Source of the DNA: a virus
Reading direction: 5' to 3' (one strand)
Virus record (IMG/VR): IMGVR_UViG_3300045988_123705
Span: 1-45,496 of that record
Length of the DNA: 45,496 bases
Shown: positions 1 through 45,496 of the stretch, in pieces
Numbering within the stretch: position 1 is the first letter of the stretch
Layout of the letters: every line of letters begins with the position of its first letter
Notes under the pieces: generated by a model
The model's input: only the letters and a program-made list of their open reading frames with translations
Told to the model about the DNA's origin: nothing
Databases searched by the model: none
Program-made: the position numbers and the translations under genes

Positions 1-55
1 ATAGAGAAAGATACAGAGATAGAGAAAGATACAGAGATAGAGAAAGATACAGAGA
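1..55. repeat. Terminal overlap identical to 45442..45496; made of 3 copies of an 18-bp tandem unit ATAGAGAAAGATACAGAG plus A
   Basis: Direct comparison of both window ends. Confidence 0.95.
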
Positions 56-411
56 AAAAACACCCCCTATCCCCCTCAAGGGGGAAGCTGATTGACTTTA
101 AAAAGCTTGTGAATGAGTTTGCTGGAAAGAACACACAACTCAAAGAAGCACTCAATGATTGGGTCTCAATGAGATGTGAAATGGCAAAGAAGAAAAAAGA
201 GACCTTCACTCTTAGAGCTTTGAAGACAGCACTAAAAAAACTGCATGACCTGTCAAACGGGAATGAGGGGCTGGCGCTGGATATTGTGAATGAAGGAATT
301 GAGGGCTCATGGAAAAGCTTTTACCCGTTAAAGGATAACCGCCAGAAGAACAAAGGCTTTGGAGACATATTGGATGAGTATGTGGATTATGCAAAGGAGC
401 ATTCACAATGA
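1..411 (+). CDS. Replisome organizer, C-terminal DnaD-like part (continuation of 45004..45441 across the junction)
   Basis: Frame 1 is open from nt 1 (IEKDTE x3, KKHPLSPSRGKLIDFKKL...) into track ORF 109..411. It is in phase with the ORF running off the right end. Confidence 0.75.
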   Translation: MEKDTEIEKDTEIEKDTEKKHPLSPSRGKLIDFKKLVNEFAGKNTQLKEALNDWVSMRCEMAKKKKETFTLRALKTALKKLHDLSNGNEGLALDIVNEGIEGSWKSFYPLKDNRQKNKGFGDILDEYVDYAKEHSQ

Positions 412-950
412 ACGAAAAAGTCATAAAAGCTGTTGCGAGTTTGAGAGCGTTCTTTCCGACATTCACAAAAGAACAGACGGCGGCGTATAGCCAAATTCTT
501 TCTGAATATCCGCCGGAGGTTGTTTCAGCAGCAATCAAAGAACTGGTGAAAACGGAAACGGAAATGTATGCCCCGCCCGTGGGAAGAATCTGCCAGATGT
601 GCGAAAAGATTATTGCACAAGCAATGGGCGAAGTAGAGCTTAGTGCAACTGACGGATGGAAAGAGGTTATGCATGTCGTGTGTGATGTAAGCATTTATCG
701 GCTGAAAGACTACAAGTGGAAAGACAAGGTTGCCGAAGAGTGCGCAAGAGCATTGACGTTTGAAGCTTTAATGAACATGCAACTTGGAACAGAAGAAGAC
801 GTTATGCGATCAAATTTCCTCAAAATGTATGAGGGGAAAGCGAAACAGGTACAGAAAAGAATGCAATTAAAACGGATTCTTTCCGATAGGAAGATAACCG
901 AGGCAATACAAGCAGTAAGCGAAAAGTTGAGGCTAAAGGAGGCAGAATGA
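408..950 (+). CDS. G39P-like helicase loader/inhibitor family protein (putative)
   Basis: ATGA coupling to upstream gene, RBS AAGGAG. N-terminal AFFPTF..EQTAAYSQILSEYPPEVVSAAIKELVKT..YAPPVGRI pattern resembles SPP1 G39P family. Sits directly after the replisome organizer. Confidence 0.5.
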   Translation: MNEKVIKAVASLRAFFPTFTKEQTAAYSQILSEYPPEVVSAAIKELVKTETEMYAPPVGRICQMCEKIIAQAMGEVELSATDGWKEVMHVVCDVSIYRLKDYKWKDKVAEECARALTFEALMNMQLGTEEDVMRSNFLKMYEGKAKQVQKRMQLKRILSDRKITEAIQAVSEKLRLKEAE

Positions 951-953
951 TAA

Positions 954-1169
954 ATGGAAAACAATCGATTTATGGTTGTGTCGGAAGAAAACGGGATCAT
1001 AGCAATGAACCCATCCTACGTTGAATTGAAAGGGAAAAATCTCATCATCTACATGCCCGGAACATACAAACAGCTTGAGCTGGAATACGAAACAGAAGAA
1101 GACGCAAGAAACGCATTTATTGACATAGAGAGCGCTTATGAATCAGGGAGAATATACGTTTATATCTGA
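954..1169 (+). CDS. Hypothetical protein (71 aa)
   Basis: Track ORF. No recognisable motif. Its TGA stop is followed by 75 more open codons in the same frame (see findings). Confidence 0.5.
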   Translation: MENNRFMVVSEENGIIAMNPSYVELKGKNLIIYMPGTYKQLELEYETEEDARNAFIDIESAYESGRIYVYI

Positions 1170-1182
1170 AAAGGAGTAGCAC

Positions 1183-1397
1183 ATGACGTTAGGAATGGAG
1201 GCGGAAAAACGAATAGAACGGTAACAACAGGAGAAGCAATCTGTATCTTTTCGGAATTGAAGAAAAGACTTGGAAATGGAAAGGAATGGAGAAATTTGGC
1301 ACTTGATGATTACGTAGAAGATTTTCTTAATCCCGTAAAAAAATCAATTGTAGAAATTGTTGAAGATTATCTTGGAAACTGGAGGCAGAGGCAATGA
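1183..1397 (+). other. Small gene needing a -1 shift at an A5 run: ATG 1183 (frame 1, 13 codons) plus start-less frame-3 ORF ending in ATGA overlap with ssb
   Basis: RBS AAGGAG 1171-1176 with ATG 1183. Frame 3 is open 1170..1397 with no ATG/GTG and only late TTG. A-run at 1205-1209. Stop overlaps the ssb start. Confidence 0.35.
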
Positions 1398-1771
1398 ATA
1401 GAGCAACATTTGTAGGAAATTTAGGACGTGATCCACAGATTAGAGCAACAAACGGCGGAACAGCAGTAGCGACATTTTCCGTTGGAGTAACAGAGAAGTA
1501 CAACGTAAACGGTGAGCGGAAAGAACGAACCTCATGGATAAACGTTGTGGCATGGGGCAAGTTGGCGGAAGCAGTAGGAAACAATCTCAATAAAGGGAGC
1601 CGTGTCATGGTTGATGGGCGCATAGACACAAGAAGCTATACAGGAAAAGATGGCAAGACTGTTTACGTCACGGAGGTTAATGCATTTACAATCGCAATCC
1701 CGCTTGACACCAGAACAAGCGGAAATTTTGAACAGTATAGTCAGACACAAGATGAGGATATACCGTTTTGA
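1394..1771 (+). CDS. ssb: Single-stranded DNA-binding protein
   Basis: OB-fold N-terminus (NRATFVGNLGRDPQIR.. TSWINVVAWGKLAE) and acidic C-terminal tail DEDIPF at the extreme C-terminus. Confidence 0.95.
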   Translation: MNRATFVGNLGRDPQIRATNGGTAVATFSVGVTEKYNVNGERKERTSWINVVAWGKLAEAVGNNLNKGSRVMVDGRIDTRSYTGKDGKTVYVTEVNAFTIAIPLDTRTSGNFEQYSQTQDEDIPF

Positions 1772-2202
1772 GGCTGATATACAATGGGAAACTTCCGTCC
1801 GCTAATGACTTGGTGCAGCTTAATCGTGTAAATCGATATGCCGGGGCGGGGCTAAAGAAAAAATACACGGATAGTGTAGCAGCGGCGTTTAGACCGCAGG
1901 CATGTGGGAAACGGTTTAAAGGGCACTGCTTGGTAAGTGTCCGCTTCTTTGAGGCAACGAATCGGAGAGATGACGATAACACAATAAGCGGGTTGAAATA
2001 TCTACTTGATGGGATCGTGAGAGCTGGGATTATGCCAGATGACAGTAAGAGATATTGTCACATTGCGTCAGTCGAATGCTTTGAATCAGACTTAATCATC
2101 AACGGGCGGAAGCAAGACTATGTAGAAGTTTCGATAACGGAAGATGAGAAAACTACAACAAAGGCAAAAACCGATAAAAATGATTCTAAAATGCGTTCAT
2201 GA
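1768..2202 (+). CDS. rusA: RusA-family Holliday junction resolvase
   Basis: TTG start overlapping ssb stop. LPSANDL near N-terminus. RRDDDN..SGLKYLLDGIV..GIMPDDS catalytic Asp pattern typical of RusA. Confidence 0.75.
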   Translation: MRLIYNGKLPSANDLVQLNRVNRYAGAGLKKKYTDSVAAAFRPQACGKRFKGHCLVSVRFFEATNRRDDDNTISGLKYLLDGIVRAGIMPDDSKRYCHIASVECFESDLIINGRKQDYVEVSITEDEKTTTKAKTDKNDSKMRS

Positions 2203-2300
2203 AGTTTTTATGATAAATCCATCATGAAAATATAGCGACATGGCAAAAAACGGAAAATTGATAAGGTTTTGACGATTTTAGACAAACGGAAGGAGTAAGA

Positions 2301-2606
2301 ATGAAGCAGATACTGAAACACGGAATTATGATGGCGGTATTTTTTCAACTGCTGAATTGCAGTGCTTATACACATACAGGGAATCCCACAGCAAGTGGCG
2401 TTTATCCGACAGAGGGGATGGCAGCAAGTGACCATCTCCCATTCGGAAGCGTGGTCACATTACCTGACGGCAGGGAACTTGTAGTAACAGACAGATTTGG
2501 CGGCGGATATAGCGATCGCTTGGATATCTTCATGGACAGTGTGTCTGATTGCTGGGAATTTGGGCGGCAATGGTTAAAATGCCGTGTGGTAACGCCCAAT
2601 GCCTAA
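2301..2606 (+). CDS. Secreted 3D-domain (RlpA/MltA-like double-psi barrel) protein
   Basis: N-terminal hydrophobic signal (MMAVFFQLLNCSA). GNPTASGVYPTEGMAASDHLPFGSVVTLPDGRELVVTDRFGGGYSDRLDIFMDS matches the 3D-domain pattern. RBS GGAAGGAG. Confidence 0.65.
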   Translation: MKQILKHGIMMAVFFQLLNCSAYTHTGNPTASGVYPTEGMAASDHLPFGSVVTLPDGRELVVTDRFGGGYSDRLDIFMDSVSDCWEFGRQWLKCRVVTPNA

Positions 2607-2862
2607 CCGCAAAGAGAATTACAGGGATTTAGGCAAATGGAGGATTACGACAAGAGAACAGAAAAAGCGATATTATGAGCGATTGGCTGTGTATGCGGTG
2701 CATGGCGGTAAACCGTATACGGATGATGAGAAAAAGCGAATTTTAGAACATTCAATCCCAGATAGAGAGTTAGCAATTGAAATCGGAAGAACAGTACGAA
2801 CAATTCAGGTTTTAAGAAGCAGATGGAGGAAGAAATGGCGAAACTTGGAGAACGGATCGTGA
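2599..2862 (+). CDS. Hypothetical basic protein, possible HTH (DRELAIEIGRTVRTIQVLRSRW)
   Basis: Track ORF. Basic, with an HTH-like segment. No firm family assignment. Confidence 0.45.
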   Translation: MPNRKENYRDLGKWRITTREQKKRYYERLAVYAVHGGKPYTDDEKKRILEHSIPDRELAIEIGRTVRTIQVLRSRWRKKWRNLENGS

Positions 2863-3101
2863 TATATGCGGCAAGGTACGCTTTGGAGCATTTACCGGCG
2901 GTGCAGGGAGATGTGCAGGACTACATCAGGCGGAAGATGAAAATGCTTGGTGATGATACCTTGAAGGACTTGAAAAGCGATATCACAAAAGGAATAGAAC
3001 GTGAAAGAACGCTAAGACGTGACACCATGAAATGGGAGCGGTTAAAGATGGATATCGAAAAGGAACTTGCGGGAAGAAAGGAGAATGATTTGTTTGGGTG
3101 A
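2823..3101 (+). CDS. Hypothetical protein (92 aa)
   Basis: Track ORF in the operon. No motif. Confidence 0.45.
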   Translation: MEEEMAKLGERIVIYAARYALEHLPAVQGDVQDYIRRKMKMLGDDTLKDLKSDITKGIERERTLRRDTMKWERLKMDIEKELAGRKENDLFG

Positions 3102-3639
3102 AAATGAATATTTATTCAAAAATCAGGCTGGTAAAAAGTATAAAACCATATACGCAGACCCACCCTGGATAACCGAACGGGGGGGTGGAAAAATCAAGAG
3201 AGGAGCCGATAAACACTACCAACTAATGAAGACAGAAGATATTGTAAACCTGCCAATTGATGAAATTGCAGATGTAAACTGTCACCTGTATCTGTGGGTT
3301 ACAAATAAATCCCTGCCGTTGGGATTAGAAGTTATGAAAGCGTGGGGATTTGAATATATTACCGCTATTACGTGGGTAAAAGACAGGATAGGATTGGGGC
3401 AGTATTACAGAGGAATGACGGAACACTGCTTGTTCGGGCGGAAAGGAATGCTGCCGTATAAGCTGATTGATGGTAAGAGAGTGCAAGGAAGAACGGTGGT
3501 CATCGAGCCAAAGTCAGAACATAACAGAAAGCCAAAGGCAATGAGAAAAATGATTGAAAAAGTAAGCTATGCACCACGGATTGAATTATTCGCAAGAGAA
3601 CGGTTTGATGGATGGGATTGCTGGGGAAACGAGGTATAA
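3067..3639 (+). CDS. MT-A70 family N6-adenine DNA methyltransferase (copy 1)
   Basis: YADPPW catalytic motif, LYLWVTN, GYYxRxxxExCLFGxKG-like block, RKP motif, C-terminal ELFARERFDGWDCWGNEV. Start uncertain (TTG 3067 or ATG 3085). Confidence 0.9.
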   Translation: MREERRMICLGENEYLFKNQAGKKYKTIYADPPWITERGGGKIKRGADKHYQLMKTEDIVNLPIDEIADVNCHLYLWVTNKSLPLGLEVMKAWGFEYITAITWVKDRIGLGQYYRGMTEHCLFGRKGMLPYKLIDGKRVQGRTVVIEPKSEHNRKPKAMRKMIEKVSYAPRIELFARERFDGWDCWGNEV

Positions 3640-3641
3640 AT

Positions 3642-4196
3642 ATGGTTATTTCAGAATTAGCTAAAAATAATAAGCGATATGATGTAGTGTATGCGGATCC
3701 GCCGTGGATACAGAAAAAAGGTGGGAAAAAGAGTGCTCGCCCGAACTCGAGCGGGAAAGAGTTAGATTATCCAACTCTTTCAATGGATAAGATAAAAGCA
3801 ATCTTTCAAGATGTGAAAACAAGTGATAAACATAACTTGTTTGTTTGGACGATAGAAAAATATTTATTCAAGACAGAGGCAATGGTAAAATCTTTAGGTT
3901 ATTCGGTGCATGCAAGAATTGTATGGGATAAAGTGACCGGAATACCAGCAGCATTTACAGTTAGGTATCAGCATGAATACTTATTATGGTTTTACAAGAA
4001 GGGGCACATTTTAATGCCGGTGAAAGAAGAACAGGGGAAATGGGCAGATGTATTTACGGAGAAGGTAAAAAGACACTCACAAAAACCGGAACACGCTTAT
4101 AAAATGATTGAATCCATGTTTCCGAAAGCAGAGAAAATCGAATTGTTTGCAAGAAATACAAGAAACGGATGGGATTGTTGGGGAAATGAGGTGTAG
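3642..4196 (+). CDS. MT-A70 family N6-adenine DNA methyltransferase (copy 2, paralog)
   Basis: ATG 3642 with GAGGT RBS right after the copy-1 stop. YADPPW, LFVWT, SQKP, C-terminal ELFARNTRNGWDCWGNEV. Confidence 0.9.
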   Translation: MVISELAKNNKRYDVVYADPPWIQKKGGKKSARPNSSGKELDYPTLSMDKIKAIFQDVKTSDKHNLFVWTIEKYLFKTEAMVKSLGYSVHARIVWDKVTGIPAAFTVRYQHEYLLWFYKKGHILMPVKEEQGKWADVFTEKVKRHSQKPEHAYKMIESMFPKAEKIELFARNTRNGWDCWGNEV

Positions 4197-4332
4197 TAAT
4201 GGATAGATTGATCGACGTAATCAGTATAGTAATATTCTTTTGATTGATTATGTATGCAGCCATTAAATTAGACGAGGCGGCACGAAAGTTAAATGATGTG
4301 GAAGAACGTATTTACAGAGAAAGGAAATTAAA

Positions 4333-4770
4333 ATGAAACGAGGATTTGAAAGAGTAATAGGATATAAGTATGTAAACTTGCCAAAAAGAAAAACGAAACA
4401 ATCGGCGGGGTATGACATCGAAAGCGCTATTGACGCTGTAATCACACCAGGCGAAACAAAGGTGATCCCCGCTGGAATAAAAGCATGCATGAAACATTAT
4501 GAGTGGCTGGGAATTTATGTAAGGTCAAGTCTTGCGATTAAGTATGGTCTTATCTTGGCAAACGGTGTAGGCGTCATTGATTCGGACTACTATAACAATC
4601 CGGGCAACGAAGGGCATATCATGATAGCACTCACCAATATTTCAGGCAAAACTTATAACGTAAAAAGGGGAGACAGGATTGCACAAGGGATTTTCCATCA
4701 ATATTACAGAGTAGATGGTGATAAAACAGATGGAAGTAGAATTGGTGGTATAGGGAGTACGGGGAAATGA
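4333..4770 (+). CDS. dut: dUTP diphosphatase (trimeric dUTPase)
   Basis: Motifs AGYDI, RSSLA, GVIDSDYxG, RIAQ, C-terminal GGIGSTG. Confidence 0.92.
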   Translation: MKRGFERVIGYKYVNLPKRKTKQSAGYDIESAIDAVITPGETKVIPAGIKACMKHYEWLGIYVRSSLAIKYGLILANGVGVIDSDYYNNPGNEGHIMIALTNISGKTYNVKRGDRIAQGIFHQYYRVDGDKTDGSRIGGIGSTGK

Positions 4771-4982
4771 ATAGAAAAGATACGATTAATGAAAAAGCAA
4801 AGCTGATTGAGGCAATGGCGGTTGATTTGGCGGATACCGTTTCAGAATACAAAATACTTTCAAAAACAGAAGATTATAGATTGCGCGGTAAGGTTGGGAG
4901 TTCTAAGAAGTCTATTATTGACAGGATACGGCTAATGCGCTTGCAGTTGCAGAACCTTAGCCGCATGGTGAATAAATCATGA
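4767..4982 (+). CDS. Hypothetical protein (71 aa)
   Basis: ATGA-coupled on both sides. No motif. Confidence 0.5.
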   Translation: MNRKDTINEKAKLIEAMAVDLADTVSEYKILSKTEDYRLRGKVGSSKKSIIDRIRLMRLQLQNLSRMVNKS

Positions 4983-5458
4983 GGATTTTGGACGCATGCT
5001 GCGGAAGTAGAATGTTTTGGCACGAGAAGGAACTATCATTTGTCGATTATCAGGATAACCGTTCACTGTCTACTACATTATGTGATGGGCGTAAACTTGA
5101 AATTAAACCGTCATTGATGGGCGATGTTACTGATATGTTTTATATCAAAGACGGAACTTATGACATGGTGGTATTTGACCCGCCACATTTAAAAAATGGC
5201 GGTGATAATGCGTGGATCATTCTGAAATACGGAAGGCTGCCAGAAGAATGGAAATTGTTTATGAAGACGGCGTTTGAAGAATGCTTTAGAGTTTTAAAGG
5301 ATGGAGGAACACTTGTCTTTAAATGGAATAGTGAACAGATACCGTTCGCAGAGGCTGTAAAGTTATCACCATATAAGCCTATTTTCGGAGATAAACGGGC
5401 GAAAACAAGGTGGACGGTATTTGTGAAAGATTCTACATTAGGGAGGAATGGAATATGA
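4979..5458 (+). CDS. Small class I SAM-dependent methyltransferase with amino-MTase motif IV (FDPPH)
   Basis: Motif I ILDACCGSRMFW, motif IV VVFDPPH, later VLKDGGTLVFKW. Sits inside the MTase cluster. Confidence 0.7.
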   Translation: MRILDACCGSRMFWHEKELSFVDYQDNRSLSTTLCDGRKLEIKPSLMGDVTDMFYIKDGTYDMVVFDPPHLKNGGDNAWIILKYGRLPEEWKLFMKTAFEECFRVLKDGGTLVFKWNSEQIPFAEAVKLSPYKPIFGDKRAKTRWTVFVKDSTLGRNGI

Positions 5459-5823
5459 AAAAGATAAGAATAACTTTTAGCAAGGATACTGTACATGTTG
5501 ACGCATATAAAGTTGGCGCAAACGAAATAAAAAGTGCGATTCATGCACTACTTATTGGATTACATGATGATTTCGGAGAAAAGCCAAGTGAATTATGGAA
5601 TGTCCTGTATGACGCCTTGTGGGATTTAAAAATAAAACATGGATGGAATATTGATATACGCCCTGATAAGGAGATGGGCAAGAATAGAGTAGACGATGTT
5701 TTATGTAGTCATGCAAGGCTGTTGAACATAATAACGCATGCTAATATCAGTGCCACAGAGGGAGAGTGGAAAGAAATTTGGAGTGCTGTTAAAGAAGCGA
5801 GAGAGATGACTAAATGGGAATGA
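5455..5823 (+). CDS. Hypothetical protein (122 aa)
   Basis: ATG 5455 with GGGAGG RBS and ATGA overlap with the upstream stop. No motif. Confidence 0.5.
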   Translation: MKKIRITFSKDTVHVDAYKVGANEIKSAIHALLIGLHDDFGEKPSELWNVLYDALWDLKIKHGWNIDIRPDKEMGKNRVDDVLCSHARLLNIITHANISATEGEWKEIWSAVKEAREMTKWE

Positions 5824-7061
5824 CATTTATAGACTTCTTTGCCGGTATTGGCGGATTCCACAGCGGATTTGAAAAAGCGGGAATGAAATGTATCGGCTGG
5901 TGCGAGTTTGATAAATACGCACAAAAAAGTTATAGGGCAATTTATGATACGGAAGGATTGTGGTTTAAAGATGATGTACGAAAGGTGCGAGGATGGGAGT
6001 TACCAGGGGCTACTGTTTGGACATTCGGATTCCCATGCCAGGATGTCTCTATCGCAGGAAAGCAAAAAGGCATTAAACGAGGAACACGGAGCGGATTATT
6101 TTTTGAAATTATGCGGCTCCTTGATGAAGCAGAAGAAAATAAACCCCGATGGATTATCGCTGAAAACGTTAAAAATCTGCTTTCTATTGAGGGGGGGTGG
6201 GGATTCTTCACAGTGCTGTCTGAAATGGCAGAGAGAGGGTACAGTGTTGAATGGAGAGTGTACAACTCAAAAGATTACGGAGTACCTCAAAACAGAGAGC
6301 GAGTGTATATTGCTGGACATCTTGGAAAAACAGGTGGACGAGAATTACTACCTAAAGCCAGAAAAAGTGAAAGAGCTATTAAGCAGGTTATAGGCGGGGC
6401 ACAAGGAGAAAGAGTGTACGAGCCGAACATATCTTGTACGTTATCTTCACAAGGTGGAGGTTGCGGAGCAAAAACAGGGTTATATAGGTTTATAGACTTT
6501 TCAAAGAAAGATACACAGACAACGGAACACTCAAGATGTCTGACTGCACGTTACGATAGAGGTATATCTAATCGTGCAGGAGAATCCAGCGGGGTGATGG
6601 CAGTATTAACGCCAAATAGGACAGAAAGGAGACAAAATGGTCGAAGGGTCAAAGAACCAGGTGAACCGTCATTTACACTCACGGCACAAGACAGGCATGG
6701 AATAATGATAAAAAATGCCACAAAAAAGGGATATGAAATTGCAAGAAAGGGAGACGGCGTAGATATTGCATATCCGAATAGTGATACACGGTGCGGAAGG
6801 GTGCAGAAGCAGTTATCAAACACGGTAAAAACACAAAGTAACTTGGGGGTCGTTCTTGAAAATGAAAGTATATGTTATATACGCAAATTAACGCCGAAGG
6901 AATCCTGGAGGTTGCAAGGGTTTACAGATGAGCAATACGAAAAAGCTGCTGCCGTAAACAGTAAGAGCCAATTGTACAAGCAGGCTGGAAACGCAGTGAC
7001 GGTGAATGTAACTTATGAGATAGGGAAACATATCGTAGGTTTCGAGAAGGAGGAAACATGA
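5814..7061 (+). CDS. dcm: DNA (cytosine-5)-methyltransferase
   Basis: Motif I FIDFFAGIGG, motif IV FGFPCQDVS, motif VI ENVKNL, motif VIII QNRERVYI, motif X QAGNAVTVNV. Start may be ATG 5820 (ATGA coupling). Confidence 0.95.
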   Translation: MGMTFIDFFAGIGGFHSGFEKAGMKCIGWCEFDKYAQKSYRAIYDTEGLWFKDDVRKVRGWELPGATVWTFGFPCQDVSIAGKQKGIKRGTRSGLFFEIMRLLDEAEENKPRWIIAENVKNLLSIEGGWGFFTVLSEMAERGYSVEWRVYNSKDYGVPQNRERVYIAGHLGKTGGRELLPKARKSERAIKQVIGGAQGERVYEPNISCTLSSQGGGCGAKTGLYRFIDFSKKDTQTTEHSRCLTARYDRGISNRAGESSGVMAVLTPNRTERRQNGRRVKEPGEPSFTLTAQDRHGIMIKNATKKGYEIARKGDGVDIAYPNSDTRCGRVQKQLSNTVKTQSNLGVVLENESICYIRKLTPKESWRLQGFTDEQYEKAAAVNSKSQLYKQAGNAVTVNVTYEIGKHIVGFEKEET

Positions 7062-7240
7062 CAATAGGCAGGATGGTTCATATACTGAAATTTATTAACA
7101 GTAGGCTTATTACAGATAAAGACAAGTTAAGTGCTATACAAATGGTGATAATGCGATATACACCAATTGACAAGGTAACGAAGACTGATTTAATAAATGC
7201 CTTAAAATGGCTGTTTGAATATACAGGAGGAAGAGCATGA
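7058..7240 (+). CDS. Hypothetical protein (60 aa)
   Basis: ATGA-coupled track ORF. Confidence 0.4.
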   Translation: MTIGRMVHILKFINSRLITDKDKLSAIQMVIMRYTPIDKVTKTDLINALKWLFEYTGGRA

Positions 7241-7761
7241 GCAAAAGCGAAGAAGAAGCAGTAATGCAATATGCAATAGCAGCACATTTGGGAGAAAAGA
7301 ATATTGTAATTCCGAATATTAGCTTTGCGAGAATATCATGCAGAGTTCCTAAGTATGGAAATAATGGACAGCTTATTGGACACGAATACCCGTTCAAGGG
7401 AGTTCGTCATGAAGCAGATTTGATATGGATAAACGACAATGACTATCTGACAGAAGTGGAAATTAAGACAAGTTATAGCGACCTTTTAGCAGATTTCAAA
7501 AAGAAAGAAAAACACCTAACAAAATATACACGGGCAGTTTACTATGCGTTCCCGTTGGATATGTACAAAGAAAATGAGGAGAAAATCAAAAAGGTGCTGG
7601 TTGAAAAATTCCCAGAAGCAGGAGTGATTATTGTTGGGATGGGTGGACTTGCAGTAAGTGTGATAAAGAATGTTGAATATTTTAATGCCGAAAAAATCCC
7701 AATTGAAGTAAAAATCGGGCTAATGAGAATCGGATGTCAGAAATGGTGGAGGAGAAAATGA
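7237..7761 (+). CDS. MmcB-like PD-(D/E)xK nuclease family protein (putative)
   Basis: HEADLIWI ... LTEVEIKTSYSDLLADFKKKEKH ... AVYYAFP matches the D..(E/D)xK core and the EIKsS..DF..D.K..Y pattern of MmcB-type proteins. Confidence 0.55.
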   Translation: MSKSEEEAVMQYAIAAHLGEKNIVIPNISFARISCRVPKYGNNGQLIGHEYPFKGVRHEADLIWINDNDYLTEVEIKTSYSDLLADFKKKEKHLTKYTRAVYYAFPLDMYKENEEKIKKVLVEKFPEAGVIIVGMGGLAVSVIKNVEYFNAEKIPIEVKIGLMRIGCQKWWRRK

Positions 7762-8087
7762 GACAGGATAAAGAAGAATGGGTAGTGTCACTGGATGGAG
7801 AAAATTATAACGGATATATAACATACCCGGCAAAGGAAGCGGCTATTGAAGCTGGACGGAGGGAATTTACGAATGTAAAAAATGGTCAATATTCAGAGGT
7901 TTTTGACGGATATATAGGTGATGATAAGTTCTTTTGCGTCGCGCTATTTTCAAGACCAGAACCAACGGCAAGCATTGATAACATTATTGAAGACGTAGCA
8001 TGCAACGCAGGTGTTATTTATGATGAATATTGCTTTGATTTTTTAGAAAATGTCACAGGAGAACAAAGAGAAGAGCTTGAAAAATAA
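7758..8087 (+). CDS. Hypothetical acidic protein (109 aa)
   Basis: ATG 7758 with GGAGGAG RBS and ATGA overlap. Confidence 0.5.
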   Translation: MRQDKEEWVVSLDGENYNGYITYPAKEAAIEAGRREFTNVKNGQYSEVFDGYIGDDKFFCVALFSRPEPTASIDNIIEDVACNAGVIYDEYCFDFLENVTGEQREELEK

Positions 8088-8173
8088 ATCAATAAAGTTG
8101 TTCAGCGCTGGCTTGATAAATACGAATTGAGAGATTATGGATTTTTAGTTGAAAATGTGGAGATGGTCAAAGT

Positions 8174-8587
8174 ATGAAAACACTAAAAGAAGAAGTAATG
8201 GAATTGCTGATGAAAAGAATCGGAGTGGTAGAAGATGAAGAGTTCAAAGCGAGTACCATTGACAGAGGTTGTGATACCTACAAAATCTCAAAAGATAAAT
8301 TATTTTTCAAAGATTTCACTGATGAATGGGTTAAAACTGAAATGTGGATTGAGATGATAAGGTCTTTTGAAGATTATGAATTTGAGGTGAAGCCGTTTAA
8401 CCCGAACAATGGTGATAGATATTGGTATGTAAGAATGGATGGGGTGTTGCAAAACACGTTATTTGAAAATTCTCTTATGATAGATATCCTTAATAGAGCA
8501 ATGGGCAACTGCTTTAGAACAAAAGAATTGGCGGAAGCACACAAAGAAGAGATTTTAAAAATCCTGAAAGGAGAAGATCATGAATGA
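8174..8587 (+). CDS. Hypothetical protein (137 aa)
   Basis: Track ORF. No motif. Confidence 0.5.
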   Translation: MKTLKEEVMELLMKRIGVVEDEEFKASTIDRGCDTYKISKDKLFFKDFTDEWVKTEMWIEMIRSFEDYEFEVKPFNPNNGDRYWYVRMDGVLQNTLFENSLMIDILNRAMGNCFRTKELAEAHKEEILKILKGEDHE

Positions 8588-8945
8588 ACCGATAATAAGC
8601 CCGTGGATATTCTATGCGGCAGATGTCGTATTCAGTATTAATTTAGTTATTAATGTTTTGGTGTTGATTTTGTGTATAGCTACTGCGATTGCATTTTGCG
8701 ACTATATGTCGAATAGAAGTCCGTATAAAGAAACCGAAACTATTCAAAACCGGAAAACATTTCATTCGTTATTAAAAATACTTGTCGTTGTCACAATATT
8801 AAATATTATGATCCCATCACAAGGTACATTTTACAAGATGATTGCAACAAGTTATGTAACACCTGCAAATATTGAAATAATTGGTGACAATGTAGACAAA
8901 ATCGCAGATAAAATTGTTGATAAAATTAATAAGGTGAAAAGATAA
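8580..8945 (+). CDS. Hypothetical membrane protein (2 predicted TM segments)
   Basis: Hydrophobic stretches WIFYAADVVFSINLVINVLVLILCIATAIAF and LLKILVVVTILNIMI. RBS AAGGAG. Confidence 0.55.
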   Translation: MNEPIISPWIFYAADVVFSINLVINVLVLILCIATAIAFCDYMSNRSPYKETETIQNRKTFHSLLKILVVVTILNIMIPSQGTFYKMIATSYVTPANIEIIGDNVDKIADKIVDKINKVKR

Positions 8946-9169
8946 TGGCAGATATGGTAAATCACCCTTCTCATTACACACAAGGTGGGATAGAATGTAT
9001 AGACGCCTTAGAAGCGGCTACAATCAATTTAAAAGGCATTGAGGCAGTTTGCACAGCAAATGCCATTAAATACCTTTGGAGATGGAAAGAAAAAGGAGGG
9101 ATAGAGGATTTAGAGAAATCTAAGTGGTACATAGACCGCCTGATAAAAAAGATAACAATAAAAGCGTGA
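8945..9169 (+). CDS. DUF3310-like phage protein
   Basis: NHPSHYTQGGIECIDALEA ... NAIKYLWRWKEKGG..DLEKSKWYIDRLI is the typical HPxHY / KYLxR signature of this small phage family. Confidence 0.7.
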   Translation: MADMVNHPSHYTQGGIECIDALEAATINLKGIEAVCTANAIKYLWRWKEKGGIEDLEKSKWYIDRLIKKITIKA

Positions 9170-9181
9170 TATAATAAAAAT

Positions 9182-9255
9182 GTCCTTTGGCAACTCTCGC
9201 TAAGATTTAAACCTGCCAAAGGACGGGGGCGGCAACTCACCGCCCTTTTTGTTTT
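9182..9255 (+). terminator. Tandem hairpins ending the early operon; the second is a canonical intrinsic terminator
   Basis: 11-bp stem GTCCTTTGGCA/TGCCAAAGGAC (9182-9192/9214-9224). Then GGGCGG-caactca-CCGCCC (9227-9245) followed by TTTTTGTTTT. Confidence 0.8.
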
Positions 9256-9288
9256 GAATCAGGTATAATATGAGTGGAGGATTTGACG

Positions 9289-10299
9289 ATGTTTGATGTG
9301 AAAAATTCGGCACCAATGCGGATGACCAAGAAGTACAGCTATTTATATCCTGACGCATGGGATTTCATAGAAAATATTGCAACAAATAAAGAGCATAAAG
9401 ATATGTGGCCGCATGAGTACGTTTATGCGCCGATAGAGGCTGGGCTAACATTATCTCTTGACCGAAAGAAAAATCAATCCAACCTTGAGAATGTGGCAGA
9501 TGGTACGTTTATAGCTTGCTTGGCAGCGTGGAGAAGAACAAAAATAATTTATGACTTTGACGCCACGCTGACAGAGGAATTATACAAACAGGCAAAAAGC
9601 AACATAGAACTTGATACAAGCATGCTGACGCTGCCTGCATACTCAATATATATCAGACCCAATGACGGGGCGGAATATGATGGATTTTTCGTGTTTTTTG
9701 ACTTTGACAGAGGACACTTTGAGTTCAGACTTCTTGTTGTAGATAGAAAAGGGAAACCAATATTGCCAATTTATCTGATTCTTCCTGAAACGGGAAGTGA
9801 ACCGATAGATAAGATTATAGACAGAATGGTTAAACAATTCGATGAAATAGATTTACCGGCGGGAGGTAATGAAGATCTTGATGTAAACGGCAAAACATTA
9901 GAGGAATTTTACAGAAACAGCAAGCATTCTATCAGCAAATGGATAAACCTTGTTCTATATATTTCCGCTGTGAATGCAGATATAAAACACGAAAAACGGC
10001 ACTTTTTCCGGCGGACAAGAAAGATAAAGGATATTCCCAGCGAGGTGGAACTTTTCAATGTAGGAGAAACCGCAGGGGCTAAGATAAGAGAATTTAGGAA
10101 AGCTGTACAGTATGATTATATAGAACCGCAGGGAGGACATCATAAATCCCCTGTAATGCATGTAAGAAGGGCGCATTGGCATACATTCCTTTACGGAGAA
10201 AAGAAGGGGAAACGCAGGCTTAAATGGCTCCCGCCAATAATTGTTAATTCCGATGAAATAAAAACAGTAACAATAAACAAAGTGAAAGACACGCTGTAA
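9289..10299 (+). CDS. Hypothetical 336-aa protein with very basic C-terminus (RRAHWHTFLYGEKKGKRRLKWLPPIIVN)
   Basis: ATG 9289 with GGAGGA RBS and TATAAT at 9264-9269. Bounded by terminators on both sides. No family recognised. Confidence 0.6.
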   Translation: MFDVKNSAPMRMTKKYSYLYPDAWDFIENIATNKEHKDMWPHEYVYAPIEAGLTLSLDRKKNQSNLENVADGTFIACLAAWRRTKIIYDFDATLTEELYKQAKSNIELDTSMLTLPAYSIYIRPNDGAEYDGFFVFFDFDRGHFEFRLLVVDRKGKPILPIYLILPETGSEPIDKIIDRMVKQFDEIDLPAGGNEDLDVNGKTLEEFYRNSKHSISKWINLVLYISAVNADIKHEKRHFFRRTRKIKDIPSEVELFNVGETAGAKIREFRKAVQYDYIEPQGGHHKSPVMHVRRAHWHTFLYGEKKGKRRLKWLPPIIVNSDEIKTVTINKVKDTL

Positions 10300-10320
10300 T
10301 GGCGTGCCTTTTTAGATAGG

Positions 10321-10454
10321 AACCTTTTATAGGGGATTCGGAGGAACCTTTCCTTGGGGAATTTCAAGGGTAACCTTTTTCAGGGGAATTTAGAACCTTT
10401 CCAAGGGATTTTCAGGGAATCCTTTCAAGGGGATTTTCCCAAGGGGGTATTTAG
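10321..10454. repeat. Array of 5-6 imperfect direct repeats (22-27 bp spacing), core AACCTTT-N2-4-(A/T)GGGGAATTT, each internally dyad-symmetric
   Basis: Units start at 10321, 10345, 10372, 10394 and 10418, with a partial unit at 10441. Non-coding. Confidence 0.85.
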
Positions 10455-10664
10455 ATTTTTATAGAATTATTTATAAAGTGGAATTTTAATGCATATAATC
10501 ACGGCATTTTACATTATAAAATGAATAGTTATGCAGATTTATCATAACTTATTTATAAAATGCATATTTCGAAATAAATTATATGCACTTTGTAACTAAA
10601 ATACGGCGGAGCGCTGGAAGAGCAACAAGCAAAATGTTTCCCGATTTACGATATTCATATTCTT

Positions 10665-10926
10665 TCAGCTATGTACATCAGCTTTGATAGACTTTCCCCA
10701 CTCAATGGCTTTATTTCTGCCTAATCCGACATATATTTGCAATTCATTTTGTTCGCCGAATGGTCTATATCCGGTAACACGTGTATATATCGGCATTCCA
10801 ACCGTACACGCCCGCCGTGTAAAATTGCGGATCTGCAACGTTAAGAAGCGTTTGCAAATCACAATAACCGACGGAAAAGCATTTATAATTTTTTATAATC
10901 TCTTTTTTCGCAACCTTTATTCTCAT
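10665..10926 (-). pseudogene. Disrupted small gene: 53-codon frame (ATG 10926, ...VGYCDLQ..YTAGVYGWNADIY) continues in the +1 frame (..TGYRPFGEQNEL.., track ORF 10665..10862)
   Basis: GGAGGTG RBS 7 nt before ATG 10926. Premature TAG at 10765-10767. The conserved-looking C-terminal half is only open in the other frame. The shift maps to 10770-10790 (GATATATACACGTGTTACC). Confidence 0.5.
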
Positions 10927-10957
10927 TTTTTACACCTCCAAAATTTCATCACGATTT

Positions 10958-11299
10958 TTAAAATACTTTTTCGATCAGGTTTTTCAATTCATTGCTATTG
11001 CATGAAAAACCTGTTGCATAGTAATTATTTGAAAAAATTGTGGCGTCAAGCGTCAATGCTAACGCTGTCACGACTTCATCAATTCGACTACACAATTCCG
11101 CATAGTCTGCTTGAGAGATTCCGTCGTGATAGCTGCACTGATCAACCTTTTCTGTCAGCCATTCAGAATCTGCCCATTCAGAAAACACCTGTTCCCCGTT
11201 AATTTCGCCGATATACATATACGCATTATCGGTAATTTCATCAATGTGTATATCAACTTTCTTTCCGCTGCTTAAATAAAATCTCATTTCTTTTCTCAC
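10958..11299 (-). CDS. Hypothetical acidic protein (about 109-113 aa)
   Basis: Track ORF on the minus strand. Leftward promoter-like TTTACT-17-TATAAT (TATAAT = 11345-11350 on plus). First gene of a two-gene leftward cassette. Confidence 0.55.
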   Translation of the reverse strand: MRKEMRFYLSSGKKVDIHIDEITDNAYMYIGEINGEQVFSEWADSEWLTEKVDQCSYHDGISQADYAELCSRIDEVVTALALTLDATIFSNNYYATGFSCNSNELKNLIEKVF

Positions 11300-11445
11300 T
11301 TTCCCCCGATTTTTTCGGGAACCACATCTTTTATCTGTATATATTATAAACGATACAATGTAAAAAGTAAAGATATAAATGTATAAAATACATATAATTT
11401 ATTTCTATCGACGGTTATAATCAGTGTTTATAATAAACTATAATA

Positions 11446-11474
11446 TTGACAAAATAAACGTAAAAATATATAAT
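11446..11474 (+). promoter_or_regulatory. Consensus sigma-A/sigma-70 promoter TTGACA-17-TATAAT
   Basis: TTGACA 11446-11451, 17-nt spacer, TATAAT 11469-11474. GGAGG RBS and ATG 11495 downstream. Palindrome GTTTAT-A-ATAAAC at 11426-11438 just upstream. Confidence 0.75.
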
Positions 11475-11494
11475 AATGATGGAGGTATATAAAG

Positions 11495-11701
11495 ATGGAT
11501 AGCAAAGAGTTTCATAGACAGTTAAAAATACTTTTTGCACTGGCAGACGTCACAGCGACAAGTGCAGCACAAAAAGCAGGTATGACACCGCAAAATTTAA
11601 ACAATAAAATTTCAAGGGGATCTCTAAGAGTGATAGAGCTATATAACATAGCGGACGCATTAGGATATGATATAGTTTTTAAAAAGCGTGACAATCAATA
11701 A
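11495..11701 (+). CDS. Small XRE/Cro-type helix-turn-helix DNA-binding protein (68 aa)
   Basis: TATSAAQKAGMTPQNLNNKISRGSLRVIELYNIADALGYDIVF is a typical HTH_XRE layout. Has its own promoter and terminator. Confidence 0.7.
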   Translation: MDSKEFHRQLKILFALADVTATSAAQKAGMTPQNLNNKISRGSLRVIELYNIADALGYDIVFKKRDNQ

Positions 11702-11742
11702 CAGATAAGACAATTACGTAGATACAACATAGATACAAGATA

Positions 11743-11778
11743 GATAGACTGACATAACAAGCAGTCTGTCTTTTTTTT
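11743..11778 (+). terminator. Intrinsic terminator
   Basis: 9-bp stem GATAGACTG/CAGTCTGTC (one G-U) followed by T8. Confidence 0.8.
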
Positions 11779-12074
11779 ATTGCATAAATGACAGCAGATT
11801 GATTATACAGATTGACAATTACAGTAATAACTCAAGACAAGCAAGATTAGATAATAATTCATATAGCATACTACATAACTATAATTTGTCTGATTTTAAG
11901 GTACTTCCAGCAGATAAAACGAGAGCGCAACGGTCGCCATGCCCCCGATAATCATGTAGATACCAAAAGTTTTCGATACTTTCGCACATCAGGGGTTTAC
12001 ATTTGTGGTATAATATAGTAAATTGAAGAAAACGAAAGAAAAACAAAGAAAATAAGAGTAAAATATATAAAAGG

Positions 12075-12608
12075 ATGGTGAAATCGGAATTGTCGTTTGA
12101 AAATGACGTTAAATTACAAAAAATAACGGAAGAAACGATAGTTTCAGCGTCCTCAATGGCTCTTGTTTTAGGAATTACCACAGCAAGGTTGCGCCAGCTT
12201 GTAGGTGAAAGTGTTGTAGAAAAACGAGGACAGAATAAATATGGACTTGTTGAGTGTGTGAGACGATACTTTAACCACAAATCAAAGAGCGCAGCCGTTT
12301 CTTTTGATAAAGAACATACCCTTTTAGAAAAAGCCAAAAGGGAAACAGCAGAACTGGAACTTGCCAAAAAGAGGGGAGATGTCCATTCTACCGATGATAT
12401 AGAGATGGCGGTAGGCAACATTCTTGTTGTTTTTAAAAGGACAATGCTTTCTATGCCTCATAAGCTGGCAAAACAGCTTGAGGGGAAGTCCGCTGCTAAG
12501 ATTTCTGAAATACTGACAAAAGAAATTAATGACGGGCTTTTGGAATTGAGCCAATTCGACGCGGCTAAGCTGGGGGATAACATCAGTGATACCGAAAAAG
12601 ACGATTGA
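12075..12608 (+). CDS. terS: Terminase small subunit (Nu1-like, putative)
   Basis: Directly upstream of and overlapping GpA-type terL. N-terminal HTH-like VSASSMALVLGITTARLRQLV followed by a coiled-coil. Start codon uncertain. Confidence 0.6.
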   Translation: MVKSELSFENDVKLQKITEETIVSASSMALVLGITTARLRQLVGESVVEKRGQNKYGLVECVRRYFNHKSKSAAVSFDKEHTLLEKAKRETAELELAKKRGDVHSTDDIEMAVGNILVVFKRTMLSMPHKLAKQLEGKSAAKISEILTKEINDGLLELSQFDAAKLGDNISDTEKDD

Positions 12609-14433
12609 CTTATTTCAAAACCTGCTTGCTATGGTTGCCCCGCCCAAAGACCTTTCTGTCATTGAATGGGCGGAAGAGTATAGATATATTCCTGATGATT
12701 ACGGAGCCCATCCAGGTAAATGGAGCAGTGATGGAGCACCGTATCAGATAGATCCGCAAAAGGCATTTACAGACCCTAATGTAAAAAAGGTTATTGCCAT
12801 GTTTGCAGCACAGATGGGCAAATCAGAGATACTGTTCAATGTTATTGGGCGGTACATGCATTTAGATCCATCGCCCATGCTTATGGTGCAGCCGACAATT
12901 GAGGACGCCAGGGATTGGTCAAAAGAACGATTCACTCCCACGGTGGCAAAAACACCTATCCTCAACGACATTGTATATAAGCAGAAAAGCAGGGATAGCG
13001 ACAACACTATCCTCAAGAAATTATTTCCCGGCGGCTACTTGGCATTAGTCGGAAGCAACGCACCTTCCGGCTTAGCTAAGAGAAGCATAAAAATCCTCCT
13101 TTGTGACGAGGTAGACAGGTTCGCCAAAAGTGCCGGCACCGAAGGCGATCCTGTTGACCTTGCCATAAAACGTACTTCCAATTTCTGGGACGCCAAAATA
13201 GGTATGTTCTCAACGCCTACTGATGAAGCGAGCCGTATATATCGTGAATATATGCTTGGTAGCCAGGAACAGTGGAAGCACCAGTGTCCTAACTGTAAAG
13301 AGTGGCATTGGCTTGATATGGATGATATGCAGTATGACTATGACGAGTTTACCGTCAAAGAACGCAAATCATACCATGTGAAAGACGTTAAATGGAGATG
13401 TCCTGATTGCGGCTTTGAATTTACAGAACCGCAGATGAAATCCACACCGCAGAAATACATTGCGGATAATCCCGATATAAAAGATGTGAGGTCGTTCCAC
13501 GTAAACGCATTCAGTTCCCCATGGCTTGACTGGAGCGTGCTTATTGCAGAGTATCTTGTAGCCAAATCCGATGTAGAAACACTTAAAACTTTTGTAAACA
13601 CACGTCTTGCGGAAGTGTATAAGCCGGTAGGCAAGATGAAAGATGTATCAGCGCTTGTTGAAAGACGTGAATTTTATGAGGCGGAAGTGCCCGATGGCGT
13701 CTTGATCCTTACGGCGGCGGTGGATGTACAGAACAACCGTTTGGAGTATGAGATTGCAGGCTGGGGGCGTGGAGAAGAAACATGGGGAATCAGGAAGGGA
13801 ATCATTATTGGGGTTCCTGACCAGAAAGCCACGTGGGACGCATTAGATTTAGTCCTTGACCGCACGTACCACTTTAAAGACGGTTCAGGGATAGTCGTAT
13901 CAAGAACATTCATTGATACGGGCGGCAGTTATACCAATGAAGTATATGACTATTGCGCAAGGAATACACATAAACAGCGTATAGCTATAAAAGGCGCAAG
14001 TGAGTTCAATGTGCCAATTATTTATAAGACGGCAGCCGCTAAAAACCATGATAATTTGTTATTACTTCTGCTTGGGGTATCTCAAGCTAAGCAATATATA
14101 TTCCAGCGTCTAAGCATACTTGAATATGGAGAAGGTTATATGCATTTCCCGAACAACGAGGGGCGTGGATATGACGAAAACTACTTCAAAGGTTTGCTTT
14201 CAGAACAATTGGAACAGAAATTGGTGAAAGGGAAGCTTGTATCTGTATGGGTAAATATTGCCAAAGACCACAGAAATGAGCCCTTGGATCTCAAAAACTA
14301 TAACTTGGCATGTATAAAGTCTATTGCCCCCGATTGGACGCATTATGAAAAAGTGCGGCGTGGGGAAGTAGAACAGAAACCGGTTAAAAAGGCACCGAGT
14401 TACGGCTGTTTTTCACAAGGAGGCGTATTCTAA
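12586..14433 (+). CDS. terL: Terminase large subunit, lambda GpA family
   Basis: WAEEYRYIP..GKWSSDGAPYQ N-terminus, Walker A-like AAQMGKSE, LLCDEVD, zinc-finger CPNC..WRCPDC, size 615 aa. Confidence 0.9.
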   Translation: MIPKKTIDLFQNLLAMVAPPKDLSVIEWAEEYRYIPDDYGAHPGKWSSDGAPYQIDPQKAFTDPNVKKVIAMFAAQMGKSEILFNVIGRYMHLDPSPMLMVQPTIEDARDWSKERFTPTVAKTPILNDIVYKQKSRDSDNTILKKLFPGGYLALVGSNAPSGLAKRSIKILLCDEVDRFAKSAGTEGDPVDLAIKRTSNFWDAKIGMFSTPTDEASRIYREYMLGSQEQWKHQCPNCKEWHWLDMDDMQYDYDEFTVKERKSYHVKDVKWRCPDCGFEFTEPQMKSTPQKYIADNPDIKDVRSFHVNAFSSPWLDWSVLIAEYLVAKSDVETLKTFVNTRLAEVYKPVGKMKDVSALVERREFYEAEVPDGVLILTAAVDVQNNRLEYEIAGWGRGEETWGIRKGIIIGVPDQKATWDALDLVLDRTYHFKDGSGIVVSRTFIDTGGSYTNEVYDYCARNTHKQRIAIKGASEFNVPIIYKTAAAKNHDNLLLLLLGVSQAKQYIFQRLSILEYGEGYMHFPNNEGRGYDENYFKGLLSEQLEQKLVKGKLVSVWVNIAKDHRNEPLDLKNYNLACIKSIAPDWTHYEKVRRGEVEQKPVKKAPSYGCFSQGGVF

Positions 14434-14667
14434 ATGGCTGATGAATTAACTAAAAAGGAAGTCCGAAACCGCAGACTGAAAGCCTATCTTGCGGCAGAAG
14501 AAAAGACGCTGACCGCACAAAAATTTGACGATGGAACAGTGAGCCTGCAACGTGCTTCTTTGAGAAACATCCGTGATGGGATAGATGGCATTGTAGAGGG
14601 TATGGATGATGGAAGTGACAAATTAGCACCGTCTTCCATGCGTAAAGTCGTACTGATGGATTATTGA
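14434..14667 (+). CDS. gpW-like head-tail joining protein (putative)
   Basis: 77-aa ORF in the lambda W position between terL and portal. Confidence 0.45.
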   Translation: MADELTKKEVRNRRLKAYLAAEEKTLTAQKFDDGTVSLQRASLRNIRDGIDGIVEGMDDGSDKLAPSSMRKVVLMDY

Positions 14668-14668
14668 T

Positions 14669-16255
14669 ATGGGTAAATTCTGGAACTTTTGGACAAAAAA
14701 GAATACATCAGTAAAGAACAGCGGGTATAGCGCTACTGGGGCAAATACCATTGTAGGGAGTATGGCGTCATGGCTTCCTGACAGGAATAGCCCGCAGTCT
14801 GATATTGACTATAACCTTTCCACATTAAGAGGTAGAAGTGCTGAACTGGCGATGGGCGGTTCTCCGCTTGCTTCTGGAGCGATTGAGAACGCAAGACAAT
14901 ATGTAGTAGGGGCGGGATTACATTTAGCGCCATCTCCAAAATACAGATTGCTGAAAATGACACCGGAAGAAGCTGATGAATGGGCGTTTGTCACAAGAGA
15001 AGCCTTTGACCTGTGGGCGAACAGCGTGTTTGCTGACATCTTGCACAAGAATAACTTTTATGACATGCAGGATATAGCCTTTAATAGTTATCTGGTTGAT
15101 GGTGACAGCTTCGCTGTTATTAAACAGGAAACGCCGAATGCGGCTATGCCGTTTTACTTGCGGTTACAGCTTGTAGAAGCGTCAAGAGTATGTAATCCAT
15201 ATTCTGGCGGTTCTACATCGAATGTTTATCAATACAATCAAGACAACGGAAACAGAATTGTTTCAGGCGTTGAGATCGATAAGAACGGGGCGGTGGTTGC
15301 TTATCATATTGCCAATAAGTACCCAAACGACAGGGTGTCTGACGGAACTATTCCAGCATGGGCAAGAGTAAAGGCGTTTGGCGAGAGTACGGGCAATAGA
15401 AATGTATTGCAGATAAGCCACGAAACAAGACCTGACCAGTATAGAGGGATTCCTTATCTTGCCAATGTCATCACCACACTGAAACAGGTGGGGAGATACA
15501 CAGACGCTGAATTGACAACGGCGATCATAAAGTCTTTCTTTACATTATTCTTCACGCAGACACAGGCACATGACAAAGCATTCCCACTTGATAGTCTGAA
15601 CGGCGGACAGGGTAATGATTCTGAAACGGCAACAGCTGATGAATTGAGAAAAATACAGTTCAAGTTGGGTCCAGGTACGCTGAATGCACTTCCGCCTAAC
15701 TGGGATGTAAAGGAAATAGACGCAAGCAAAAATTTATCTACCTTTGACCCATTCACGAATCAATTAATAAAAATGATAGGGTCGGCAATCGGGCAGCCTG
15801 CCGAAGTCCTGACAAAAGCGTTTAATTCATCTTACAGCGCCAGCAGGGCTGCACTGTTACAGGCTTGGGCGGGATTTAAGACATATAGGACATGGTTTGC
15901 CAATGATTTATGCCAGCCTGTGTATGAAATGTGGCTTTCAGAAGCTGTGGCAAGAGGATATATAAAGGCTCCTGGATTCTTTGAAAATCCGCTTGTGAGA
16001 GCCGCTTATTGTTCCGCTAATTGGTACGGACCCGTTATGGGTATGATTGACCCTGTGAAAGAAGCACAGGCAGGGGCAGAGAGAATTAAATTAGGATTGA
16101 GTACACGTGAAAAGGAATGTGCGGAGCTTTCGGGAACATCGTTCTCCGATAATGTTGCCCGCCTTGCTATTGAAAATAAACAGCTTAAAGAAGCAGGTTT
16201 ACCTGTATATGCAGAGGAAGTTAAAGCGGAGGTAAAGGAGACTAAGGATGAGTAA
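14669..16255 (+). CDS. Portal protein, lambda gpB family
   Basis: 528 aa. Position after terL/W. Portal_2-like sequence character (..YLVDGDSFAV.., ..GPGTLNALPPNWD..). Confidence 0.85.
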   Translation: MGKFWNFWTKKNTSVKNSGYSATGANTIVGSMASWLPDRNSPQSDIDYNLSTLRGRSAELAMGGSPLASGAIENARQYVVGAGLHLAPSPKYRLLKMTPEEADEWAFVTREAFDLWANSVFADILHKNNFYDMQDIAFNSYLVDGDSFAVIKQETPNAAMPFYLRLQLVEASRVCNPYSGGSTSNVYQYNQDNGNRIVSGVEIDKNGAVVAYHIANKYPNDRVSDGTIPAWARVKAFGESTGNRNVLQISHETRPDQYRGIPYLANVITTLKQVGRYTDAELTTAIIKSFFTLFFTQTQAHDKAFPLDSLNGGQGNDSETATADELRKIQFKLGPGTLNALPPNWDVKEIDASKNLSTFDPFTNQLIKMIGSAIGQPAEVLTKAFNSSYSASRAALLQAWAGFKTYRTWFANDLCQPVYEMWLSEAVARGYIKAPGFFENPLVRAAYCSANWYGPVMGMIDPVKEAQAGAERIKLGLSTREKECAELSGTSFSDNVARLAIENKQLKEAGLPVYAEEVKAEVKETKDE

Positions 16256-17366
16256 ATTCTGGAACTTCAAGAACAAGGGAGATGTTGTTGAACTGTCTAT
16301 TGACGGAGATCTTGTTGATACGAACAGTGAGTTTCTCCTTTGGTGGCTTGGCGGAAAAAGTCCTAATAATTTCAGGAAGGAACTGAAAAAGTACGCAGGC
16401 AAAGACATTCAGGTACGAATTAACAGTTACGGCGGAGATGTTTTTGCCGGAGTAGGGATGTATGACGCACTCATGGAGCATAGACAGACGGGCGGCAAGG
16501 TTAAAACTTATGGCGAAAAAGTATATTCAGCGGCTGTTATGCCGTTCCTTGCGGGCGATGAAAGAGAAATGTCACCTGGCGGAATGCTAATGGTTCACAA
16601 CCCGTTATGCAGTGTGTTCGGATATGCCGATGATTTAAGAAAACGGGCTGACACACTGGATAAGGTAAAAGACAACATCTTGAGTATATATGTACAGGCT
16701 ACGGGATTAGACAAAGACCATCTGTCTGACCTGATGGACAAGGAAACCGAAATGACACCGCAAGAAGCAGTGGATGAGGGATTGGCCACAGGGATTATGG
16801 ATTTTGGTATAACGAATAGTGCTAAAAACGTTGCCAATTATCACGCTATCGTCAACTCGGCTAACATTGCAAGTGCCGGATTGATGAAATATATTGAGTT
16901 GTCCAAAGTGGACAGGAAGGAGACGAATATGGCAGATAAAGTCGTATTCAAGGACACAGAGGAACTCCGCAAGGCATACCCGGCACTTGTAGAGGAAATC
17001 GAAAATGCGGCGAAAACCGCAGGTACAGCCGCCGTTGATGAGGCGGTAAAGGCGGAAAGGGAACGTATGATTGCCCTTGACGCATTAAATGACGGTTCAG
17101 AAGCCGTCAAGAAGATTGTTGATCATGCAAAGAGTGAAGGCAAAACTGCCGATGAAATCTCTTTCTATGTAGACACAATCAAAGAGGCAAAACCGAAAGA
17201 CGCCGAAACATCTAACTATGTGGATCAGGCGATTCAGGATTTTGCTAATTCTGGAGCGGACGGAGTAAAACCCGTGCCGCATGAAACAGAAAATAAAAAA
17301 AGTAAAGACAAAGAATGCGAAGAAATTAGCAATGCGTTCTGTGTTGTCATGAAAGGAGAAAAATAA
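16248..17366 (+). CDS. ClpP/S49-like prohead protease fused to scaffold domain (lambda gpC/Nu3-like)
   Basis: INSYGGDVFAGVGMYDAL...GEKVYSAAVMPFLAGD..MLMVHNP is a ClpP-type serine protease core. The Ala/Glu/Lys-rich C-terminal half is scaffold-like. Confidence 0.85.
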   Translation: MSKFWNFKNKGDVVELSIDGDLVDTNSEFLLWWLGGKSPNNFRKELKKYAGKDIQVRINSYGGDVFAGVGMYDALMEHRQTGGKVKTYGEKVYSAAVMPFLAGDEREMSPGGMLMVHNPLCSVFGYADDLRKRADTLDKVKDNILSIYVQATGLDKDHLSDLMDKETEMTPQEAVDEGLATGIMDFGITNSAKNVANYHAIVNSANIASAGLMKYIELSKVDRKETNMADKVVFKDTEELRKAYPALVEEIENAAKTAGTAAVDEAVKAERERMIALDALNDGSEAVKKIVDHAKSEGKTADEISFYVDTIKEAKPKDAETSNYVDQAIQDFANSGADGVKPVPHETENKKSKDKECEEISNAFCVVMKGEK

Positions 17367-17710
17367 TGGCAGAACTGTTTAAAAACATTGGTGATGTTGC
17401 GTTTGATGGGCTGATTGCAGGAGATCATCCTGTACACCACAGAAACGTAACTCTTTCCGCAGGAGCGGTAATGAAAGCTGGAACATTGCTTACTTTTGAC
17501 GGAACAAGCGGTAAATATGCGGCTACGGCTAAAGGTAAGGTTGCAAGTGCCATTCTGGCACACGACACTACGGCGGCAGATACCGTTGTCAACGTTTACA
17601 CATCCGGCATGTTTATTATTGAAAAACTGATTGCGGCTTCCGGGGATACCGTTGTTGCCCATCAGATTGAATTGGAAGACGCTGGCATTTATATGCAGCA
17701 TGCAATGTAA
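17366..17710 (+). CDS. Head decoration protein (lambda gpD-like)
   Basis: 114 aa between protease and capsid gene. GLIAGDHPV...LSAGAVMKAGTLL...ILAHDT..VVNVYTSGMF pattern of the decoration protein D family. Confidence 0.75.
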   Translation: MAELFKNIGDVAFDGLIAGDHPVHHRNVTLSAGAVMKAGTLLTFDGTSGKYAATAKGKVASAILAHDTTAADTVVNVYTSGMFIIEKLIAASGDTVVAHQIELEDAGIYMQHAM

Positions 17711-17724
17711 CAGGAGGCTAAATA

Positions 17725-18783
17725 ATGGCTAATGTACTTGATATCAACCAGACCAAAACATGGATTGCAGGATTTGAAAAATATTTTCAGCCTGATAATT
17801 TCCTTAGAAAAACATTCTTTGGAGAAGTAATTCCGTTTACTACGGAAAGCGTAATCATGGACTATCGTAAAGGCACAAAGAAAATGGCACCGTTCGTTGT
17901 GCCTGGGAACACGGCAGTATCCGCACGCAGTTCTTTCCAGACCCGTGAATATACTCCGCCTTTTATTTCCCTGAAACGTCCGCTTAGTGTAAGAGACCTC
18001 AAAACACGTTCTTTTGGAGAAAATCCGCTCCAGCCGAAATCCGAAGCAGACCGTGCAAAGGAAATCCGTGTAAGAGATTACAAAGAACTCCATGACATGA
18101 TCGAACGCCGTTTTGAATGGATGTGCGCACAGCTTCTCGTTAATGGCGCTTTTGAAGTAAAAGGTGTTGCTGATGACGGAGATAACGCAGTTGTTGTTAA
18201 AGATACTGTTACGCTTCCCGGATTCACCAATAAGAAGACAGCGGCAGCCGCTGACCAGTGGACGAAAGACACCGCCGACGTGTGGGGACAGATTAACCAG
18301 GTTAGAGTTGACATGAGCAAGACGGGGAATACTCCCACAATGGCAATCATGAACTCCAATACTGCCAAAGCGTTTATGAGCAATAAGTCTGTAAAAGAAA
18401 AGCTGAATATTTCGGATAGCGTGATTGCACAGCTTATCACCGCAAGACCAAAGACTTATGGAGAAAGCCTCACACATTATGCGTTCGCAAATCCAGGCGA
18501 AATTGAAATCCTTGGATATGACGCCGTATATGAAGATGACGCAGGAGCGGTTCAGTATTTCATTCCTGACGGATATGTCGTATTTGTAAAGGCTGGTATC
18601 GGTAAACTTCTGTCCGGCGCCATTACACAGCTTGTTGGTGGTGAATACACTACATTCTCCGGGTTGTTCGTTCCTAAAGAATGGGCAGATGAAGGCACTG
18701 ACACAAAGAACGTTCGTCTTGCAAGCCGTGTAGTACCGCTTGTGGAAGATATCGATTCTTTCTATTCACTTAAAGTATTTTAA
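17725..18783 (+). CDS. Major capsid protein, lambda gpE family
   Basis: 352 aa. N-terminal F..DNFLRKTFFGEV..F.TESVIMDYRKGTKKMAPFV typical of Phage_cap_E. RBS AGGAGG. Confidence 0.9.
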   Translation: MANVLDINQTKTWIAGFEKYFQPDNFLRKTFFGEVIPFTTESVIMDYRKGTKKMAPFVVPGNTAVSARSSFQTREYTPPFISLKRPLSVRDLKTRSFGENPLQPKSEADRAKEIRVRDYKELHDMIERRFEWMCAQLLVNGAFEVKGVADDGDNAVVVKDTVTLPGFTNKKTAAAADQWTKDTADVWGQINQVRVDMSKTGNTPTMAIMNSNTAKAFMSNKSVKEKLNISDSVIAQLITARPKTYGESLTHYAFANPGEIEILGYDAVYEDDAGAVQYFIPDGYVVFVKAGIGKLLSGAITQLVGGEYTTFSGLFVPKEWADEGTDTKNVRLASRVVPLVEDIDSFYSLKVF

Positions 18784-18794
18784 TCGAGGGTAAA

Positions 18795-19139
18795 ATGAAC
18801 ACCTTAGGGGATATCCAATCTGATTTACACGCCAATCTCTTTGACACCGAATACGGTACAGGGCAGAAAGTCTTGTATAGGTTTGTAGACGGCACCGAAA
18901 AAGAGATCGTAGCGGTTGTAAGAACGGCGAATGCAAGAATGCCTGACGCAGAACGGAAAGACCGTTCATACTTGGACGCTTTATTCACTGTAAAAGATGA
19001 AGATATCCCCTTTCCCCAATCGGGGGATACCATCATTTACAACGATGAAGAATATCCATTTTACAGCGTGCACGCAAGGACATTAGGCATGACAGTTATT
19101 CGCTGTGTACAAGGCAGAACGGGGGTAGATTTCCAGTGA
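18795..19139 (+). CDS. Head-tail connector/adaptor protein (putative, by position)
   Basis: 114-aa ORF right after the capsid gene. Confidence 0.4.
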   Translation: MNTLGDIQSDLHANLFDTEYGTGQKVLYRFVDGTEKEIVAVVRTANARMPDAERKDRSYLDALFTVKDEDIPFPQSGDTIIYNDEEYPFYSVHARTLGMTVIRCVQGRTGVDFQ

Positions 19140-19723
19140 TTACCTTTGAACTTGAGTATAAGGATGGCGCTACTCCGCTTGCAATGGCACTGCAAAAGCA
19201 AATGCCGAGGTGGAAACAGTCCGCACTGAAATCAACAGGTTTTATGTTGCGGAAGATGGTTAGGGATGGCATTCAATCCAAAGCTCCTGGCGGTGCTTCA
19301 TATAAGCCGTTGGCAATTACAGGTAAAACACGCCGTTCTATTGAACAGAACCTGCATTCTGGCGGGAAAAGCCGATATATACTCATGGGCAGACTAAAAC
19401 AAGCTGTTGAATACAGCGGTAAGACAGCCGCTATGGGATATGTAAAGGTGGGATGGTTATCACCGTCATCTGCTGAACTTGGTAAAAAACTGCAAGAAGG
19501 TTTTGAATCCGCTGTAACACCGAGAATAAGGCGTGCTTATGCGGCGGCAGGGATTGTTTTATCAAGCCGCAAAAAGAAGTTTAGAACTCCTGCACGTCCT
19601 ACTTTTGACCCGATGATGGCGGCACTCCACAGGGCGGCAGTGAAGAATTTTAACGAAAAGATTACTTCTTATATCAACGGTAATACCGAAAGAAGCCAAT
19701 CAAGACTGGCGAGGTATAGATAA
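19136..19723 (+). CDS. Tail completion / virion morphogenesis protein (putative, by position)
   Basis: GTGA-coupled 195-aa ORF in the head-tail joining block. Confidence 0.4.
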   Translation: MITFELEYKDGATPLAMALQKQMPRWKQSALKSTGFMLRKMVRDGIQSKAPGGASYKPLAITGKTRRSIEQNLHSGGKSRYILMGRLKQAVEYSGKTAAMGYVKVGWLSPSSAELGKKLQEGFESAVTPRIRRAYAAAGIVLSSRKKKFRTPARPTFDPMMAALHRAAVKNFNEKITSYINGNTERSQSRLARYR

Positions 19724-20226
19724 TGAATATGACACTTTCACTCAACGCTATTGCCGAAAAGTGGCTTGACGTGTTGAAAAAATCAAAACTGCTTGAGGAC
19801 TACTGCCAGAAGCATTATCATCGTTCACCAAAATTCTTTATCGGAGCGGATCCGAAAAATCCGCCGCAAGCACCAAACTGCCCGTACATCATGATTATCC
19901 CGACAGGGAAAAGTGAGTGGATGGAGCCGAGCAACACTTATAAACTTCTTGTTGTGGTTGTTATCTCACAGAAAAACAAAAAGGTTGACAATCAAACACT
20001 TTACCCTAAAGACTATGAGCCGTACAAGGTGATTCGAGTGACGGGGAGTTATGAGATCAACGAGATTGCCGACTTGGTTGCATGTGAACTGCAAGATGGC
20101 TGTGAACAACACGAAATGCATGTTGATACGGATGTTATGCCTGAAACCACATTCCCGCAATTTGCGGCGTTGTTAGATATTACAGTAGAAATCACACCAG
20201 CAATGGGTGAAGAATTAACTTACTAA
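19723..20226 (+). CDS. Tail terminator-like protein (putative, by position)
   Basis: 167-aa ORF immediately upstream of the tail tube gene. Confidence 0.35.
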   Translation: MNMTLSLNAIAEKWLDVLKKSKLLEDYCQKHYHRSPKFFIGADPKNPPQAPNCPYIMIIPTGKSEWMEPSNTYKLLVVVVISQKNKKVDNQTLYPKDYEPYKVIRVTGSYEINEIADLVACELQDGCEQHEMHVDTDVMPETTFPQFAALLDITVEITPAMGEELTY

Positions 20227-20237
20227 GGAGAAAAAAT

Positions 20238-21197
20238 ATGGCAACACAAGCTAAAGGTATGAAATCTTCAACCTTGTTTGGGTTTGAGGACAGCTACGGC
20301 ACTAAACAGACTGCCGCGGCAAAAGTTATTAAATTACCGTTTAATTCCAATACGCTATCCAGCACCCAGTCTCTTATCACTCCAGGAACCATCACAGGAA
20401 CAAGAAATCCTGTACAGCCTGGACTTGGGCAGATTGACGTATCTGGGAACATCGTTATCCCGCTTTGCACAAGGAATATCGGGTATCTTTTGAAAGGTGT
20501 GTTTGGTGCACCGACTACAAGTGCTGACGCTTCCGGGAAGATTTATACCCATGTATTTAAACTCACAGAAGAACAGCCTTCCTTCACGATGGAAAAAGGA
20601 TTCAACGATATTGGTAAATACACCGTTTATACGGGCTGTAAAATCAGCAAATTGCAGTTCAACGCAGAAGTAGGGAATAACGAAACCACTGTGCAGGCTG
20701 ACTTGATGGCGGCTGACGAAACCATCGAAAGCTCCACCATTAATGCAAATGCCAAAATGCAGCCGGTATTCCGTTTCGATAACATCAACGCAACGATCAA
20801 ACAGGGCGGAAATATTCTTGGCACTGGCAGAAAAATGAGCCTTGATATTGATTGTGGCTTGGACGGGGATACCTACTGTCTGAACGGCAAGTCTACACGC
20901 CCAGCAATCAATGAAGGTGTTATGGGTCTGTCCGGTTCTCTTACTACCCTGTTTACAGGGCTGGATTTGCTGAATCTTGCCATCAACGGAACAGAAACAA
21001 GCCTTGAACTCTTGTTTAAAGCAGGGAAATTCTCTTTGTCACTGCTTCTTCCTGAAGTACAGTTACAGCGGAAATCCCCTGAAATCAGCGGTTCTAAAGG
21101 CATTACTCTTGACACGGAGTTCCAGGCGTTCTTCTCCGATGACGCACAGAAATCCGCTATTGTTGCAACGTTGGTCAACGACGTTGCGTCCTATTAA
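20238..21197 (+). CDS. Major tail (tube) protein
   Basis: 319-aa ORF with strong RBS (AAGGAG) directly upstream of the G/GT chaperone pair and tape measure. Confidence 0.65.
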   Translation: MATQAKGMKSSTLFGFEDSYGTKQTAAAKVIKLPFNSNTLSSTQSLITPGTITGTRNPVQPGLGQIDVSGNIVIPLCTRNIGYLLKGVFGAPTTSADASGKIYTHVFKLTEEQPSFTMEKGFNDIGKYTVYTGCKISKLQFNAEVGNNETTVQADLMAADETIESSTINANAKMQPVFRFDNINATIKQGGNILGTGRKMSLDIDCGLDGDTYCLNGKSTRPAINEGVMGLSGSLTTLFTGLDLLNLAINGTETSLELLFKAGKFSLSLLLPEVQLQRKSPEISGSKGITLDTEFQAFFSDDAQKSAIVATLVNDVASY

Positions 21198-21532
21198 TGG
21201 AGGTTTCTATGGCAGTGAAAAAAGCTAAGAGTTCTGGGAATCCTGTAAGAGACGAACTCTTCCGCCTGATGAAAGAGGGGAAACTTCCGCAGGTAAGGGC
21301 GCTTACGAGAAAAGAACGCAAAGAATTGACGGAATCGGGCTATGACTTGTACCAGCCTAAGGTCGATGAAAACACCATCATTCCAGCGCTTGAAATGAAA
21401 TGTACGGACTGGATTATCGATCACATTTATCCTGATTTTAACTGGGATGACGTCCCCAGTAATGTGGTAAATATCTTTGCAGGCTTTACACTTGGACTGA
21501 CTTACGGGAATGAACTGATCGAAAAAAACTGA
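21197..21532 (+). CDS. Tail assembly chaperone (gpG-like)
   Basis: 111-aa acidic ORF before the tape measure. Ends 3 nt after slippery A_AAA_AAC. Confidence 0.75.
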   Translation: MEVSMAVKKAKSSGNPVRDELFRLMKEGKLPQVRALTRKERKELTESGYDLYQPKVDENTIIPALEMKCTDWIIDHIYPDFNWDDVPSNVVNIFAGFTLGLTYGNELIEKN

Positions 21533-21867
21533 TTGACGCTTGGGAATGGGCGGTAGTAGGCAGAAAGTATTGTGACGCCGCTTGCGGTGGATACGGTAAG
21601 AATATGAGAAAGTGTGCTAACTGCCCTGACCGCCCGCCTAAGCTGTTCCCTGAAAATGTAAAAGTGTGGGAATTATGGAACGCCGCATGTACACAATGGC
21701 GTACTTCCTTTGGGGGAGTAGTCGGGCTTGATTATACAGCGGTAGCGTACATCGCTAAAGCAATGGATGTTGACATGAATCCCGCAACGATAAGAAAGTT
21801 GAAAAAACTTGAGACTTACGAATTAGAACGACTGAACAAGCAGGAGGAAGACGATGGCAAGAAATGA
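21197..21867 (+). CDS. Tail assembly chaperone frameshift product (gpGT-like), -1 shift at 21523..21529
   Basis: The -1 frame is open from 21514 through track ORF 21604..21867. The slip gives ...NELIEKK-LIDAWEWAVVGRKYCDAACGG.... Confidence 0.7.
21523..21529 (+). promoter_or_regulatory. Programmed -1 ribosomal frameshift heptamer A_AAA_AAC
   Basis: Zero-frame codons gaA AAA AAC tga. Canonical X_XXY_YYZ in the conserved G/GT position. Confidence 0.7.
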
Positions 21868-24800
21868 TGTAGAAATAAAAATAACAGCGAAAGACGCCGC
21901 TTCCCCTGCGTTTGCACGGTTGGTTAAATCCGCTGAAAGAGCACAACACTCTATCGGCGGACTTGGCGAATCTGCAAGCAGAATGAATGGTCTGTTTATG
22001 AATTTAACAGGCTTTGCCGCTGCCGCAACAGGGATTTACGGGTTTACTGAAACCGTTGGGAAAGCAACGGAAGAAATCCTTGATTACTATAAAATCATGC
22101 AGCAGGGGGCGATTGCCACTGCCGGTACATTGATGTCCGTTGGGCAGATTGACGGCAAGGATTTAGGCTGGAATGACGCCTTGGCAATGAGTACTGGTTT
22201 AATGAAGAAGCTTGCTGATCAGGCTATTGCAACAGGTGTAAGTACAAAGGAACTGGCTTATGTCTTCCGTGCAGGGTTAGCACCAGCGCTCCGTGGCGGT
22301 ATGAATGTCGAACAGTATACAAAACTTCTTGCGCCTTTAACCGCAGTAGGCAAGATGTTAGGGCTGAATGACACTAACCTAATGCGTGATATTTCCGATA
22401 TCATGAGCGGTCTTAACGTTTCCCGCACTAAAATGGGGCAGGTACTCGGTATCACTGGGGCGGAAGTAAAAAAAGCGTCCGCAGAGGGGAAACTGTTTGA
22501 ATACCTAAACATGCGCCTTCAAGGTGAAGTTATGGCTACAACAAAGTACCTTGAGACATGGGAAGGACGTGTAAACCACCTGAAAGAAGCTGTTGCACGT
22601 GTAGGCGGCGAGAGCATGAAGGGTGCTTTTGACACAATAAAAGAAGATATACAGGCGGTCGCTGAACGGTTGGTCATTGTTGACACTAAAACGCAGGAAA
22701 TCTATATCAGAAATGACGCCATGGAAACATTCAAAAAGATGAATGATCTTATTGTGTCTGCCGAACAGCAAATAGGCGGACTGATTTCAGATATAGGGAA
22801 TGTAGGGTCTGCCCTTAATGTAGGCGGTGCTTCTCTTGAAACAATCAAATTTGCGGTAGACCACTTAAGGGAAGGCATTGAACTGTATGCGCTCCTCACG
22901 GCTACAAGCAAAGCCAGAGAGTTTGTAAACGGCGTGACACTTGCCTTTAATCAGCAGGCAGCCGCACAGGGAGTAGTACAGCGAATAGCCGCTTCTGCCG
23001 GACGTGAGATTATGGTTCAGCAGAAAGCCATAACTGACGCCGTTAATGAAGAGACAACGGCGATGGTTAAAGGCAATAAGGAACTGGCAAAGAAAGTTAA
23101 ACTTGCCAATGACCTTGTTATTGCGGAAAGCAAGCGTGCCCAAAACAGAGCCGTAAGAATTGGCGCAGGTGTAACAAGCAATTACAGCAATATTGCGAAT
23201 GAAGCAGGAGTATATACCGCCGCAGCAGCCGAAAAGGTAGCCGCTGAAAATGCGGTTGCTTCTGCCGCATATAGAACGACGGCGGCTTATGGAGTACAGC
23301 AGGCAGCCGTAAGAAATAACATGGTCGCTTCCGCCGAAGCAGGCTATGTTATTCAGCGTGCGGAAAATAATAAAAGCGCCGCCGCCGCCAAAACGACTGC
23401 CGCATTGAAAGTACAGCAGGCTCAATATGCCATGGTAGGCGCTGCCGCTACATCAACAGGGGTTGTTGCCAATAGGGCGATGACTTCACAGCTTGGCATG
23501 ATGGCAAAGGTCACCAGAGGGATTAAGGGGATGGCTGCCGCTGTATATGCGCTTTCCGGCGGATGGATCGGGCTTGCCGTTGTTGCAGGATACGCAGGGT
23601 ACGAAATGTACCGTGCAAAAATGGACAATAATGCCGCTATGAAAGAAAACGACATTACCCTTGATAACGGTACCAGAGTAACTAAAAACAAAGACGGCAA
23701 ATACTATGTATGGGGTAGTAAAACCTATACGGATGAATTTGGGGAAGAAGTAACATCATCCCCAGGATGGCTGGCAATGGGCGATTCAATAAAGGATCGC
23801 TTTGATAGATACGCTTATGATTCCGAACTTGAAAAGAGGGAAATTACAAGAGAAGCGCAGGCACAGGCAGAAGCGCTAACGAGATCAGAACGTGTCCGTT
23901 CACAGATGAACGGGATTCTTGGTCGGGCTAACGATATTTCTTACCGCAACATGGATGGGGCAGAAGATCAGGAAACTGCAAAGAAAGCCGCTGACGCACA
24001 CGAAAAGTATAATTCTGTATTACAGCAGAACGGAGACCTCATCAACAAAGCCAATGCAAAGATGAGAGATATTATTTCCTCATTGCAAGAACAGCTGATG
24101 AAGATAAACGGCTCAAAATATGATGAAGACATCGCCAGCGCAAGAAAATCTTTTATGTCAACGCAAAAGAACATTGCGGAAAGCAAAACGGCGCTAAAGA
24201 GCATAAAACCATCTGTACTTGCCTTGGCGTCTGGTGGCGGTAATGCCTCTATGGTAGAAGAAGCCGCTAACCACTTGGGTGAACAGTGGGGCGTGAATAC
24301 TTGCGCTGAATTTGTCTCAGGAATAGCAAAAGCAGTAGGGATTGACAGTGTTAATTCAACCTGGGTGCCTGATATTATAAACAGCGCACAAAATAAAGAC
24401 GCTTACTATGGCAGAGACAGCGGATACTTACCGCAAAACGGAGATCTTGTCATCTGGGGCGGCGATGAACATATTGGGATTTCCGATGGCGCAGGCGGGC
24501 ATATATCCAGTGATACCCACGGGGTAGTCCATGTAGACGCCTCACAGGAAGACACCTATTATGGAAAGCCTGTATCCGGATATATTTCAATGGCGCAAAT
24601 GCAGGGGAGCGTCAATCTTGCGCCAACAAGCAGAGAGACCTATACGCCTTATGGAGTTGATCTTGCTAATTCCATGAATGAAAAACTCTTTGATGAAAGA
24701 GTGAAAGAAGCGAAGAAAAATCTTGCCACAAGACAGCGGAAACAAGATTCTGAAACATTAATCAATATGCTTTCCACGGCGGTGAGTGATGAACGTGACG

Positions 24801-25864
24801 CTGTTCTTGCTCAACAGTTAGAAGAAAAGATTGCCGAACTCAAGGAGCGCCGTGAAGAGATTTACAAGGCAATCGCAGGTGACACTTCCGATAAAGAAGA
24901 AGTGGCAAGGGCTAATCTTGCGACAGATAAGGCGATAGCGGCGGAAGAAGCCAAAATTCGCATGGAATCCTTTAACCAGCAGCAGGAACTTGATGAAAAA
25001 CGTCTCGAAGAACGCATTAAACATAACCAGAACCTGTTTTACACGGAGCAGGCAACGCAGAATGAGATTTTAAGCATGAACCGTGCCGCCCTTGAGGAAT
25101 ATATCGGTCTGCTAAGAGAAAAGCTCGGAAACGACAAACTAACCGCAATACAGAGGTTTGAAGTTGAAGGACAGCTTTCCGACAGCATAAAGAAACTGAA
25201 CGAAAACAGATACAGAGACTTTTCACAGATAAGCGAAAAAATAAAAGAACTCATGCGGAATGATGTGTTGGATTATGGGTCTATTGTTGAAGATGGCTAT
25301 AACTCGATAAAGTCTACATTTACCAGTTTTGGGCAGAATATGCTGACTGAATCAAAAAGTGTCAAAGAACGTCTTGAAAACCTGTTCAGGGATTTAGCGA
25401 ACAACATCCTTAATATGGGAATGAAAATGGCGATGAACGGGATTTGGTCTAATCTTATCGGCGGATTGACAAGAGGATTTGGCGCAAGTCCGATGGGGCA
25501 TGCGACTGGCGGATACATCACCGGTCCAGGTACAAGTACAAGTGACAGCATACCCGCATACCTTTCCAATGGAGAGTATGTGGTAAACGCAAGCGCTGTA
25601 AATCGTGTAGGAGTTAGTTTCCTTGACAGTATCAACAGTGGATATATCAAACGCTTTGCGACAGGCGGAATGGTAGGGAATGCTCCATCAGGAAGCGCAG
25701 GAAAACCAAATTTCAAGGTAAACATTACAAATAACACTGGGAACGAAATAAGCGCCGAAAACTCCGACATCAATTTTGACGGAGAAAGTTATGTATTGAG
25801 CATTGTTGTGAATGGCATTGCCACTAACAAAATGGGCATGCGTACATTATTGAAAGGGATATAA
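21854..25864 (+). CDS. Tape measure protein with embedded CHAP/NlpC-P60-type peptidoglycan hydrolase domain
   Basis: 1336 aa, Ala-rich helical repeats, TM-like segment (GGWIGLAVVAGYAGY). CHAP-like block GVNTCAEFVSG...GDLVIWGGDEHIGIS at about nt 24250-24600. Confidence 0.9.
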   Translation: MARNDVEIKITAKDAASPAFARLVKSAERAQHSIGGLGESASRMNGLFMNLTGFAAAATGIYGFTETVGKATEEILDYYKIMQQGAIATAGTLMSVGQIDGKDLGWNDALAMSTGLMKKLADQAIATGVSTKELAYVFRAGLAPALRGGMNVEQYTKLLAPLTAVGKMLGLNDTNLMRDISDIMSGLNVSRTKMGQVLGITGAEVKKASAEGKLFEYLNMRLQGEVMATTKYLETWEGRVNHLKEAVARVGGESMKGAFDTIKEDIQAVAERLVIVDTKTQEIYIRNDAMETFKKMNDLIVSAEQQIGGLISDIGNVGSALNVGGASLETIKFAVDHLREGIELYALLTATSKAREFVNGVTLAFNQQAAAQGVVQRIAASAGREIMVQQKAITDAVNEETTAMVKGNKELAKKVKLANDLVIAESKRAQNRAVRIGAGVTSNYSNIANEAGVYTAAAAEKVAAENAVASAAYRTTAAYGVQQAAVRNNMVASAEAGYVIQRAENNKSAAAAKTTAALKVQQAQYAMVGAAATSTGVVANRAMTSQLGMMAKVTRGIKGMAAAVYALSGGWIGLAVVAGYAGYEMYRAKMDNNAAMKENDITLDNGTRVTKNKDGKYYVWGSKTYTDEFGEEVTSSPGWLAMGDSIKDRFDRYAYDSELEKREITREAQAQAEALTRSERVRSQMNGILGRANDISYRNMDGAEDQETAKKAADAHEKYNSVLQQNGDLINKANAKMRDIISSLQEQLMKINGSKYDEDIASARKSFMSTQKNIAESKTALKSIKPSVLALASGGGNASMVEEAANHLGEQWGVNTCAEFVSGIAKAVGIDSVNSTWVPDIINSAQNKDAYYGRDSGYLPQNGDLVIWGGDEHIGISDGAGGHISSDTHGVVHVDASQEDTYYGKPVSGYISMAQMQGSVNLAPTSRETYTPYGVDLANSMNEKLFDERVKEAKKNLATRQRKQDSETLINMLSTAVSDERDAVLAQQLEEKIAELKERREEIYKAIAGDTSDKEEVARANLATDKAIAAEEAKIRMESFNQQQELDEKRLEERIKHNQNLFYTEQATQNEILSMNRAALEEYIGLLREKLGNDKLTAIQRFEVEGQLSDSIKKLNENRYRDFSQISEKIKELMRNDVLDYGSIVEDGYNSIKSTFTSFGQNMLTESKSVKERLENLFRDLANNILNMGMKMAMNGIWSNLIGGLTRGFGASPMGHATGGYITGPGTSTSDSIPAYLSNGEYVVNASAVNRVGVSFLDSINSGYIKRFATGGMVGNAPSGSAGKPNFKVNITNNTGNEISAENSDINFDGESYVLSIVVNGIATNKMGMRTLLKGI

Positions 25865-26205
25865 TGATTACTTTTCCGAACATTATGCCACCGTCCTATC
25901 CTCTTAAAGAAAAATACGAGGACAACACAATCAGAAGTACCATGGAAGACGGTTCCGTTATTACACGAAGAAAATTCACAAGAAGCAGAGCAACATTTAC
26001 ATTGCAGTATGACGCCTTGCCGATTGCACAGTATACTTCCTTGATTGATTTTTTTAGGAAAACAACGTTTATGGGGGCAAAGCCGTTTGAGTGGACACAT
26101 CCTGAAACAAAGAAGAAATATACAGTAAGGCTGAAAGAATTGGGAGATTTTGAGTTGAGTGTCATCGGGATCTATAAAGGTTCTGTGACACTGGAGGAAG
26201 TATGA
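25864..26205 (+). CDS. Minor tail protein, lambda gpM-like
   Basis: 113 aa directly after the tape measure. Layout ...RRKFTRSRATFTLQYDALP..YTSLIDFF...GAKPFEWTHP parallels gpM. Confidence 0.6.
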   Translation: MITFPNIMPPSYPLKEKYEDNTIRSTMEDGSVITRRKFTRSRATFTLQYDALPIAQYTSLIDFFRKTTFMGAKPFEWTHPETKKKYTVRLKELGDFELSVIGIYKGSVTLEEV

Positions 26206-26813
26206 ACACTTTATCAGACATAGCGAAGTTTGAGAAGAATAAACAGTTTGCCGACAGTGTATATGTCATTCTTATGCAGATGAACTTGACGGACGGCAAA
26301 ACCGTTATTCACTTAGCTTATAACACGGAAAACATTCAATGGCGTGGTGAAACTTGGCAACCGTTTCCATTATCTTTGGGAGACAGCGTTCAAGAAACAG
26401 ATGGTTCTATCCCTAACCTTGAAATCAAGGTATCCAATGTGACAAAGGCATTGATGGGATATTTTGAGAAATTCGGTGGGTTTAACGGAACAATCATCAA
26501 TCTTTACATTGTTAATACCGAAAACCTGTCCTCAAAAATTCCTGAAATAGAAGAGAAGTACAAGGTTTTAAAAGGGAATGCCGATGAAAATTGGATAAAA
26601 CTAACGGTTGGACCCGCATATTCCCCTGACAGGAAAATGCCACAGAGGAGATATTTAAAAAATGCCTGCCAAAGGTGCTATAAGAGCGCTATTTGCGGGT
26701 ACAGGGGCGCTATGACTACTTGTGACCATACATTAGCTGATTGCAGAAGACATGGAAACAAGGCTAATTTTGGCGGTTATCCTGGTATTGATCAAGGCGG
26801 TGTATATAAATGA
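26202..26813 (+). CDS. Minor tail protein, lambda gpL-like (C-terminal Cys cluster)
   Basis: C-terminal CQRCYKSAICGYRG..TTCDHTLADCRRHGNKANFGGYPGI resembles the Fe-S Cys motif of gpL-type proteins. Confidence 0.65.
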   Translation: MNTLSDIAKFEKNKQFADSVYVILMQMNLTDGKTVIHLAYNTENIQWRGETWQPFPLSLGDSVQETDGSIPNLEIKVSNVTKALMGYFEKFGGFNGTIINLYIVNTENLSSKIPEIEEKYKVLKGNADENWIKLTVGPAYSPDRKMPQRRYLKNACQRCYKSAICGYRGAMTTCDHTLADCRRHGNKANFGGYPGIDQGGVYK

Positions 26814-27214
26814 TTAATCTCCGTGATTTGCTTGGTATTCCATTTACTAATAGGGGCAGGACACTTGACGGGTTGGACTGTTACGGATTAGTCATGGAGG
26901 TTTACAAGAAATTTGACATTACTCTTCCGGAATACAACGCAGATTTTGATGACACAGAAACCATCACGAAAATCATTCGTAAACAAATGAGAGAAGACAA
27001 GTTGTGGAAACGCCTTGATGAGCCCAAAACGCCATGTATTGTGGCTATAAGATATGGCGTTCCCCGACCGATGGTGAACCATTGCGGCGTGTATATAGGA
27101 GACGGAATGTTTATGCATACCAGGTCAAAAACAGGGGCTGTGATAGAGCATATAGATAGCCCGATGTGGCGTAACTTGATTGTAGGATTTTATGAATACA
27201 GGGGTAATAAATGA
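26810..27214 (+). CDS. NlpC/P60 (C40) peptidase, lambda gpK-position tail tip protein
   Basis: Catalytic Cys in GLDCYGLV and His in VNHCGVYIGDGMFMH. Located in the K position. Confidence 0.8.
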   Translation: MINLRDLLGIPFTNRGRTLDGLDCYGLVMEVYKKFDITLPEYNADFDDTETITKIIRKQMREDKLWKRLDEPKTPCIVAIRYGVPRPMVNHCGVYIGDGMFMHTRSKTGAVIEHIDSPMWRNLIVGFYEYRGNK

Positions 27215-30200
27215 TTACAGTTGTATTGGTAAAAAACGTATTTGAGCCTGATAACGGACGTGAAATCTACAAATTACCATATATTGATGGTAAGAGTGTG
27301 GAAGATTATGTACGTCCGCTTGCTGATGATTATTCAGGCTACAATACGTCTATTAATGACAACAAGGTTTATTATGAACCTGCTTTCTGTACGCTTTACA
27401 AAAAACAAATTAAACGTTCCCTCTTGAAAAAGAAACGTTTGAAATCAAGATATATACCAGTAAAAGTTATTGCAGACCGCAGGCTGAAAGATGGAGATAT
27501 TATCATCGTTTCACCAATTGTGGGTAAGGGCGGGCTCCTTGGGCTGATTGCGACGCTTGCATTAGGATTTGTGGCGTTTGGCGTTGGCGGTTTGGTTGCT
27601 ACCGGTGCATGGGGCGCCATGGGTACGACCTTTGGCTCAATGCTTATTGGAAATCTTGTTGCCGGAGCAATCATGATGTTGGGCGGGTCACTTATTCAGC
27701 GCTGCTTTGGCACCTCTAAAATCGGGAGCAAGGACGTTTCGGCTGACCCTACCTATTCATGGGATGGCGTAACAAGCACGACCGGGCAGGGAGCATTTGT
27801 ACCGATTACTTATGGTACGGTTCTTTCAGGCGGGCAGATTATTTCCCAATTTGTAGAAACCAGTGGGAATAAACAATATCTCCACAGGCTGTATGCCGCA
27901 GGGGAAGGTGAACTTGAATTTTCCGATATCAGGATCAACAGCACGCCTTATGAACGGTATAAGGATATCACTATCGAAACGAGACCAGGAGACAATGAAC
28001 AATCAATCATTCCTGGCTTTGATAAAACTGTATCTCAATCACAGCTTGGCTACGAATTGTCCGATTCTGTTTGGCGTGAAGTTCTTGTGACAGGCACAGC
28101 CACGGAAGCCATTCAATTATCTATCGAATGCCCGAACGGGCTTTACCACCAAAAAGATGACGGCGGACTTGGACATGTAGAACTCGCATTGTCCATCCAA
28201 TATAAAAAGAAATCTGATACTGACTGGAAAACGTATAACGATAACCTAAAAATCGAAGGAAGTACAGCAACAGCGATTAGAAATCAGTATATCATTGAAC
28301 ATCTTGACCCTGATGAATACTATGTCCGCATTAAAATTGTTCGATATTCCGAAGGCGACCCTAACAACATCAGGAACATGTTCAAGACTAACTGGACGGC
28401 GGTTGGCGGTGTCGTTTATGACGGATTCCGTTATCCTGGAACAGCGCTTATCGCAATGAAAGGATTGGCCACCGAACAATTATCAGGTTCTCCCAATGTT
28501 ACATTCCTAAAAACAAGAGCCAAAGTATGGGCATATAATCCGCATACAGGCAATTATGAACAGCAGGACGCCACCAATCCCGCATGGGCGGCTTATGACT
28601 ATATCCATCAGGCGTACAGAGTAAAGAATAACCACACAGGACAATTTGAATTTGATATCCGTGGTGCCTCCGCTGATTTAATGCTGTATGATCGCTTTGC
28701 TGAATGGGCTAAATATTGTGATAAGAAAAACCTGAAAATAAATATAGAAATGTCACAGGCGGATAATGTCCTTTCCGCAGTGAATGAAAATATCTCCCCG
28801 ATTGGTTATGGTGTCGTGCTTTTGTTCGGAACGAAGTATGGCCCCGTTTGGGACGCCATTTCTGAACCTGTACAGATGTTCGGCATGGGGAATATCATAA
28901 AAGGCACATTTAATGAAGAATTTTTGCCTACCAATGACAGAGCAAACGCAATTGAGGTTACTTTCACCAATAAGGATAAAAACTATGAGCGTGACACTGT
29001 TACTGTTTACGGTTCTGACTATGATACTGACAATGACGATAAAACAACGCAAGTAACATGCAATGGCATTACCGATTACAAGCAGGCGTATAGATACGGT
29101 AAATTCCAACTGTTCTGCAATGAACGATTAATTAGAACGGTGTCATTTGAGGCTGATGTAGACGCCATTGCTTGTACCGTGGGAGATGTAGTGCTTATTT
29201 CTCATGATATCCCCGAATGGTCATGGTCCGGAAGGATAATTTCCAAAGAGAACGGCGTTTACAAATTTGCCGCTGTGACAGATGGTCTTGACGCCAATGT
29301 TCCTAAATGGCTATTGACTTATCGGGCAAGCAAGAGTGACAAACTGTATCAGGTGAATTGTTCCGTCACCAAAGATGATGAGTATATCTATGTAAAACCC
29401 CTTACTACACCAGAAGAAGCACCTGACGTCGGCGATATATGCGCTGTATCTTCTGTAACAACAGGTGTAAAGCCGTTCACAATAAAGAACATCACAAGGT
29501 CAAACAGCGGGAATACCTTGAGACGTAAAATAACATGTCTTGAGTATGACGCTTCTGTATTCAATGAAGACTACACGATTCCCACAATAAATTACTCTTC
29601 TCTTTCGACAACGATGGTGGAGGTAAGTAATCTAAGAGCCTATAAGAACAAATATAAGAATAATGCTGAAATTGTAGCAACATGGGAAGTGGATGAAGCC
29701 GTCGAGGCATTTCTTGTATATATCTCGCATGATAACGGTTCTACATGGGAGAAAGTAGCGGATACCCCACTAACCGCCTACAACATAAGCTGTGATAAAG
29801 ACACTGATTATCTGCTGAAAGTACGTACACTTAAAGGCGGGATTATTTCAGCAGGAAAGGTAGTTAATGTAGCAGAAGGATTAGATATTGTGCCACCTGC
29901 CACGCTGCCTAAGAACATTACCGCCTATACACGATATAGGAAAATGCCTGATGGTACACCACGTTATGATGTTGTTGTAAAGTGGAATCCCGATGGATTA
30001 AAGGGGCGTGTTTATTACAAGTCGAATTACAGCATTGGCGCCAACCTGAAAATTGTTGAAGGCGTTCCGGCGGATCAACTTGGGTTTTACGGAGAGTGGA
30101 CTTATGTAGGTACGGGCGTAAATACCATTGTCATCCCGCAGGCTGTTCCTGGTGATACTTATAGAATCGCAGTATCCACTGCAAACGGAGCGGGAGTATA

Positions 30201-31275
30201 CACAATCGCCGATAATTGTGAATACATCGATTTACTTATTGCCGCTAAGACTACCATTCCTAATACCCCTGATGGATTCGGTGTTACTTTTACTGATAAG
30301 GTAACCGTTTCCTGGAATGATGTAACCAATACAGATGTCGATTTTTACGAAATCAGGAATGATAATTCTCCTGGTGAAGAAGACAGCCATCTATTGGCAA
30401 GGACAAACGGGCTTAGCACTGTTATTTCACTGGTAAAGCGTAACGGTACGCTGTATCTATTTGCCCACTCCACAGATGGCAAGTATTCATCAGCGGCAGT
30501 TCTTTATTATGATAAGGCGTTACCAAAGAAGCCAAAACCACCTAAATTAAATTCAAATCTTGGCGGATTTGGGATTATTGCGGAGCCAATCCCCGCAGAT
30601 TGTTTGGGTATGACAGTTTATATTGATGGCGGCGATGGGAATATCATTAGTGCCAAAACAAATAATGATACTTATGGTCACACGTGCGGTGCCGGTATCT
30701 ATGACGTATCCATCGCTTATTATGACCTGTTCGGTGAAGGTGAGAAATCCGGTGAAAGCCGTGTTACTGTCAAAATCTCAATTTCTAAGGACATGCTTGA
30801 AGATGAAGCAATCAGTCTTGAAAAAGTCGATAAGCTAATCAAGCAGAAACTCAATAACGGTGCTATCGCAAAGCAAGACGTCACAACGATCGTCTCTAAC
30901 CTCGGAAATCTCATGCTTGCGAAATCGAATTACAGCGCCATCGCTCAAATGACCGACGCTATCAATTTGCGAGTGCAAAAAGGAGATGTCATTAATCAGA
31001 TCAACTTGTCACCGACGACAACGACAATTGCAAGTAGATATCTACACGTTGGAGCCGAAACAGTCATAGATAACAACGTTATTGTCTCAAGAATGCTTGC
31101 CGCAAAAGCGGTTACTGCTGATAAGTTGGCGGTGACAAGTCTATCAGCAATCACAGCAAATATCGGACTGCTAAGAACGAAGACAAGCGGAGCAAGGACG
31201 GAAATTAAAGATAATTTGATTGAAATATACGACAATAACAACTTTCGTGTAATAGCGTTGGGGGTGCTTTCATAA
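27211..31275 (+). CDS. Fused gpI-like / gpJ-like central tail fibre (host specificity) protein with FN3-like repeats
   Basis: N-terminal ~175 aa has a small beta-grasp-like start plus the Gly-rich hydrophobic GKGGLLGLIATLALGFVAFGVGG... as in lambda gpI. The remainder has gpJ-like sequence character (TYSWDGVTSTTGQGAFVPITYG..). 1354 aa. Confidence 0.75.
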   Translation: MITVVLVKNVFEPDNGREIYKLPYIDGKSVEDYVRPLADDYSGYNTSINDNKVYYEPAFCTLYKKQIKRSLLKKKRLKSRYIPVKVIADRRLKDGDIIIVSPIVGKGGLLGLIATLALGFVAFGVGGLVATGAWGAMGTTFGSMLIGNLVAGAIMMLGGSLIQRCFGTSKIGSKDVSADPTYSWDGVTSTTGQGAFVPITYGTVLSGGQIISQFVETSGNKQYLHRLYAAGEGELEFSDIRINSTPYERYKDITIETRPGDNEQSIIPGFDKTVSQSQLGYELSDSVWREVLVTGTATEAIQLSIECPNGLYHQKDDGGLGHVELALSIQYKKKSDTDWKTYNDNLKIEGSTATAIRNQYIIEHLDPDEYYVRIKIVRYSEGDPNNIRNMFKTNWTAVGGVVYDGFRYPGTALIAMKGLATEQLSGSPNVTFLKTRAKVWAYNPHTGNYEQQDATNPAWAAYDYIHQAYRVKNNHTGQFEFDIRGASADLMLYDRFAEWAKYCDKKNLKINIEMSQADNVLSAVNENISPIGYGVVLLFGTKYGPVWDAISEPVQMFGMGNIIKGTFNEEFLPTNDRANAIEVTFTNKDKNYERDTVTVYGSDYDTDNDDKTTQVTCNGITDYKQAYRYGKFQLFCNERLIRTVSFEADVDAIACTVGDVVLISHDIPEWSWSGRIISKENGVYKFAAVTDGLDANVPKWLLTYRASKSDKLYQVNCSVTKDDEYIYVKPLTTPEEAPDVGDICAVSSVTTGVKPFTIKNITRSNSGNTLRRKITCLEYDASVFNEDYTIPTINYSSLSTTMVEVSNLRAYKNKYKNNAEIVATWEVDEAVEAFLVYISHDNGSTWEKVADTPLTAYNISCDKDTDYLLKVRTLKGGIISAGKVVNVAEGLDIVPPATLPKNITAYTRYRKMPDGTPRYDVVVKWNPDGLKGRVYYKSNYSIGANLKIVEGVPADQLGFYGEWTYVGTGVNTIVIPQAVPGDTYRIAVSTANGAGVYTIADNCEYIDLLIAAKTTIPNTPDGFGVTFTDKVTVSWNDVTNTDVDFYEIRNDNSPGEEDSHLLARTNGLSTVISLVKRNGTLYLFAHSTDGKYSSAAVLYYDKALPKKPKPPKLNSNLGGFGIIAEPIPADCLGMTVYIDGGDGNIISAKTNNDTYGHTCGAGIYDVSIAYYDLFGEGEKSGESRVTVKISISKDMLEDEAISLEKVDKLIKQKLNNGAIAKQDVTTIVSNLGNLMLAKSNYSAIAQMTDAINLRVQKGDVINQINLSPTTTTIASRYLHVGAETVIDNNVIVSRMLAAKAVTADKLAVTSLSAITANIGLLRTKTSGARTEIKDNLIEIYDNNNFRVIALGVLS

Positions 31276-31556
31276 TGACAGTAGGGCTTAGAATTTATCA
31301 CCCGCAAAAAGGCATGATTTTAGACATTACAGATTCGCTTACAAGAATACTCGAAAGCTTTACAGCAGATACAGCGACCGGAAGTAAAACAATTGACATC
31401 AAGGATAACGATAGACTGTTTGTGTTTTTTGTGCCGGAAACTTCCGAATACACGGCGCCACTACAGATAACAACATCAGGAAATCAAATTAACTGGGTGT
31501 ATCGTGGTGATTTTGACGGTAATCATAAGCAGAGGATATACTATGGCACTTATTAA
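31275..31556 (+). CDS. Hypothetical tail-module protein (93 aa)
   Basis: ATAATG-coupled track ORF. Confidence 0.45.
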   Translation: MTVGLRIYHPQKGMILDITDSLTRILESFTADTATGSKTIDIKDNDRLFVFFVPETSEYTAPLQITTSGNQINWVYRGDFDGNHKQRIYYGTY

Positions 31557-32271
31557 CTTTTTAGAAATTTACAACGCAGATCGGCACCTCATCATTAACA
31601 ATAAATATAAAAACTTGAGGTTACTAAAGGTAGATAAGCTGCCATCGCCGACAGGGGTAAGCGGAGACGGAAGCAACTGGAAATACTGGGAATACGAAAT
31701 AGACTTTAATATGAATTATATTCCGGCAATCTATTGCGCTAATTCTCAATATTACGTTACAGCTGAGGTAAGCGACGGAAAGATGACTATTCAGGTGCAC
31801 GCTCCAGAGTCAGTTTCGATGACAGCAGAACAGGTACACGCCGCCGTTACATTGTATATATTTACCGATGAAATTTATTCTGATACATCGGGGGCAGGGT
31901 TGTTCATCTGGGATCCAGAAACAAAAAAACTTGTTTTTAATAGTAAAACTCCGTATCTCCGTGTTGTCGGCAGCCATATTAAATCTGAAATATCAACCAA
32001 CGACGCAGCAGGACTGGCGGCTGTTATGCCGGAAACGACTTTTCCGTGTGCGAAAGTGGCGGCGATTATGTTCTCTATGCACGAATTTCAGAAGAGTACA
32101 CCGCAGGTCGTATTTCATAGCTCATTAAAATTAAACTGGGTGAGTTCAAACCGTATAAAAGCACACTGGTTAGCTAATGGTGCAATTTTCAATCCCGGCG
32201 GCGATATACACATACCGGGAGGCGTATTTAGAGCAACTTGTATCTTGTTTGTTAATGTAACAGGTTATTAA
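31543..32271 (+). CDS. Hypothetical tail-module protein (242 aa)
   Basis: ATG 31543 with AGAGGA RBS. No motif. Confidence 0.5.
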   Translation: MALINFLEIYNADRHLIINNKYKNLRLLKVDKLPSPTGVSGDGSNWKYWEYEIDFNMNYIPAIYCANSQYYVTAEVSDGKMTIQVHAPESVSMTAEQVHAAVTLYIFTDEIYSDTSGAGLFIWDPETKKLVFNSKTPYLRVVGSHIKSEISTNDAAGLAAVMPETTFPCAKVAAIMFSMHEFQKSTPQVVFHSSLKLNWVSSNRIKAHWLANGAIFNPGGDIHIPGGVFRATCILFVNVTGY

Positions 32272-32290
32272 GGAAAAGGAGAGAAAAATC

Positions 32291-32485
32291 ATGAAAAGAA
32301 CATGTAAAGTAAACGGCAAAGTGTCCTATCCGCAAAATGACGGAGTTTTAACGACATTCAGCTTTCATAATCCGCAGACTGGCGAAGTCTATGCTATGTC
32401 AACAACAAGTCAAGAAGAGACCGATGAATTGAACTACGGCGATACTGTCACGCTTGAAATCAAAAAAGCCGAGGTATCCGAATGA
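32291..32485 (+). CDS. Hypothetical protein (64 aa)
   Basis: RBS AAGGAGAG. ATGA-coupled to the fibre gene. Confidence 0.45.
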   Translation: MKRTCKVNGKVSYPQNDGVLTTFSFHNPQTGEVYAMSTTSQEETDELNYGDTVTLEIKKAEVSE

Positions 32486-33762
32486 AACCACAGATATTTC
32501 AACATCCGGAAATTCGGGATGAGAACGACAACATAATACAGCCGGGGGCGTTCGGAAAAAATACGCCGTTCTGCACAAAGGGAAATGACGGTATTTTAGA
32601 CTATGTTGCGAATGATCTGGAGTATCTGTATAAAAAAAGTGCGTCGGTAGATAACGATAATCTCAAAGCAAAGTCATTAGCGGTAACGGGTATGAGTGAC
32701 CTTAACTTAGTCAATGCTGATACGGTCAAAGCAAAGTCATTAGCGGTAACGGGTACGAGTGACCTTAACTTAGTCAATGCTGATACGGTCAAAGCAAAGT
32801 CATTAGCGGTAACGGGTACGAGTGACCTTAACTTAGTCAATGCTGATACGGTCAAAGCAAAGTCATTAGCGGTAACGGGTACGAGTGACCTTAACTTAGT
32901 CAATGCTGATACGGTCAAAGCAAAGTCATTAGCGGTAACGGGTACGAGTGCGGCACCGACAGCGCCGACAGGTGACAGTTCTAAAACAATTGCGAATACA
33001 GAATTTGTGCAAAACGCAGTGTCCGGACTTGTCGGAGCCGCACCGGAAACTCTTGATACGCTTAATGAGCTGGCGACAGCACTCGGTAATGATCCGAATT
33101 TCGCAACGACGGTCTCTAATCAAATTGGCAAAAAAGCAAATCAATCGGATTTAGATGCGGTATCAACAAAAGTAGACAAAAAGGCGGAGCGGACGGACTT
33201 AGAATCCACGGCGTCATTTGTCAATCGCCTGCAACGCAAGAAAGCATATAAAGTCGGCGATATCGTTTACTCATCGAAACTTCCGTCATGGGCATATCTT
33301 GAATGCACGCAGGCGGGAATCACGGGAAATACCGAACCTAATTTGTCAACTATATCGGGGGGGGTAGAAGTTAATGACGGAAGCGTGAAGTGGACAGTTA
33401 AGACGGTAACCGCAAAAGAATATGTCGATGAAAAACTCAATAATTACGGAAAGATGGAAACAATTAATGCGACTATAGACTCACAGTACATCGAAAATTT
33501 ATCGTGTGTAAAAATAAAAAACATAGTGCATTTTTTTGTACGAATGAAAAGTGCAAAAGAAGGTCTCATTGAAATTGCATCGGGGCTACCAAAATCATTT
33601 ATAAATATTGAATTTTATGCCATTATAAACAACAGCAACGGTAAAGCTGTACGATTGACAATAAATACAGACGGTAAACTATATCTCAGTTATACGGATG
33701 AATATACTACATCGCCGGGACATGAATCTGTTGCATGTTTAGTATATTTAACAAACGATTGA
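32482..33762 (+). CDS. Tail fibre protein with 21-aa tandem shaft repeats
   Basis: KAKSLAVTGTSDLNLVNADTV x4.5, followed by the widespread fibre motif TIANTEFVQNAVSGLVGAAPETLDTLNELATALGNDPNFATT. Confidence 0.8.
   Translation: MKPQIFQHPEIRDENDNIIQPGAFGKNTPFCTKGNDGILDYVANDLEYLYKKSASVDNDNLKAKSLAVTGMSDLNLVNADTVKAKSLAVTGTSDLNLVNADTVKAKSLAVTGTSDLNLVNADTVKAKSLAVTGTSDLNLVNADTVKAKSLAVTGTSAAPTAPTGDSSKTIANTEFVQNAVSGLVGAAPETLDTLNELATALGNDPNFATTVSNQIGKKANQSDLDAVSTKVDKKAERTDLESTASFVNRLQRKKAYKVGDIVYSSKLPSWAYLECTQAGITGNTEPNLSTISGGVEVNDGSVKWTVKTVTAKEYVDEKLNNYGKMETINATIDSQYIENLSCVKIKNIVHFFVRMKSAKEGLIEIASGLPKSFINIEFYAIINNSNGKAVRLTINTDGKLYLSYTDEYTTSPGHESVACLVYLTND
32665..32949. repeat. 4.5 copies of a 63-bp tandem repeat (copies 2-4 identical, copy 1 differs at 1 nt)
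   Basis: Units start at 32665, 32728, 32791, 32854 and 32917 (partial). Confidence 0.95.
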
Positions 33763-33775
33763 AAGGAGAAAGAAT

Positions 33776-34240
33776 ATGCAGGAAATCACAGATGGTAGCG
33801 CAAAATTCAGAGTGGTGGACAGTCGGTTAAAAGCAATGATAGACGTGTTGTATCCGGTCGGCATAGTAGTAACGACAGCAACAGATGACGCGCTAAAGCC
33901 AGGTGAAGCAGATGGATTGGCAACATGGGAAGAAATTGCACAGGATAGAGTGTTACAGGGTACATCAAGTGGTGCGGGCGGAACAATAGAAGCAGGGCTG
34001 CCAAATATAACTGGATACATAGTAGGGTATGGTGGTCGAACAGGATTTGGAGGAGCAGGCGGAATGGCTTATCTATCTGATGAGCAAGAAAGGATTCCTT
34101 CAATGGGGGATATCTTTCAAGGAAATAAGTCTGCTCTAAAAGCAGTGCTTGACGCGTCAAAATCAAACAATATTTACGGAAAATCAAGCACAGTACAACC
34201 ACCAGCGTACAAAGTGCATTTTTGGAAAAAGATAAGTTAA
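33776..34240 (+). CDS. Tail fibre-associated protein (putative collar-like / second receptor-binding component)
   Basis: 154 aa after the fibre gene. LYPVGIVVTT...GLATWEEIAQDRVLQG.. resembles tail-collar type motifs. RBS AAGGAGA. Confidence 0.4.
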   Translation: MQEITDGSAKFRVVDSRLKAMIDVLYPVGIVVTTATDDALKPGEADGLATWEEIAQDRVLQGTSSGAGGTIEAGLPNITGYIVGYGGRTGFGGAGGMAYLSDEQERIPSMGDIFQGNKSALKAVLDASKSNNIYGKSSTVQPPAYKVHFWKKIS

Positions 34241-34243
34241 TCA

Positions 34244-34884
34244 TGACATTCTTTCAAAAATTAAAAAGAAAAATACAAAAATACAATAAACCACCCGTTT
34301 GGTGGGGCGGTTTTGTTACCTGCATTTTCGTCTTAGACATTATAGACTTCGCCGAATATTTCTGCCGAACTTCTTTGAATCTCTTAGACAAGTGGGAATC
34401 AAAAACAGTCGTAAGCGTTGTGTTGATGTACATTCTGTCGTTTATCAACAGCTCCTACGGTGTAGTGCTCAATGCTTATTTTTGGATGATTATTATTGAC
34501 ATCAGTACACGTTGGCTGGCTATCGGTTATCAATATCTTGTAGATAAGGGGATGGATCCTGATTACTTAACAACGCGAGAGAAACTGTACGGCATTGTTC
34601 TTGCGTTCAGCGCGAAACGGCTGAAATCTAAGATTATGCTTTGGGGCTTTCTGACAAAATTCATTCTTTTTACGATTCTTATTCTTACTGCTTCACAGAT
34701 TGACACCGTTTTATCAGCGATAGAGATACCGTTGTCATGGCCGGTACGCAAATTCATGTTCGGCTATATTTGCTACAACGAGATATTGTCGATTTGTGAG
34801 AATTTGAGAGACGCAGGAAATCAGCACATCGACAAGTTGATAACGCTGTTTGATAATAATATTTTTGCAAAACTCAAGAAATAA
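34244..34884 (+). CDS. Holin, Phage_holin_4_1 (TcdE-like) family with N-terminal extension
   Basis: Multiple TM segments. SAKRLKSK...G...K block and C-terminal YNEILSICENLRDAG match the family signature. Lies upstream of the endolysin. Start uncertain (TTG 34222 / ATG 34244). Confidence 0.65.
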
Positions 34885-34898
34885 ACATCAAGAGGAGT

Positions 34899-35474
34899 AT
34901 GAAAATGGAAATCGACCTGAACGAATTACAGTTGATGGCAGAGAGTGCAAGAGATAATCTCAAGGCTACTGCCGCAAGTGTAGGGAGAAAGCTAAAAATA
35001 TATCTACACTGGACAGCAGGAAGGCATTATACGACTTTTGATGACTACCACATCTGCATTGACGGTGATGGGGCATTAATTCAGATGAATGATTTTGAGG
35101 AAGTTTTATCTGCCACATATCACCGCAATACTGGTTCGGTAGCAATCGCCCTTTGTTGTTGTGCTGACGCTGTGGCTTATGCTGATGGAACATATGACCT
35201 TGGTGAATATCCACCTACCACACAGCAGATAGAATCAATGGCACAATGCGTAGCTACACTGTGTACGGGGCTTGACATCCCGATTGACATAGAGCATGTC
35301 ATGACGCATGCCGAAGCGGCGAATAATCAGGACGGTGTTTATTGTCACGAGCCTTACGGTCCTGGAAATGGATGTGAAAGATGGGATTTGGCTGTACTTG
35401 AACAGGGTGATAATTGGATGTCCGGTGGAGATATCATTCGTGGCAAGGCAATTTTCTACCAAAACCAAATGTAA
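34899..35474 (+). CDS. N-acetylmuramoyl-L-alanine amidase endolysin (Amidase_2/PGRP fold), single domain
   Basis: IYLHWTAG...YHICIDGDG...ATYHRNTGSVAIAL...PPTTQQIESMAQCV...IEHVMTHAEA. No recognisable cell-wall-binding domain. Confidence 0.75.
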   Translation: MKMEIDLNELQLMAESARDNLKATAASVGRKLKIYLHWTAGRHYTTFDDYHICIDGDGALIQMNDFEEVLSATYHRNTGSVAIALCCCADAVAYADGTYDLGEYPPTTQQIESMAQCVATLCTGLDIPIDIEHVMTHAEAANNQDGVYCHEPYGPGNGCERWDLAVLEQGDNWMSGGDIIRGKAIFYQNQM

Positions 35475-35655
35475 TCTTATTATCCATATATTGGTTGACA
35501 TAAAATGACCGATATTTAACAATCTCGATTGTTTTAAATCGTTTTTAAGGCTTGTTTATTTTTGCTTTTGATAAATTCTCATGGATATTATGGCGGGCGT
35601 GTTCTACCCGCCTTAAACGCCAAATTTGCATATTTCAACAAGAAAAGAGGACAGA

Positions 35656-36144
35656 ATGTGTGGGAAAAGATTAAGAAGAGTGGCTATTATCACATTTTTG
35701 TTATCGGTGTTGCCGTTTTCTCAACCTTGCTTGTTTATTTCTTGTGGCGAGGAGACTACGGGATACATCACGCTGACAGTTCAGGAGTGGAACGACTTCA
35801 AAACGGACTGGACAGAGCAGATGACAGAATTAACCATGTTGAAACAGAACTTGAGCATGCTGACGCTGAACTCGACCGAGCAACAGGAACAAGTAGAGAA
35901 ATTACTCAAGAAGTGCAACAGCTTAGAGATGGAATTAGGGAAAATCAAGCTGTCCTTAAACAGTGCGAAGATCTCATTGACAGAAGCGAAGAAAGAAATC
36001 GCAGAGTGCAAGAAAGAATTAGAGCTATTGAAAAACGAAATCAACGAACTGAAACACAAATTGAGGGTAGCGAAAAGACAACGTGACGCATGGGCAATAG
36101 GGGTTCCCGTGGCGTTCATTGCAGGGTACTTTGTCGCAAAATAG
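35656..36144 (+). CDS. Lipoprotein-signal / heptad coiled-coil / C-terminal TM protein (unimolecular-spanin-like topology) - frame B
   Basis: MCGKRLRRVAIITFLLSVLPFSQPCLFIS-C lipobox-like signal. Perfect a/d heptads through ..KKELELLKNEINELKHKL. C-terminal AWAIGVPVAFIAGYFVAK lies beyond the stop of the overlapping frame. Confidence 0.5.
   Translation: MCGKRLRRVAIITFLLSVLPFSQPCLFISCGEETTGYITLTVQEWNDFKTDWTEQMTELTMLKQNLSMLTLNSTEQQEQVEKLLKKCNSLEMELGKIKLSLNSAKISLTEAKKEIAECKKELELLKNEINELKHKLRVAKRQRDAWAIGVPVAFIAGYFVAK
35658..36086 (+). CDS. N-terminal TM anchor plus coiled-coil protein (i-spanin-like topology) - frame A, overlapping frame B
   Basis: GTG 35658 is 6-7 nt after GAGGA. MWEKIKKSGYYHIFVIGVAVFSTLLVYFLWRGD then heptads VERLQNGLDRADDRINHVETELEHADAELDRA. 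GAA-dominated codon use like the rest of the genome. Confidence 0.4.
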   Translation: MWEKIKKSGYYHIFVIGVAVFSTLLVYFLWRGDYGIHHADSSGVERLQNGLDRADDRINHVETELEHADAELDRATGTSREITQEVQQLRDGIRENQAVLKQCEDLIDRSEERNRRVQERIRAIEKRNQRTETQIEGSEKTT

Positions 36145-36240
36145 ACCTAAAAATGTCACAGAAATAAACCTATTGAAACCAAGCAATATCTTTTATAAAA
36201 GGGTATTGCAATTATGTAAATGGGGTGATAAAATAATTGC

Positions 36241-36405
36241 AGGTGAGATGTACACCTCATTCATCTGCTGAATAAGCAGTTTAGAAAACTTAATGAATGA
36301 TTATCATGTTATCTGCCGAATAGGCAGCTTAGAAAATGTAAAGAATGATTAATCATTCCGTGAGGTGTCATTTCAGAAAGAAGCACTTGTAATGAGTGCT
36401 TTTTT
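36241..36405 (+). ncRNA. Candidate ~165-nt structured RNA with internally duplicated two-hairpin module and its own promoter and terminator
   Basis: TTGCAA-17-(TGa)TAAAAT at 36206-36234. Closing helix 36252-36259/36361-36368. Hairpins CTGCT-GAATA-AGCAG and CTGCC-GAATA-GGCAG (compensatory changes). Terminator AAGCACT-tgtaatg-AGTGCTT + T5 (36381-36405). Confidence 0.4.
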
Positions 36406-36788
36406 CATTGTATAATTCTTGTATAGAGTGCATATAGCCGTGGCGGAGGAGCTTATCACCATGGATGTCACGAGAAACAGGAAAGAAACGTAAATGATTT
36501 CCCACGTGGCAGTTCAGAAGAGTTGGAATCCGTAGGAGAGAACTACTCCTATAAAAATCCCCATCATCGACACTATATTTTGTTCATGCACTGACATATA
36601 TAGTGACGGGTTATCGATTGACAGGCCTATGACAGTAAGCAACTCATTTATCAGAGTGAGCCGAACTCATAGGCTTTTTTACTGCCAATAATACGCTTCA
36701 CTTTTGATACACATTTAATACGCTTATTTTTCTAAGCGCATTAGGAGAGGCACAAAAAAGGCACAAAAATATATTTTGAACGTTTTCA

Positions 36789-37859
36789 TCACCCAAAAAT
36801 CCGTTGGATATCACTTGCCGCCTTTTCCCTCATCTCTTCCGTGTAATGTAGATACACCTGCTCAACGGTGGTGACTGTATCACCTAATAAGCTTGCAACG
36901 GTTCTTATGTCTACACCATTTGCTAATAAATTGGTAGCATAAGTATGGCGGAAGTCGTGCGGAGAATGGTTAGGTGTTATACGAATTATTGTGTTCCGTA
37001 TTTCCGTGTAATACTTAATTCCGGTGAGCCTTCCATCCATGTATGAAAATGGACGTTGATCAAGATATATTTGCAGCGCCTTGTGTAACTTTTGCGGGAT
37101 GGGGATTTTTCTGTGACTGTTCTTTGTCTTTAACGGTTTAAATGTATATTTGCCATTATGCCCCTTTCCCCATTGTTTGTCTACTATCAATTCTTTATTG
37201 TTGAAGTCGTTTACAGTAACAGCCAGTGCCTCATTGACACGAAGACCGCAGTATTCCATCAAGCAACAGATAATCCATGATGATCTACTATGGTTGAATA
37301 ACTCTTTGTGAATAATATCTAATTCAGCTTGATTAAAAGTCCGAATCCGATTTCCATTGGTGTTTCTTTTTAAGCTTTTATATACATAATCTGTTAATAC
37401 ATTTACAGCAATCACCTTATATCTTACGGCTGCCTTGAATAGTGTTTTTAAAACAACAATACTATTCTTACATGTTTTGTATGAGTAATTTAAGGCAGAA
37501 ATGGCGTGCATACAGTCACTGTAAGTAATCTTACTCATCGGTATATCAAGCAGGGCAGGGAAACGGTTTAAAGCGTTCTTATAAGAAATATATGTGTTGT
37601 ATGCCAGTATACTTTTTTGATCTTCGAGGTAACTTTCTGAAAACTGCCGAAGAGTAACGCCCTCTTGAGATATGTCAATAGACAAAAGCCCTTTTACTTG
37701 CTTGAGTAGGGCTTCTTTTTCTTCTCCTGTTATATCTCTCTTATTCTTATATCCGGACTTTGTTTTCTGTCTCCATTGCCCAGCATTGTCTTTATACCTA
37801 AGAATAAGCTGAAAGTATCTGCCTTTTTTCCTGATAAAATAGCTGTAATTGCTTTTCAT
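36789..37859 (-). CDS. int: Tyrosine integrase
   Basis: C-terminal HDFRHTYATNLLANGVDIRTVASLLGD......VYLHY (HxxR...Y). Arm-binding type N-terminus MKSNYSYFIRKKGRYFQL. An upstream ATG 37901 is also possible. Confidence 0.92.
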   Translation of the reverse strand: MKSNYSYFIRKKGRYFQLILRYKDNAGQWRQKTKSGYKNKRDITGEEKEALLKQVKGLLSIDISQEGVTLRQFSESYLEDQKSILAYNTYISYKNALNRFPALLDIPMSKITYSDCMHAISALNYSYKTCKNSIVVLKTLFKAAVRYKVIAVNVLTDYVYKSLKRNTNGNRIRTFNQAELDIIHKELFNHSRSSWIICCLMEYCGLRVNEALAVTVNDFNNKELIVDKQWGKGHNGKYTFKPLKTKNSHRKIPIPQKLHKALQIYLDQRPFSYMDGRLTGIKYYTEIRNTIIRITPNHSPHDFRHTYATNLLANGVDIRTVASLLGDTVTTVEQVYLHYTEEMREKAASDIQRIFG

Positions 37860-37978
37860 TTTGCCCTTTCTATGGTATAATAAACATGAGGGTAAATCCA
37901 TTTCTCATTTCATTCATCTTTTATCTCCCTCACAAAAGCACTCATTCCTAATCCTTTCTAAGTGGGTGCTTTTTTATT

Positions 37979-38257
37979 TTATACTTTTCCCGATACATCG
38001 TTTCTGCAATGAGGACAGACAGAAGCTCCTTTCTTTACAAATTCCTTGCAAAACGGGCATTCTACATATCCATTTTCTTGCATTTCTTTTGCCTTCTGTT
38101 CGGGTGCTTTTGAAATAACAAGTGAGTGAATAAGGGCTACAATAAACAATAACACGCCATAAATATACCAAACAGCAAAATTACGTCCTTTGCCCTTAGC
38201 GATAATTGCGGGAATTGCCCCTAAGAATAATGCTAAAATAATAAATTCTGGTTCCAT
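37979..38257 (-). CDS. Small membrane protein with C-terminal zinc ribbon (CPFC...CPHC)
   Basis: Two TM segments then ECPFCKEFVKKGASVCPHCRN. Last gene of the repressor operon, followed by a hairpin + U-tract (37937-37975 region). Confidence 0.6.
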   Translation of the reverse strand: MEPEFIILALFLGAIPAIIAKGKGRNFAVWYIYGVLLFIVALIHSLVISKAPEQKAKEMQENGYVECPFCKEFVKKGASVCPHCRNDVSGKV

Positions 38258-38266
38258 AATATCCTC

Positions 38267-38584
38267 CTACTCAAAATCTCTACCATCAACAGATATTTTG
38301 TAAAAACGTTCTATATAAGGGAGCTTTGCGATTCGTTTTCTGGTTGACACTTCCTTTAAAGCTGCCGCCCGCCCCATGAGCGATACTCCTCCAAAATGTT
38401 TTAGACATACAGCGTCTGGAGAATTAAAAATCGGTTCCCCATCGTAACGCCTAACTATAAGCGTCATTCCGTCTGGGATTACTCCAAGCGGCTGAATTGT
38501 ATAAAATCCATAATATGAAAAGAAAACAAATCCGGACGCCAATACACATGCTAAGATACCGCCTAATAACTTCCCTTTTCTCAT
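38267..38584 (-). CDS. Membrane-anchored/secreted hypothetical protein (105 aa)
   Basis: N-terminal MRKGKLLGGILACVLASGFVFFSYYGFY hydrophobic anchor. Tightly packed between immA and the zinc-ribbon gene. Confidence 0.55.
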   Translation of the reverse strand: MRKGKLLGGILACVLASGFVFFSYYGFYTIQPLGVIPDGMTLIVRRYDGEPIFNSPDAVCLKHFGGVSLMGRAAALKEVSTRKRIAKLPYIERFYKISVDGRDFE

Positions 38585-38585
38585 T

Positions 38586-39050
38586 TCAACCTCCTTGACA
38601 AGTAAAACACTGTACTTTCTGGAACTCTTTTAAAAGGTTGACTGTTTCATCAATGGTCAATCTTTTTTCATTTCTTATCCCGTCTATCATATCTGGATTA
38701 TTCCTTAAACAAGTATGGGCAATAAGCAAAAAGGCGAATTTATTCGCTTCAAACTCTTTCTGTTCCATCGTATCTTTTTTCAGGGTGTGCATGGAGAATA
38801 AATGATATCCGCCCTGATGTAATAAAATATGCCCTAATTCATGGGCAAGGACAACGTTTTGATGGTCAAAATCCAATTCTTTATTGATGAGTATAACCTG
38901 TTTCTTCACGAATTTAATGAATATGCCGTTCGGACCACCCATCATATCCGCATATTTCACCTTTATCCCTAAGCGTTCCGCCAATTCATTTGGATCATTA
39001 GTCCTATATTTCTTGATTATATCAAGGACTTTCGGTAGCATTCTCCTCAT
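38586..39050 (-). CDS. immA: ImmA/IrrE family metallopeptidase
   Basis: HEXXH motif in VVLAHELGHILLH. Overlaps (ATGA) the upstream XRE repressor gene as in ImmR/ImmA pairs. Confidence 0.85.
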   Translation of the reverse strand: MRRMLPKVLDIIKKYRTNDPNELAERLGIKVKYADMMGGPNGIFIKFVKKQVILINKELDFDHQNVVLAHELGHILLHQGGYHLFSMHTLKKDTMEQKEFEANKFAFLLIAHTCLRNNPDMIDGIRNEKRLTIDETVNLLKEFQKVQCFTCQGG

Positions 39051-39436
39051 TTTTCGCCATCCTCATCACTTAATGCGAATTTTACATAACTTGCAATCTT
39101 TTTACGTTTATCTTCGTCAATTTCGTATTCATACCCGTTAAATAGGACTGTTGCCCCTTGTAGTTCTTTATATATATCTATCTTTTTACCAGGTCGTTTT
39201 GAACCATATTCTTCCGACAACTCATTCACCGCCATCTTAGTAAGCCCCATTAACTCCGTGGGTGATATGTGAAATATTTCTGCAAATCGTTTGATCTTAG
39301 ATTGTGACAAATCAACCTCCCCTGATTCTATCTTGCCGATCATTGAACGAGATTTATAACCTGCTAATTTGGCGAGTTCATCTTGAGAAAGTTGCGATTT
39401 GATTCTTAAAGCCTTAATCCGTTCGTACATTGTCAT
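39047..39436 (-). CDS. XRE-family CI-like repressor
   Basis: ERIKALRIKSQLSQDELAKLAGYKSRSMIGKIESGEVDLSQSKIKRFAEIFHISPTELMG. Divergent from the Cro-like gene. Confidence 0.88.
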   Translation of the reverse strand: MTMYERIKALRIKSQLSQDELAKLAGYKSRSMIGKIESGEVDLSQSKIKRFAEIFHISPTELMGLTKMAVNELSEEYGSKRPGKKIDIYKELQGATVLFNGYEYEIDEDKRKKIASYVKFALSDEDGEK

Positions 39437-39516
39437 ATTATCACCTCTTTATATATGTATATAACCTCAACGTAGAATTAAAATCAACAAAAATGTTAAA
39501 ATTACAAAAAAATATG

Positions 39517-39545
39517 TTGACTTTAATTCCCGCACGATGTAGAAT
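39517..39545 (+). promoter_or_regulatory. Rightward early promoter (PR-like) TTGACT-17-TAGAAT overlapping a GTAGAAT operator-like repeat
   Basis: TTGACT 39517-39522, TAGAAT 39540-39545. GTAGAAT(T) copies at 39471, 39539 and, inverted, at 39814-39821. Confidence 0.65.
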
Positions 39546-39598
39546 ATAATTAAACAAGAGGGAATAAGATTCCCCAAAAGAAAAGGTGGTGAGACAAA

Positions 39599-39814
39599 AT
39601 GTTTAATCGAGAGTTGTTTGATAAAGCAATTGATAAAGTAGGGGTGAGAAAGTCGTTCATGGCAAAAAAACTTGGAATAACGCCCGCTGCATTCTATTAC
39701 AAAATAAACAGCCAGCGAGAATGGAAGGCTTCTGAAATTGCGACTGTTTCAAAATGTCTTCATTTATCAGATGAAGATATTAGGAGCATTTTTTTGGGTA
39801 AAATGGCGAATTAA
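39599..39814 (+). CDS. Cro-like small HTH regulator
   Basis: 71 aa, VRKSFMAKKLGITPAAFYYKINSQREW HTH. First gene rightward of the switch region. RBS AAGGTGGTGA. Confidence 0.7.
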   Translation: MFNRELFDKAIDKVGVRKSFMAKKLGITPAAFYYKINSQREWKASEIATVSKCLHLSDEDIRSIFLGKMAN

Positions 39815-39844
39815 ATTCTACAAACGGAAAGCGAGGTGAAGAAA

Positions 39845-39967
39845 ATGCCAGAAAAGAAAAAATTGAAAAAAAGCCCTTATCGGTTAGAAAAAGGCTCTTC
39901 CTCAATAACAGTATCAGAGGACAAAATAATTATCCATGCTGATAAGGTTACGGTTTTACAGAGATGA
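39845..39967 (+). CDS. Small hypothetical ORF (40 aa)
   Basis: GAGGTG RBS 6 nt before ATG 39845. Below the track size cutoff. Confidence 0.3.
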   Translation: MPEKKKLKKSPYRLEKGSSSITVSEDKIIIHADKVTVLQR

Positions 39968-40106
39968 TGGAACTTATTGAAATGAAGAAAGGATGTGTAA
40001 CGAATGGGGTTAAGTAAAAGCAGAGATTTTATCAAAGAAATGAAAGAACGAATGAAAAAAAGACGCCCAGTGATGGGGGAAATCCAACAAAGAGCGTCTA
40101 AAAACG

Positions 40107-40364
40107 TTATTTTGCGGAAAGTTCAGAACGAATCAAATCCTTGATCTGCTCTTCCATACGCAAATTCTGTTTTTCAAGAATGGTCGCAATAGCCACTGGT
40201 AGCACTTTTTTAAAATTTGCCAACGAACATGCTTCCAGCTGTTCAAACGGATTAGTTCCTGCTTGCTGGGCGGCCTGTATAACGACAGAATCTGCCCATT
40301 GTTGGTTTTCGTCAATCCATTGGTTAGCTAATTTGACTATTTCTTCCTTGGTAAAACCAATCAT
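40107..40364 (-). CDS. Leftward-transcribed hypothetical protein (85 aa) embedded in the rightward early region
   Basis: ATG 40364 preceded by GGAAGGAGGTGG. Promoter TTGTAA-17-TATAAT. Minus-strand terminator AGACGC...GCGTCT + U7 at 40054-40099. Confidence 0.65.
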   Translation of the reverse strand: MIGFTKEEIVKLANQWIDENQQWADSVVIQAAQQAGTNPFEQLEACSLANFKKVLPVAIATILEKQNLRMEEQIKDLIRSELSAK

Positions 40365-40395
40365 GATGTTCCACCTCCTTCCTATAACCAACTTG

Positions 40396-40424
40396 ATTAT
40401 AGAGCATAACGGAGGCGATTACAA
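40396..40424 (-). promoter_or_regulatory. Leftward promoter TTGTAA-17-TATAAT for the 85-aa gene
   Basis: Plus-strand ATTATA 40396-40401 and TTACAA 40419-40424, exact 17-nt spacer. Confidence 0.65.
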
Positions 40425-40463
40425 AGAAAGGAGAATTACCATATTTAAAACTAATTTCAATGT

Positions 40464-40521
40464 AAAAAGCCGACTGACATCACACCATCAATCGGCGGGT
40501 GGAAAAGTGAGTGACACTTCC
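40464..40521 (-). ncRNA. Candidate ~58-nt antisense sRNA (copy A) upstream of the antirepressor gene
   Basis: On the minus strand, extended -10 TGtTAAAAT (plus 40528-40536). Then GGTGGAA.. hairpin, then GCCGATTGA-loop-TCAGTCGGC (G-U only on this strand) + U5. Confidence 0.4.
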
Positions 40522-40549
40522 ACCTCTATTTTAACATAGGAGGTCAAAA

Positions 40550-41338
40550 ATGAAAAATTTAATGACGATTGAAAATGTAAAAGGATTTTTAGATCCAAAG
40601 ACAGGAACAGCCTATCTCAATGCAGAAGATGTGGCACGGGGGTTCGGATTTACACAAGACAAAAATGGCATAGAGTATGTCCGATGGGAGACGGTAAATG
40701 GGTATTTGACCAAATTTGGATTTTCCCAACGAGTTGGGAAAGATGATTATTTACCAGAAAACATGGTATATCGTCTTGGGTTTAAAGCAAATAACGAAAC
40801 GGCAAAGAAATTTCAGGCTAAATTGGCGGATGACGTCATCCCTGCTATCCGTAAAACAGGCATGTACATGACAGAAAATGCTGTACAGAACATTCTCAAT
40901 AATCCGACGGCTTTTATTGAAATCCTTACTGAATACAAAAAGGTACAGGACGAAAACAAAGCACTTGCCATGCAGAACGCCAGCCAGAAACAGCTTATAG
41001 GTGAATTGAAGCCGAAGGCAGACTACACAGATTTAATCCTCAAGAGTAAATCTCTTGTAACAATCACACAGATTGCCAAAGATTACGGAATGAGCGGACA
41101 GGCGATGAATAAAATTCTCCACAATCTGGGAATTATCTACAACCAGTCTGGGCAGTGGCTCCTGTATAGCAAACATCAGGCAAAAGGTTATACACATAGT
41201 GAAACGGTAAACATCGTTCACAGTGATGGACGGGAAAATGTAAAGATGAACACGAAATGGACACAGAAAGGACGCTTGTTCTTGTATAACACACTGAAAA
41301 AAGAGGATATCATCCCCGTTATTGAGAAAGGAGCTTGA
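40550..41338 (+). CDS. ant: Phage antirepressor (N-terminal Bro-N/AntA-like, C-terminal KilAC/ANT domain)
   Basis: AEDVARGFGFTQ...YVRWETVNGYL... and C-terminal DYTDLILKSKSLVTITQIAKDYGMSGQAMNKILHNLGIIY..GQWLLYSKHQAKGY. Confidence 0.85.
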   Translation: MKNLMTIENVKGFLDPKTGTAYLNAEDVARGFGFTQDKNGIEYVRWETVNGYLTKFGFSQRVGKDDYLPENMVYRLGFKANNETAKKFQAKLADDVIPAIRKTGMYMTENAVQNILNNPTAFIEILTEYKKVQDENKALAMQNASQKQLIGELKPKADYTDLILKSKSLVTITQIAKDYGMSGQAMNKILHNLGIIYNQSGQWLLYSKHQAKGYTHSETVNIVHSDGRENVKMNTKWTQKGRLFLYNTLKKEDIIPVIEKGA

Positions 41339-41574
41339 ACGTGGACGAAAAAACGATTGCCGCTTACAAAAACATAAACAGACAACAAAAGGTAGATGTT
41401 GGATCCCTGTACAGGAAAAAGCTTATTGAGTTTCTTGATAAAGCGTCCGACATCTACGAACTGGAAAGCGCTAACAAATGTATAAAAATGCTGCCGTATC
41501 TTCCCGATGAAGACAACACTGTATACGCAAAAAATGAAGATACAGGGCAGATGGAGAAAGTGTTTCAGAGGTGA
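41335..41574 (+). CDS. Hypothetical protein (79 aa)
   Basis: Track ORF, non-ATG start overlapping the ant stop. Confidence 0.4.
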   Translation: MNVDEKTIAAYKNINRQQKVDVGSLYRKKLIEFLDKASDIYELESANKCIKMLPYLPDEDNTVYAKNEDTGQMEKVFQR

Positions 41575-41578
41575 ATAA

Positions 41579-41863
41579 ATGCAAGAGGTATTCACGATAG
41601 ACGAATTGGCTAAGCGGTGGGGGTGTAGCAAATCTACCATCGCAAGACATGAAAAAGATGGATATTTGCGTCGCTGTTCAAATGTTCCAGGCGGAATCCA
41701 TTACCCGCTTTCAGAAGTCCTTAAATGCGAGGACATTCAGCAGAACTATTCACCTTTATCTCCAGCGTCTCATGGGATGTTGGTGAGAAAAATAAATGCA
41801 CTTCAAAAAGAAAATGAGAACTTATCAAAAAAATTAGAAAAAGCAAGGGAGGTATTGTCATGA
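41579..41863 (+). CDS. MerR/excisionase-type HTH protein (possible Xis or regulator)
   Basis: VFTIDELAKRWGCSKSTIARHEKDGYLRR is an HTH_17/excisionase-like N-terminus, followed by a coiled-coil tail. Confidence 0.5.
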   Translation: MQEVFTIDELAKRWGCSKSTIARHEKDGYLRRCSNVPGGIHYPLSEVLKCEDIQQNYSPLSPASHGMLVRKINALQKENENLSKKLEKAREVLS

Positions 41864-41940
41864 TTGACAAGGCAATGAATGTACTGTATATCGTTATTTT
41901 CCTGTTTATGATTGCGGCTGTTGTGGAGGCTATCCGATGA
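41860..41940 (+). CDS. Small hydrophobic peptide (26 aa, single TM)
   Basis: MIDKAMNVLYIVIFLFMIAAVVEAIR. GGGAGG RBS. ATGA overlaps at both ends. Confidence 0.45.
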   Translation: MIDKAMNVLYIVIFLFMIAAVVEAIR

Positions 41941-42194
41941 AAGCGTTAATAGCATTTATAGCGATCGTGGGGTTGGCAGGATATGCAGTAGAGCCTGAAC
42001 AGCCGCTGATTGCTTATAAGGCAACTATTTCCAAAACGGAAACAGTTTGGGATGTCTGCTCACGAATAGCCGGCAACCAAGATAACATGCAGGAATTAGT
42101 ATGGCGGACGATGAAAGAAAACCACATCAACAATCCAGGCGAAGTACAGCCTGGACAAGAAATTATTGTGAGAGTAAAGGCGGTGAAGAAATGA
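41937..42194 (+). CDS. Membrane-anchored LysM-like domain protein
   Basis: N-terminal MKALIAFIAIVGLAGYA anchor. TVWDVCSRIAGN..ELVWRTMKENHINNPGEVQPGQEIIV fits the LysM pattern. Confidence 0.5.
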   Translation: MKALIAFIAIVGLAGYAVEPEQPLIAYKATISKTETVWDVCSRIAGNQDNMQELVWRTMKENHINNPGEVQPGQEIIVRVKAVKK

Positions 42195-42376
42195 CTGACG
42201 CAGAAAAGTTTAAACATATCAGCGAATATGTACGCCGCAGGCATAAGCAGGAGTTAGATGTCTGGACAGATGCGGACAAAAATGGTCAAGTGATAAACGC
42301 GGCCAAAGCGAGTATACGCGAAGAAATTTTATTTGAAATTATTACTGAGCTAAACGAAATTGAAAAAGCCGACTGA
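42191..42376 (+). CDS. Hypothetical protein (61 aa)
   Basis: ATG 42191 in ATGA overlap with the upstream stop. Confidence 0.45.
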   Translation: MTDAEKFKHISEYVRRRHKQELDVWTDADKNGQVINAAKASIREEILFEIITELNEIEKAD

Positions 42377-42418
42377 TAATTGCAGTTATCAATCGGCGAA
42401 CGTATTGGTGATACATCC
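42363..42418 (-). ncRNA. Candidate ~56-nt antisense sRNA (copy B), paralog of 40464..40521
   Basis: On the minus strand, TGaTAAAAT (plus 42425-42433), GGTGGA, 12-bp stem GCCGATTGATAA/TTATCAGTCGGC (G-U on this strand only) + U5. Confidence 0.4.
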
Positions 42419-42447
42419 ACCATTATTTTATCACAAAGGAGAAATAA

Positions 42448-42714
42448 ATGTACGGTGTAGACGATGAAGAATTACGAGAGGAGTTAAGGCGTATTGATAC
42501 AGCGAATAAAGAAAATGCGCTGTATCACATAAAACAAGCCCTGGGATATTCAAATTGTGAAGTAACTGACATTGAATTAGTTCAGGACGGATGTAGGACA
42601 TTTGTTGACATTACAGTCCAAAGCGGGGCGATATTCCGAGCGAATGTATCAATGGATAGTGTCGGCGCCATGATATACGACATTTTCAGGCAGTGCGAAT
42701 GGTTGAGATCATGA
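42448..42714 (+). CDS. Hypothetical protein (88 aa)
   Basis: RBS AAGGAGA. No motif. Confidence 0.5.
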   Translation: MYGVDDEELREELRRIDTANKENALYHIKQALGYSNCEVTDIELVQDGCRTFVDITVQSGAIFRANVSMDSVGAMIYDIFRQCEWLRS

Positions 42715-43037
42715 AAATTGAGTTTACAGAAAATAACTTCATTAGATTTCTTGAAAAATTGGTTCAATGTGGAACCAGAGATACATGTTTTTTCTCTATG
42801 AGTTGGGAGGTATTTGATCCACTTAGAGACCCACTGATTGTCGGCGTTGATGTTAGATATGGTAAAAAGAACAGCTTGTATAAAAGCCTTAATGTACACA
42901 TTCAAAATCATGTTAATGCGGAAATCGAAATTGATGGGAAATCAAAAGTCTGCAAAACGCCGTTTGAAGCGTTTGAATTTATCAAAAGTATTTATGAAAT
43001 GAAATTTGGAGGAAAAGAAAATGGCAAAACTTTATGA
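42711..43037 (+). CDS. Hypothetical protein (108 aa)
   Basis: ATG 42711 in ATGA overlap. No motif. Confidence 0.5.
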   Translation: MKIEFTENNFIRFLEKLVQCGTRDTCFFSMSWEVFDPLRDPLIVGVDVRYGKKNSLYKSLNVHIQNHVNAEIEIDGKSKVCKTPFEAFEFIKSIYEMKFGGKENGKTL

Positions 43038-43512
43038 ATTAGACCAGAGAATTAATGAATTAATCGCAAATTCAATAGACCCTGAAACAGGCGAAGTATC
43101 CGATGGGTTTATTGAAAAATTGGACGCACTCAATATGGAGCGCAACAAAAAAATAGATAACATTATGTGCCTGATTAAAAACCTGATTAGCGATGCCGAA
43201 GGATGGGAAGCAGAAGAAAAACGCCTTGCCGAATTAAAGAAATCGGCGAAGAACAGAGCAGAAAGCCTTAAAAATTACCTTTCACGGTATATGGAAGCTG
43301 GCGTCGAGAAATTCACGTCTGAACATGGGAAAATCGGCTGGAGAAAGAGTGAAAAGGTTGTTGTTCAGGATGTAGATACACTCCCCGAAGAGTTCAAGAA
43401 AGTAAAAGTTGAAGTAAAAGCAGATCTTATCTCATTGAAAAATGCACTTAAAGAAGACAGAAAGATTGATGGCGTTTCACTGGAAGAACATCAAAACATT
43501 CAAATTAAATAA
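43021..43512 (+). CDS. Siphovirus Gp157-like protein
   Basis: MAKLYELDQRINELI...ETGEV...KLDALNMERNKKIDNI...AEEKRLAELKK.AKNRAESLKNYL typical of the Gp157 family that precedes SSAP genes. Confidence 0.7.
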   Translation: MAKLYELDQRINELIANSIDPETGEVSDGFIEKLDALNMERNKKIDNIMCLIKNLISDAEGWEAEEKRLAELKKSAKNRAESLKNYLSRYMEAGVEKFTSEHGKIGWRKSEKVVVQDVDTLPEEFKKVKVEVKADLISLKNALKEDRKIDGVSLEEHQNIQIK

Positions 43513-43521
43513 GGAGGAACG

Positions 43522-44124
43522 ATGGGTAAAATATCAAAACTGCTAAAAATGCAGAAGAAATTGGTTGTTCCAAAGGGGCAGTATAACTCTTTTGGTAAAT
43601 ACAAATACCGTTCGGCAGAAGACATCATGGTTGCCTTGAAAGTAGTACAAGAAGCGGAAAATACCGTGGTTGTTATTGATACAGACATAGAAACAGCCAA
43701 TGGATGGAATTATATCAATGCCACAGCGACGCTGTACGACGCTGACGATGGAGAAGTAATTGCCGTTACACACGGAAAAGCAAGAGAACCGGAAGCAAAA
43801 AAAGGAATGGACGAAAGTCAAATTACTGGTACAGCTGCCAGCTATGCAATCAAGAGGGCGCTGTCGGGTATGTTCTTGATTGATGACGAAAAAGACGCCG
43901 ATACACTTAACAATTCAGATGACTACACAAAAAAGGATAATACAAAAACAGTTATGCTGAAAAAGTTAGAGTACGAGCTTTCACAAAATGATATTGATAT
44001 CAACGATTTTGCGAAGATCTTGTTCAAGAAAAAGAAAGACTCCCTAACCGAAAAACAAATAGAAGCAACGCTAAGTAACTTCTCAATTGCCGTTGACAAA
44101 TACAGGAAACTTACAAAGCAATGA
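43522..44124 (+). CDS. erf: ERF-family single-strand annealing protein
   Basis: KGQYNSFGKYKYRSAEDIMVALKVV... and SQITGTAASYAIKRALSGMFLIDD core. Confidence 0.8.
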   Translation: MGKISKLLKMQKKLVVPKGQYNSFGKYKYRSAEDIMVALKVVQEAENTVVVIDTDIETANGWNYINATATLYDADDGEVIAVTHGKAREPEAKKGMDESQITGTAASYAIKRALSGMFLIDDEKDADTLNNSDDYTKKDNTKTVMLKKLEYELSQNDIDINDFAKILFKKKKDSLTEKQIEATLSNFSIAVDKYRKLTKQ

Positions 44125-44654
44125 AAGCAAAATGTTACGGGCTGAAAATCAATCACATGGATATCACTCATGCGGAAATATCCGTAGTGGTTGACAAATC
44201 AGCATTGCAGAACCTGCCGCCACAGGATAAACCGATGGAAATTATCCTGCAAACAATCAAGAAGAAAAGAAGCTTATCGGCTAATGCTTATTGCTGGGTA
44301 CTCTTTGATGAAATAGCAAAGGCAGTCAAGAACACGGCTAAAAACGTCTACAAACAGGCTATACGTGATGTGGGGGTATACGAACTCATGTACATGCCAA
44401 AAGACGCTGTAAAACGATTTATTGACGTTTGGAACGCAAAAGGCGAGGGGTGGCAGGCAGAATTACTGGAAGCGGAGTATCAGGGGTTGTCATGTGTAAA
44501 AGCCTACTATGGAAGTTCCACATACAACACAGATGAAATGTCACGTCTTATTGATTGGGCAATAGACGCCGCAGAAGAGCAGGGAATTGAAACTCTTACC
44601 CCTGCCCAGAAGAGCCTAATGCTAAAAGAGTGGGGTGATAACTGGAATGGATGA
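44121..44654 (+). CDS. ninB: NinB/Orf-family recombination mediator
   Basis: KKKRSLSANAYCWVLFDEIA and YGSSTYNTDEMSRLIDWAIDAAEEQGIE...LKEWGDNW parallel lambda NinB (RSLDQNRKLWACLGDVS ... GQSTSRM..EFAELLE...WKARWG). Confidence 0.7.
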   Translation: MKAKCYGLKINHMDITHAEISVVVDKSALQNLPPQDKPMEIILQTIKKKRSLSANAYCWVLFDEIAKAVKNTAKNVYKQAIRDVGVYELMYMPKDAVKRFIDVWNAKGEGWQAELLEAEYQGLSCVKAYYGSSTYNTDEMSRLIDWAIDAAEEQGIETLTPAQKSLMLKEWGDNWNG

Positions 44655-45000
44655 ACACTTCTTGATTCCACGATGGAACAAAATCAAGTTGACAAAGAAT
44701 GGTTATGCAAAAATATGCAAACTTATAAATGAAAGGGATGGAGAAAAATGTGTGATTTGCGGTAGCCATTGGGGCATTCACCATCATCATATCACCTTCC
44801 GTTCAAGTTTCAGAGATCCAGGAAGTGACACATTGGAAAACCTTGTTTGTGTATGCTGGCGGTGCCACGACATTTACTGTCATGGAACGAAAGAAAAACG
44901 CTGGCAGAGGATACTTGAAGAATACATCGAAAAAATGAAACCGTGGAATGAAGCACACCGTAAACAGGCGGAAGAAATCTATGAAAAGTACAGGAGGTAA
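44647..45000 (+). CDS. HNH endonuclease
   Basis: CVICGS...HHHHI....GSDTLENLVCVCWRCHDIYCHG. Confidence 0.75.
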   Translation: MDEHFLIPRWNKIKLTKNGYAKICKLINERDGEKCVICGSHWGIHHHHITFRSSFRDPGSDTLENLVCVCWRCHDIYCHGTKEKRWQRILEEYIEKMKPWNEAHRKQAEEIYEKYRR

Positions 45001-45003
45001 AAA

Positions 45004-45496
45004 TTGGCAGAACAAACACGGAACAAAAGGCGGCTTTATTGGTTGAAATTGCCAGAAAACTTTTTCAGAAGAAAGGAAATAAAACGCTTAAGAAGAATTG
45101 CGGGCGGAGATACGTTTACTGTTATTTACCAAGAAATGTTATTGCTTGCAATGAATAACAGCGGACTTTTGAGCTTTGATGGATTTGACGAAACCTTTGC
45201 AAAAGAAATTGCGCTTGAGTTAGATGAAGACCCTGATAATGTTCAAATGACCGTGAATTATTTACTTAGAACAGGACTAATGACAGAAGTTACCCCCGAT
45301 GAATATCACTTGCTTGAATCTGACGTGTATACAAGCAGTGAAAGTATAAGCGCAGAGCGGGTTAGAAGATTTAGGGAAAACCAAAAAGCGTTACAATGTA
45401 ACACTCATGTAACGCAAGTGAAACGTTTGTGTAACGTAGAGATAGAGAAAGATACAGAGATAGAGAAAGATACAGAGATAGAGAAAGATACAGAGA
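45004..45496 (+). CDS. Replisome organizer, N-terminal domain (Phage_rep_org_N-like); ORF runs off the window end and continues at nt 1
   Basis: TTG 45004 six nt after AGGAGG. WLKLPENFFRRKEIKRLRRIAGGDTFTVIYQEMLLLAMNNSGLL...EIALELDEDPDNVQMTVNYLLRTGLM. Confidence 0.85.
   Translation, partial: MAEQTRNKRRLYWLKLPENFFRRKEIKRLRRIAGGDTFTVIYQEMLLLAMNNSGLLSFDGFDETFAKEIALELDEDPDNVQMTVNYLLRTGLMTEVTPDEYHLLESDVYTSSESISAERVRRFRENQKALQCNTHVTQVKRLCNVEIEKDTEIEKDTEIEKDTE
45442..45496. repeat. 18-bp tandem repeat x3 (+1 nt), identical to nt 1..55; preceded by a partial unit GTAGAG
   Basis: Direct reading. In frame it encodes IEKDTE x3. Confidence 0.95.

Follow-up and report, generated by a model that had tools for sequence, protein, structure and literature searches.

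Two overlapping genes in the lysis cassette of Negativicute prophages encode a putative spanin-like pair of coiled-coil proteins

Known spanin systems and the layout of the locus

In phage lambda, the spanin genes Rz and Rz1 close the lysis cassette, following the genes for holin and endolysin, and Rz1 is read in the +1 frame relative to Rz. Rz, an inner-membrane protein of type II topology, has a helical, coiled-coil domain and a Cys in the periplasm. Rz1 is a Pro-rich lipoprotein of about 60 aa, fully embedded in Rz. Spanins linked by disulfides have been described (PMC6139136), and coiled-coil zippering is invoked in the spanin literature as the fusion mechanism. The unimolecular u-spanins of the T1 gp11 type depend on Lol sorting and on the Cys of a lipobox, and their periplasmic domain is beta-rich, not a coiled coil (PMC6139136). 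Negativicutes are diderms without LolA and LolB (PMC5007114). Their outer membrane carries LPS and is tethered by OmpM, and the Lol pathway is absent. In the literature searched, no report of a spanin from Negativicute phages was found; the only comparative study found on prophages of Negativicutes notes the two-membrane problem and names no outer-membrane-disrupting gene.

Here we describe a pair of overlapping genes, A and B, in a stretch of 45,496 nucleotides (IMG/VR virus record IMGVR_UViG_3300045988_123705), hereafter the window. No description of this pair was found in the literature searched. It resembles Rz/Rz1 in its place at the end of the lysis cassette, in its +1 phase, in its diderm host, and in the features of A, predicted to be a type II protein of the inner membrane whose periplasmic part is a coiled coil and carries a Cys. 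Unlike Rz and Rz1, both A and B start from one ribosome-binding site. Furthermore, B does not match the definition of an o-spanin as a small lipoprotein of the outer membrane with a Cys in its lipobox. It is 150-163 aa long, carries a predicted SPase-I signal peptide and a heptad coiled coil, and ends in a hydrophobic tail. Like T1 gp11, it joins an N-terminal secretion signal to a C-terminal hydrophobic segment in a single lysis-cassette protein, but it is all-helical, has no conserved lipobox and never occurs apart from A. In its long same-strand overlaps (D/E and A/B/K), the small phage phiX174 also uses different frames of a single stretch for two proteins, one of them with a lysis function. 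In contrast to phiX174, our A and B overlap almost completely and come from a tailed prophage of 45 kb. Their products, two coiled coils directed to the membrane and equal in length, have starts 2 nt apart, and the arrangement is retained while the A proteins diverge to about 15-25% identity.

In the window, frame B runs from an ATG at 35656 to a TAG at 36142-36144 (gene 35656..36144, + strand, 162 aa) and frame A from a GTG at 35658 to a TGA at 36084-36086 (gene 35658..36086, + strand, 142 aa). The overlapping start codons form an ATGTG (35656..35660, + strand) and have one GAGGA ribosome-binding site in common (35647..35651, + strand), both read directly from the sequence. The preliminary description, made from the window alone, had reported one such site serving two starts 2 nt apart and frame B as the +1 frame of A, and its coordinates check out. 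A single GGAGG-type site lies 4-9 nt upstream of the paired starts in every relative, and the phase is the same in all loci. Wherever the starts are 2 nt apart, the ATGTG is conserved, and residue 2 of frame B is therefore always W or C in these loci. The remaining loci start with NTGAATG, ATGAGTG or ATGTTAAATG, with a spacing of 4-7 nt. Frame B opens before (or within 7 nt of) the frame A start and closes after the frame A stop, and the overlap spans 127-151 codons, which is 100% of frame A in the 2-nt arrangement. Rather than being embedded in A, frame B overlaps it completely and extends past it.

Upstream in the window lie a holin (Phage_holin_4_1, 34222..34884, + strand; PF05105, E = 1.3e-12) and a single-domain Amidase_2 endolysin (34899..35474, + strand; PF01510, E = 1.6e-10; phrog_5867 endolysin, E = 1.4e-37), and the tail tip is lambda-like (GpJ FNIII-A, tail protein L, NlpC/P60). 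A holin-endolysin neighbourhood, a single-domain endolysin and a lambda-like tail tip had been recognized before. The pair is found in the lysis cassette in all loci with enough flank. The adjoining endolysins are of four types (Amidase_2, GH25, glucosaminidase and VgrG3-like). In at least 10 lineages the pair follows the endolysin or a small cassette gene by 2-17 nt. In L041 it sits between holin and endolysin, and in L037 pair and lysis genes together lie upstream of the terminase, away from the prophage end. In the window, endolysin and pair are separated by 181 nt, with a promoter-like site (35495-35523, 10/12 matches) that overlaps a palindrome. Gaps of 145-240 nt, likewise with a promoter-like site, occur in about half of the lineages, for example L008, L009, L028, L038, L040 and L041, and some motifs in these gaps are in common. 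An independent, possibly lysogenic, expression of the pair is therefore conceivable, though the number of promoter-like sites is not above that in shuffled sequence (4 found vs 4.6 expected). Between the lysis cassette and the integrase, the window carries CRISPR-repeat-like units and L003 an AcrVA2-like gene.

Dual coding and selection on both frames

For the comparison of relatives we fetched 42 loci covering the gene, of which 23 were tabulated, representing about 15 deep lineages with DNA identities down to about 45%. Both frames are uninterrupted in all 42 loci, and the third frame contains 11-20 stops. With the B protein of the window fixed and background codon usage, 12 stops would be expected in A (P<0.0002); with the A protein fixed, 6 would be expected in B (P=0.0004). 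Across the lineages, the same procedure predicts 5-13.5 stops in A (P(open) <=0.002 each) and 3-12 in B (P(open) <=0.022). When B's own codons were permuted within the gene, P(open) for A was 0.0000-0.03 in 22 of the 23 loci and 0.16 in L003. Moreover, each half of each frame is open independently, with a summed log10 P of -26 to -41 over 15 lineages.

Substitution patterns paint the same picture. An OLGenie-style test gave dNN 0.068 < dNS 0.136 < dSN 0.242 < dSS 0.43. The resulting dN/dS is 0.28 for frame B (dNN/dSN, CI 0.20-0.39) and 0.50 for frame A (dNN/dNS, CI 0.35-0.70), in a test that is biased against detecting selection on frame A. The tail of B past the A stop serves as an internal control for the suppression of wobble variation. 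At positions 1/2/3 of the B codons, there are 0.107/0.105/0.154 differences per site in the overlap and 0.078/0.078/0.333 in the single-coding tail, so the wobble variation of frame B is halved only where A overlaps, and relaxed to a normal third-position excess only past the A stop. Dual coding, which the preliminary description had raised as a possibility and proposed to check by synonymous constraint and by a search for relatives with one frame broken by stops, is genuine, with purifying selection on both frames in all lineages. Homologues of A comprise 208 representatives (50% clusters, E<=1e-3), nearly all of 120-150 aa and full length, and those of B comprise 104 clusters of 155-163 aa. 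B is conserved above A at every divergence level (78/49/36% vs 66/42/27% identity). Codon usage is nearer to that of the genome in frame A than in frame B in 19 of 20 loci; as a clue to the older frame this is only a hint, because the wobble position of each frame is the constrained position of the other.

The preliminary description had also considered that only one frame is real. In that case B would be the gene, and A a shadow held open by B's amino-acid and codon composition. The better conservation of B would fit, and purine-rich coiled-coil DNA is able to keep shadow frames open, as the antisense frame does in some lineages. Set against this are the stops expected in A given the B protein, the outcome of the codon permutation, a confidence interval for dNN/dNS of A that stays below 1, and the wobble variation of B, which drops just where A overlaps. 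In addition, the start codon, basic N-terminus and strong transmembrane helix of A are kept in all lineages, its codon usage is nearer to the genome's, and the antisense and third frames lack such conservation. Taken together, a shadow origin of A is very unlikely. The open minus-strand frame (35781..36119, - strand), listed earlier as another alternative, is present in the window and broken by 3-5 stops in L004, L026, L008 and other divergent lineages, and was rejected as a gene. A programmed frameshift that fuses the N-terminal part of one frame with the C-terminal part of the other had been suggested as well. The frames are co-extensive and only B runs past the A stop, which would suit such a fusion. 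However, in the 15 lineages each frame stays open in each of its halves independently, and each has its own conserved start and its own N-terminal hydrophobic segment; a fusion product, the least probable of the alternatives, was rejected.

Architecture of the two proteins

Protein A starts with a KK-rich N-terminus, followed by a transmembrane helix at residues 13-30 (35694..35747, + strand; Kyte-Doolittle 15-residue mean 2.5, and AF2), both of which had been pointed out previously. The basic N-terminus predicts an N-in/C-out topology. After the helix comes a conserved WRGDYG motif, whose DNA also encodes the SYGEETTG of B. AlphaFold2 models A as helices 3-32 and 42-141 (pLDDT 80), the latter corresponding to the ectodomain (35781..36080, + strand), a single helix whose pLDDT reaches 96 and whose net charge is about -7. 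Its heptads run for about 100 residues without a change of register (a/d contrast z = 8.1), and the power at period 3.5 was exceeded by 0 shuffles. Cys103 (35964-35966, + strand) lies within the ectodomain, and a Cys in this periplasmic part is found in 19 of 23 loci. The basic N-terminus, hydrophobic segment, modelled helix and unbroken heptads all agree with the i-spanin-like topology proposed earlier for A, that is, a predicted N-terminal TMD and a helical, coiled-coil periplasmic domain.

Protein B opens with a signal peptide at residues 1-31 (35656..35748, + strand), consisting of the n-region KRLRR, an h-region and small residues at -3/-1. Cleavage is predicted at ISCG/EETT, the slash marking the cut, and SPase-I-like sites lie at the equivalent place in all relatives, for example SYG/EE, LQA/EE and SVA/EG. 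The preliminary description had taken a FIS-C in this segment as lipobox-like and B as a lipoprotein. The basic N-terminus, hydrophobic core and FIS-C are indeed present, but FISC is a non-canonical lipobox. Its Cys is replaced by Tyr in relatives that are 95-96% identical (L010-L012, P0001, P0004) and is missing in 21 of the 23 tabulated loci; only one of the 23, L041, has a canonical lipobox at a usable position (IASC). The lipoprotein reading was therefore rejected, and we infer from the sequences that B is more likely exported by a cleavable Sec signal peptide.

The ectodomain of B (residues ~42-146, 35779..36093, + strand) was delimited by heptads, AF2 and alignment motifs, the conserved ones being EWxxFK, NSTEQ, SLTEAKKE and LKxEI. 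Its heptad register is unbroken over residues 47-145 (a/d contrast z = 6.8), and the power at period 3.5 was exceeded by 0.05% of shuffles. Heptads had been claimed for both frames, and each indeed holds about 100 residues in one register. AlphaFold2 places helices at 4-17, 42-72, 77-102 and 108-161 (pLDDT 69), so that the ectodomain is modelled as all-helical. The coiled coil ends in a collar, KRQRD (residues 140-144, 36073..36087, + strand; located by alignment), which is invariant in 34/34 aligned B proteins and within which the frame A stop codon falls. Beyond that stop, as previously described, lies the hydrophobic tail AWAIGVPVAFIAGYFVAK, single-coding at W146-A161 (36091..36138, + strand; Kyte-Doolittle 15-residue mean 2.05). 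A Gly/Ala-rich tail of 14-17 hydrophobic residues is present in all lineages. Its 19-residue Kyte-Doolittle mean of about 1.3 (a hand estimate) is under the usual TM threshold, and charges stand on both flanks. Preceded by KRQR, the tail may act as an inner-membrane stop-transfer anchor, in which case neither protein by itself would touch the outer membrane.

Searches of INPHARED DNA and proteins with the two frames of the window and three divergent B proteins gave no match, and Pfam, NCBIfam and PADLOC returned only sub-threshold matches to generic coiled-coil proteins (SMC, JetC, tape-measure proteins). Among the annotated PHROGs matched by several A members, nearly all are 'Rz-like spanin' families, nine different ones. 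Each of the nine is matched weakly, with E 1e-4 to 4e-8 overall (best 3.8e-8) and by no more than 10 of the 60 members, and a TM-plus-helix composition in common could be all that these matches reflect. B members match only generic coiled-coil families among the annotated PHROGs. Profiles of A and B had no match to lambda Rz in hhalign, and a Foldseek search of both AF2 models against BFVD yielded nothing significant. Aligned with each other by hhalign, A and B reach 48% probability over 47 columns, which we regard as coiled-coil noise.

Hosts and the proposed role in lysis

The locus comes from a prophage of Dialister, a two-membraned Firmicute. L001, L002 and L036 were assigned to Dialister invisus, the host genes flanking relatives encoding exact Dialister invisus proteins, and L007 and L008 sit in Dialister MAGs. 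The most distant relative, L041, is found in Phascolarctobacterium. All hosts assigned with confidence, i.e., those of these loci, are thus Negativicutes (Dialister 5, Phascolarctobacterium 1), and 8 lineages fall outside this count. A diderm-Firmicute, for example Negativicute, host had been predicted from the window, and the flanking genes and MAGs bear this out. One relative lies on a MAG contig binned as Paludibacteraceae. This copy is 84% identical to a copy in Dialister UBA734, so it is probably a mis-binned phage contig.

We propose that A and B form a two-protein, spanin-like disruptor of the outer membrane that is independent of lipoprotein sorting, a reading to which we give a probability of roughly 0.55. 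One late mRNA with one ribosome-binding site and two starts 2 nt apart would give rise to two envelope proteins. A would sit in the inner membrane through its N-terminal transmembrane helix, oriented N-in, C-out, with its acidic helix of about 100 residues (~15 nm) projecting into the periplasm in the manner of an i-spanin. B would be exported through its cleavable Sec signal peptide, as a heptad coiled coil rich in Leu and as long as that of A, followed by the cationic AKRQRDxWA collar and the hydrophobic tail. The two could pair along their equal-length coiled coils and, after the endolysin has cleared the peptidoglycan, bridge, disrupt or fuse the inner and outer membranes. In a parallel complex the C-terminal tail of B would contact the outer membrane, in an antiparallel one its N-terminal EWxxFKxxW face. 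Such a spanin equivalent would match hosts without LolA and LolB.

More tentatively, the pair might represent a new envelope-breaching class in Negativicute phages, in which an inner-membrane-anchored A acts with a secreted B whose fusion-peptide-like tail engages the outer membrane. If this were so, the two partners, whose heptads are encoded by the same nucleotides, would be forced to co-evolve in register. By analogy only, B with its signal peptide, long heptads and terminal Gly/Ala-rich hydrophobic peptide next to a membrane anchor recalls class I viral fusion proteins and SNARE-like coiled-coil fusogens. B has no homology to these proteins, and trimeric hairpins are without support.

It is possible, though we consider it somewhat doubtful, that both proteins are real and serve other tasks in the envelope, either as regulators of holin function or lysis timing, or as membrane proteins for lysogenic conversion or superinfection exclusion under their own promoter. 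The gap upstream of the pair in the window, its promoter-like site overlapping a palindrome, and the comparable gaps in other lineages could be read in this way. In the Firmicute-type layout, moreover, the interval between lysis cassette and integrase is a usual place for morons, and it is where the CRISPR-repeat-like units and the AcrVA2-like gene lie. Solid homology to characterised spanins was not found with hhalign against lambda Rz. An accessory role fits less well with the tight packing of the pair after the endolysin or a small gene of the cassette in at least 10 lineages, with a pair that travels with the lysis genes in L037 and sits between holin and endolysin in L041, with a promoter-like count no higher than in shuffles, and with PADLOC matches that are generic coiled coils only. 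It would also leave the restriction to diderm Firmicutes unexplained. Highly improbable, by comparison, is the u-spanin idea of the preliminary description, according to which B alone would span the envelope like T1 gp11, with a lipoprotein N-terminus in the outer membrane and a C-terminal TMD in the inner one. The FIS-C after a signal-peptide-like segment in the window, the IASC of L041 and the universal tail would suit it. Yet the Cys is lost even in the closest relatives and in most loci, the hosts lack LolA and LolB, the all-helical coiled coil of B does not resemble the beta-rich periplasmic domain of gp11, and the selection on frame A would have no explanation.

The putative spanin-like A/B pair is the best candidate so far for the breaching of the outer membrane by such phages, and a concrete, genetically testable one for phage exit from Negativicutes. 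It may find use in lysis tools or phage-derived antimicrobials against gut and oral Veillonellaceae. Independently of function, the locus is a natural example of complete dual coding that is unusually clean, with 127-151 codons specifying two selected heptad coiled coils with membrane-targeting ends, and could be used as a benchmark for the detection of overlapping genes. It also holds a warning for annotation. Gene callers choose either frame at random, which has led to two unrelated-looking families of 'hypothetical proteins', and in the literature searched we found no link between these two as frames of one locus. Frame A corresponds to phrog_18860 (function unassigned), matched by 29 of 60 A members, and frame B to phrog_6631 (function unassigned), matched by 16 of 34 B members, indicating that each of the two frames already figures as a gene in one phage annotation or another.

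The dual-coding locus

A single ribosome-binding site, read from the sequence as GAGGA (35647-35651, + strand), precedes two overlapping frames of the same strand, frame B from ATG 35656 to the stop at 36142-36144 (162 aa) and frame A from GTG 35658 to the stop at 36084-36086 (142 aa). Frame B is the +1 frame of A, and 142 codons of DNA are common to both. Re-reading the window confirmed all these elements of the preliminary description. Its proposal of dual coding also held, with both frames open across related loci and both under purifying selection, and we put the probability that the locus encodes two proteins at about 0.9.

Homologue searches, run per frame, found relatives of both frames, and the frame chosen by gene callers, A or B, varied between contigs. 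We fetched the DNA of 42 related loci. Wherever this covered the gene, A was open at 129-151 aa and B at 150-163 aa, and the third frame contained 11-20 stops. DNA divergence among the lineages reaches ~55%, and the identity of the A protein drops to ~15-25%. The antisense frame, also considered previously, was discarded, being broken in divergent lineages.

Synonymous randomisation with background codon usage predicted 5-13.5 stops in A when the B protein was fixed (P(open) ≤0.002 per lineage), and 3-12 stops in B when A was fixed (P(open) ≤0.022 per lineage). Permuting only B's own codons gave P values of 0.0000-0.03 in all lineages but one. The halves of each frame are open independently (log10 P summed over 15 lineages, -26 to -41), which rules out the previously raised alternative of a frameshift joining the N-terminal half of A to the C-terminal half of B.

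An OLGenie-style count in four clades with 84-96% identity gave dNN 0.068 < dNS 0.136 < dSN 0.242 < dSS 0.43, with dN/dS of ~0.50 for frame A (bootstrap CI 0.35-0.70) and ~0.28 for frame B (CI 0.20-0.39). The value for A errs on the conservative side, because NS sites are second codon positions of B, and selection on B alone would slow these relative to NN sites. As an internal control, we compared the overlap with B's tail past A's stop in clades G1 and G2. Differences per site at B codon positions 1/2/3 were 0.107/0.105/0.154 (G1) and 0.084/0.122/0.156 (G2) in the overlap, and 0.078/0.078/0.333 (G1) and 0.032/0.032/0.227 (G2) in the tail. Variation at position 3, the synonymous-site constraint suggested earlier as a check, is thus suppressed in the overlap, and wobble freedom resumes exactly where the single-coding stretch starts, which supports selection on both frames. 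B is the more conserved protein (identity to the window 78/49/36%, versus 66/42/27% for A), and the codon usage of A is nearer the genomic background than that of B in 19 of 20 loci.

The starts are joined as ATGTG behind one GGAGG-type site in most lineages, where residue 2 of B is therefore always W or C. Other lineages have NTGAATG, ATGAGTG or ATGTTAAATG, with the A start 4-7 nt before that of B. Since the starts are always this near, a single ribosome-binding site can serve both, and we infer a fixed product ratio of A to B, set by the start codons.

Two envelope proteins in Negativicute hosts

Both products are envelope-targeted and have helices of equal length. In the window, A has a basic N-terminus and a strongly hydrophobic helix (residues 13-30) followed by WRGDYG, after which the ectodomain forms a single ~100-residue helix (AF2, pLDDT 80, up to 96) in one unbroken heptad register (z = 8.1 versus shuffles). 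Across loci the A ectodomains average a net charge of -6.8 and are thus acidic, and 19 of 23 loci have a Cys in the periplasmic part of A. An exhaustive profile search with A returned 208 representatives (50% clusters), nearly all 120-150 aa long and matched over their full length, and all eight distant members whose DNA was retrieved also carry frame B.

B starts with a basic n-region, a hydrophobic core and, in the window, the small-residue site ISCG|EETT. Its helix of ~105 residues, broken at NSTE and NSAK (AF2, pLDDT 69), also keeps a single unbroken register (z = 6.8 versus shuffles), and the ectodomain is near neutral and Leu-rich. A profile search gave 104 clusters of 155-163 aa, with no meaningful name among them. 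The preliminary description had read FIS-C as lipobox-like and B as a lipoprotein, possibly a T1-type u-spanin. We reject this reading, since the lipobox is not kept: relatives that are 95-96% identical have Tyr in place of its Cys, only L041 (a Phascolarctobacterium locus) has a canonical lipobox where it could be used, and in all lineages the predicted signal peptide ends in SPase-I-type sites (SYG|EE, LQA|EE, SVA|EG, GYA|SD and others). The invariant feature is instead an (A)KRQRDxWA collar preceding a hydrophobic tail of 14-17 residues, in the window AKRQRDAWA and 16 Gly/Ala-rich residues past A's stop. As a membrane span this tail is borderline (Kyte-Doolittle 15-residue mean ~2.0, 19-residue mean ~1.3, the latter a hand estimate), and it is positively charged on the side facing the periplasm, so it could either anchor the protein by stop transfer or insert into a membrane as a free peptide.

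The hosts assigned so far are, bar one contig, all Negativicutes, as the earlier expectation of a diderm Firmicute had it. The host genes beside L001, L002 and L036 encode proteins identical to those of Dialister invisus, L007 and L008 come from Dialister MAGs, and L041 lies in an uncultured Phascolarctobacterium. The exception, a 22-kb contig binned as Paludibacteraceae, shares 84% identity with the copy from Dialister UBA734 and probably belongs to a phage and was mis-binned. The outer membrane of Negativicutes contains LPS, but these bacteria lack LolA/LolB and may send no lipoproteins there (PMC5007114; bioRxiv 10.1101/2021.05.31.446380). The canonical o-spanin is a Lol-sorted lipoprotein (PMC6139136) and therefore could not function in these hosts.

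Lysis cassettes and possible function

In the window the pair follows a holin (Phage_holin_4_1, 34222-34884, +) and a single-domain Amidase_2 endolysin (34899-35474, +), and precedes a tyrosine integrase on the opposite strand (36789-37901). GpJ, L and NlpC/P60 make the tail tip lambda-like, and a tail-fibre protein (32482-33762, +) has five near-identical tandem copies of a ~20-aa motif, LNLVNADTVKAKSLAVTGTSD. The pair accompanies lysis genes in all cases, independent of endolysin type: Amidase_2 (window, L003, L036, L040, L042), GH25 (L001, L013, L038), glucosaminidase (L004, L027) or a VgrG3-like lysozyme (L037). Its distance from the gene before it is usually 2-17 nt. The L037 cassette is found ahead of the terminase, and the L041 pair separates the holin from the endolysin, which associates the pair with lysis and not with the prophage end. 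Weak XhlA-like genes upstream of holin/endolysin in two Dialister invisus prophages (L001, 4605-4838; L036, 2915-3148) indicate cassettes combining Gram-positive-type lysis accessories with the pair. In L004, a Dialister-type phage, a reverse-transcriptase gene (RVT_1, 269-1453), lying close to the tail-fibre region and ahead of the holin by a few genes, may belong to a diversity-generating retroelement; L027 has an ORF matching it in size and position (1802-2986).

The pair resembles lambda Rz/Rz1 in being the last genes of the cassette, in the +1-frame overlap and in the diderm host, and A resembles Rz as a type II membrane protein whose periplasmic domain is helical and contains a Cys. B does not qualify as an o-spanin. 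Among 60 A members, 29 match phrog_18860 (unknown function); the annotated PHROGs matched by several members are nearly all 'Rz-like spanin' (nine families, weak E-values). B members match generic coiled-coil families only. Alignment of the A profile with lambda Rz (hhalign) was negative; the resemblance is architectural, and homology is not demonstrable. Of the original spanin idea, the spanin-like character thus stands and the lipoprotein or u-spanin form falls. In the literature searched, we found no paper linking spanins with Negativicutes, Veillonella or Dialister phages, and overlapping spanin-like lysis genes of this variety are undescribed; a comparative study of Negativicute prophages states that phages must cross two membranes and names no gene for it.

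We give outer-membrane disruption an even chance of being the function of A and B. The two would pair via their co-extensive heptads and, once peptidoglycan is removed, the complex would link inner and outer membranes and destroy the latter. In a parallel complex, the A transmembrane domain would sit at the inner membrane and the cationic collar and tail of B at the outer one; in an antiparallel complex, both anchors would be in the inner membrane, with the conserved aromatic N-terminal face of B (EWxxFKxxW) at the tip. The evidence favours neither. The main rival reading, another envelope role, for example in lysis regulation or lysogenic conversion, seems less likely to us, set beside the constant company of lysis genes; in its favour, the pair is preceded in about half of the lineages, window included, by a gap (145-240 nt) that contains promoter-like sites and palindromes.

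This gap may be a conserved regulatory element, judging from its motifs. In the window (35475-35655, 181 nt, between endolysin and pair) a promoter-like TTGACA-17-AACAAT (35495-35523) overlaps a 15-nt palindrome (35510-35541), followed by a GC hairpin, GGCGGG...CCCGCC (~35594-35614). Gaps of 145-157 nt in L008, L009, L028 and L038 have motifs such as CAAATTCGCAAT in common.

Between the cassette and the integrase

Two CRISPR-repeat-like units (Rfam CRISPR-DR4; 36259-36287 and 36308-36335, +) lie ~115-190 nt past the frame-B stop, spaced by 20 nt. The second (39.3 bits, gathering score 35; GUUAUCUGCCGAAUAGGCAGCUUAGAAA) looks type I-F-like, and the first (26 bits) has compensatory stem changes. 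They are kept in the closest relatives (L010/L011, 5640-5662; L012, 5640-5662 and 5688-5710), and no cas genes were noticed anywhere in the window. Possible identities are a phage mini-array and an RNA anti-CRISPR of the solitary-repeat kind. In L003, an AcrVA2-like gene (5570-6562, -) and an HTH_59 gene directly downstream of the pair suggest that the stretch after the lysis cassette is a hotspot for anti-defence genes or morons in prophages of this kind.

A stem-loop with a T-run after it (36620-36680, +; Rfam TEG147, 28.6 bits, below the gathering score of 56) is probably no more than an intrinsic terminator, close to where the integrase gene ends. The adjoining direct repeats (36689-36742 and 36748-36769) may represent att or arm-type sites.

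Follow-up and report, generated by a model that had tools for sequence, protein, structure and literature searches.

Our analyses strongly favour the view that the intergenic block lying upstream of the antirepressor gene ant, at positions 40464-40536, is a compact minus-strand promoter-hairpin-terminator unit, and its sequence makes it quite probable that this unit is transcribed roughly as predicted. As judged by sequence comparison the block, here called cassette 1, is one copy of a mobile and modular intergenic family found in roughly a hundred gut phage contigs before many different genes, and the element would be best filed as a so far undescribed family of phage cis-antisense small RNA, unusual in its modular spread and with hypervariable loops. 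We lean, if only slightly, towards the block being a self-contained minus-strand small-RNA gene whose product regulates the next gene on the right as a cis-antisense RNA. An earlier note on this DNA had read the block as an antirepressor-specific regulator of the type of P22 sar, and this reading is not supported by the sequences compared here.

The window that we analysed, the whole 45,496-nt IMG/VR record IMGVR_UViG_3300045988_123705, looks like a complete temperate phage of Firmicute type, for which the nearest known phages are Faecalibacterium and Roseburia phages with only ~42% TerL identity; a Megablast of positions 39400-43000 against GenBank phages gave no match. Gene calls and domain searches place a minus-strand integrase at 36789-37901, followed in gene order by an ImmA-like protease and an HTH repressor on the same strand, an early promoter at 39517 (promoter scan) and a plus-strand cro-like DUF739 gene (39599-39814). 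Beyond the terminator of cassette 1 lies a minus-strand gene of 85 aa (40107-40364) with its own promoter-like site at 40424-40396, for which Pfam and PHROG gave no informative family match. To the right of the cassette is Ant itself, on the plus strand at 40550-41338 (Pfam ANT/KilAC 3.5e-36, and Bro-N; PHROG anti-repressor 4e-71), and after Ant come an excisionase-like HTH gene, a second cassette, an 88-aa gene and the early genes.

The predicted unit upstream of ant and its second copy

Each element of cassette 1 that the earlier note described was found where it had been placed, and the arrangement lies well outside what chance would give. The box TGTTAAAAT on the minus strand at 40528-40536 (plus-strand reading ATTTTAACA), which the note had given as TGtTAAAAT, is at the sequence level a sigma-70/sigma-A extended -10 of the TRTG type (TATGTTAAAAT), as in many of the cassettes, and the promoter scan flags its TG and adds a minus-strand -35-like hexamer TTTTCA at 40551-40556, spaced 17 nt from TAAAAT and overlapping the ant start codon on the opposite strand. 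Six nucleotides, 40522-40527, separate the box from the predicted start, which we assume to be the seventh nucleotide past the box and which is a G at 40521, the position proposed before from the same spacing; on the plus strand these six read ACCTCT and form an anti-Shine-Dalgarno segment of the sense leader that lies outside the antisense RNA. From this start to 40464 the predicted minus-strand RNA measures 58 nt, in keeping with the ~58 nt first suggested, and it folds into two hairpins (-22.0 kcal/mol, z -3.8) joined by a 4-nt linker. One is a 5'-terminal hairpin at 40501-40521 that begins at +1 (GGAAGUG...CACUUUUCC; alignment and folding), and the other, hairpin 1, is a predicted intrinsic terminator at 40469-40496 (GCCGAUUGAUG...UGUCAGUCGGC; terminator scan). 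The terminator stem GCCGATTGA/TCAGTCGGC (minus 40496-40488 and 40477-40469) has the 9 bp reported earlier and can be extended to 11 pairs including 5 G-C, and the UUUUU that follows at 40468-40464 (A5 on the plus strand), as in an intrinsic terminator, is kept in every family member. Among the minus-strand terminator-like sites of the region that was scanned, it ranks in the top two. The GGTGGAA...TTCCACC pairing spans 40497-40525 on the plus strand and makes up hairpin 2, which is complete in the sense (ant leader) RNA only and whose lower stem sequesters the anti-Shine-Dalgarno segment. Downstream lie the Shine-Dalgarno AGGAGG (40538-40543) and the ant ORF (40550-41338), whose leader is the would-be antisense target. 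We rejected a small ORF in the minus-strand RNA, as a 9-codon GTG frame occurs in cassette 1 only and is missing in the common variants, and a plus-strand promoter within the cassette was likewise rejected, as it has no TG, no conserved -35 and falls in a variable loop region; in the family alignment its TATnnT look-alike becomes CATTAT in several variants.

A second copy, which the earlier note had called near-identical, does exist on the minus strand at 42363-42433, with the box TGATAAAAT at 42433-42425, a predicted start at 42418, a 5' hairpin, a terminator at 42397-42368 and U5 at 42367-42363 (fold -23.6 kcal/mol, z -5.3; the terminator was also picked up by the scan). The wording is nevertheless overstated, because cassette 2 shares with cassette 1 the A-tract, the terminator stem and the TGATAAAAT box, and differs in its middle part. 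A covariance model (R1) built from relatives, with cassette 2 left out of the seed, finds just two copies in the window, at 40466-40539 (66.6 bits) and at 42365-42436 (48.6 bits, E 1e-10), and a pattern of A-tract plus stem has two matches in the window and none in 100 shuffles. The next ORF downstream of cassette 2 is at 42448-42714, and since this plus-strand ORF belongs to a conserved 88-aa family the minus-strand ORFs 42431-42601 and 42582-42911 called over cassette 2 were rejected. We also scanned the window for similar units under strict terminator-hairpin criteria, with TGnTAnnAT no more than 110 nt upstream on the same strand, and found that 4/7 strong terminators have such a box (expected 0.22, Poisson P ~8e-5); none of 20 randomised sequences contained a promoter-terminator unit. 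A further unit, on the plus strand at 37853-37979, runs antisense across the start codon and ribosome-binding site of the integrase gene, and another at 9167-9253 has an A5-hairpin-hairpin-T5 arrangement and lies in sense orientation, so that the layout is not always antisense; a match of R1 at 9179-9259 (E 0.078) falls on this sense-strand unit and was not accepted as a family member. The window genome also carries a small structured RNA locus that mimics CRISPR repeats.

Strand assignment from covariation

Among 54 distinct cassettes the TGn of the extended -10 (TGnTAnnAT) is present in 52, with T1, A2, A5 and T6 of the hexamer in all and positions 3-4 variable (TATAAT, TACAAT, TAATAT, TAAAAT). 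The GGAA start follows 7 nt past the box in 54/54 variants with no intervening insertion or deletion, and the U-tract of hairpin 1 is found on the minus side always and on the plus side never, which strongly favours the compact minus-strand unit proposed in the earlier note. Moreover, whole terminator stems are swapped with their pairing kept (GCCGAUUGA, GACGAUUGG, GGGCUUUGA, GCCUGCCGUUGG, CCCCGCCCUCG, GCCGCUUGCA), and with the differing stems, the last five of these, the U-tract stays on the minus side. The named structure comes out 89.7% paired and 10 of its pairs are altered on both sides, with a covariation score above all 500 shuffles and all slid controls, and within the main terminator helix both-side changes occur in 8/11 pairs; the comparison with related phages that the note had called for finds minus-strand pairing kept by compensatory changes. 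In relatives the predicted RNA is 58-65 nt long and consists of a 5'-terminal hairpin starting from GGAA, a linker of 2-5 nt and the terminator.

The argument for the minus strand had first been drawn from a single position in cassette 1, where the plus-strand stem has a C-A mismatch and is followed by GGGTGG with no T-run, and where the minus strand has a U.G wobble. Both the observation and the argument hold. At this position (stem position 6) the counts are U.G 37, C-G 9, U-A 6 and A.C 2, the C-A/U.G alternative recurs in three unrelated stem backgrounds, and over the nine base pairs adjoining the U-tract 40 cells are G.U on minus as against 4 that are G.U on plus. Fold energies are not decisive for hairpin 1 (minus more stable in 22 variants, plus in 12) or for hairpin 2 (16 versus 15, respectively), and some wobbles of the upper stem fit the plus strand only.

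These features also bear on a quite unlikely explanation of the block, in which it is a pair of back-to-back terminators or a structure of the sense leader and the AT-rich tail gives rise incidentally to the -10 look-alike. Hairpin 1 would then halt stray leftward transcription, and hairpin 2 with its U-rich tail would be a weak rightward terminator or an mRNA stabiliser at the early/delayed-early boundary, in the manner of tR1. Such a role would fit the UCUAUUUU tail after hairpin 2 in cassette 1, a plus-strand terminator-like site flagged by the scan in cassette 2, the plus-strand wobbles in the lower stem of hairpin 2 and the true A5-hairpin-hairpin-T5 arrangement at 9167-9253. However, hairpin-2 loops of 10-15 nt and tails like UCCAUUAUA make poor terminators, what is conserved is exactly the positions TG-n-T-A-n-n-A-T and not the U content, and non-homologous units of the same layout keep the promoter and the minus-strand terminator with no plus-strand U-tract.

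A modular family in gut phages

Exact-pattern scans of IMG/VR (60 contigs with the hairpin-1 pattern, 89 stretches with the hairpin-2/-10 pattern) place the cassette family in at least ~90 gut-phage contigs, and R1 gives ~87 matches of 48 bits or more in 93 loci. A scan with a 15-base core pattern yielded many chance matches in coding sequence, and its members were accepted only if preceded by a reverse-complement ribosome-binding site; the members are at least those listed. A scan of genome contigs used too loose a hairpin pattern and returned mostly ordinary terminators of many phyla; among these matches the whole cassette occurred just once, in L065, a MAG that carries the label Dialister. 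On the plus strand the family layout is an A-tract, hairpin 1, a gap of 0-1 nt, hairpin 2 (GGCGGAAA...TTTCCGCC), TC(T/C)ATnnTAnCA, the ribosome-binding site and ATG, and across the family variants of hairpin 1, of the hairpin-2 loop and of the -10/RBS region combine freely. The genes 3' of the cassette in relatives encode a YqaJ-like exonuclease, a 425-aa ATPase and proteins of 88, 66 and 110 aa, and conservation falls just 5' of the A-tract and near the start codon. Six relatives share the order repressor on minus, then cro, a xis-like HTH gene, two small ORFs, the cassette and a recombination/replication module (YqaJ/RecT or ATPase), and because of this gene order we take cassette 2 as the copy in the usual position and cassette 1 as an extra one. 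R1 also detects non-homologous units of the same layout in relatives (L019 1950-2024, L017 3187-3254 and L005 2036-2113), made up of a reverse-complement ribosome-binding site, TGTGTTATAAT, a small hairpin and a terminator with a U-run, and a recurrent unit lies antisense upstream of int in L003, L026, L044 and others. Rfam searches at gathering and at permissive thresholds gave no family match, with the best sub-threshold hits unrelated (E 0.03-0.3).

The mosaic structure has features that would also be expected of a site acting in the DNA only, either as a recombination linker for module exchange or as a cruciform or origin-type site, the RNA having no function. The conserved block spans from stop codon to start codon between unrelated flanking genes, the many unrelated upstream ORFs of relatives often end ...EKAD* with their stop codon within hairpin 1, and reverse-complemented loops and one flipped whole hairpin occur (L014, L194). 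We find this extremely improbable, as compensatory changes maintain pairing and the G.U pairs are strand-specific, the variable spacing of the arms argues against a protein-bound inverted repeat, and non-homologous units share the promoter-terminator logic. A real small RNA that works in trans or as a decoy, on a host or phage mRNA target, as an anti-defence RNA or as a replication primer, is very unlikely as well: the mobility of the cassette between gene contexts and the CRISPR-repeat-mimicking locus of the same genome would be in line with it, but the family has no conserved single-stranded seed, its loops being the most variable part with only stems and signals kept, and the cassette always lies in a single orientation directly 5' of a ribosome-binding site.

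A regulator dedicated to ant is not borne out by the same survey, since this mobile family precedes many different genes. At 80 loci encoding Ant relatives (45-87% identity) the cassette was found upstream of ant in none, among the cassette-bearing relatives examined it stands before Ant in this window only, and in the closest relative of the region (L232) ant directly follows cro with no cassette. The antisense relation to the ant leader moreover presumes read-through from the early promoter at 39517, which is plausible, and sense transcription over cassette 1 would have to cross a convergent gene.

Proposed action and known antisense systems

In the mechanism that we propose, a sigma-A-type extended -10 (TGTTAAAAT) would start an RNA of ~58 nt at ~40521 that would be ended by the terminator at 40496-40469 and its U5. 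Temperate gut Clostridia-type phages would set this cassette immediately before the ribosome-binding site of an early gene that is read rightwards, in most cases the first one of a recombination/replication module, with the copy before ant in this phage as an addition. The antisense RNA would pair with a stretch of the sense leader that extends from where the upstream gene ends up to the upper part of hairpin 2. As long as the leader is free, hairpin 2 would hold the anti-Shine-Dalgarno segment (ACCUCU, or GCCUCU/GCCUCC in relatives) and AGGAGG would be open; pairing would dissolve hairpin 2 but spare the anti-Shine-Dalgarno, because the first nucleotide of the antisense RNA falls exactly one position past it, and the freed segment would then shut the ribosome-binding site. 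In addition, RNase III would have the duplex of 58 bp as a substrate, as in oop/cII. From the elements of the unit we infer transcription, its start site, pairing in vivo and an effect on translation. We give about an even chance to the downstream gene being regulated by antisense pairing, and modelling of the leader makes the refolding route specifically a possible, if doubtful, way for it to act.

Several observations are consistent with this route. The 6 nt between box and start are nearly invariant on the minus strand as GAGGC/GAGGT in alignment A1, and their sense-strand reading, (G/A)CCUC(U/C), complements GGAGG and lies in the lower stem of hairpin 2. This lower stem, formed in the sense RNA only, covaries from GGCGG/CCGCC to GGTGG/CCACC, and in 11 distinct arm combinations its G.U pairs fit the plus strand in 9 cases versus 2 for the minus strand. 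The complementarity of CCUC with GGAGG itself gives no covariation signal because the Shine-Dalgarno sequence never varies. Partition-function folding in 67 distinct contexts gives a mean unpaired probability of the Shine-Dalgarno that falls from 0.59 in the free leader to 0.14 with the antisense-covered part blocked, and for cassette 1 from 0.52 to 0.17; the control set, 50 ordinary starts of the window, has a median of 0.68, with values of 0.17 or less in only 2%. Direct occlusion is excluded because the predicted RNA overlaps neither the Shine-Dalgarno nor the start codon: its 5' end at 40521 stays upstream of both, by 17 nt for AGGAGG and by 29 nt for the ATG at 40550. The refolding route is not general, since cassette 2 and the non-homologous analogues are without the GCCUC segment, and for this reason duplex-directed cleavage (as for oop; PMC5415839) and transcriptional interference were also considered.

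The latter leads to an unlikely explanation in which transcription itself acts and not the RNA. A strong promoter directed against the early operon, with a terminator immediately behind it, would be a roadblock or 'sitting duck' that lowers the read-through reaching ant or the replication genes, in lysogens for instance, and the sole job of the terminator would be to stop antisense transcription from invading the upstream genes. Promoter and terminator are the best conserved parts of the cassette with loops that vary freely, the units precede int, ant and replication genes, where leaky expression would be costly, and because the -35 region overlaps the ant start codon a bound polymerase would sit on the entry to ant. 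However, interference has no need of a stable two-hairpin product, the 5'-terminal hairpin lies exactly at +1 in all variants, and the invariant GAGGC points to selection on the RNA or on the leader structure.

If the antisense RNA is what acts, a bolder and fairly unlikely extension would make the cassette a portable two-strand RNA switch that renders any right-hand gene repressible, with the discrete, mutually unrelated and at times flipped loop alleles as kissing-loop specificity determinants. The sense leader would carry a Shine-Dalgarno mimic, the anti-Shine-Dalgarno and the Shine-Dalgarno, and the antisense start would be placed exactly so that the anti-Shine-Dalgarno is released. Were this true, a superinfecting phage with the same alleles would have its replication or ant genes blocked by a constitutive antisense RNA of the prophage. 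The result would be superinfection immunity at the RNA level, subject to diversifying selection and similar to that by c4 of P1/P7 or by plasmid incompatibility RNAs. To our knowledge regulatory RNAs of temperate phages come almost solely from a few Enterobacterial models (oop, sar, c4, anti-Q), and we know of hardly any studies of regulatory RNAs in phages of gut Clostridia. The family described here is a compact and easily recognised unit of ~105 bp in roughly a hundred gut-phage contigs, and it stands at the gates of genes for the lysogeny/lytic decision, namely those for replication and the antirepressor and, through an analogue, that for the integrase. Should the RNA be made, it would give a direct experimental handle on how gut phages silence dangerous genes and a rule for annotating an intergenic element that has had no annotation, it may offer a small portable repression module for Firmicutes, and module boundaries of phage mosaics could in such cases coincide with a functional RNA gene.

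Pairing of sar with the ribosome-binding region of ant was reportedly described by Liao et al. in 1987. As precedents for the cassette both sar and oop are of the right kind (PMC5415839, PMC13397905, PMC2629481), sar of P22 as an RNA that pairs with the ant ribosome-binding region (PMC13397905), but the cassette belongs to neither family. Like sar, the antisense RNA of cassette 1 would be small and rich in hairpins and would come from a promoter located where ant starts, with its -35 overlapping the ATG, and the predicted RNA runs away from ant into the upstream intergenic region. It differs in that sar covers the ant ribosome-binding site, where the cassette 1 RNA stops short of the Shine-Dalgarno, and in that the cassette has no homology to sar, no association with ant at the 80 loci and no neighbour of the Arc/Mnt type, a domain search having found no ribbon-helix-helix repressor domain in the neighbours. 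In usual position and design the cassette, as far as can be judged from its sequence, resembles oop more closely than sar. In lambda and P22 oop is a short RNA that has a constitutive-type promoter to itself, ends at an intrinsic terminator and is directed against the rightward early operon, and the same is predicted for the cassette; the usual copy also lies at the border of regulatory and replication genes (in six relatives, and this holds for cassette 2), and its perfect sense-antisense duplex would again be an RNase III substrate. Previous work describes oop as cis-encoded and RNase III-dependent (PMC5415839), and P22 oop is listed as antisense to c1 (PMC13397905). Unlike oop, the cassette abuts the downstream ribosome-binding site, changes gene contexts and occurs up to twice per genome, in Firmicute-type gut phages, and has no sequence or Rfam similarity to it. 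Its overlap with the upstream ORF is also short: cassette 2 covers only ~14 nt of ORF 42101-42376, namely the last codons and the stop codon within its stem, as in many relatives, and cassette 1 has none because its neighbour gene is on the minus strand and transcribed away.

The countertranscripts of pT181/pIP501-type plasmids offer a second comparison, in that a short two-hairpin RNA tips a sense leader with two folds to the inhibitory one. In these plasmids the inhibitory fold is a transcription terminator, whereas in the cassette it would be sequestration of the ribosome-binding site, as indicated by thermodynamic modelling only. For pIP501 RNAIII/repR this has been described as 'riboswitch-like induction of premature termination' (PMC5415839). 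The ctRNA_pT181 model gave a weak match elsewhere in the window, far below threshold, and no homology to the cassette. GadY stabilises its target, whereas the cassette RNA may act in either direction. Intergenic cis-antisense RNAs of the GadY type direct processing between two cistrons (PMC5415839), and the cassette RNA would similarly be intergenic in a polycistronic mRNA region and on the opposite strand. An antitermination RNA of the HK022 put type was considered and rejected on the basis of the sense-strand C-A mismatch in most hairpin 1 variants, the flipped loops and hairpin and the lack of an Rfam match; in the cassette hairpins 1 and 2 lie 0-1 nt apart.

A candidate sar-like unit directed at the integrase gene

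Besides cassette 1, the predicted minus-strand small-RNA unit upstream of ant (40464-40536), and its second family copy, cassette 2 (42363-42433, minus strand), we find a third compact promoter-terminator unit on the plus strand at 37853-37979, antisense to the start of the integrase gene int. Its promoter consists of TTTTCA, 14 nt and then TGGTATAAT (37873-37881), and this region shares 77% similarity with the cassette 1 promoter region. The predicted RNA would start at 37888, run for ~88 nt (fold z -5.3) and end in a 13-bp terminator with U6, and the unit lies antisense to both the integrase start codon (37899-37901) and its ribosome-binding site. It is in this putative unit that the true geometry of sar, the P22 antisense RNA covering the ant ribosome-binding site, is found, but directed toward int. 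The lysogeny arm of related phages carries a recurrent unit (L003 8163-8240, L026 1269-1346, L044 1143-1221 and L007 1736-1813, among others) that is antisense to genes near int and opposite in orientation to the main cassette, and which comprises, in order, TGTTACAAT, a hairpin, a 14-bp terminator (CCCGTCGTCATA...TATGGCGGCGGG) and a U-run.

Other compact plus-strand loci

Between the late genes and int, a CRISPR-repeat-like locus (36227-36406, plus strand) contains a TGATAAAAT box followed by two type I-F-like repeats and a closing terminator (AAGCACT...AGTGCTTTTTT). The first repeat (36259-36287) scores 26.0 bits, and the second (GTTATCTGCCGAATAGGCAGCTTAGAAA, 36308-36335) reaches 39.3 bits with Rfam CRISPR-DR4, exceeding the gathering score of 35; the two are 48 nt apart, with a spacer of just ~20 nt. 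The locus looks like a phage mini-array, an RNA anti-CRISPR or a crRNA-like regulator (compare PMC10651486; bioRxiv 10.1101/2024.10.29.618823).

A further plus-strand unit, at 9167-9268, lies on the sense strand, where TGATATAAT overlaps the preceding ORF at its stop codon and is followed by two hairpins and TTTTTGTTTT, then TATAAT (9263-9268) and gene 9274, with A5 also present 5' of the first hairpin. This arrangement is either a sense small-RNA unit or the point where early and late operons meet in a terminator-promoter junction.

Edges and reversed hairpins of the mosaic block

At 42362-42376 and the equivalent site of ~30 loci, unrelated upstream ORFs share the ending ...(E/K)KAD*, since the A-tract and the 5' arm of hairpin 1, the minus-strand terminator, contain their final codons and TGA stop; the left boundary of the mosaic block thus falls within coding sequence. 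Compared with L232, the closest relative, in which ant directly follows cro, the window carries an insertion of ~700 bp (39830-40540) containing two tiny plus-strand ORFs, an 85-aa minus-strand gene and cassette 1. Some hairpin loops are exact reverse complements of the common form, examples being L014 1272-1350 and the hairpin-1 loops TAACTGCAATTA and TAATTGCAGTTA at many loci; in L194 (6731-6809) the reversal takes in the entire hairpin 1. These reversals suggest inversion at palindromes, which may proceed via template switching or inter-arm recombination.

A 23-nt unit is repeated perfectly at least three times at 45438-45496, with the copies spaced 18 nt apart (AGAGATAGAGAAAGATACAGAGA), and the series runs off the window's end.
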